Shown: positions 1 through 32,000, counted from the first letter of the stretch. The stretch: 32,000 bases of DNA from Ignicoccus hospitalis KIN4/I (GCF_000017945.1 NC_009776.1:630001-662000); one strand, 5' to 3'. The notes: a model not told the origin generated them from the letters alone. Translations and numbers: made by a program.

Positions 1-540
1 GAGTTCAGAGTAAGCGCGGCCCGAGTACTTGGGAGGTATTTTAACTTGAATAATGGCCTTCGCTATCTTGATTGGAATTATTCTAGATATGGCCCTGACT
101 ATCTGCATAGCTTGTTCTTCCACGCTCTTGTAGGGGTCTACGCCGACCTTGGCCCTCTCCATGGCCGCCTCTATCCTCGCCGGAGGAATCGGGAGTTTGG
201 TCTGGGGATCTATCGCGTTCTTGGCAATGTAGTTAATTATTTGACGTTTCTTCTGCTCTATAATTTTCCTCCTCTGTTCGGCCGTGAGCTGTATCTCGCC
301 TTTAGTGATTATCTCTAAAGCAACCTTCTTCACGTCGTCCGTTCCAAACACCTTCTTTAAAGTCTCTGGGGAGACTCTGTCGCCGCTGCCCACGTCCTTG
401 TATATCGTATCAGCAATTAGAACCTCTTCTATCGGTATTTGCTTACCGGACTTGAGTTCTAGAGCTTTATCGGGGTCCACCAAGATTTCGAACTTGTGGC
501 CCTTGTACTCGTACCGGGCGACCACGTAATTACGCTTCAA
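1..540 (-). CDS. SBDS/Sdo1-family ribosome maturation protein (N-terminal about 180 codons; C-terminus lies beyond the left window edge)
   Basis: Absent from the ORF track because it runs off the edge. Manual minus-strand translation from TTG(540) or GTG(525) gives (L)KRNYVVARYEYKGHKFEILVDPDKALELKSGKQIPIEEVLIADTIYKDVGSGDRVSPETLKKVFGTDDVKKVALEIITKGEIQLTAEQRRKIIEQKKRQIINYIAKNAIDPQTKLPIPP..., an SBDS FYSH-domain-type N-terminus. The frame stays open to nt 1. The + ORFs 46..318 and 284..529 are antisense shadows. It overlaps the moaA stop by 11 nt. Confidence 0.8.
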   Translation of the reverse strand, partial: MKRNYVVARYEYKGHKFEILVDPDKALELKSGKQIPIEEVLIADTIYKDVGSGDRVSPETLKKVFGTDDVKKVALEIITKGEIQLTAEQRRKIIEQKKRQIINYIAKNAIDPQTKLPIPPARIEAAMERAKVGVDPYKSVEEQAMQIVRAISRIIPIKIAKAIIQVKIPPKYSGRAYSEL

Positions 541-1588
541 GAGGTCTTCCCTCTCTTACCCTCGCCGAGCGGAATTGAAGTTTAGCCCTCTTCGGCAGCC
601 CGATCCTGCCTACTTGGATCCCCTTTTTAACCATCAAACCTTTAGCCTCGAAGTCTAAGTTCCACATGTAGTATGGTCTCCTCTTATCGTTGAGTTCTAG
701 AATGCCCTCTATTATTTTCATTATTTTAATTTCCCTAGACTCGCCGGATCGTAACACTCTGGAAGCGTCAAAATGCGTTTGGTAAACGTTTATACAAGGG
801 TAGAACTTACCGTCCGCGCTCAACCTCAGTCGCGTGCACCCCGCGCAGAAGTAAGGGTTGCCGACGGGCTCTATCAGCTCGACGAAGTTCTTGCCCAAGT
901 AATACCTAGGCCTATTGTGTAGTTCTCTGACTTCCTTTTTATCAGCAACCTCCTCGAGCCACTTCTTCAACCGCTCTATGGGCTCTCTTGAGTGGCGCTC
1001 GCGGAATATGTGGGCCCCGTTGCCTACTGGGTGCAACTCGATCACGTGAACGGAGGCTCCCTTTCCTATGGCGTACTTCACTATCTCTTCCACCTCGTCC
1101 TCGTTTATCCCCCTCAAAACGACCACATTTACCCTGACCTCTATGCCGTTTTCTAAAGCCTTTTCTATCCCGTTCAACACGCGGTTAAGGGCGTCGACGC
1201 CCGTTATCCTTCTAAATCGCTGCCTCTTGAGGCTGTGTAAACTAACGTTTATCCAACTCACGCCGGCCTCCTTGAGGCCCTCTGTCCTCTCCGGCAGCAA
1301 GAAGCCGTTGGTAGTGATGGATATCTCCTCGAACCCGTGTTCTTTAAATGAATGAATTATTTCTTCTAGGTCGCTTCGGAGCAACGGCTCGCCCCCGGTG
1401 AACTTGACGTACTTTAATCCGAGCCTCGAGGTGGCTTCCGCTATCATGTCGTAATCGTTGACGGAGAGCTCGTCAAACGAGCCTCTACCCGCGCCTTCGG
1501 AGTGGCAGAATATGCAATTGAAGTTACACCTCTCCGTAACGGACACCCTTAAGGTCGCCAGGCTTCTGCCGTAGGCGTCGCGGATCAT
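530..1588 (-). CDS. moaA: GTP 3',8-cyclase MoaA (molybdenum cofactor biosynthesis, radical SAM)
   Basis: 352 aa. Canonical radical-SAM CX3CX2C (TERCNFNCIFCH), KFTGGEPLLR, ITTNG, and a MoaA-type second Cys cluster (FCAGCTRLRLSADGKFYPC). It has a basic C-terminal tail of about 40 aa that seems longer than in the MoaA proteins I recall. Confidence 0.85.
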   Translation of the reverse strand: MIRDAYGRSLATLRVSVTERCNFNCIFCHSEGAGRGSFDELSVNDYDMIAEATSRLGLKYVKFTGGEPLLRSDLEEIIHSFKEHGFEEISITTNGFLLPERTEGLKEAGVSWINVSLHSLKRQRFRRITGVDALNRVLNGIEKALENGIEVRVNVVVLRGINEDEVEEIVKYAIGKGASVHVIELHPVGNGAHIFRERHSREPIERLKKWLEEVADKKEVRELHNRPRYYLGKNFVELIEPVGNPYFCAGCTRLRLSADGKFYPCINVYQTHFDASRVLRSGESREIKIMKIIEGILELNDKRRPYYMWNLDFEAKGLMVKKGIQVGRIGLPKRAKLQFRSARVREGRPLEA

Positions 1589-1625
1589 AGCCCGACATCT
1601 CTGGATCTCTAAAGCGACTAGAGCG

Positions 1626-2093
1626 TTAGAAACGTATTGCCGTTACCTCGAAGGCGGCAGCGACCAAGAGGTACAGTACTGATTTAACCAGATCCGGTTT
1701 CCTCCGCGTCGTCGCTAAAGCGTATGCATAGAGTTCCAGAAGCGTGTGGGCGCCGAGTACTACATTTAGGGGGTAACCTCGGGAGAGCGAGGAGCCTACG
1801 AGGGCCGTGTAGCTGACCGCGAAGCCGTAGTACCCCTTCCCCAAAAGGGCGCTCAATATCAGAATCAATATATTATGTTGGAAGATCCTCGCGATAGCCA
1901 AGAGGGGGTCCGAGCGCCTCGCAAAGTCAGCTATTTCCACTATTTCCCTTTTAATTGCGGAAGGGACGTCACACTTGAACAAAGAAACCAGCGCGACCGT
2001 TATCCAGCCCAGTAGGAACAATTTCGTTGGGTCGTCGGGCGCCTTAACGTGGAACACAATGCCAATTACTATTGGGATAAGGATGCACATCAT
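1626..2093 (-). CDS. small polytopic membrane protein (about 4-5 TM; possibly DUF95/SpoIIM-like)
   Basis: 155 aa with several hydrophobic helices (MMCILIPIVIGIVF, LFLLGWITVALVSLF, ILILILSALLG, VVLGAHTLLELYAYALA, VLYLLVAAAFEV). Its start shares nt 2093 with the upstream gene's stop. The family assignment is a weak recollection only. Confidence 0.5.
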   Translation of the reverse strand: MMCILIPIVIGIVFHVKAPDDPTKLFLLGWITVALVSLFKCDVPSAIKREIVEIADFARRSDPLLAIARIFQHNILILILSALLGKGYYGFAVSYTALVGSSLSRGYPLNVVLGAHTLLELYAYALATTRRKPDLVKSVLYLLVAAAFEVTAIRF

Positions 2094-2473
2094 TAGGGCG
2101 TTGCCACCAAAACCCCCTTACGGGCGGGGACGTTAACCCCTCTCACGGTGACGCTTATAGGAGCCCAAGGCTCGGGCGCCTTGCCCCCAAAGGCGATGGA
2201 CTTCCACCCCTCGCGTACGACCACGTCGCTGGGCTCTTCGTTCAAGGCCACTACGGGGTAAGTCCCGTTGCCTATCAACACGTTGATCGCTTCCCCGCCC
2301 CACACCGCGTAGCCCCACGCGTCGCCTCCAACGAGACGCTCCGGAGGCCTTCCGAGCACGAAGAGCTTTCCACTTATTCTAATCCACTTTACCGCGCGCA
2401 CTTCGAACTCCTCCGTCCTGCACCGACCGTCTTCGGTGCAGACCTTGAAGCTTAGCGTCGCCATATTCTCCAA
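2093..2473 (-). CDS. hypothetical small beta-rich protein
   Basis: 126-aa ORF with a non-shadow composition, first gene of a minus-strand string running down to SBDS. The TATA-like ATATTTTATT (minus strand, 2488..2497) fits better with the second ATG (MATLSF, 2464) as a leaderless start. Confidence 0.45.
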   Translation of the reverse strand: MENMATLSFKVCTEDGRCRTEEFEVRAVKWIRISGKLFVLGRPPERLVGGDAWGYAVWGGEAINVLIGNGTYPVVALNEEPSDVVVREGWKSIAFGGKAPEPWAPISVTVRGVNVPARKGVLVATP

Positions 2474-2486
2474 CCTCCATAGACAA

Positions 2487-2508
2487 CAATAAAATATCCT
2501 ATATTTAG
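2487..2508. promoter_or_regulatory. divergent promoter region with two TATA-like boxes
   Basis: TATATTTA at 2500..2507 is centred about 28 nt upstream of GTG 2531 (+ gene). AATAAAATAT at 2488..2497 reads ATATTTTATT on the minus strand, about 20-28 nt upstream of ATG 2473/2464. Confidence 0.4.
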
Positions 2509-2530
2509 TTAGCCCAGAGGGTAGCGAGGA

Positions 2531-3352
2531 GTGCCGCCGTTCGTGCGCGACAGAGACGAGGACGTCGCAGTGTTATACCCCTTTATAATGAGACAAAGAA
2601 CACTAGACATAAGGTTCCTCGTAGTTAAGATGAGAGCCGACAAGAAGGATGAAACACTAAAGAAGATGTTAGATCTCTTGATGTCTAAAGATATAGACGT
2701 GTTACACATGATTAGAGGTCCGACCGACGTTAAGGCAAAATCTGTAACATACATATTCGTACTCAACATGAGGAGGGCTAGCATAACTATAGAGGCGCTA
2801 GTTCAAGAGCTAAAGAAGATGGAAGGGATAAAGGACGTAATGAGCAAGACCGAGAAATTGGGCGACATAACGTTCTTCCCCAACGCCTTTCCGCTGTACA
2901 CCTACGACCGGGCAGTGGTGCTGAGTTCCGACTTCTTGAAGGCTTTATTTAACTCGTTCTACGCTTACTTCAAGCAACCCGCCTTGGCGGCCAGCATACT
3001 GTACCAACTGGGCATGAGGGTTGGGTACTCGCTGGCAAAGGAGATACACGAAGAAACCAAACATACGGGCGAAGTTCTCATCAGAGACGTATTGGATTTA
3101 CTTAAGAGCTTTGGGATAGGGAACTTCGACTTTAAGGTCTCAAGGCTAAAACACGGAGAATATACGTTTAGATTAGAGAAGAGCTTGGAGGCAGAAGTAG
3201 TCACAATAAAGGGGCCCAGATGTCACTTCACCCGGGGGCTGCTCAGCGGCATAGTGTCCTTTGTAGAAGGGGAGTACGTACAAGTTCAAGAGACCAAGTG
3301 TTCGGAGGGCTCCCCGTCTCCGTGCATCTTCGTAACCCTTCGGAAAAAGTGA
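2531..3352 (+). CDS. V4R (4-vinyl reductase) domain protein with an ACT-like N-terminal region
   Basis: 273 aa, GTG start. The C-terminal half (ILYQLGMRVGYSLAKEI ... CHFTRGLLSGIVSFVEGE ... ETKCSEGSPSPCIF) matches the V4R small-molecule-binding pattern as I recall it. The N-terminal about 110 aa are unassigned. Confidence 0.55.
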   Translation: MPPFVRDRDEDVAVLYPFIMRQRTLDIRFLVVKMRADKKDETLKKMLDLLMSKDIDVLHMIRGPTDVKAKSVTYIFVLNMRRASITIEALVQELKKMEGIKDVMSKTEKLGDITFFPNAFPLYTYDRAVVLSSDFLKALFNSFYAYFKQPALAASILYQLGMRVGYSLAKEIHEETKHTGEVLIRDVLDLLKSFGIGNFDFKVSRLKHGEYTFRLEKSLEAEVVTIKGPRCHFTRGLLSGIVSFVEGEYVQVQETKCSEGSPSPCIFVTLRKK

Positions 3353-3365
3353 GTCCCCAAGGCGC

Positions 3366-3743
3366 TTAACATTTGGAGAGCCTCTTTACCACCTCTTCCA
3401 TCCGAGCCACGGTCTCCTCGTCAACCACGTGTTCTATCAAACATGCCACTTCTTCCGCCTTCTTCTCGTCCATATGAACGACGTCAACGAAAAATTCCTT
3501 TATCTTCTTGAATTTCATCATGAGCTCGCGCGCTCTTCTCAACCCCTCTTCGGTGAGGCTCACCCGCCCCTGCGAGTAGGTGGCCAGCCCCATCTCTTGG
3601 AGCTTGTTTATGTATTGTAAGACCGTCGGGGGCTTTAGGCCCATGGCCCTTGCCACTTCTTTCAACCGTACGTCTCCCTTGCTCGTTTGAAGGGAGTAAA
3701 TCACCTTCAAGTAGTCTTCAAAGCGCCTCCCGTAGGTGCTCAT
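3366..3743 (-). CDS. DtxR/MntR-family metal-dependent transcriptional repressor (short form)
   Basis: 125 aa: FEDYLKVIYSLQTSKGDVRLKEVARAMGLKPPTVLQYINKLQEMGL ... LTEEGLRRARELMMKFKKIKEFF. This is the typical DtxR N-terminal wHTH plus dimerisation helix. It has an ATGA overlap with the upstream gene. Confidence 0.8.
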   Translation of the reverse strand: MSTYGRRFEDYLKVIYSLQTSKGDVRLKEVARAMGLKPPTVLQYINKLQEMGLATYSQGRVSLTEEGLRRARELMMKFKKIKEFFVDVVHMDEKKAEEVACLIEHVVDEETVARMEEVVKRLSKC

Positions 3744-4048
3744 GACTTCTCCAGCTTCTCCAAGACCGCTTCAACTTTTTTATCCATATCTAGTTCTTTA
3801 TCGAACCTTACGTCGGCCCTCATCACCATGACCACCCTTTTAACCCCTTTGTCGCGCAACCTCTCCACGATCTCTTGAGCCAGCGCCCCCGCCTCCTCCA
3901 ACGAGGGCAGCTTTACCACAGTACCCATGGGGGTGACTCTGAACTCCAAGTTCCTTTTTCGAATGACGTCAACGGCCTCCGCCACCAAGTCGGAGACGCT
4001 GGGGCTGCAAGTACCCAGCGGCAATACTTGGTATTCTACGAGATACAC
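3740..4048 (-). CDS. MTH1187/YkoF-like (DUF77, UPF0045) protein
   Basis: 102 aa: YLVEYQVLPLGTCSPSVSDLVAEAVDVIRKRNLEFRVTPMGTVV ... KRVVMVMRADVRFDKELDMDKKVEAVLEKL follows the DUF77 ferredoxin-like pattern. Confidence 0.65.
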   Translation of the reverse strand: MYLVEYQVLPLGTCSPSVSDLVAEAVDVIRKRNLEFRVTPMGTVVKLPSLEEAGALAQEIVERLRDKGVKRVVMVMRADVRFDKELDMDKKVEAVLEKLEKS

Positions 4049-4082
4049 GCTCCCACCAACGGAGGGCCGTAGAAGAGGAGAC

Positions 4083-4088
4083 TATAAA
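4083..4088 (+). promoter_or_regulatory. TATA box for the PRTase gene
   Basis: TATAAA lies about 32-37 nt upstream of GTG 4120. Confidence 0.35.
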
Positions 4089-4119
4089 GAGAGCGTTCAT
4101 ATCGTGTAGGGGAGACGGC

Positions 4120-4776
4120 GTGGTCAAGCTTAGGGTGAAGGTAGTAACTTGGGAGGACGTTGTCCGCTGGACCAAGGAGTTGGCCTTCGTAATACTCGAA
4201 TCTGGGTACAAGCCTGACGTAATAGTTGCGATCGCCAGAGGCGGCCTTACGCCCGCCAGGCTGCTGGCAGATTACATGGACGTCATAGATATCTTGTCGC
4301 TGAAGGTAGAACACTGGGTAGAGACCGGGAGCCACCAAGAGGAGGCGGTGATCAAGTACGCCGCGCAAGGGATCGACTTGAGCAACGCGAAGGTCTTGAT
4401 AGTCGACGACATTTGCGATACTGGGAAGAGCTTAATGGTAGCTAAGGACTATGTCGAAAAGTACTGGAAGGCGAGACAAGTGAAGTTGGCAACTATGCAA
4501 TACATAGAGCCCGTGGCTCAGATAAGGCCGGACTACTTCGTGGACTTGGTGAGGGACTGGACGTGGTACATGTACCCGTGGAATTACGTGGAGGACATGG
4601 TCAACCTAGTTAAAAAGATATTGAAGGAACACGCGCCCTTAAGCTTGCAAGAGATAATAATAAAGTTCCAAGAGTGGTACAATATAACGCCTCCCATACC
4701 GCTTTCGGAAACTCTGAGAGTAATGGAGTATAGGGGTCTAGTGAAGAAGGTAGACGGTAAGTACGAGCTGAGCTAA
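4120..4776 (+). CDS. purine phosphoribosyltransferase (type I PRT) with a wHTH-like C-terminal extension
   Basis: 218 aa. KPDVIVAIARGGLTPARLLADYM and the PRPP loop VLIVDDICDTGKSL are present. The last about 55 aa (LSLQEIIIKFQEWYNITPPIPLSETLRVMEYRGLVKKVDGKYELS) look like a winged helix. Confidence 0.75.
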   Translation: MVKLRVKVVTWEDVVRWTKELAFVILESGYKPDVIVAIARGGLTPARLLADYMDVIDILSLKVEHWVETGSHQEEAVIKYAAQGIDLSNAKVLIVDDICDTGKSLMVAKDYVEKYWKARQVKLATMQYIEPVAQIRPDYFVDLVRDWTWYMYPWNYVEDMVNLVKKILKEHAPLSLQEIIIKFQEWYNITPPIPLSETLRVMEYRGLVKKVDGKYELS

Positions 4777-4791
4777 AGTTCTATGGGCTCA

Positions 4792-4799
4792 TTTTTATA
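4792..4799 (+). promoter_or_regulatory. TATA box
   Basis: TTTTTATA is centred about 29 nt upstream of GTG 4825. Confidence 0.4.
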
Positions 4800-4824
4800 C
4801 GTACCTTGAGGGATCCTTAAGGGG

Positions 4825-5892
4825 GTGCCAACGACGACTTACGACTATTTCGTCCTCGGAGGAGGACCCGCGGGGGTCGCGGCCGCGTACTTCCTCAGTC
4901 AAGAGGGGTACAAGGTACTCCTAGTCGAACAGAGGCCCCACTTAGGGGCCAAGCCTTGCGGCGGGGGCGTGCCCACTCAGCTGAACATGACGCTGACTGT
5001 TCCGGCGGACTCCATTTTGAACAAGATAAGGTCGTTGACCCTCTACTTTAACATGAAACACGTAGGGACGTGGGACGCGAAGGAAACGATATTCTATTTG
5101 ATAGATAGGACTAAGTTCTTGGAACACTACTCCACTTCCTTCGACGTCGCCCTCAAGACGTCGGCAAAGGTAACTCACTTGTATGCAACCATTAATAACG
5201 AAAAAGTTGACATTTCTAAGGTGATAATTGCCACAGGGTACTCGTGGAGGTTCCGAGAACGCGACATGCTGGCGCAAACCCTACAGTACTACGTGAAAGA
5301 TATAAAGATAGATGATCCGAGCGAGATGAAATTCTACTTCTTCAAGGACTTGATAGGCTACGCGTGGTTCTTCCCGTACGGAGAGAGGGAGGCGAAGGTG
5401 GGCATCGGCGGCCTAGACGTGACGGTAAATCAACTCAAAGTGAGGTTAGATATGCTCCTAAAAGAACTTAATATCGATACAAGCTCGATAACTAGGATTG
5501 ATGGGGCACCCATAGACATGGGCGGGATAAAGCTGGAATGGGCCAAAGAGCCCACCTACGTAGTGGGCGAGGCGTTGGGCGCCGTAATGCCATTAACTGG
5601 AGAGGGCATAAGGCCGAGCATACTCACCGCCAAGGTCTTGGCCCACGCGATAGCCCGCGAAAAGGACTATCGGGAGGTATTGGGAAGCATGAAGTTATAC
5701 AAAGCAACCCAGCTCCAAGCGAAGATTCTGAAGAAGGTCAGGAAGGAGGGGAAGGTGCCGACGCTAAAGGAGCTAAGCCCGAAGAACGTGGAGGCCATCT
5801 ATAAGTTTGGGATGGGAGAGGCAGGCATCAGAGAGTTCTTAAGTATACTGCCCAAGGCGTTCTCGCTGTCCCTCCTCAAGAAGCTAATTTAA
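4825..5892 (+). CDS. FAD-dependent oxidoreductase, geranylgeranyl reductase family
   Basis: 355 aa. N-terminal dinucleotide-binding motif YDYFVLGGGPAGVAAAYFLSQEGYKVLLVEQ followed by KPCGGGVP, characteristic of GGR-family flavoproteins. Confidence 0.7.
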   Translation: MPTTTYDYFVLGGGPAGVAAAYFLSQEGYKVLLVEQRPHLGAKPCGGGVPTQLNMTLTVPADSILNKIRSLTLYFNMKHVGTWDAKETIFYLIDRTKFLEHYSTSFDVALKTSAKVTHLYATINNEKVDISKVIIATGYSWRFRERDMLAQTLQYYVKDIKIDDPSEMKFYFFKDLIGYAWFFPYGEREAKVGIGGLDVTVNQLKVRLDMLLKELNIDTSSITRIDGAPIDMGGIKLEWAKEPTYVVGEALGAVMPLTGEGIRPSILTAKVLAHAIAREKDYREVLGSMKLYKATQLQAKILKKVRKEGKVPTLKELSPKNVEAIYKFGMGEAGIREFLSILPKAFSLSLLKKLI

Positions 5893-5902
5893 GGGTGACA
5901 GC

Positions 5903-6367
5903 GTGCCCGACAAGCCCGTAGAGCTAGACGAAATAGATAAGAAAATTATAGAGATCCTTCAAAAGGACGCCAGAACGTCGTTTTCCAAAATTGCCAAGAT
6001 GTTGGACCGCAGCGAAGCCACGATACACCTGCGCGTAAAGAAGCTCCGCGAGATGGGCGTACTTAGAGGTTTCTACGCTGACATCGATGCATCGAAGATA
6101 GGGAAGGACACTATAGCTTTTATATTAATCAAGATAGACGCTAACAAGTACCCGGAGACGGTCAAAGATATCGTGAAATTAGAGGACATCTACGAAGCTT
6201 ACGACGTAACGGGCGAGTACTCCCTCTTGGTAAAGACTGTCGTTAGGGATAGGGAGGAGTTAGCGAGGCTGCTGGACTTAATAGGTAAGATGGAGGGGGT
6301 GCAAGAGACCTACACGATGTATGTGTTAAGGGTTCTCAAGGAAGTTAAGTCAGTTAGGGTCGACTGA
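5903..6367 (+). CDS. Lrp/AsnC family transcriptional regulator
   Basis: 154 aa: LDEIDKKIIEILQKDARTSFSKIAKMLDRSEATIHLRVKKLREMGVLRGF (HTH) plus a C-terminal RAM/ACT-like domain (YEAYDVTGEYSLLVKTVVRDREEL). Confidence 0.85.
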   Translation: MPDKPVELDEIDKKIIEILQKDARTSFSKIAKMLDRSEATIHLRVKKLREMGVLRGFYADIDASKIGKDTIAFILIKIDANKYPETVKDIVKLEDIYEAYDVTGEYSLLVKTVVRDREELARLLDLIGKMEGVQETYTMYVLRVLKEVKSVRVD

Positions 6368-7505
6368 GCTTGGGCTTAACGCGGGGGGCTAGGAATAAGA
6401 CTGCCTCGCCCCGCTCCAGCTCGCCCAACAGGGCGCTCTCGGGAGGCGCTGGTTTGCCTTTGTGTACGAACACCCCGGCCTCCGTTGGCACCTCGAGGGC
6501 CTCGAAGACTTCTCGGACCCTCCTCGCTCCGCCCACCTCCGCCCACGCGTAAGTACCTTGACCTACTATCAGCAAGTTTCCATTGCCAGTAACTTCGGCC
6601 TTCGGTTCCAAGGGCCTCTCGTCCAGTTTACCGACTTTTCTACGAAGAGAACAAACGGAGCAGACCTCGCCCCACGCGGGGCCCCCACAGTACTTACACG
6701 CGTTGGGCTCGCCTTCCCCCTCGTTTCCGCCCTCGCGCCTTACTACGTAATTAAGTAAGTTGATCCTAACGTTCCCATACCTTTCCTCCAGTTTCAGTAT
6801 TGTCTCCTTAACGTAATCCACGAACGTGGACCGCGGCTCGTACAAGGGACACGAGGCCTTCAACCACGGCAGCTTCTTTGATAACAAGAAGGTCATTATT
6901 TCCTTCTCGCCTATCCAAAACAAGGGCTTCACGCGCCCGCGGGCGGGACCTTTGGGCCTTTCGACCGGCCTCACCTTCTTCAAGCTCTGGAAGTCGCCCC
7001 TCAATATGTAAGACAAGGCCCACGAGGCCATGTCGTCCATGTTGTGACCCGTCGCGATGTACTCGATGCCCAACCTCCGGGCCAAGAGCTCTAGGGCGTG
7101 ACGCCTAAGTTTCGAGCATATGGAACAGGGCGCCCTCCTAAGCTTCTTATACGAAAGCGCTGTAAAGCCGTACAACTCTTTAGCGTACACCGTATAATGA
7201 GTAACTCCCAGCTCTTCGGCGACGCGCTTAGCCAACTCTGCTTCCAACGAAGTGTAGTTAGGCACCGTATCGACGGTTGCCGCTACTACCTCTGTCCCTA
7301 CTTTCTTCAATAGGTACAGTAGGGCGACGCTGTCCTTCCCTCCGGAGAGCCCTAGTAACACCCTCTTGGGGAGCTCGACCTTCTTCAACCTTTTAATTAG
7401 AAACTCCTCCAAGTGACGTTTGCAGAGTCGCAAGCGGGCGTACTTAATCGTTATTATTGCTTCTCTATCACAAAATGAACACCTAGGTCTCTTCACCTCG
7501 CTCAT
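6354..7505 (-). CDS. TtuA/Ncs6(NcsA)-type PP-loop tRNA 2-thiolation enzyme homologue with an extra C-terminal domain of about 85 aa
   Basis: 383 aa. N-terminal Zn finger CSFC..x..CKRH, PP-loop LGLSGGKDSVALLYLL, Fe-S Cys pair APCSICSKLRRHAL, GHNMDD, ASCPL, second Zn finger CKYCGGPAWGEVCSVCS. About 85 additional residues follow. ATGA overlap with the upstream radical-SAM gene. Confidence 0.75.
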   Translation of the reverse strand: MSEVKRPRCSFCDREAIITIKYARLRLCKRHLEEFLIKRLKKVELPKRVLLGLSGGKDSVALLYLLKKVGTEVVAATVDTVPNYTSLEAELAKRVAEELGVTHYTVYAKELYGFTALSYKKLRRAPCSICSKLRRHALELLARRLGIEYIATGHNMDDMASWALSYILRGDFQSLKKVRPVERPKGPARGRVKPLFWIGEKEIMTFLLSKKLPWLKASCPLYEPRSTFVDYVKETILKLEERYGNVRINLLNYVVRREGGNEGEGEPNACKYCGGPAWGEVCSVCSLRRKVGKLDERPLEPKAEVTGNGNLLIVGQGTYAWAEVGGARRVREVFEALEVPTEAGVFVHKGKPAPPESALLGELERGEAVLFLAPRVKPKLSRP

Positions 7506-9028
7506 CGTAGTTCAGCTAACACGCTCCTCGAGTGTGCCCTCTTAACGACAGCCGTTATCCAGCTGCCTACGGGCAAGGGCTTGACTATTTCGACGGTGAG
7601 GGGGTAGCTGGCGGGCTGTCTTGCATAACTAACCCCTTTCTCCACCTTTTCCACGACCAAGTTCCTGAGCACGGTCCCTGGCGGGACCACTTTCTTCAAC
7701 ATCCTCTCTTGCCACTTCATGACGTACTTCCGGAAGCCTTCGTAACCTTTCGAGACGACCACCTTCTTCGTGAGGGAGTAGGCTTGCGTCCCCGGGAGCA
7801 AGCTCAGCTTACGGAGGTTAACCCTCCGCACTAAGAGCCCTTCCTCCTCGATTCTGTCCAACAACGCCTTGTTGTACTCCCAAGTCTCCTTACTTTCCCC
7901 CGGAAGTCCCGCGATGAAGTTTATGCCGGGGAGCAAGTGAGGTAAACCGTTCCAACCCCTATTGCGCCCTACCTTGTTAACTATCCTAATTGCTACTAGT
8001 GCGTCATCTAATAAGACCTTTAGGTTATTTATTTTAACGACCCTAGGGTCAACACTTTCTATTCCCATAGCTGCCACGTCTCCGGGAGTGTGCCACCTCA
8101 CTATCTCCTTCAACGCTAGCTCGCTTTCCTCGGGCCAGCGCGAGATCGTACCGGGGTTGACGTTATCTATATGCAAAGTGATGAGGGAAGGCGCCACGCT
8201 CCTTATTCCTTGGAAGAGCCTCCTCAAGGCGAGCGGGGAGGGCCTGGGCCACTCCTCCGTGCCCAAGTCGGGCGAGCCGTAGACCAGAATGTCGCTCTGC
8301 CTCCCCAGTCGGAAGGACCTAACTCCGAACTTGTAAAGGGCTTCCACCTCTTCCACTATCTTCCTGACGTCGCGTTGTACCGGCCTTCCCTTCAAGGGCG
8401 CCAGACAGAAGCTACACCCTCCCCCGACCGAACGCGCACAGCCAGAGTAGGTCTCCAGCTCGACCGTTAAGTTGCCTACCTTGTAGTTCGGGTGTTGTTT
8501 AACCACCTCGCTACCCCTTATGAGAGCTTTGTCAACTAGAGCGTAATTGTCTATCCAGAGCGCGTCGCTGGCGCTCTCGGGGCCCCATAGGGCTGCCTCG
8601 TAGACCCAGTGGGCCACCCTGCCCCTTATCCGGTAGTCTGCCTCGACCTCGCTGGAGACGCTCCCTCCCGTACCGCCCAGCCCGAAGCTGGCCGCGGGGC
8701 CCGCCAACGCAACGGGCGCCGAGCTCAAGAACTTCAAGCGCTCGAACTCTTGAGGAGACCTCAACGGCTCACCCCCCAAGTACTTGCCCGGCACGAGGGC
8801 GCCGGCGATCACCAGCACCAAGTCGACCTTCTTCGTCAACTCTGCATAGCCGACCCAGTCCTTCCTAACTTCGTCTATTGTGAGGTAGTAGGCTTCGTTG
8901 GAGCTGTCTACTAGCTTTAGTGCCCCGTAGGCCTCCCTGGCGTAAACGTCTAGGTAAGGAGGCACTCCCAAGCCCGCTGGCTCGTCCGTGTAACCGTCAA
9001 CTATCAACATTCTTCTAACTCTTCCCAT
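7502..9028 (-). CDS. radical SAM enzyme with an N-terminal flavodoxin/B12-binding-like domain and a TRAM-like C-terminus (COG1031-like; function unknown)
   Basis: 508 aa. N-terminus MLIVDGYTDEPAGLGVPPY; Cys triad YSGCARSVGGGCSFCLAP (CX7CX2C, codons at about 8405..8440); C-terminal beta-rich segment VLRNLVVEKVEKGVSYARQPASYPLTVEIVKPLPVGSWITAVVKRA resembles a TRAM domain. Confidence 0.7.
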   Translation of the reverse strand: MGRVRRMLIVDGYTDEPAGLGVPPYLDVYAREAYGALKLVDSSNEAYYLTIDEVRKDWVGYAELTKKVDLVLVIAGALVPGKYLGGEPLRSPQEFERLKFLSSAPVALAGPAASFGLGGTGGSVSSEVEADYRIRGRVAHWVYEAALWGPESASDALWIDNYALVDKALIRGSEVVKQHPNYKVGNLTVELETYSGCARSVGGGCSFCLAPLKGRPVQRDVRKIVEEVEALYKFGVRSFRLGRQSDILVYGSPDLGTEEWPRPSPLALRRLFQGIRSVAPSLITLHIDNVNPGTISRWPEESELALKEIVRWHTPGDVAAMGIESVDPRVVKINNLKVLLDDALVAIRIVNKVGRNRGWNGLPHLLPGINFIAGLPGESKETWEYNKALLDRIEEEGLLVRRVNLRKLSLLPGTQAYSLTKKVVVSKGYEGFRKYVMKWQERMLKKVVPPGTVLRNLVVEKVEKGVSYARQPASYPLTVEIVKPLPVGSWITAVVKRAHSRSVLAELR

Positions 9029-9055
9029 TCCACTCTCCCCCGGAGGCTCAACCCT

Positions 9056-9331
9056 TTGGGGGGCAAGCTCGTCAGAGACAAAATCCCGACGGTAGCCCCC
9101 GGGGCTTACGTTAAGTGTGACGGCAGCGAAAGGCTCGAATGGTTGAAGAAAAAGTTAGTAGAGGAAGCGTTGGAATTCTTAATAGAACCCTCGGTAGAAG
9201 AGCTGGCGGACGTATTGGAAGTCGTCAAAGCGTTGATCGACGTTTTTGGGGACGAAGTCTACAAGGTGGCGGAGTCCAAAAGAAAGGAGCTAGGCGGCTT
9301 CGAGGAGTGTTGGATACGCGTTACGCCTTAA
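9056..9331 (+). CDS. MazG-like all-alpha nucleotide pyrophosphohydrolase (small house-cleaning type)
   Basis: 91 aa, TTG start. KLVRDKIP N-terminus and acidic helix pair EEALEFLIEPSVEELADVLEV. Confidence 0.6.
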   Translation: MGGKLVRDKIPTVAPGAYVKCDGSERLEWLKKKLVEEALEFLIEPSVEELADVLEVVKALIDVFGDEVYKVAESKRKELGGFEECWIRVTP

Positions 9332-9368
9332 TTCCTCGTGGACCCAACGCCTCGCGGGGCGCGTAAGA

Positions 9369-9809
9369 TTGGTACAATACGACGTGGACCCCCTCTCTTT
9401 GGGCGTACTCTTAGGAATATATAACGGTGCCAAGACTCCGGAGGAAATAGCGCGCCTTTTGAACGTCGACAAGGACAGCGTGGAGGAGGCCATCAGGGAA
9501 CTGGTCGAGAGGGGCCTCGTAAAGGTAGAGGAAAAGAAAATACTGTTCTTTAAAAACAAAGAGTTGAAACTCACCAGAGAAGGGTACAACACCCTCATGG
9601 CCGCCTTGGAAAGGGTAAAGCCGCAGCTTCAAAAGGCAAGGGAACTGATAGTTCAAGGGAGGGAGGAAGAGGCGTTTGCTCTGCTGGACGCCGCCGGTCT
9701 GGGGTTGTTTGCCTCACTGTTGTTGCCGCTGATGCTGGGAGGTATCTTGGCGTTGCCTTTCCTAGATCATGAGCATCATTCTCATATACACCCCGGCGAG
9801 CCCTTTTGA
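9369..9809 (+). CDS. membrane-anchored winged-helix protein with a His-rich C-terminal tail
   Basis: 146 aa, TTG start. wHTH-like segment (TPEEIARLLNVDKDSVEEAIRELVERGLVKVEEKK), a helical linker, one TM (GLGLFASLLLPLMLGGILALPFL) and the tail DHEHHSHIHPGEPF. Its stop abuts the next start. Confidence 0.5.
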   Translation: MVQYDVDPLSLGVLLGIYNGAKTPEEIARLLNVDKDSVEEAIRELVERGLVKVEEKKILFFKNKELKLTREGYNTLMAALERVKPQLQKARELIVQGREEEAFALLDAAGLGLFASLLLPLMLGGILALPFLDHEHHSHIHPGEPF

Positions 9810-10484
9810 TTGGGAAGAGTAGTGAACGACATAACGTCGCTGGTACTGACGTTGTTGATGTTGCTGGTGACATATACTTACGTCTCAACGATTTCTCCTT
9901 ACTACATCAACAAGACTCTAGACTTCGACTTGAGGAGGCTCTCAACGATCGAGGTGATAAAGTCCGAAAAGGAAGAGTTCTACCTCTTACACGTACAACC
10001 CTTCAACGGCACGGAGAGATGTAAGGTTTTAATTTACTTATCTCCTTTCGAATTTAAAACTTTCAAAAGGAACTTGAACCTCTTGTTTAGGTCGTTAGCC
10101 TCCAGCTCGATCGGGGTGTACGCGGTGGTCCAGAAGGGACCGAGGTGGCCGGAACCCCCCGCTTTAGAGGGTTACGGAGCTGCCTATTGTTGGGGTCCCT
10201 CGTGTCCCCACCCTGACGGTACTAATACGACCATACTCATGGATAACGCGGAAGGGAGCTATCAATTCCTTCTCAACGTGACCTCCCCTTACGGGCCCTT
10301 AAGCGTGCTGTTCGCTAACTACCTACTCAAGGTAGGCACCCTCCACTACGCCCCTCTGAAGAAAGGGATCTGGGTAGGCGACGTAATGATTTCTCCGGAC
10401 TCCTCGTTGGTGCCGCTCTACGCTTACGACCCACAGCGCGCTTTTGAGCTCCTCTACGCCCTTTGTGAAGGAGGCTTAAAGTGA
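9810..10484 (+). CDS. hypothetical N-terminally anchored/secreted protein
   Basis: 224 aa. Single N-terminal hydrophobic segment (ITSLVLTLLMLLVTYTYV), N-x-S/T sequons (NKT, NGT, NTT, NVT). GTGA overlap with the downstream gene. Confidence 0.45.
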   Translation: MGRVVNDITSLVLTLLMLLVTYTYVSTISPYYINKTLDFDLRRLSTIEVIKSEKEEFYLLHVQPFNGTERCKVLIYLSPFEFKTFKRNLNLLFRSLASSSIGVYAVVQKGPRWPEPPALEGYGAAYCWGPSCPHPDGTNTTILMDNAEGSYQFLLNVTSPYGPLSVLFANYLLKVGTLHYAPLKKGIWVGDVMISPDSSLVPLYAYDPQRAFELLYALCEGGLK

Positions 10485-12508
10485 GAGCTAAGGGCTCGCC
10501 GACCTTCGCCGCCCTAGCGGCCCTCGCTATAATAGCCTTCGCGATTTCCGGCAACGCTTGGGACACGTTCGTTTTCATAAAGAGCGCCATCTTGGTGTGT
10601 GAGGGTCAAGACGCTTATTCGTACTCAGAGTGGGTGGGGGCCCGCCTCCCGGGAATAGGTCCCATGTGGATAGCCTATCCCCCTTTACCCATCTTGCTAT
10701 GGCTTCCCCCGGTCTGCGCTTTACGAGCGCTGAACGTACCCTTGTCGTTGCCCTACTTGTGGGCGATTAAGCTACCCAGCGTCTTGGCATTAATAACATC
10801 AGCCCTCGTGGCGGAAAAGGTTCGAAGAGGATCTTGGAAGTACGTAATCTTCAACCCGGTCTCCTTGAGCGCCGTATTTCTGCACGGAATGTTCGACAGC
10901 ATTACAGCCCTCTTCGTATTGCTGAGTATATTACTCGTAATTAGTAACAAGACGGTCGTTGGCGGGTTGAGCTACGGTCTGGCGTTGACGTCCAAACAAC
11001 ACTCCTTGATCTTGCTCCCGAGCCTCGCCTTCTCCTTCTTAAAAAAGAAGGACGTCGTCAGCCTAGGGAAGTTCGTCATCGGCGCGTTCGTGTCCTTCGC
11101 TTCCGTGATCTTACTGTACGGCTTCTTGACGGGCGAGGGAACGTCCTCGCTGAGGGATTTGATCGCAGTTACCGTGTTCCACGCGAACAGGCCCCCCAAC
11201 GCGCTGGGGTTCGGCGGATTTCCGGAGGTATCTCTCTATACAGACGTACTCGGGGGGTACTCCGGGAACCTCGCGAACGCGGTCTTGATGCACGGCAGCG
11301 CCGTAACGCTTCACAGCGTGATAACTCCCGTATCGGCGCTCTACGTCCCAATGCTGCTCGCGGTCTCCTACCTCTTCGAGCTCCCTACGGCTGCGTTCCT
11401 AGCTTACGTAACTTACATACAGCTCACGTACGTGGGGGCGCTGCAGCACTTAGTGGTACCCGCAACGCTGCTTCCAATAGTTTTAAACGACAAGAAGTTC
11501 GTCAAATATTTCACACTCTCGTTCTTACTGTACTCGTTGGCTCACGTCATAGCGTTCTGGGACATATTTCCGATGATCTTCTCGCCATTATTCTTGGCGT
11601 CGTTTGACCTCTGGCTCTCTAAGCTGTCTAGAATAAGCGACGTGGTCCTCCCGGGCTGGGACATGGCCTTCAAGCTGTCGGGTTCGCTATTAACGGTCGC
11701 CGGCCTACTGGTACTGCTGTACGCCACCTTTAGGTTGTTGGAGCTCAAAAGGAGGGCCTTGGGCGTCGCTTTCATTGCGACATACTTAATTGAAATGACT
11801 ATCCTCATCTTGATGTTGAAGTGGTACGCGTCCAGCTCGGAGCTCCCCGCGGCAAAGCTGGGAGAAAGGCTCTGCGCCGTGTACCCTTGGGAAAACGTAG
11901 AGTTCCCTGGCGAGCGACTCGGTGACTACTTGTTTACTAAGTCGGTCCCGCCTAAGGAGGGTTACTTCTCCCTAGTCAAGCCCATAACGGACGAGGTGGC
12001 GGAAAGCGCCGCGAAGGGCGGCTTCAGAGTGCTCGTAATCGCCAGGTTGGACTCCTTAAGGAGTTACGAGGTCAGCGACCTGTTGGCGTCCTTAACGCTC
12101 GGGGGCGTTGAGTGGGCTTGGGGGGTAGTGGTGTCGGACGAAGACAAATATTACATAGACGGAGTCGCAAGCGCGCCTTTGAAGGACGTAGGGAGGTTGG
12201 CAGAGATCATAAGGAGGAACGTGCCCTTGAAGGGGTATTTCGAACTCGGGGGCATCTTGGGCTTCCTCAACCAAACAATAATGAAGATTGAAGTCCATGA
12301 GTACGAGTACCCTACGGTCGACGGGAAACCCATAGTATACGTTATTCCAGAAGACGCGTCCCCCTCCTCCATAAAAGAGGTGGTTAGGGAGCTGTCCGAA
12401 AAGGGACTCGCCCCAGTGGTAGTAACGAACGTTGAGTTCGCTAACGTTAAGAGCGATAAGCGCTGTATGGTTAATCTGTTCAGAGTCTCGGAGCTATCCA
12501 CATCCTGA
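10481..12508 (+). CDS. large polytopic membrane protein with a C-terminal soluble domain (GT-C-like glycosyltransferase candidate)
   Basis: 675 aa. More than 10 hydrophobic helices across aa 1-450, then a soluble domain of about 220 aa. The topology resembles GT-C/DUF2029-type enzymes, but I recognise no diagnostic motif with certainty. Confidence 0.55.
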   Translation: MRAKGSPTFAALAALAIIAFAISGNAWDTFVFIKSAILVCEGQDAYSYSEWVGARLPGIGPMWIAYPPLPILLWLPPVCALRALNVPLSLPYLWAIKLPSVLALITSALVAEKVRRGSWKYVIFNPVSLSAVFLHGMFDSITALFVLLSILLVISNKTVVGGLSYGLALTSKQHSLILLPSLAFSFLKKKDVVSLGKFVIGAFVSFASVILLYGFLTGEGTSSLRDLIAVTVFHANRPPNALGFGGFPEVSLYTDVLGGYSGNLANAVLMHGSAVTLHSVITPVSALYVPMLLAVSYLFELPTAAFLAYVTYIQLTYVGALQHLVVPATLLPIVLNDKKFVKYFTLSFLLYSLAHVIAFWDIFPMIFSPLFLASFDLWLSKLSRISDVVLPGWDMAFKLSGSLLTVAGLLVLLYATFRLLELKRRALGVAFIATYLIEMTILILMLKWYASSSELPAAKLGERLCAVYPWENVEFPGERLGDYLFTKSVPPKEGYFSLVKPITDEVAESAAKGGFRVLVIARLDSLRSYEVSDLLASLTLGGVEWAWGVVVSDEDKYYIDGVASAPLKDVGRLAEIIRRNVPLKGYFELGGILGFLNQTIMKIEVHEYEYPTVDGKPIVYVIPEDASPSSIKEVVRELSEKGLAPVVVTNVEFANVKSDKRCMVNLFRVSELSTS

Positions 12509-13250
12509 GCTCGGAGCCCGCTTCCATACTCATCTCCAACTTCATAGGCATATCTGTTGCAAACTCTAACGTTAATTCCTTGGCAGCTTGGTAGGCCCTC
12601 GTAGCGTCGTAGAGGTGCTGGACGGAGTACTTTGCCTTGGCCTCCTTCTCTACTACCAAACTAACTAACGGATTGAAGAGCTTCAGCTCGGCCTCGTAGC
12701 TCTTGTTGGCCTCGAATGAAACGAATGTCAGAGTCTCGTTGTCTGGGGTAGAAACCTCTACCTCGTCAGAAACTATCTTCGCGTCGGCCACAACATGACG
12801 GAGGTCAGCGGGGTCCATCTTCGCCGTAACGGTTAATTGAACTTGAGGTTCGTCTAGGTGTTCCTCCTCCGGGACCTCGAAAGCTTGGATCTTGAACTCC
12901 CTTTCCACGCTAGTCTTCCTGTTCAAGAACTTAACGTGTAGGTAGGGGCTTCCTTTGTAGTACTCTAGTATCACAGCGTCGTCCTTCGTCCCCCTCTTTA
13001 CCACCTTGTTCAACTCGTCGCTATCTATCTTGACCACCACGTTTTCTTCATTGACTTGGTACTCCTCGAAAGACGTAGAAGGCATGGTGAATATTACCAT
13101 AGTGTTTTTATCGCTACTCATACTCTTTATGTCTATACCCTCTTGAGTCACGTAGAGGGGCATTGCCTCGAAGAGTTTGGTGAGGGGCTGGAATATCTTC
13201 TTGAATTTGCTGGCTTGGGGGAACATGAGCCTAAAGGTCGGTTCGTCCAT
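12480..13250 (-). CDS. pcn: DNA polymerase sliding clamp PCNA
   Basis: I use the internal ATG at 13250 (MDEPTFRLMFPQASKFKKIFQPLTKLFEAMPLYVTQEGIDIKSMSSDKNTMVIF ...), giving 256 aa, the typical PCNA length and N-terminus. The TATA-like element at 13273..13281 is centred 27 nt upstream. The 91 extra N-terminal codons of track ORF 12480..13523 are antisense to 13314..13700. Confidence 0.9.
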   Translation of the reverse strand: MDEPTFRLMFPQASKFKKIFQPLTKLFEAMPLYVTQEGIDIKSMSSDKNTMVIFTMPSTSFEEYQVNEENVVVKIDSDELNKVVKRGTKDDAVILEYYKGSPYLHVKFLNRKTSVEREFKIQAFEVPEEEHLDEPQVQLTVTAKMDPADLRHVVADAKIVSDEVEVSTPDNETLTFVSFEANKSYEAELKLFNPLVSLVVEKEAKAKYSVQHLYDATRAYQAAKELTLEFATDMPMKLEMSMEAGSELRMWIAPRL

Positions 13251-13272
13251 GGAGTTCCTCCGCCGACGTTTG

Positions 13273-13281
13273 CTATTTAAC
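13273..13281. promoter_or_regulatory. TATA-like element between divergent PCNA and 13314 genes
   Basis: CTATTTAAC (minus-strand GTTAAATAG) is centred about 27 nt from the PCNA ATG (13250) and about 37 nt from GTG 13314. Confidence 0.4.
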
Positions 13282-13313
13282 TTTCTTGAGGTTAACGGGG
13301 GCGGGAGTAAGGC

Positions 13314-13700
13314 GTGAAGACGATAAAGGTCGTGGTAGACGGCGGCAAGTATAAGTGGGTAGAGCTTCCGCGGGAGGAGGCGCTGAAGCTCCTCGAAATA
13401 ATTGAGGGGAAGCTGGGCAAGAGCCCGAGGGACCTCCAGGAGACCATGAGGTACCTCCGCCACTTCGAGGAGTTTTACCGAGACATGCAGAAGAGGTTCA
13501 AGGACTTCATAGCGCCCCCTCACAGCTTAGACGACATGATAAGGGGAATTGTTGTCGTCGATAAGATAGCGTTAAAGAAGGAAGGCAACGAAGAGATTGC
13601 TACAATAGTTTTCGACCGCAGAATTTCTGTGGACTTGCTAAAGGAGGCATTGAAGGAGCTGGGGTACGAGGTAGAAGTGGAGGTAGAGAAGCCGTGGTAG
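13314..13700 (+). CDS. hypothetical charged soluble protein
   Basis: 128 aa, GTG start, with Lys/Glu-rich protein-like composition (KVVVDGGKYKWVELPREEALKLLEIIEGKLGKSPRDL ...). No family recognised. 7-nt overlap with the next ORF. Confidence 0.5.
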   Translation: MKTIKVVVDGGKYKWVELPREEALKLLEIIEGKLGKSPRDLQETMRYLRHFEEFYRDMQKRFKDFIAPPHSLDDMIRGIVVVDKIALKKEGNEEIATIVFDRRISVDLLKEALKELGYEVEVEVEKPW

Positions 13701-13912
13701 AGGCTACCAGGGCGTTCGTCCAGTGTTGGAGGGGGAGCTGCGACGAGGTGGTCTCTAAGCTTAGAGAGAGGTTCCCCGTGAAGGCCGTTCAGAAGTCGAA
13801 GGTCGTGCCGAACTTCGTAATGATAGAGTTCGAAGGTCTAGTGGAGGGGGTTGAAGAGTCCTTAAGGGATTTGGGCATTGAGGACTTCAAGGTCATGCGC
13901 GTAAGGGTCTGA
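13694..13912 (+). CDS. hypothetical small protein
   Basis: 72 aa (…VVPNFVMIEFEGLVEGVEESLRDLGIEDFKVMRVRV) with plausible alpha/beta composition. Its 3' 124 nt are antisense to the tail of the VirB4-like ORF. Confidence 0.4.
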   Translation: MVEATRAFVQCWRGSCDEVVSKLRERFPVKAVQKSKVVPNFVMIEFEGLVEGVEESLRDLGIEDFKVMRVRV

Positions 13913-15177
13913 AAGGGGTCCACTTTAACCCTTACCACTTCTCCGTCGGGCGTCATAATTAGCGCTTCGCCCACTTCCAGCTTCCTCAATTCGAGTAAGT
14001 CTATCTGCAACCCCAGCTCCTTTAATTCTTGCACTTCTAAGTACTTCATGAAAATCTTTGTATGGGCGTTGTTCAAGACACCGCTACCAAAGTCTTTCAA
14101 GGACTGTGTAGCTAGAATTACTCCGACGCCCCTACTCCTCCCCTCCCTCATCATGCTCTCTAAGGTCTCCTCCTCCAACAACCAAGCCTCGTCAATTATT
14201 ACCAACCTCTTCAAACTGTCGCTCAGTTCCTCTTTCAGTATGCTCGACAATATGTCGCTTGCGAAGGCCTCAGTGACTTTCCTCCGCCTCCTCATTTCCT
14301 CCTCCGCGAAGGGCCCGTAAACCTTGTACCCCTCACCGCACATATTTATTAAATCTCCTTTGGGGTCCATGATAGTTATGTTTTCTATACCAACCAGCTT
14401 GGCTCGGGCCGCCAAGGTGCACAGAAGGGTGCTCTTCCCGCTCCCGGTGGAGCCGAGCACTAAGACGTGACGGAGCAAGTCCTCAGCGTCCATCAGGAAG
14501 GCTTCGCCGTCCTCCCGGATGCCTAAATATATAAGAGCCTTCTCGTTATACGTCTTCGCCTTGGGCTGCACCACGTAGAAAGACTTAGAATTCGCTATTA
14601 TCTTCTTACCGTCCTCACCTTTGATAACCCTCAAGAGCTCCGGGCCGCTCAGCCGCCTCACTTCCACGTTGAGTATGCCCTCAACCACACCTTTGAGATA
14701 TTCTATGTCCTTCTCTAATTTTTCCTTAGAATTTGCGCGTATTATGTAATACGTGTTTACCGACGTGGGAGGGTATTTGGACACGGCTTCCAACAAACTT
14801 TCAAAGTACTTTAACTTCTCTTCAGCCTTCACGTTGCTGTTATCCTTACTCAATATTATTCTCAAAGTACTAATTTCGTTCTCTATTTTCTTTAATAACT
14901 TCTTAGAATCCTCGGAACTCCTAATTACTCTTACCTCAAGCTCCGAGCCCTTACAACACTTGGAGAGCGACCTGGCGTAGTCGTAGATCCTCCGGACGTC
15001 GTAGGAGTGCAACGGGTCCACCTTCTCTACCTTGAGGGCGCCTACGTAAGATTCGGAAGGGCCCTCCTCTATAATTAGAACGTCCTTGCCCACGCGATAA
15101 CGTCGCTTCTTCTTAGAGTTCAACTTATTGCACATAATAATTGAAGACAATATTGCAAGCGCTAGCTCCAAGAACAC
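13789..15177 (-). CDS. VirB4/TrbE/CedB-type FtsK-HerA superfamily ATPase with an N-terminal hydrophobic anchor
   Basis: 462 aa. N-terminal hydrophobic segment MFLELALAILSSIIM; Walker A HVLVLGSTGSGKSTLL; Walker B RLVIIDEAWLL; GRSRGVGVILATQSLKDF. The DEAW plus TQS pattern is the VirB4-clade signature and contrasts with the LEEAH HerA signature of the other ATPase in this window. The last about 41 codons (S/T/K-rich) are antisense to ORF 13694..13912. Confidence 0.75.
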   Translation of the reverse strand: MFLELALAILSSIIMCNKLNSKKKRRYRVGKDVLIIEEGPSESYVGALKVEKVDPLHSYDVRRIYDYARSLSKCCKGSELEVRVIRSSEDSKKLLKKIENEISTLRIILSKDNSNVKAEEKLKYFESLLEAVSKYPPTSVNTYYIIRANSKEKLEKDIEYLKGVVEGILNVEVRRLSGPELLRVIKGEDGKKIIANSKSFYVVQPKAKTYNEKALIYLGIREDGEAFLMDAEDLLRHVLVLGSTGSGKSTLLCTLAARAKLVGIENITIMDPKGDLINMCGEGYKVYGPFAEEEMRRRRKVTEAFASDILSSILKEELSDSLKRLVIIDEAWLLEEETLESMMREGRSRGVGVILATQSLKDFGSGVLNNAHTKIFMKYLEVQELKELGLQIDLLELRKLEVGEALIMTPDGEVVRVKVDPFQTLTRMTLKSSMPKSLKDSSTPSTRPSNSIITKFGTTFDF

Positions 15178-15181
15178 GCTG

Positions 15182-16708
15182 TCACCACATCCTTACTACG
15201 AGGCTCTTCGACCCCTCAGAGATCAACGACGCTATCGCCCTAGCCACCAACCCAGTCAACACGATATGGATCGCGGGGAGGGCCGAAACTATGAATGGGA
15301 CGACGAGGAGGTACTGCTGGGAGGCGTGGTGTCGAACGTAGCTTATAGTGTTCTTCATCCTTATTCCCATCAAGCTGGCTAAGTAACCTAAGACGTGCGG
15401 CTTGGGGGGCGTGAAGGTGCCCACGGTGCCGTAAACGACTATCTCCACGCGCTCACCGCTGCTCATTCGGAAACTTATTATGTAGCTGGGCATCCCCTCC
15501 CACGAATCCATGTTTATCCGGGAATTAGCCAAATTGTGGCTGCTGACGAAGCTAACGCGATCCTTCAAGACTCCGGTAGCTACTATGTGAACCTCGGTGT
15601 CGCGGAGCGCGGTTAATTTGAACTGGAGGTACAACGTTCCAGCTTGAGGGTCCACGGACGGCTTGAACTCCGCCAAGACGTCACCCACTACGGCCACGCC
15701 GGGCGAAAAGGCCCACACCTTGCCCATCTTAATCGTAACCTCGCCGAAAGACCCCTTGTCCATGGAACCGAACCTCACCCACCCGTAATTCACGACGAGC
15801 CCGTAAAGGTCGACCTTCACGAAGGCACGAGGCCACGGCGCCCCTCCTAAGGGGATACGGGTGTCGAACCTCCCCTCGCCGTCTAACGGGTAGAGGCCGA
15901 AGCGGCCGTTCCTATCCTCAAAGTAGATGAACGCGTGTACAACGGGCTCTCCGCGGGCGTCCTCGACCTTCCCGTAAGGGTAAGCCACGCCCGTCGAGGC
16001 GCGGACCGGCAAGTTCAATATCAGTTCCGTCACTACCTTTAAGGCCGGGTTGTAGCTCGCTATGAGTCTCAATAGCGAGACCACTAAAGGTACGAAAACG
16101 TACGTACTAATAGCGAACCCTATCAGAGCGGCCCCTACAGACTTCGTGAGCCGGAACGGTACCCCTAAGGCCAAAGTACCGAGAGCTAACATAACTGGCA
16201 TGACCAACTCGCCCACGACCGCCAAGATGTAAGTGAACGTCCACAAGTAAGCCCCAGCCTTGAAAACCATTATTAACAAGTCCAAGGTAAACGAAGACGC
16301 CCAGTTGCCCAAAGGGTCAAGGGCTGAGACCACCTCGTAGAAGACGTTTAACGCTTTACCCAAGGGCAGTCCGAACACGTTCAGCGAGAACACGCTAGAG
16401 AACATGATTTTTAACAATTTGAAGAACAAGTACAGCCTTGCTATCCCGTTGGCTATCTCATATATCTCGTGTACCAGCTCCTCCCTGGAAGTGGACGTCG
16501 TCGCCTCGATTACCCAGTCCGAAAAATATATTATAGAGCCATACGCAAGGCTCATCACCAAGACGAGTTGAGCGTCGCTTATCAAGATGGGGGCCCACCT
16601 CTTCACGCCCCTTATCGGCAAGGGAAGGGCGTACAGTAAGACTCCTAATGCGTAGCTCAAGCCCGATAGGGCTACTGAAAGCGTTAGCAGCGAAGTGATG
16701 ACGTCCAC
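15182..16708 (-). CDS. polytopic membrane protein with a large beta-rich soluble insert (CedA/VirB6-like candidate)
   Basis: 508 aa, GTG start, separated by 4 nt from the ATPase gene. About 6 TM helices in aa 1-230, a soluble Gly/Val/Phe-rich region at aa about 235-455 (nt about 15344..16006), and a C-terminal TM (YLLVVPFIVSALPAIHIVLTGLVARAIASLI). The family call rests on context and topology only. Confidence 0.5.
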   Translation of the reverse strand: MDVITSLLTLSVALSGLSYALGVLLYALPLPIRGVKRWAPILISDAQLVLVMSLAYGSIIYFSDWVIEATTSTSREELVHEIYEIANGIARLYLFFKLLKIMFSSVFSLNVFGLPLGKALNVFYEVVSALDPLGNWASSFTLDLLIMVFKAGAYLWTFTYILAVVGELVMPVMLALGTLALGVPFRLTKSVGAALIGFAISTYVFVPLVVSLLRLIASYNPALKVVTELILNLPVRASTGVAYPYGKVEDARGEPVVHAFIYFEDRNGRFGLYPLDGEGRFDTRIPLGGAPWPRAFVKVDLYGLVVNYGWVRFGSMDKGSFGEVTIKMGKVWAFSPGVAVVGDVLAEFKPSVDPQAGTLYLQFKLTALRDTEVHIVATGVLKDRVSFVSSHNLANSRINMDSWEGMPSYIISFRMSSGERVEIVVYGTVGTFTPPKPHVLGYLASLMGIRMKNTISYVRHHASQQYLLVVPFIVSALPAIHIVLTGLVARAIASLISEGSKSLVVRMW

Positions 16709-16761
16709 CGACGCCCCTAACGTTTAACCCTACAAGGGCCGGAGAGGGGGACGCCGTAACT

Positions 16762-18708
16762 ATGAAGAAAGGGTGGAACGTTAAGACCGGAATAGTGTGG
16801 GACGTAGAGAAGAACGTGCCTACGTTCAAGGAGGACTGCTGGGACTGCGAGACTGTAGAGCTCCCCACGACCTTGCCGGGGGACGCCCGATTCGCCTTCG
16901 AGCACGATATAGGCTTGCTCAAGGAGGCCCTAGAGCGCGAGTTCGGGGACTCCGACTTCCTGTGGAAGGTCTTGGGGGGCAAAGGGGTTGTTTTGGTAAA
17001 CAAGGGCGCCGGGCTGGACGACTTCAGGGAGCTCTTCTCGAGAGGCGCCATAGTTGGCAAGCTCTACTGGGAACCAATAGAGAGGACGTGGAGGTTCAGG
17101 CCCTCCTACGCGGGGGCCTCAGTTCTAGTCGAGCTGGGCGTAGCCAAAACGGTCGAGGTAGAGGAGCACCCGAGCGAAGGCTCCTCCATATTTTACGAGG
17201 GTTGTAAGGACGGAGAACAAGTGATACTGGTTAATAGAGAGAAGGTTCCCGTAGGGGTCGGGGTCTGCAGAAAGGGGCGCGTCAGGGTAATAACGTCATT
17301 TCCCAAGTCGGTGGTCGGGAAAGAGCCGTTCCCCGCCAAGCCGCTCCCCACTACCATAGAGGACACGATCAAGTTCAACGAACGCCGCCTTCGGAGGCTC
17401 ACCTCCCAATCGAAGAGGTTCATATACTCTATGGTAAGCAAGGTGGAGAAGCCGCTCACGGTCTCCTTCTCCGGGGGCAAGGACAGCTTGGTAGCTCTCC
17501 ACCTAACCTTGGAGTTCGGCAAACCTATCGTGGTATTTAACAACACTGGAATAGAAATGCCGGAGACCGTCGAGACCGTGAGGAGGGTCGTGGAGGCGTT
17601 CGACCTAGAGCTGGCGGTCGCCGACGCCGGCAACTCGTTCTGGGAGGCAATGAAGAGGAACTCCCCTCCAGCGAGGGACCTCAGGTGGTGCTGTAAAGTA
17701 ACCAAACTCGTACCTATGGCCAAGCTGGTGAAGGAGAGGTGGCCCTCCGGCACCTTGAACGTAGTGGGGCAAAGGGCCTTTGAGAGCATAGAGAGGAGCA
17801 AGTCCCCGAGGGTGTGGAGGAACAAGTGGTTCCCGCAAGTGCTTAACATCGCTCCCATACACTATTGGACCCAGCTCGACGTTTGGATGTACATATTCCA
17901 AAAGGGGCTAAAGGACTTAGTCAACCCCCTCTACTTCAAGGGCTTCGAGAGGATAGGCTGCTTCATGTGTCCCGCCAGCTTGTTGGCCGAGTTCGAGTTC
18001 ACAAAACGCGTCCACGAAGACTTGTGGAACAAGTGGGAGAAGGAGGTGGAGAGGTGGAGAAGAATCATGGGGTTGCCACTCGAGTGGAGGGAGTACGGCC
18101 TGTGGAGGTGGCTCAGCCCGAGCTCGAAGAAGAAGAGTTTTATGAATAAGCTTGGAATAAGCTACAGCTGGGAAGAAGAGTATAACAGCAGGCTCTTCCC
18201 GAGGATAATTAGGTCGGAGAACGGGGACGAGAAGGCCATCATAGAGTACTCTTCTAATATAGAGAAAGCGTTGGAAGACCAGTGGAGCATACTGGGCAAG
18301 AGGGTCGAGCGTAACAATGTAAAGACGCAGAACGGTCATGAAATAACTTTCTCCAAAAACAAGGTTGAGGTCGTAGGCAAGAACCCCTTAGAGGAAGCTT
18401 TGGTGGTCGACGCGCTCATCCACCGTTGGTACCAGTGCATGAAGTGTAAGAGTTGCGAGCTCTGGTGCCCCACCGGGGCCATCAAGGTTGAGGAGAGGCC
18501 TAAGGTGGACCCGGAGAGGTGCGTCTCGTGTAGGCTCTGCGTGCTGGAGTGTCCGATATACGAACCGGTGACCGATAGGGTGAGCGCCTCGGTGATCTTG
18601 GGGAGGCCGGACGGTTGGAGAAGGAAGACGAAGAAGGCGAGGAAGGAAGTAATAAAGGAACTGAAGGAGGCGGTGTTGGACGACGCGAAGGGGCTCGGCG
18701 GCCTTTGA
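16762..18708 (+). CDS. PAPS-reductase-like PP-loop ATP pyrophosphatase fused to a 2x[4Fe-4S] ferredoxin domain, with an unassigned N-terminal domain of about 200 aa
   Basis: 648 aa. PP-loop PLTVSFSGGKDSLVALHL; PAPS-reductase-type core (RWCCKVTKL, ERIGCFMCP); C-terminal CMKCKSCELWCPTGAI ... CVSCRLCVLECP (two CxxCxxCxxxCP motifs); Lys/Arg-rich tail. Confidence 0.75.
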   Translation: MKKGWNVKTGIVWDVEKNVPTFKEDCWDCETVELPTTLPGDARFAFEHDIGLLKEALEREFGDSDFLWKVLGGKGVVLVNKGAGLDDFRELFSRGAIVGKLYWEPIERTWRFRPSYAGASVLVELGVAKTVEVEEHPSEGSSIFYEGCKDGEQVILVNREKVPVGVGVCRKGRVRVITSFPKSVVGKEPFPAKPLPTTIEDTIKFNERRLRRLTSQSKRFIYSMVSKVEKPLTVSFSGGKDSLVALHLTLEFGKPIVVFNNTGIEMPETVETVRRVVEAFDLELAVADAGNSFWEAMKRNSPPARDLRWCCKVTKLVPMAKLVKERWPSGTLNVVGQRAFESIERSKSPRVWRNKWFPQVLNIAPIHYWTQLDVWMYIFQKGLKDLVNPLYFKGFERIGCFMCPASLLAEFEFTKRVHEDLWNKWEKEVERWRRIMGLPLEWREYGLWRWLSPSSKKKSFMNKLGISYSWEEEYNSRLFPRIIRSENGDEKAIIEYSSNIEKALEDQWSILGKRVERNNVKTQNGHEITFSKNKVEVVGKNPLEEALVVDALIHRWYQCMKCKSCELWCPTGAIKVEERPKVDPERCVSCRLCVLECPIYEPVTDRVSASVILGRPDGWRRKTKKARKEVIKELKEAVLDDAKGLGGL

Positions 18709-18742
18709 AGGAAACGGATAAGCGCCCGCTCCTTGAAGGGCG

Positions 18743-19006
18743 GTGGGGCGTCTGAGCTTTTCGGAATACCTAGAGGCCCTCTACCGCCTAAGCCCCAGGC
18801 TCTACGAGCGCCTACAAGAGGTGGCCAACTTCATAGGCTCCGTCTTAAAGGAGAAAGGCGTTGGGCACTACGAGCTCGAGGGCGACGTCCTCTTACCGGT
18901 CTACACTCGTTGTGAGGTCTTAGGCCCTCCCGTGCGCTGCGAGCCCACGGGCTTCCGAAGCGGCTACGTGGAGAACACGATAGTGGATACCTACGAGCTG
19001 TTCTAG
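18743..19006 (+). CDS. 87-aa ORF, possible N-terminal fragment of an M28-type peptidase gene
   Basis: SEYLEALYRLSPRLYERLQEVANFIGSVLKEKGVGHYELEG resembles the N-terminal helices of M28 aminopeptidases. It ends at TAG 19004..19006, in a different frame from the downstream catalytic ORF. Confidence 0.3.
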   Translation: MGRLSFSEYLEALYRLSPRLYERLQEVANFIGSVLKEKGVGHYELEGDVLLPVYTRCEVLGPPVRCEPTGFRSGYVENTIVDTYELF

Positions 19007-19073
19007 AAGGACGAGGAGCCCGAAGGGTCTACTTTTCTGTACTAACTCGAGGTGTCCTTCTGTCTCAAAAGCT

Positions 19074-19640
19074 TTGTTCACGCAGCAGCCGTCCATAACT
19101 GTGAGTGGGGCCGACGTCGACTCGGTGGAAGAGGGCGACGGCGGCGAGATAGAAGTTACGTGGGAGAAGTTCGAGTTCTCCGAAATCTTGGTAGGTAGCT
19201 TGGAAAGCCCAGAAGCCGTGGTGTTCATCCATTACGACTCCTTCGAAGGGGGCTCCGTGGACAACGGGGCCGCCGTCGCCGTTGCGCTGGAGAGGTTAAA
19301 GGAACTCGACTTGAAGAAAACGCTGTTGGCTTTCACAGCCCCAGATGAGCCGTCGCACGAGGAGCCCTACTGGGGCTTCGGGTTTAGGTTCTTCGAAAAG
19401 GAGTTTAAAGACGTCTTAGAGAGCGCGGACGTCATAGTGACCTTCGACTCGGTGGGGCTCAGCTCCCCCCTAGCGTTGAGGGACAAGAAGTCCTTGGAAG
19501 ACCTGTTACCGCTAGAAGACAAGGGCTTGCTGGAAAAGGCGGTGGGCGTTACTTCGGATTGGGACAAACTCTTCGAGATCTACCACTCAGACTTGGATAC
19601 TCCCGACAAGGTTGATTACTCCAAGACTGTTGAGGCGTAG
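19074..19640 (+). CDS. M28-family metallopeptidase-like protein (catalytic core only; TTG start in track)
   Basis: 188 aa carrying the ordered M28 zinc and catalytic motifs: VVFIHYDSF, GSVDNGAAVAVALE, HEEPYWGFG, IVTFDSVG, IYHSDLDTPDKVD. Confidence 0.55.
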   Translation: MFTQQPSITVSGADVDSVEEGDGGEIEVTWEKFEFSEILVGSLESPEAVVFIHYDSFEGGSVDNGAAVAVALERLKELDLKKTLLAFTAPDEPSHEEPYWGFGFRFFEKEFKDVLESADVIVTFDSVGLSSPLALRDKKSLEDLLPLEDKGLLEKAVGVTSDWDKLFEIYHSDLDTPDKVDYSKTVEA

Positions 19641-19675
19641 GAGCCGTTAAAGACCCTCCTCCCCCCAGAAGGGCC

Positions 19676-20035
19676 CTACAGCAGCTTCAAGTGGCCGGTA
19701 ACCTTGTCGACCTCCTCTTCGGGGGCAGGGCCTACTGCGACTGCCGTTACGGTGCCAGGCTCCACTTGGGTTAGGCCCGCGTCCTTAACCAAGAACGCGG
19801 GGAGGCCGAGGTCCCTAGCCTTCTGATATATTTCTAGCAACTCCTTCAGCGAACCAACCTTGAGGACCACCTTCTTCTGGCCCCCTTTGGTCCACTCCTC
19901 GAACCAAGATGGCTTCTTCTTCATAGCCTCCAAGGCCGCTCCTAAGGAAGCGTGAGCCACTTGTGCGCAGATCTTTCCCTTCCCCATTTTAATGTCTGTC
20001 CTCACCACTATGCTCTGCTTGAAGCCTCTCGGCAA
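19676..20035 (-). CDS. pth2: peptidyl-tRNA hydrolase, archaeal type (Pth2)
   Basis: 119 aa: KQSIVVRTDIKMGKGKICAQVAHASLGA ... KKVVLKV ... LVKDAGLTQVEPGTVTAVAVGP is the conserved Pth2 pattern. The conserved residues before MGKGK argue for the ATG at 20035, which overlaps the upstream gene by 47 nt. Confidence 0.85.
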   Translation of the reverse strand: MPRGFKQSIVVRTDIKMGKGKICAQVAHASLGAALEAMKKKPSWFEEWTKGGQKKVVLKVGSLKELLEIYQKARDLGLPAFLVKDAGLTQVEPGTVTAVAVGPAPEEEVDKVTGHLKLL

Positions 20036-20993
20036 GCTTACCTCCCTCGATTCCGCTCATCTTTAACGCCCTAACTACCTCTGCCCGGCTGGCGCCCAAC
20101 GCCTCGGCCTTTCGGAGGACCGCCTCCAACGGGTCCTTGCCCTCTTTGTAAGCGGTTATGGCCTCCCACGCGAGCCTCCACCTCCTCTCCCGGGATCCCA
20201 TAACCTTTATGATGGCCTTTTGGATATCCCCCCTCAGCTCGTAGCGGGCCATGAGTACGGCGAAGACTAGCTTGTGTATCATTAAGGGCACGCCTACCGT
20301 GCTTCCCCAGAGTTCTATTCTCCTCCTCCTACAGCAGTCACACGGGATCTTTGAGGTCAAGCCGGGTCTAGGTATTTCTTTGTCCACGATCCCTCCGAAC
20401 AAGAAGACGTCCGCGTTCAGCACGTCGTGGGAGGTCAAGCTCTCCTCGGCGTTCGGGTCCAAGAGCACCACTTCGTCGAATACACACAAATCCTCTAACC
20501 TCATAACCTTCACGTAGTCGTTTGGTTTCCACTGAAAGTCTTTGGGAGCGTCCACAAACACTACGTGAGAGTCCCAGAGGAAGTACCTAACGGCGTTCAA
20601 GGTCTCCCAAAGTTGCAGCTTGAGCTTTCTGAGCTCCTTGGGGGTGTGTATTCCGAGAAAGCCTAGGTACACGGCTACGTAGGGCAGCTCGTCCAGCAGC
20701 GGGAGCAGGTGTTCCCGGGTCAGCTCCCCCTCCGACTCGTGGGTGGCGTCGCTCACTTCCTCGCCTCCCCTAAGCATGTACCACATAGTGCGGCTCCCGA
20801 ACTCGGTGCGGAACCACCTCCGCGACTTCAACCCTTTTCGTAAGTTCACCTTGCTGCCCTTGACTAACATGTGGACTGCCGTCTCTTGGAAGGGGTCCCT
20901 CTTAAACCTCAAGTTCATGTTACACTTCAGGGAGGCGAGCTTCTCTGCGCCCCTCTCGTAGAGCAACTTTAATAGCGCGTCTCGCGGTCGCAT
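19989..20993 (-). CDS. SFM1-like SPOUT-fold methyltransferase homologue with N- and C-terminal extensions (start uncertain)
   Basis: The core EVVLLDPNAEESLTSHDVLNADVFLFGGIVDKEIPRPGLTSKI ... RRRRIEL matches my recollection of the SFM1/DUF431 motif (LLDP ... FGGILGD.PPRDRT ... RRL). The track ORF extends to 21170. I prefer ATG 20993 (or 21068) because the longer form overlaps the divergent ParA gene. Confidence 0.45.
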   Translation of the reverse strand: MRPRDALLKLLYERGAEKLASLKCNMNLRFKRDPFQETAVHMLVKGSKVNLRKGLKSRRWFRTEFGSRTMWYMLRGGEEVSDATHESEGELTREHLLPLLDELPYVAVYLGFLGIHTPKELRKLKLQLWETLNAVRYFLWDSHVVFVDAPKDFQWKPNDYVKVMRLEDLCVFDEVVLLDPNAEESLTSHDVLNADVFLFGGIVDKEIPRPGLTSKIPCDCCRRRRIELWGSTVGVPLMIHKLVFAVLMARYELRGDIQKAIIKVMGSRERRWRLAWEAITAYKEGKDPLEAVLRKAEALGASRAEVVRALKMSGIEGGKLAERLQAEHSGEDRH

Positions 20994-21113
20994 TCGGTCA
21001 GTACCGGGATGACGAACTGTACGTGGGCTGAAAAGGTGAAGAGGCTGAGCTACGCGCGACCGTCCCATAGTCCAATTTATTTCTTCAGCACATAGAGCTG
21101 GTGGGTAAATGTA

Positions 21114-21992
21114 GTGACACGGGGCAAGGGCCTCGAGTGTCCTCCTCTGCTCGCCCGGAGCAAGGTGCAAGCGGTATGGGGCATAAAGGGCGGGGTAGGC
21201 AAGTCCACGGTAAGCGCCCTCGTGGCCAAGGCCAGCTCTCAGAAGGTCAACAAGGTCACGCTCCTCGTAGACACGGACTTCCGCGACGGCTCCTCCCGTT
21301 TCTTCTTGGGAGAGGAGGCGAGGCGCCTAGAGGGGTGGTATGACGTCTTGGTCAAGGGAGGTAGGCTAGAGAAGTACCTCCACCGGGTTGAGCCGAACTT
21401 ATACGTAGTGCCCTCGGGGACTATGGACTCGGCCATGAAGTATTCAATGATGATAGCCCAGAAGGGCGTGAGGGAGGTTATGAAAATCGTCGCGAGGACG
21501 GTTTCGGAGATCCAAGAAGACTTCGACTTGGTAGTGGTAGACGTGCCGGTGACCAGTTTCGCGGACGTGCCTATACTTAAATGTATGATTGACTCCTTGA
21601 GGGCCAAGAATACGTTAGTCACGCAAGCCTCCGCCCCCGAGATACGGAGGACGTTGAAGTTGGTTAGGGAAGCAATAAACTTACTTCCATCGCTGCTCGT
21701 GGTAAACCAAATACACCCGAGAGTGCTGGCCGACGCCAACGAGAGGAGGGCTCTCTTGAGCGTCATTTTAGAGATAGTTGAGGAGGGGATAAAGGTAATT
21801 CCCATACCGTTCAGCGGAGAGCTTTACGAACATATAAATTGGAATTCGAAGACCGTGGAAGCGCTGGAAGAGTGTATGGCTTACTTGCTGTGGGGAGTGG
21901 GCGACCCCAAGTGGTGCAACTTCGCAACGCGGGGGCTTTACAGCCCCGAGATAGCGAAAATGGTCGCTTCGATATCTTCACCTTCTGCTTGA
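21114..21992 (+). CDS. ParA/MinD-family P-loop ATPase (orphan)
   Basis: 292 aa. Deviant Walker [19 protein letters not shown] and Walker B-like LVVVDVP. A shorter GTG start at 21165 is also plausible. Confidence 0.75.
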
Positions 21993-22208
21993 GAGCTTCC
22001 TCGCTTCCCTTTCGGTCTCCCTCAAGATGAGTATGTCGCCCAACCTAACCGGACCCTTGACGTTTCTCGTCAAGATGCGGCCCTTGTCCCTACCTTCCAG
22101 CACCCTCACCCTAACTTGCGTTATCTCTCCTGTTACGCCGGTCCTCCCTATGATTTGGATTACTTCCACCGGGAAGCCTATCTCCTCCGTAACGTTAATC
22201 TCGTTCAT
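21978..22208 (-). CDS. rps28e: 30S ribosomal protein eS28
   Basis: Internal ATG 22208 gives 76 aa: [72 protein letters not shown], near-canonical eS28 sequence and length. Confidence 0.9.
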
Positions 22209-22270
22209 CCACTCGCCTACATATACCTTCTTCGGCACGGCTCGACCCCGCCCTCCCATCTAAGCTTTCC

Positions 22271-22278
22271 TTTTAAAT
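22271..22278. promoter_or_regulatory. near-palindromic TATA element between divergent rps28e and rpl24e
   Basis: TTTTAAAT is centred about 29 nt upstream of TTG 22304 (rpl24e). Read on the minus strand it would place a transcription start near 22249, upstream of ATG 22208 (rps28e). Confidence 0.4.
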
Positions 22279-22303
22279 CTCTAAAACGCCGGGACGCGGG
22301 GAC

Positions 22304-22486
22304 TTGGGCTTGGCAAGAAGGGTCTGCAGCTTCTGCGGTAGGGAGATAGAGCCTGGAACCGGAATAATGTACGTAAGGAACGACGGCTCCATTATGTGGT
22401 TCTGTAGCAGCAAGTGCTTCAAGAGCTTCAAGATGGGGAGAGACCCGAGGAAGCTTCCTTGGACCGCTAAGTACGCCCGGAGGTGA
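22304..22486 (+). CDS. rpl24e: 50S ribosomal protein eL24
   Basis: 60 aa: [37 protein letters not shown], the eL24 zinc-ribbon pattern. Confidence 0.9.
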
Positions 22487-22935
22487 CAAAGGTGGAGAGA
22501 GAATTTGTAATGATCAAGCCGGACGGTGTCAAGAGGGGTCTCGTCGGCGAAATAATATCGAGGATCGAAAGGAAGGGGCTCAAGATAGTGGCCATGAAGA
22601 TGCTCAAGTTGGACAGGGAGATGGCAGAGAGGCTGTACGAAGAACACAAGGGAAAGCCCTTCTTCGATGACTTGATAAGTTACGTGACCAGCGGCCCCGT
22701 GGTAGCGATGGTCGTCGAGGGACCCAACGCAGTCGAAGTGATGAGGAGGATGATAGGAGACACCGACGGAGCCAAGGCCGCCCCCGGCACGATCAGAGGG
22801 GACTTCGCGCTGAGTAAGGCGAGGAACGTAGTCCACGCGACCGACAGTCCCGAAAAGGTAGCTCGGGAAATGTCGATATTCTTCCGCGACGACGAGATCG
22901 TAGAGGGTTACGAGCTCTGTCACTCGATTTATTAA
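22483..22935 (+). CDS. ndk: nucleoside diphosphate kinase
   Basis: 150 aa: [35 protein letters not shown] ... [10 protein letters not shown] ... GTIRGDFA ... [12 protein letters not shown] overlap with rpl24e. Confidence 0.92.
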
Positions 22936-22962
22936 CACTTTCTCTCCCCTGCACGCGGGAGT

Positions 22963-23433
22963 TTGGAGGACAGGGCTTTCTACTTGTTACTTAGAAAGTT
23001 TAGAGAGTTCGGCGTGGACCCGAGCTGCGCGAGGCGCGTGAGCTGTCGGAGTGAGCTGGACTGCATAATAAAGGCGTTGAAGATTTGTAACGGCCTCAAA
23101 GTCACGCAGCTGGGCATAGACCCGGGAGAGACCGTGGGCATCGTCATAGTCGTGGACGCCGTGCCCGTGTGGGAGTGGGAAGGTTCAAGGGACGAAGCAG
23201 TCAAGGTAGTTTCAGAGGTTCTAAAGACTATTGAGATAGATAGAGTAGTTACGAGCGAAGGGGGCCTAGACTTACTCCCCTCCTCCCTCGAGGTGCCCGT
23301 GGTTCTGGTAAGGGAACACGGCACCTCCAAGAGGAGGGTGCGCGGTCTCAAAAAGCACTCCTCATCCGCCTACCTCATGGTCGCGAGAAACTCTATTACA
23401 AGGAGAGTGAGGAGGTGGAGAGGTGGAAGCTAA
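22963..23433 (+). CDS. hypothetical protein, possible RNase H-fold (RuvC/YqgF-like) nuclease
   Basis: 156 aa, TTG start. QLGIDPGETVGIVIVVD resembles the first beta-strand and catalytic Asp of RuvC/YqgF-type folds. Basic C-terminal tail. Weak call. Confidence 0.35.
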   Translation: MEDRAFYLLLRKFREFGVDPSCARRVSCRSELDCIIKALKICNGLKVTQLGIDPGETVGIVIVVDAVPVWEWEGSRDEAVKVVSEVLKTIEIDRVVTSEGGLDLLPSSLEVPVVLVREHGTSKRRVRGLKKHSSSAYLMVARNSITRRVRRWRGGS

Positions 23434-24299
23434 TGAGTTACGACCATCCTCGAGGAAGGAAAGGACTGTTGGACGAGATTTCAATTATATTGAGGGAAGA
23501 GTGCGTAATTTCGGTTATAGCGAACCCGTACATGGAAGCTGCTCAGAAGTTCTCCACCATGCTGTCGCACATAAGGGACTCCTCACTAATCGTGAGGGCT
23601 TTGAGGAGCTCTTTCTTCGATTGTAATTCGTTATTTATACTGTTTAACGCCTATAACGCCACGGTACAATTTGCCGAATATGTGGTAAAGAAGCTAAAGA
23701 GCCTTGGAATAGGTATCATAAAGACGCTAGTGGTCGATTCGGCGCTCTCCCTCTCAGCGCTGCTTCCCCTCTTGTCGGAAGAGCTCGTGTTGACCCCTTG
23801 GTCTACCTTAGGAACCATTGACCCTTACATCTTCGTTTCCCACGTTATGCCGAAGGAAGCGATGGCCGTCAAGGAGTCCATAGACCAAGCCATCGCCAGC
23901 GTCCCCAAAGACGGGGGCGGGAAGGGCCAAGTGATCTACGCCCTAGCCGTTTCGGGTAGCCTCTACGAGTACGTCCTCTCAGAGAAGCACATAAGGTACT
24001 TAGAGAGGTTACTCAACGACTACGTTAGGGACAGGGTGGCCGAACCTAAGTTCAACGAATTAATGAACAGAATGCTTAACAACATAGATGTTCACGATCA
24101 ACCCCTCTCGGCAAAGGAGATAAATGATCTCGTGAATTACTCGAAGATAGTGGAGGACCGCCAACTCTTGAACATGATAGAGAGATATTACAACAGCGCC
24201 ATAAACTACCTCAATAAGTCCGGAAAGGCTCTATTGATAGAGACTTCGCTGGTGACGTATGATATAACGCCGCCCAACACAAACCCGTTGGGTTATTAG
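23433..24299 (+). CDS. hypothetical protein, possibly a divergent ClpP/SDH (serine dehydrogenase proteinase)-fold protein
   Basis: ATG 23433 overlaps the upstream TAA (TAATG); the track also allows GTG 23415. The segment LFILFNAYNATVQFAEYVVKKLKSLG..IKTLVVDSALSLSALLPLLSEELVLTPWSTLGTIDPYI parallels my recollection of the SDH-family core (HTPGG ... AMSGGT ... LGPVDP) but lacks the Gly-rich oxyanion motif. Confidence 0.35.
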   Translation: MSYDHPRGRKGLLDEISIILREECVISVIANPYMEAAQKFSTMLSHIRDSSLIVRALRSSFFDCNSLFILFNAYNATVQFAEYVVKKLKSLGIGIIKTLVVDSALSLSALLPLLSEELVLTPWSTLGTIDPYIFVSHVMPKEAMAVKESIDQAIASVPKDGGGKGQVIYALAVSGSLYEYVLSEKHIRYLERLLNDYVRDRVAEPKFNELMNRMLNNIDVHDQPLSAKEINDLVNYSKIVEDRQLLNMIERYYNSAINYLNKSGKALLIETSLVTYDITPPNTNPLGY

Positions 24300-25366
24300 G
24301 GCCGCACCGGAACGAGGTTCTTCAAGCCCTCGTCCTCATCCATGCCCAACATCAAATTCATATTTTGCACCGCCGTCCCCGCCGCCCCCTTCATCAAGTT
24401 GTCTATCGCCGCGAACATGGCTAGCCTCCCAACCCTCTTGTCCAAGGCGAACCCGACCTCGGCGTAGTTGCTGCCGTAGACGTTCTTCACGTCCGGGTAA
24501 GGCATGGGCGCCCCCCTCACTATCTTGACGAACTTCTTGCCCGCGTAATACTTCGCATAAATCCTTTGGACGTCCAGCGGCGCTAAGTCTTTCGTAAGCC
24601 AAGAATACGCTGAGGCGAGTGACCCCCTTATCATGCTCACGGCGTGAGGGGTAAACCCTACCTTGACGTCTCTCCCGGTATAGTCCCTTATAACCTGCTC
24701 CAGCTCCGCTACGTGTCTATGACCTTCTGCGTCGTAAGGCCTGGCCGTGCCTTCCCTCTCCGGGTGATGACCCCCTCTGTAGGGCTTGGCGCCCGCCTCG
24801 GAGCTCCCCACCTTGACGTCAACCACTATCCGGTCCAAGTCGATTATTCTTTCAGCCGCTGGGGGCAAGACGGCCAAGATGGAGCTAGTTGCGTTACAGC
24901 CGGGGTTAGCAACGAGCTGGGCGCCCCTTATTTTGTCTCCGTAAAGTTCCGGGAGGCCGTAGACGGCCTTTTCGAGCAAGTCCGGGTAAGGGTGTTCGTA
25001 GCCGTACCAAGTTTTGTAATCTTCAACCCGCTTGAGACGATAGTCGGCACTTAAGTCCACTACCTTATATCCTACTTCCAAAGCCTTGGGCACGTAATGC
25101 AAGGACACCTTGTGGGGAAGGGCGAGGAAGACCAGGTCCACGTCGCCTACGACGTCGCTGAGCTGGTCAGGGTCGTCTAACCTCTTAAACTTCAAGGACG
25201 CTGGGTATATCCCCCTCAAGTGAGGGTGGGCATAGTAGACGGGCTTGTTGGCGTATTCCCTAGAGGTGACCACTTTCACGTTCACGTCGGGGTGTACTGC
25301 GAGTACCCTTAGCAACTCGCCTCCGGTGTAACCGGAGGCTCCGACTATCGCTACCTCATACGTCAT
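24296..25366 (-). CDS. argC: N-acetyl-gamma-glutamyl-phosphate reductase / LysY-type semialdehyde dehydrogenase
   Basis: 356 aa: VAIVGASGYTGGELLRVL, active-site NPGCNATSSILAVLP, C-terminal IDNLMKGAAG. Confidence 0.88.
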   Translation of the reverse strand: MTYEVAIVGASGYTGGELLRVLAVHPDVNVKVVTSREYANKPVYYAHPHLRGIYPASLKFKRLDDPDQLSDVVGDVDLVFLALPHKVSLHYVPKALEVGYKVVDLSADYRLKRVEDYKTWYGYEHPYPDLLEKAVYGLPELYGDKIRGAQLVANPGCNATSSILAVLPPAAERIIDLDRIVVDVKVGSSEAGAKPYRGGHHPEREGTARPYDAEGHRHVAELEQVIRDYTGRDVKVGFTPHAVSMIRGSLASAYSWLTKDLAPLDVQRIYAKYYAGKKFVKIVRGAPMPYPDVKNVYGSNYAEVGFALDKRVGRLAMFAAIDNLMKGAAGTAVQNMNLMLGMDEDEGLKNLVPVRP

Positions 25367-25390
25367 TAACCTTCCCCGGCTCTCGCTAGG

Positions 25391-25437
25391 ACGTCATGAT
25401 TTAACTCTTATACCTATAAAGCAAAACGATATTAAAA
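25391..25437. promoter_or_regulatory. AT-rich divergent promoter region (argC / liv operon)
   Basis: ATATTAAAA (25428..25436) is about 36 nt upstream of TTG 25468. On the minus strand, GAGTTAAATCAT (25395..25406) is about 35 nt upstream of the argC ATG at 25366. Confidence 0.35.
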
Positions 25438-25467
25438 GTTAAGCGAAGTCGGGGCGGGCAAATAATA

Positions 25468-26781
25468 TTGAGGACGAGGGCGTTAGCCAGCCTCATAGCA
25501 CTCCTCATCGCCTTCTACGTTATCTGGAACGTAGCCCCCGTTTTGGGCAACGTCTCTCAACAATTGCCTCAAGTGGTAGTGGACGCCATACTCTTGGGTA
25601 ACTTGTACTTCCTCATCGCTGTCGGCATAACTCTGACCTACACGGTAGCCAAGTTCGCCAACTTCGCTCACGGAGACGTCGCGACGGCCGGCGCTTACGC
25701 CGCCTATCTGATATATAATTTCGCTATCATTGCTGGAATAATAAACAACATGGCGTTGTCCGTGGGCATAATATCCTTGCTTCTAGGTATCCTTCTCATA
25801 GCCCTGTGGAAGATGGGGGGCAGCAGCGACGCGCTGGCCTTAGGCGTGCCCAGCGCCCTAACCGGCCTTGCCATACTTTGGGCGTGCTTCTTACAAGCGA
25901 ACTTGGTGGACTTGATTATTATTTCGGCCTCAGTTAGCGCGTTAACCAGCGTGCTCTCCCACGTGTTGGTCTATCGCCCCTTGAGCAGGAGGGGGGCTAC
26001 CTTAGTCCAACTAATGGTGGCCAGCATAGGCGTAGCCCTCTTCGTAAGATACTTCTTATACGAGCTCGCGTGGTACAGCAGGACGTACTTCAATACCGAG
26101 ATAATGTACCAAAACTTCGGGATAAATTTAAATAGCTTCCAAGCGTGGTTAATGAACAATAGCTTGATAGTGGCTAACACGACGGCTTCGTTCATATCCG
26201 ACTACGTGCCGGCACTGAGCGTAGGGGCTCAAGGGATAAGGATAATCAAGGTGCCTTCCGTCGACTTGCTGTTGAGTTTCCCCCAGCCGCTCTTGTCGTT
26301 CACGGACCTCCACGTGTGGAGTACGGTAACTGTGTTAGTAATACTCATAGCAATGACGACCATGTTCAAGAAGACTAAGATCGGAAAGGCTTGGAGGGCG
26401 GTGGCAGACAACCCGGTGCTGGCGGCCGCGTGTGGAATAGACGTAGATTCGGTCATCAACTTAGCTTGGTTAGTCGCGGGAGCGCTGGCCGGGATAGGCG
26501 GCCTCTTCTGGGCAATGCAGACGCAGATCTACCCCGAGCTGGGGTGGATGGTCCTCCTGAACGCGTTCGCAGTAGCGGTCTTGGGAGGCCTCGGCAGCTT
26601 CTGGGGGACCTTCGTGGCCAGCTACTTGCTGGCCTTCGCGGAACAGTTGGGCGTCAGCATACTGGCGTCCATCGACCCGCAACTGACCGGGTATAGGTTT
26701 ATGATACCTTTCTCCGTGTTCCTCTTAGTTCTTTTCGTTAAGCCAGAGGGGATAGCCGGCATTCGGAGGAGGAAGGCGTAA
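25468..26781 (+). CDS. livH: branched-chain amino acid ABC transporter permease (LivH-type) with an extra N-terminal TM and a large loop insertion
   Basis: 437 aa. LGNLYFLIAVGITLTYTVAKFANFAHGD, VYRPL and KIGKAWRAVADNPVLAAACGID are LivH hallmarks. An extra segment of about 85 aa lies at aa about 205-290. Confidence 0.8.
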   Translation: MRTRALASLIALLIAFYVIWNVAPVLGNVSQQLPQVVVDAILLGNLYFLIAVGITLTYTVAKFANFAHGDVATAGAYAAYLIYNFAIIAGIINNMALSVGIISLLLGILLIALWKMGGSSDALALGVPSALTGLAILWACFLQANLVDLIIISASVSALTSVLSHVLVYRPLSRRGATLVQLMVASIGVALFVRYFLYELAWYSRTYFNTEIMYQNFGINLNSFQAWLMNNSLIVANTTASFISDYVPALSVGAQGIRIIKVPSVDLLLSFPQPLLSFTDLHVWSTVTVLVILIAMTTMFKKTKIGKAWRAVADNPVLAAACGIDVDSVINLAWLVAGALAGIGGLFWAMQTQIYPELGWMVLLNAFAVAVLGGLGSFWGTFVASYLLAFAEQLGVSILASIDPQLTGYRFMIPFSVFLLVLFVKPEGIAGIRRRKA

Positions 26782-26787
26782 CTGGGG

Positions 26788-27825
26788 GTGTTGGGTATGG
26801 ATAAGGTCGGCGCGCTCCTAGGGTTACTGATCTTGGGGGTCCTCGCGGCTCTGTTTTCGGTAAGCCCGAGCTACGCTATTGACGTAATATTCTTCATAGC
26901 GTTCTACGCGATAGCTGCGCTAAGCTTAAACTTAGAATATGGCTACACAGGGCTCAACAACTTCGGACAAGTAGCTTTCATCGCTGTAGGCGCTTACACG
27001 GCCGGCGTCTTGTCGTCAGCCTTCCACTTGCCTTTCGTCTACTGCCTACTGGCAGCCGCGTTGGCCGGAGGCCTCTTAGGGGCGTTCGTCGCAGTGCCTA
27101 CAGTCAAGCTCCGCGAGGACTACTTGGGCATGGCAACAATAATCATAGGAGAGATGATAAGGATCCTCTTGCGAAACACTCCTACGGAGAGCGTCTGGGG
27201 CGGCGTCTTTGGGCTAAGGGGGATAAACCCCGTCTTCGCGTACATAAAGGACCCACTCGCGAGGCAAGGGGCCTTCGTGCTACTGACGCTCTCGCTCCTC
27301 GCTTTGACTTATTGGTTAGTCGACAAGTGGGGCAACTCGCCATTGGGCCGAGTCCTAAAGAGCATAAGGGACGACGAACTGGCGTCTAAGAGCGTTGGTA
27401 AGTTTACTTATCGCTACAAGCTGATAACTATGTTCGTGGGCAGCGCCCTCGCGGGCGTCGCCGGCGCGCTCTACGCGTTCTACTTCCTCTACTTGAACCC
27501 CGACGTCTTTATGCCTCTAATAACGTTCATGATATGGATAATGGTAATAATGGGCGGAGTAGCTAACAACTACGGAGTCGTAGTCGGAAGTGCGATAGTG
27601 ATATTGATAAATAGGTTGACCCAAATAGCTAAGGATTATATAAACCTACCGATAGAGCCCAACTACTTCCAGGCTATGATGGTCGGTATACTGATAATAG
27701 TGTTCCTAATGTTTAGGCCCCAGGGTCTGGTGGTAGAAAAAGTTGTGAGGACGCCGGCGTGGAGCGTGTTGAAGAGGGCAGAAGAAGAGGGCAGGGCCAA
27801 GCCGCCAGGGGGTGAGGAGCAGTGA
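26788..27825 (+). CDS. livM: branched-chain amino acid ABC transporter permease (LivM-type)
   Basis: 345 aa: LNLEYGYTGLNNFGQVAFIAVGAY, LKSIRDDELASKSVG, GGVANNYGVVVGS. Confidence 0.85.
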   Translation: MLGMDKVGALLGLLILGVLAALFSVSPSYAIDVIFFIAFYAIAALSLNLEYGYTGLNNFGQVAFIAVGAYTAGVLSSAFHLPFVYCLLAAALAGGLLGAFVAVPTVKLREDYLGMATIIIGEMIRILLRNTPTESVWGGVFGLRGINPVFAYIKDPLARQGAFVLLTLSLLALTYWLVDKWGNSPLGRVLKSIRDDELASKSVGKFTYRYKLITMFVGSALAGVAGALYAFYFLYLNPDVFMPLITFMIWIMVIMGGVANNYGVVVGSAIVILINRLTQIAKDYINLPIEPNYFQAMMVGILIIVFLMFRPQGLVVEKVVRTPAWSVLKRAEEEGRAKPPGGEEQ

Positions 27826-28586
27826 GCGACAACATCTTGGAAGTACAAAACGTGAAGAAGCGCTTCGGGGGCGTAGTGGCCCTCGACGGAGTTACAATGA
27901 GCGTTAAGAGAGGAAGCATGACTGCCTTAATAGGCCCCAACGGCTCCGGAAAGACCACTTTGTTCAACGTCATAGCTGGCGTGTACAAACCCGACTCGGG
28001 CAAAGTGTTCTTCGACGGGAAAGACATTACCGGCTTACCGCCCGAGAAAATTTACCACCTAGGGTTGGTGAGGACGTTCCAAGTCCCTAGGATGTTCAAA
28101 GGAATGACCGTGTTCGAAAACGTCATGACTGCTGCTAGGAACAACCCCGGCGAGAGGTACACTAAGTCTCTATTGAAGCGCTTGTGGAAGTCCGTAGAAA
28201 TGAAGGTAGCCGAGAAAGCGGTGGACACGTTGGAGTTGTTGAAGATACTCCACGTAGCGAGGAACCCTTCAGGCGCCATTAGTGGAGGCCAAATGAAGTT
28301 GGTAGAGCTGGCTAGGGGCCTTATGAGCGACCCTAAGATGCTAATGCTAGACGAGCCCGCCGCCGGCGTTAACCCAACGCTGGCCCACGAAATATTTAAG
28401 TTCTTGGTAAACTTAAAGACCGAAAAGGGTATGAGCATGCTCATAATAGAGCACCGCCTAGACATCCTCTTCGACTACGTAGATTACGTGTACGTCATGC
28501 ATAGGGGAAAAATAGTCGCTGAGGGCACCCCCGAAGAAATCATGAACAACAAAGTGGTAGTTGATATATACCTAGGTGAGGCGTAA
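27822..28586 (+). CDS. livG: ABC transporter ATP-binding protein (LivG-type)
   Basis: 254 aa: Walker A GPNGSGKTT, signature ISGGQMKLVELARGL, Walker B MLMLDEPAAG. GTGA overlap with livM. Confidence 0.9.
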   Translation: MSDNILEVQNVKKRFGGVVALDGVTMSVKRGSMTALIGPNGSGKTTLFNVIAGVYKPDSGKVFFDGKDITGLPPEKIYHLGLVRTFQVPRMFKGMTVFENVMTAARNNPGERYTKSLLKRLWKSVEMKVAEKAVDTLELLKILHVARNPSGAISGGQMKLVELARGLMSDPKMLMLDEPAAGVNPTLAHEIFKFLVNLKTEKGMSMLIIEHRLDILFDYVDYVYVMHRGKIVAEGTPEEIMNNKVVVDIYLGEA

Positions 28587-28589
28587 GGG

Positions 28590-29330
28590 GTGATAGTTAT
28601 GGCCGACAAAGTAATAGAGACGATTGACCTCGTCGCGGGTTACGGCAAAATGGTAATCCTCCACGGCGTTAACTTCTACGTCTTGAGGAACGAAATTGTA
28701 ACTGTGGTAGGCCCCAACGGCTCTGGCAAGAGCACACTACTAAAGGCAATACTGGGCATAGCGAAAGTAATCTCGGGCAAGGTACTCTACGAGGGGAAGG
28801 ACATAACTAACGAAAGGTTGGACAGAATATCTAGAATGGGTATCGGCTACGTCCCCCAAACGGACAACGTGTTTCCCAGCCTGACGGTGAGGGAGAACTT
28901 AGAGATGGGGGCTTACACGATAAAGGACAAAGATGAGGTAGAGAAGAGAATGGAAGAAATGTTCGAGATATTCCCGGAGCTCAGAGCTAGGAAGGACCAG
29001 CTCGCGGCCAACTTGTCGGGAGGGGAGAGGCAAATGTTAGCCATGGCCAGGGCTCTGATGGCCAGGCCCAAGGCCTTGTTGCTAGACGAGCCCACGGCCG
29101 CCCTCTCGCCAAAGTACGTAGACCTAGTGTTGATGAAGGTTAAAGAAATAAGGGACACCGGAGTGACCATAGTTCTAGTAGAGCAGAACGCCAAGAAGGG
29201 GTTGGAGATAGCTGACAGGGGCTACGTGTTGGTGACGGGCAGAGTAGCCTACACGGCTCCAGCCAAGGAAATATTGAGTCACCCGGAGATCGGCAAGCTC
29301 TACTTGGGCTTGAAGGGAGCGGGTGCTTGA
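28590..29330 (+). CDS. livF: ABC transporter ATP-binding protein (LivF-type)
   Basis: 246 aa: GPNGSGKSTLLKAI, LSGGERQMLAMARAL, LLLDEPTAALSP. Confidence 0.9.
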   Translation: MIVMADKVIETIDLVAGYGKMVILHGVNFYVLRNEIVTVVGPNGSGKSTLLKAILGIAKVISGKVLYEGKDITNERLDRISRMGIGYVPQTDNVFPSLTVRENLEMGAYTIKDKDEVEKRMEEMFEIFPELRARKDQLAANLSGGERQMLAMARALMARPKALLLDEPTAALSPKYVDLVLMKVKEIRDTGVTIVLVEQNAKKGLEIADRGYVLVTGRVAYTAPAKEILSHPEIGKLYLGLKGAGA

Positions 29331-29333
29331 ACG

Positions 29334-29999
29334 TTGAAAACCTTGGTCTTGAAGATTTCAGGCAAGTTCGTGTCGCCTTATGACACGCCCCTCGTGGAGG
29401 GCTATGCCAAGACTCTAGAAGCGCTTAGGAGGAAGTACAAGCTAGCAGTGGTCGTGGGCGGGGGAAGCGTCGCTAGGAAGTACATAGAGCTGGCCCCTCC
29501 CTCCAAAGGTCTCAAGGACTTGATAGGGATAGAGGTGTCAAGGCTGAACGCGTTGCTGCTTTCCATGCACACTCCCTCGGCGAAGAAAGTAATCCCCAAG
29601 AGCGCCTCGGAGGTGCTCGAGCTCTGGGACGGCGAGGACATCCTCATAGTAGGGGGCTTACAGCCCGGTCAATCCACGAACGCAGTCGCTCTGGTAGTGG
29701 CGGAGCTGGTGGGTGCTGACTTGGTGGTGAACGCGACCACGGTGGACGCCGTGTACGACAAGCCCCCCTCGCAGCCTGGCGCTAAGAGAATAGAAAAAAT
29801 AAAGGCCAGAGAGCTCCAAAGGCTCTTAGAGAGTTTCGACTGGAAGAACGAGCCCGGAAGGTACGAGTTAATGGACTCCATCGCCTTGCAGATTGCAGAG
29901 AGGAGTAAGATTCCTATAGCTGTAATCTACGGCGGTGAGCCCGAGAGGATACCGTCTATAGTCGAGGAGGAGGCGTGGGGAACCCTAATCTTACCGTAG
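29334..29999 (+). CDS. pyrH: UMP kinase (archaeal PyrH)
   Basis: 221 aa, TTG start: LVLKISGKF, LAVVVGGGSVARKYIE, VGGLQPGQSTNAVAL, VNATTVDAVYDKPP. Confidence 0.88.
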   Translation: MKTLVLKISGKFVSPYDTPLVEGYAKTLEALRRKYKLAVVVGGGSVARKYIELAPPSKGLKDLIGIEVSRLNALLLSMHTPSAKKVIPKSASEVLELWDGEDILIVGGLQPGQSTNAVALVVAELVGADLVVNATTVDAVYDKPPSQPGAKRIEKIKARELQRLLESFDWKNEPGRYELMDSIALQIAERSKIPIAVIYGGEPERIPSIVEEEAWGTLILP

Positions 30000-30815
30000 C
30001 TCGGCAAGCACTTCCATTATGTCGCCCGTGCACGGCTTTTTGGGTTTCCTAAACTTGTTAGGGCCCTTCCTCCTAAGGGCGGCACAGTCCTCTTGCTTTG
30101 AGTAGAAACACGGGTAGGAGAAGAGGTAGAACGGGCTCACGCCCTCCTCCGCCGCCGCGTAGAGCGCCTTTATCGAGCCCAAGGGGACCTTAGCATATAC
30201 GTAATCTATCAGTCTCTTGAACTGTTCCCACGCCTCGACGCTGACGTACCTCTTCCCCAGGTAACACTCCTTCGCTTTCAACAGCCTCTCTGCCACACAA
30301 GCCGGGTCCGCGGGGGGCCTCCCCGGGTAGGCGACCACCATTTCTCCCCTTCTCTTGCCTAAAGCCGCCATAGCCAAGAAAGAGGCAAAACACTCTGCGG
30401 GCTGCGGCGAAGCGGCGCAGAACGCGTCCCCTACCACCAACTCCTTGTCCCCGAGGACCTTGTCGACGCTGTCCAACACCATAGGCCAGGGGTCTCTGAG
30501 ACAAATTACAAACGTCTTAAACCCCTTCCCGGCTAACTGACTCTCGGGCAGGGGCCCTTTCTTCAACCTGCTCGAGGGGTTCAACAGAAAGGCGGAGTCG
30601 TATACCCTCTTGGCGTCCACGACTTCGCCCTTCTTACAAGGCCTCAACGAGACTACGTCGAAAGTTCTACGGGCCTTACCCTTTCCGCCGACCTCCTCTG
30701 AGCCCCCTTCTCCCTTTTTCGAAGCGTCGTATTCGGTGGTTATCAAATATCCCAACGCGACGAGCGTTGAGCTAATTCCGCCTAAGCCGACCGCTACTCT
30801 TCCCACGTCCCCCAT
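29991..30815 (-). CDS. hypothetical Cys-rich protein, partner of the HerA-type ATPase
   Basis: 274 aa with about 10 Cys. N-terminal strand and Gly loop VAVGLGGISSTLVALGYL, a Gly/Lys/Glu-rich linker, and a basic tail RRKGPNKFRKPKKPC. No family recognised. 22-nt overlap with the upstream ATPase gene and 9-nt convergent overlap with pyrH. Confidence 0.5.
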   Translation of the reverse strand: MGDVGRVAVGLGGISSTLVALGYLITTEYDASKKGEGGSEEVGGKGKARRTFDVVSLRPCKKGEVVDAKRVYDSAFLLNPSSRLKKGPLPESQLAGKGFKTFVICLRDPWPMVLDSVDKVLGDKELVVGDAFCAASPQPAECFASFLAMAALGKRRGEMVVAYPGRPPADPACVAERLLKAKECYLGKRYVSVEAWEQFKRLIDYVYAKVPLGSIKALYAAAEEGVSPFYLFSYPCFYSKQEDCAALRRKGPNKFRKPKKPCTGDIMEVLAELR

Positions 30816-32000
30816 TCTTCATCGTCCCTCGTGGCGTGGTACTTCTCCCACTCGTCCACCGCGTCGATGTCTTGTCCGACTTTCTTTATTTCGGCGTGGT
30901 CCACCTTCACTATAGCCGGCAACGGCGCCAAAGGGCCTAGGACTAGGGCCTCTCCCACCGAGAGCGAAGGCAAGTGTTTGACCAGCTCCTCGCTCAAGCC
31001 CTCGCTGCTGGCTTGTACGTGCCTCTGGTCTCCGGGTTCGACCAGCTTAAGCACTATCAGATTGTTGGCTTGACTCAAGGCGTCTTGGTCCAAGCCCTTA
31101 GGCCTCTGGGAGACCATAACTAGGCCTACGCCGAACTTCCTCCCTTCCCTAGTTATTCTCGACACCCAGTACTTGGTCAAGGTCCTCCTGTTAGCGGGCG
31201 CGAGTATGTGGGCCTCTTCCAGCACCAAGAGGATAGGAACTTTTAGGACTGCTTTACCCTTAGAGCCGGCCTCCCCCAAGACCTTCCTCTTCCTCGCGTT
31301 CAATATACTCTTTAGAGATACACTTACAATTATATCGGCCATATCTTCGTCCAGCGAGTGTAAGTCCATCACGTTCAGCGAGGCCGGCTTTATCCTTTCC
31401 ACTACGTCGGAGGCGTCAAAGTCAAATATTTCCTTGTATTTCTGTTCTGCATCTTGGATCTTTACCAACAAGTTAGGTATGGCAGAGTTGACGTCGCTCT
31501 TCGCGTCTATTACAGTGTACAAGTCAGAGCAGTCGTTCTTCTCACAGACTTTCGTCTTGTTCGCATTCTTTAAAGCAATCTTTATTGACGTCAACGGCGT
31601 CGTGGGGTTGAACTTACCGTACTCCCTTAGAATCTGCGCCGCCAACGCGATGTTATCGTAGTGGATAACGGGCATCTCTTTGGTGTGCATTAGCTCAATC
31701 AACATGTTTTGTAATATTCTGAAGAACTTTTCTTTACTCTCGACGACGTTGCTGTTCTCTATCACTTTCCATAAGGTTAACACGTTACGGAGGTAAAGCT
31801 CTTGTTTATGTGCGTCCTTGCTGAGGCCGATGAGCTTGGAGAAGGAGTCCGCGTCCAGCTTCGTAGGGTCGAGCTTAGGCTCTATGACGTTTACGTACTC
31901 CGCGTCGAGCCTCGAGTACTCGCCGTGCATGTCAAAGATGAGAACGCATCCATTCTTTTCTTTAACTATTCTGGTCGTTAGGACGGTAACGGTGTTACTC
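30794..32000 (-). CDS. HerA-type (DUF87) FtsK-HerA superfamily ATPase, N-terminus beyond the right window edge
   Basis: The track starts at M (31930), but manual translation shows the frame is open to nt 32000 (…SNTVTVLTTRIVKEKNGCVLIFDMHGEYSRL), the HerA motif that follows Walker A. Walker B PILLVLEEAHILAP; REGRKFGVGLVMVSQRPKGLD; NLIVLKLVEPGDQRHV; SVGEALVLGP. Confidence 0.8.
   Translation of the reverse strand, partial: SNTVTVLTTRIVKEKNGCVLIFDMHGEYSRLDAEYVNVIEPKLDPTKLDADSFSKLIGLSKDAHKQELYLRNVLTLWKVIENSNVVESKEKFFRILQNMLIELMHTKEMPVIHYDNIALAAQILREYGKFNPTTPLTSIKIALKNANKTKVCEKNDCSDLYTVIDAKSDVNSAIPNLLVKIQDAEQKYKEIFDFDASDVVERIKPASLNVMDLHSLDEDMADIIVSVSLKSILNARKRKVLGEAGSKGKAVLKVPILLVLEEAHILAPANRRTLTKYWVSRITREGRKFGVGLVMVSQRPKGLDQDALSQANNLIVLKLVEPGDQRHVQASSEGLSEELVKHLPSLSVGEALVLGPLAPLPAIVKVDHAEIKKVGQDIDAVDEWEKYHATRDDEEWGTWEE

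What the first reader, a model, noticed from the sequence alone, without database searches (positions are those of the whole stretch)
13789..16708. VirB4-type ATPase plus 508-aa polytopic membrane protein: a Ced/Ted-like (conjugation-related) DNA-transfer module with atypical architecture and no visible pilin gene
Seen in sequence:
- ORF 13789..15177 has an N-terminal hydrophobic anchor, Walker A GSTGSGKST, Walker B VIIDEAWLL and GVGVILATQSLKDF. That is the VirB4/TrbE motif set, not the LEEAH set of the HerA paralogue at 30794..32000.
- Four nt upstream lies a 508-aa protein with about 6 TM helices, a soluble beta-rich insert of about 220 aa (nt about 15344..16006) and a C-terminal TM.

Established knowledge: the crenarchaeal Ced DNA-import system pairs a polytopic membrane protein (CedA, VirB6-like) with a VirB4/HerA-like ATPase (CedB). 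It also needs small two-helix VirB2-like pilins (CedA1/A2; TedC in Thermoproteales).

Inference: this pair is a Ced/Ted-type translocon.

Unusual points:
1. The operon is closed on both sides (divergent gene at 16762, convergent genes ending at 13912). It contains no separate small 2-TM ORF of 60 aa or longer.
2. The first about 65 aa of the membrane protein form two hydrophobic helices joined by a basic loop (PIRGVKRW). This could be a fused pilin-like hairpin.
3. I do not expect the large beta-rich ectodomain from what I recall of CedA.
4. The 5' half of the ATPase gene is much more AT-rich than its surroundings. I counted 20/60 G+C in both 14821..14880 and 14881..14940.
Basis: partly seen in the sequence, partly recalled or inferred. 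Interest (0 to 1): 0.75.

Follow-up and report, generated by a model that had tools for sequence, protein, structure and literature searches.

The report
Ignicoccus CedA–CedB DNA-transfer pair, pilin unlinked
This is the Ignicoccus hospitalis copy of the archaeal Ced DNA-exchange machine (a membrane channel, CedA, plus its ATPase, CedB); it is a divergent but recognisable member of a known system, and its one real oddity is that the pilin gene that sits next to cedA almost everywhere else is missing from the locus in this lineage.

Summary
Two genes on the minus strand lie 4 nt apart: a 508-aa polytopic membrane protein (15182..16708) and a 462-aa membrane-anchored P-loop ATPase (13789..15177). 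All quoted motifs and G+C counts are correct.

The organism is Ignicoccus hospitalis. Curated HMMs rank CedA first for the membrane protein and CedB first for the ATPase. Both scores are far below the equivalog cut-offs, but within or near the range of genes in canonical cedA1-cedA-cedB operons.

Two of the four "unusual" points are ordinary:
- The N-terminal pilin-like hairpin is a known, universal CedA feature.
- The ~230-aa beta-rich ectodomain is the common architecture of non-Sulfolobales CedA. Most complete CedA genes in 62 fetched loci have it, and it is homologous between lineages (hhalign 98.3%).

The AT-rich patch is real but reflects a K/E/N/I/S-rich helical segment.

One point is truly unusual. 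A CedA1 profile finds the pilin gene next to cedA in 56 of 59 other loci. It finds none in four Ignicoccaceae-type loci, nor in about 46 kb around this one. I could not test whether the gene is absent from the whole genome.

Verdict: a divergent variant of a known system, of moderate interest.

The parts
15182..16708 (-). cedA-like gene: 508-aa polytopic membrane protein (a VirB6-like channel subunit), of the 'long' CedA type
   Evidence: NCBIfam CedA NF041796 scores 1.4e-21 (77 bits), CedE 2.7e-15 and CedA1 0.0014. The precomputed Pfam family is PF27251. It aligns end to end with the CedA of canonical cedA1-cedA-cedB loci.
16523..16702 (-). N-terminal two-helix hairpin (aa 3-62) joined by the basic loop PIRGVKRW; homologous to the CedA1/VirB2-type pilin
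   Evidence: NCBIfam CedA1 matches aa 3-62 (E 0.0014). My own 25-sequence CedA1 HMM matches aa 7-66 (E 0.0015). This is a known general feature of CedA (PMC9905601).
16013..16708 (-). TM core (aa 1-232, about six helices). It corresponds to positions ~5-200 of the 259-position Sulfolobales CedA model.
   Evidence: Hydropathy. NCBIfam CedE match, aa 7-230 to model positions 6-209. Alignment with short CedAs.
15329..16006 (-). Extracytoplasmic beta-rich ectodomain (aa 235-460), inserted between TM6 and the last TM
   Evidence: AF2 models it as all-beta, with pLDDT 65-94. A profile search of 1.84 billion proteins finds it only in same-architecture proteins and, for subdomain 1, in giant repeat proteins. 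It is homologous to the ectodomain of other long CedAs: hhalign 98.3%, E 2e-14. The extracytoplasmic side is inferred from the positive-inside rule.
15773..15976 (-). Ectodomain subdomain 1 (aa 245-312), a CarboxypepD_reg/transthyretin-like beta-sandwich
   Evidence: Profile positions 26-89 hit repeats of giant surface proteins. One of these, P0027, carries 13 PF13620 CarboxypepD_reg stretches.
15419..15742 (-). Ectodomain subdomain 2 (aa 323-430), a beta-sandwich with no named family
   Evidence: pLDDT 82-94. Foldseek against PDB gives only generic beta-sandwich matches. No Pfam hit.
15185..15322 (-). C-terminal TM helix plus conserved cytoplasmic tail (ARAIASLISEGSKSLVVRMW)
   Evidence: Conserved in the close relatives and aligned with the '..LA..LGG...R.P' tail of both short and long CedAs.
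13789..15177 (-). cedB-like gene: 462-aa membrane-anchored ATPase of the FtsK/HerA/VirB4 superfamily
   Evidence: NCBIfam CedB scores 1.9e-21 (76 bits) and CedD 9e-14. It aligns nearly full-length with 22 cedA-linked ATPases, but with its own HerA only in P-loop patches. NCBI names it a 'type IV secretory system conjugative DNA transfer family protein'.
15121..15177 (-). N-terminal membrane anchor of CedB (aa 1-19), followed by KKKRRYR
   Evidence: Hydropathy. The same anchor is present in all aligned relatives.
14620..15102 (-). CedB N-terminal domain (aa 26-186). It includes the low-GC patch at 14683..14952.
   Evidence: The NCBIfam CedB best stretch, aa 79-276 to model positions 111-316, spans this domain. 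AF2 pLDDT is about 60-90. GC is 0.374 and GC3 0.489 over aa 76-165.
13918..14535 (-). P-loop ATPase domain (aa 215-420): Walker A 14428..14454, DPKGDL 14350..14367, Walker B 14176..14202, REGRSRG 14128..14148
   Evidence: These motifs are invariant across nine relatives. pLDDT is 85-92. Foldseek matches TrwK/VirB4, HerA and FtsK at E 1e-10 to 3e-11.
13792..13908 (-). Ser/Thr-rich C-terminal tail of CedB (aa 424-462), encoded antisense to a real convergent gene; probably a dispensable extension
   Evidence: pLDDT is about 25. The tail is absent in P0010/P0011 and variable in relatives. It overlaps the conserved 72-aa gene.
16709..16761 (.). 53-nt divergent intergenic region that must hold the cedAB promoter; there is no room for a cedA1 gene
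   Evidence: Sequence read. The same divergent PAPS-reductase-like neighbour is present in L011 and L013.

Best explanation
**What it is.** Genes 15182..16708 and 13789..15177 form a two-gene, probably translationally coupled, chromosomal operon of Ignicoccus hospitalis. It encodes the core of a Ced-type (Crenarchaeal exchange of DNA) translocon.

**CedA.**
- It is a seven-TM protein homologous to VirB6.
- By the positive-inside rule, its N-terminus faces out and its C-terminus faces in.
- Its first two helices are a pilin-like hairpin.
- Its last external loop is a ~230-aa two-beta-sandwich ectodomain.

**CedB.** It is a hexameric-type FtsK/HerA/VirB4-superfamily ATPase, tethered to the membrane by one N-terminal helix.

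**How it probably works (inferred by homology with the Sulfolobus and Aeropyrum systems).** CedA oligomerises into the membrane conduit, and CedB powers movement of (probably single-stranded) chromosomal DNA through it during cell-to-cell DNA exchange. The ectodomain would project from the membrane as a stalk-like or contact platform.

**What differs from other lineages.** The pilin gene cedA1 is not upstream of cedA in the Ignicoccaceae-type loci. Either the pilin is encoded elsewhere or the module works without a pilus.

**Shown:** homology, architecture, synteny and local absence of cedA1.
**Inferred:** DNA as substrate, direction of transport, topology and ectodomain role.
For: **Family assignment.**
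- CedA, CedE and CedA1 are the only NCBIfam hits of the membrane protein. CedB is the top hit of the ATPase, ahead of CedD. The same ranking holds in five relatives.
- Calibration for CedA: short CedAs score 305-321 bits, long CedAs with an adjacent cedA1 score 124-158 bits, and this clade scores 70-100 bits.
- Calibration for CedB: ATPases next to bona fide cedA1-cedA pairs score 31-260 bits on the CedB model, and this one scores 76.

**Full-length relationships.**
- The ATPase aligns over aa ~66-428 with cedA-linked ATPases (E 1e-13 to 1e-22). It matches its own HerA at E 3e-6 over about 75 aa.
- CedA aligns full-length with Acidilobaceae CedA, including the C-terminal TM and tail.
- The ectodomains are homologous (hhalign 98.3%).

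**Function retained.** Catalytic motifs are invariant.

**Chromosomal, vertically inherited context.**
- The neighbourhood of housekeeping genes is conserved in L011 and L013 and, for the downstream 72-aa and 128-aa genes, in L016.
- No CedA relatives were found in IMG/VR.

**Published function of the family.** DNA import (PMC9905601, PMC11868833).
Against: - Both scores are far below NCBIfam's equivalog cut-offs (77 vs 330 bits; 76 vs 700 bits). Orthology in function is therefore not guaranteed.
- No cedA1 was found in the window, in 14 kb of extra flanks, or in three relatives' loci. A defining component is unaccounted for.
- The ATPase is 50-130 aa shorter than other CedBs.
- Ignicoccus has an outer cellular membrane and no S-layer (my own background knowledge), so the cell-envelope context differs from that of studied Ced hosts.
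- No expression or functional data exist for this organism in the searchable literature.
Confidence: 0.75

Rival explanations
1. The system is a complete, canonical Ced system. cedA1 (and perhaps cedD) has simply moved elsewhere in the I. hospitalis chromosome, so nothing about the mechanism differs from Aeropyrum.
For: - Ced genes are not always linked. [quoted passage not shown] From memory, Sulfolobus cedB is also unlinked from cedA.
- In L049, cedA1 lies about 2 kb from cedA.
- cedAB has been kept intact across a clade whose CedA sequences are down to 36% identical. This is easier to understand if the pilus still exists.
Against: - cedA1 is immediately upstream of cedA in 56 of 59 other loci, including Sulfolobales-type short CedAs. 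The linkage is normally very tight.
- About 46 kb around the I. hospitalis locus, and +/-10 kb (6 kb for L016) in three relatives, have no hit.
Confidence: 0.5
2. The Ignicoccaceae module is a pilus-less derivative. cedA1 was lost, and CedA (with its own pilin-like hairpin and ectodomain) plus CedB act alone as a contact-dependent or intermembrane translocon.
For: - None of four Ignicoccaceae-type loci has cedA1.
- This is the most divergent CedA and CedB subfamily. It has clade-specific changes: an extra ~35 aa in the TM3-TM4 region and a shortened ATPase.
- The genome is small, at 1.30 Mb.
Against: - Genome-wide absence is untested.
- The N-terminal hairpin is not more pilin-like than in other CedAs: 13.5-21.5 bits here against 16-35 bits elsewhere.
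- There is no experimental precedent for a pilus-free Ced system.
Confidence: 0.25
3. The ATPase is a HerA-type repair helicase, a MADS-type defence ATPase (mad8) or a virus-type packaging ATPase, and merely sits beside an unrelated membrane protein.
For: - PADLOC mad8 scores 83 bits, and several HerA models hit.
- The PHROG 'terminase large subunit' family scores 58 bits.
- The best PDB sequence matches are HerA-type chains.
Against: - All these matches cover only the P-loop domain (aa ~215-426).
- The N-terminal domain matches CedB only and aligns with cedA-linked ATPases.
- The partner protein is CedA by HMM and has no defence or phage hits.
- No other MADS genes are nearby.
- The genuine 585-aa HerA, with NurA beside it, lies 15 kb away.
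- The 4-nt spacing and the conserved cedA-cedB pairing across lineages argue for a functional pair.
Confidence: 0.03
4. The pair is a remnant of an integrated conjugative plasmid or ICE, i.e. a mobile-element T4SS rather than a domesticated cellular system.
For: - NCBI's name for the ATPase refers to conjugative DNA transfer.
- There are weak TraD, TrwB and TraG-type hits.
Against: - The flanks are housekeeping genes (PCNA, a PAPS-reductase-like enzyme, radical SAM/TtuA, ribosomal proteins). Their order is the same in L011 and L013, which are independent genomes.
- No integrase, relaxase or plasmid genes are present.
- GC is unremarkable except for one short patch.
- There are no relatives in IMG/VR.
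Confidence: 0.03

Closest known systems
Ced system of Sulfolobales and Aeropyrum pernix (CedA, CedA1, CedA2, CedB; van Wolferen 2016 as cited in PMC9905601; Beltran 2023, PMC9905601)
   Same: - Homologous CedA: an N-terminal pilin-like hairpin, a six-helix core and a conserved C-terminal TM and tail.
- Homologous membrane-anchored CedB.
- Chromosomal ('domesticated') location.
- cedA-cedB adjacency, as in the Acidilobaceae-type loci fetched here.
   Different: - No cedA1 next to cedA.
- CedA is 508 aa, against about 260 aa in Sulfolobales, because of the ectodomain. This feature is shared with most non-Sulfolobales CedAs.
- CedB is short (462 aa against 500-630 aa).
- Scores are only 23% (CedA) and 11% (CedB) of the NCBIfam equivalog cut-offs.
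- UV induction and DNA import are untested.
'Long' CedA operons (cedA1-cedA-cedB) of Acidilobaceae and related uncultured Thermoprotei
   Same: - Same CedA architecture: a homologous ~230-aa ectodomain between TM6 and TM7.
- Same gene order, cedA then cedB.
- Chromosomal context.
   Different: - Those loci carry an 80-115-aa two-TM cedA1 immediately upstream (CedA1-profile E 1e-27 to 1e-43).
- Their CedB has about 50 extra residues between DPKGDL and Walker B.
- Many are followed by the uL2 ribosomal protein gene or by a tail-anchored coiled-coil protein, neither of which is seen here.
Ted system of Thermoproteales (TedA/TedB/TedC; PMC9905601)
   Same: The same three-part logic (VirB6-like, VirB4-like, VirB2-like) and the same chromosomal domestication.
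   Different: According to the paper, Ted components show no recognisable sequence similarity to Ced components. Here the HMM evidence is specifically for Ced. TedC-like pilins carry a cleaved signal peptide, and no such gene was seen nearby.
Bacterial conjugative T4SS inner-membrane core (VirB6/TrwI stalk base, VirB4/TrwK; Macé 2022, PMC9259494)
   Same: - The ATPase model superposes on TrwK/VirB4 over about 490 columns (E 3e-11).
- CedA is reported as a remote VirB6 homologue (PMC9905601).
- In R388, VirB6 forms the base from which the pilus is proposed to grow. This is a plausible analogy for the CedA ectodomain.
   Different: - No VirB3, B5, B8, B9, B10 or B11, and no coupling protein or relaxase.
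- The ATPase carries its own TM anchor.
- By sequence, the ATPase domain is closer to HerA-type chains than to VirB4.
- The VirB6-like fold of this CedA could not be verified, because the TM part of the model has pLDDT below 50.
CedD/CedE paralogues of Saccharolobus (Wu 2025, PMC11868833)
   Same: Second-best NCBIfam hits for both proteins: CedD 9e-14 and CedE 2.7e-15.
   Different: CedB and CedA score higher in every member of the clade. The paper describes CedE as specific to the genus Saccharolobus. Whether I. hospitalis also has a CedD could not be tested.

Membership tests
Ced system (Crenarchaeal exchange of DNA) | A CedA-family polytopic membrane protein (VirB6-like) is present | tested here: met
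   NF041796 CedA is the top hit (E 1.4e-21, 77 bits). This is below the 330-bit equivalog cut-off, so it shows family-level membership rather than equivalog membership. The protein aligns full-length with the CedA of canonical operons.
Ced system (Crenarchaeal exchange of DNA) | A CedB-family membrane-anchored ATPase is present | tested here: met
   NF041017 CedB is the top hit (E 1.9e-21, 76 bits; cut-off 700). This lies within the 31-260-bit range of ATPases next to bona fide cedA1-cedA pairs. The alignment with those ATPases is nearly full-length.
Ced system (Crenarchaeal exchange of DNA) | A CedA1 two-TM pilin gene is present (normally immediately upstream of cedA) | tested here: not met
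   Tested at the locus only. There is no CedA1-profile hit and no two-TM small ORF in the 32-kb window, in 14 kb of flanks, or in the loci of three relatives. By contrast, 57 of 59 other loci have one. The rest of the genome could not be searched with these tools.
Ced system (Crenarchaeal exchange of DNA) | Induction by UV or DNA damage, and a requirement for DNA import | not testable with these tools
   Needs transcriptomics or genetics. No Ignicoccus data were found in the library.
Ced system (Crenarchaeal exchange of DNA) | Chromosomal, non-mobile location | tested here: met
   Housekeeping synteny is conserved in relatives. No relatives were found in IMG/VR.
VirB4 family (TIGR00929 / CagE_TrbE_VirB) | Significant full-length match to VirB4 profiles | tested here: not met
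   TIGR00929 scores 23 bits (cut-off 643) and matches the P-loop only (aa 233-260). The TrbE models score 17-26 bits. PDB VirB4 4ag5 has E 8e-4, against HerA-type chains at 4e-15. Fold similarity to TrwK/VirB4 exists but is no better than to HerA.
HerA (DNA repair helicase) | HAS-barrel N-domain, an LEEAH-type Walker B, and a NurA partner | tested here: not met
   The HerA models score 21-26 bits, over short parts of the ATPase domain only. Walker B is IIDEAW. The genuine HerA (585 aa, HAS-barrel, NurA neighbour) is a separate gene at the window's right end.
Ted system (Thermoproteales) | TedA/TedB/TedC homologues | not tested
The positive Ced hits make Ted membership unnecessary.
MADS defence system (mad8 ATPase) | mad8 accompanied by the other mad genes | tested here: not met
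   mad8 scores 83 bits, on the P-loop domain only. The partner protein has no PADLOC hit, and no other mad genes are in the operon.

The most novel reading that the evidence does not exclude
Ignicoccaceae have lost the CedA1 pilin altogether and run a pilus-less CedA-CedB translocon. The channel's own pilin-like hairpin and its two-domain ectodomain would then provide the extracytoplasmic conduit or contact. This could be an adaptation to the unusual double-membrane envelope of Ignicoccus, possibly relevant to DNA traffic across the intermembrane compartment or with its Nanoarchaeum partner.
Probability: 0.2. Interest if true: 0.7.

Novelty: new variant of a known kind. Interest (0 to 1): 0.4.

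Why it matters
**For Ignicoccus.** If confirmed, I. hospitalis would have a Ced-type DNA-exchange module. I. hospitalis has a streamlined genome, an outer cellular membrane and a Nanoarchaeum partner (my background knowledge). I found no paper in the searchable library linking Ignicoccus to Ced.

**Comparative by-products that may matter more than the locus itself.**
- Most CedA proteins outside Sulfolobales carry a conserved ~230-aa two-beta-sandwich ectodomain. The Ced papers I could read do not mention it. It is a candidate for the missing 'stalk' or pilus base in a system that lacks VirB5, B8 and B10.
- The cedA1-cedA linkage is almost universal, so its absence in one clade is a clean natural experiment on whether Ced can work without a pilus.

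Both points can be tested directly with one genome-wide HMM search and with structural work.

Tried and rejected
**Searches that gave little.**
- Word-indexed protein searches with the membrane protein, alone and as a five-sequence profile, found only six close relatives.
- A sequence search of PDB with the CedA profile found nothing, so the A. pernix CedA1 pilus structure could not be linked by sequence.
- A scan of IMG/VR for CedA relatives found nothing.
- The library does not hold the van Wolferen 2016 PNAS paper. I could not check whether I. hospitalis was already listed there as a Ced carrier.

**Structure work that was inconclusive.**
- The AlphaFold model of CedA from a five-sequence alignment has pLDDT below 50 in the TM part. 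The VirB6-like fold was therefore not tested. Foldseek returned only generic beta-sandwich hits for the ectodomain.
- Foldseek with the ATPase model cannot separate VirB4 from HerA.

**Ideas rejected.**
- Defence (mad8, HerA-type) and phage terminase-like hits were rejected as P-loop-only matches.
- The low-GC patch as foreign DNA was rejected. It aligns without indels to relatives and tracks amino-acid composition.
- A TedC-like or other small secreted pilin nearby was rejected. The 91-aa and 87-aa conserved small proteins are soluble.

**Not possible.** A search of the rest of the I. hospitalis genome for cedA1 or cedD was not possible.

Full report
**1. What is in the sequence**

Two minus-strand ORFs are present as described: 15182..16708 (508 aa) and 13789..15177 (462 aa).
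- The first ends VVRMW-TGA. After four bases ('cagc') the second starts with GTG.
The basic loop PIRGVKRW is at aa 31-38 of the membrane protein.
- Hydropathy gives the ATPase one N-terminal helix followed by KKKRRYR.
- It gives the membrane protein about six helices within aa 1-215, a long polar stretch at aa ~235-460, and a last helix at aa 463-487.
- An AlphaFold model from five sequences is poor in the membrane part (pLDDT below 50). It folds aa 245-312 and 323-430 as two beta-sandwich units with pLDDT 65-94.
- The G+C counts are exact, at 20/60 twice. 14651-14950 is the lowest-GC 300 nt of the window.

**2. Where it comes from**

- The ATPase is 100% identical to a protein NCBI names 'type IV secretory system conjugative DNA transfer family protein [Ignicoccus hospitalis]', on a 1,297,538-bp contig.
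- The same gene order occurs in two relatives (L011 and L013): a divergent PAPS-reductase-like gene, then cedA-like, then cedB-like, then convergent small genes, then PCNA. Their CedA sequences are 36-50% identical to this one.
- The metagenomic locus L016 shares the cedA-cedB pair and the downstream 72-aa and 128-aa genes.
- The flanks are housekeeping genes. The pair is therefore chromosomal and vertically inherited.
- CedA relatives are absent from IMG/VR.

**3. What the two proteins are**

*Curated models.*
- Against NCBIfam, the membrane protein hits only CedA (E 1.4e-21, 77 bits), CedE (2.7e-15) and, with its first 62 residues, the pilin CedA1 (0.0014).
- The ATPase hits CedB best (1.9e-21, 76 bits), then CedD (9e-14), then a Mycoplasma VirB4 model. 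HerA and classical VirB4/TrbE models score only 17-26 bits.
- The ranking is the same for five relatives.
- The scores are far below the equivalog cut-offs of 330 and 700 bits, so I calibrated them.

*Calibration against canonical operons.*
- Using the ATPase family as query, a scan of species-representative genomes returned Acidilobaceae-type loci with the canonical operon cedA1 (84-93 aa, two TM), cedA (454-456 aa), cedB (511-542 aa).
- A metagenome scan with a CedA alignment returned 58 more loci.
- On the CedA model, short (252-265 aa, Sulfolobales-type) CedAs score 305-321 bits. Long CedAs with an adjacent cedA1 score 124-158 bits. The Ignicoccus clade scores 70-100 bits.
- ATPases that follow bona fide cedA1-cedA pairs score 31-260 bits on the CedB model. 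The Ignicoccus protein, at 76 bits, lies inside that range.

*Direct comparison of the ATPase.*
- It aligns over aa ~66-428, including its N-terminal domain, with 22 cedA-linked ATPases (BLASTP E 1e-13 to 1e-22).
- It matches the HerA of its own genome only in two P-loop patches (E 3e-6).
- That HerA is a separate 585-aa gene with a HAS-barrel and a NurA neighbour, at the window's right end.

*The motif argument does not hold.*
- By sequence against PDB, HerA-type chains are the best matches (4e-15) and VirB4 is weak (8e-4).
- By fold, TrwK/VirB4 (3e-11, 492 columns) and Sulfolobus HerA (3.4e-11, 533 columns) tie.
- This agrees with Wu et al. 2025. They note that CedB and CedD were classified in the HerA clade by their ATPase domains, while their N-domains resemble parts of the VirB4 N-domain (PMC11868833).

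*Other hits.* Defence (mad8, 83 bits) and phage (terminase-like, 58 bits) hits cover only the P-loop domain. The partner protein has none.

**4. The four 'unusual points'**

*(a) The pilin-like N-terminus.*
- Beltran et al. [quoted passage not shown]
- Every CedA I tested shows the same CedA1 hit.
- With a 25-sequence CedA1 profile built here, the Ignicoccus-clade N-termini score 13.5-21.5 bits, against 16-35 bits for other CedAs.
- The hairpin is therefore normal, not a compensating fusion.

*(b) The ectodomain.*
- Most complete CedA ORFs in the fetched loci are 454-489 aa, with a 225-268-residue gap between TM6 and the last TM. Only a few are ~250-280 aa.
- An alignment of short and long forms shows a clean insertion between TM6 and a conserved C-terminal TM and tail.
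- A profile-profile comparison of Ignicoccus-type and other ectodomains gives 98.3% probability and E 2e-14 over 211 columns. The domain is therefore ancestral to the long forms, not a local novelty.
- An exhaustive profile search of 1.84 billion representatives finds the whole ectodomain only in proteins of the same architecture. Its first ~65 residues also match repeats in giant surface proteins. One of those proteins is packed with CarboxypepD_reg repeats.
- The second subdomain has no named relative.
- The basic loops (RGVKRW, FRLTKS) and the basic C-tail place the ectodomain outside the cytoplasm by the positive-inside rule. This is an inference.

*(c) The AT-rich patch.*
- aa 76-165 of the ATPase have GC 0.374 and GC3 0.489, and are 56% K/E/N/I/S.
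- Relatives are not GC-poor there, and the segment aligns to them without indels.
- This is lineage-specific compositional drift in a helical segment.

*(d) The missing pilin. This is the point that survives.*
- The CedA1 profile gives hits of E 1e-27 to 1e-43 in 57 of 59 non-Ignicoccus-type loci that have upstream DNA. In 56 of them the hit is immediately upstream of cedA, often overlapping its start.
- The exceptions are L049, where cedA1 is 2 kb away, and L061/L062, which are low-GC contigs with tandem short cedA paralogues.
- In the window, in 14 kb of additional I. hospitalis flank, and in L011, L013 and L016, the only hits are the CedA N-termini themselves.
- A hydropathy scan finds no plausible two-TM small ORF.
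- The 53-nt divergent intergenic region leaves no room for a gene.
- I could not search the rest of the genome. 'Relocated' and 'lost' both remain open.

**5. How it most likely works**

- By homology, CedA forms the membrane conduit and CedB is the motor. CedB is tethered by its own N-terminal helix, which Wu et al. suggest substitutes for VirB3/VirB8-type adaptors (PMC11868833).
- The catalytic residues are invariant across the family: Walker A K248, Walker B D329/E330, and the REGRSRG arginines. The ATPase is thus presumably active.
- In the R388 T4SS, VirB6 forms a pentameric base from which the pilus is proposed to grow, capped by VirB5 (PMC9259494).
- Ced lacks VirB5, B8 and B10. The conserved CedA ectodomain is therefore a reasonable candidate for the equivalent extracytoplasmic platform. 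This is an analogy, not a test.
- Direction of transport (import in Sulfolobus), substrate and regulation are all inferred.

**6. Verdict**

- The gene pair is a divergent CedA-CedB module of a known system, in a lineage where I found no published mention of it.
- The 'atypical architecture' is mostly typical of non-Sulfolobales Ced.
- The real peculiarity is loss of the otherwise near-universal cedA1-cedA linkage in the Ignicoccaceae-type clade.
- Interest is moderate. It would rise if a genome-wide search showed that the pilin is truly absent.

Noticed in passing
window 13694..13912 (+), overlapping 13789..13912 of the ATPase gene: The 72-aa ORF convergent to cedB is a real gene. It is 39-43% identical over its full length in three relatives, and its start overlaps the stop of the upstream 128-aa gene. 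Gene callers skipped it in I. hospitalis but called it in L011. The last ~40 codons of cedB (Ser/Thr-rich, pLDDT ~25) are its antisense read-through. The overlap is 124 nt here, 127 nt in L013 and 45 nt in L011.
   Followed up: yes
window 13314..13700 (+): A 128-aa protein with no family hit is 83-84% identical across Ignicoccaceae-type genomes whose neighbouring proteins are only ~35-50% identical. It is an unusually constrained unknown protein.
   Followed up: partly
window 30794..32000 (-), continuing beyond the window (L015 8265..10022): The 'HerA paralogue' is the genuine 585-aa HerA (HAS-barrel plus DUF87), with NurA divergently next to it. The 378-aa ORF listed in the window is only its C-terminal part, from an internal ATG.
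   Followed up: yes
window 16043..16162 (-), CedA aa 183-222: The TM5-loop-TM6 segment (VPFRLTKSVGAALIGF...) gives a second, very weak match to the CedA1 pilin profile (E 25). It shares the P-x-basic-loop pattern of the N-terminal hairpin. This may hint that CedA arose by duplication of pilin-like hairpins, but it is not significant on its own.
   Followed up: no
loci L006, L022, L024, L054, L058, L063, L064, L070 (downstream of cedB); L005, L008, L009, L034, L050, L056: In many lineages the cedA1-cedA-cedB operon is followed directly by the ribosomal protein uL2 gene. In another set it is followed by a co-oriented 194-212-aa coiled-coil protein with a C-terminal TM anchor that overlaps the cedB stop. 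That protein is a possible undescribed accessory component.
   Followed up: partly
loci L061, L062 and L049 (metagenome contigs, GC 0.35-0.40): These contigs carry two tandem short CedA paralogues (289+339 aa, and 246+253 aa) with near-identical N-termini. L061 and L062 have no cedA1 nearby. In L049 a cedA1 lies 2 kb upstream, with a 934-aa protein and a 598-aa CedB-like ATPase downstream. This may be a CedA/CedE-like duplication or a mobile-element version.
   Followed up: partly
window 10481..12508 (+): A 675-aa polytopic membrane protein with only a weak ALG3 (GT-C glycosyltransferase) match overlaps the PCNA gene end. It is conserved in the relatives and is possibly a surface glycosylation enzyme.
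   Followed up: no
window 12480..13523 (-): The mechanical ORF for PCNA is 347 aa, but gene callers and the Pfam match indicate a 256-aa protein starting at the internal Met (MDEPTFRL...). The upstream 91 codons overlap the 128-aa gene on the other strand and are probably not translated.
   Followed up: partly
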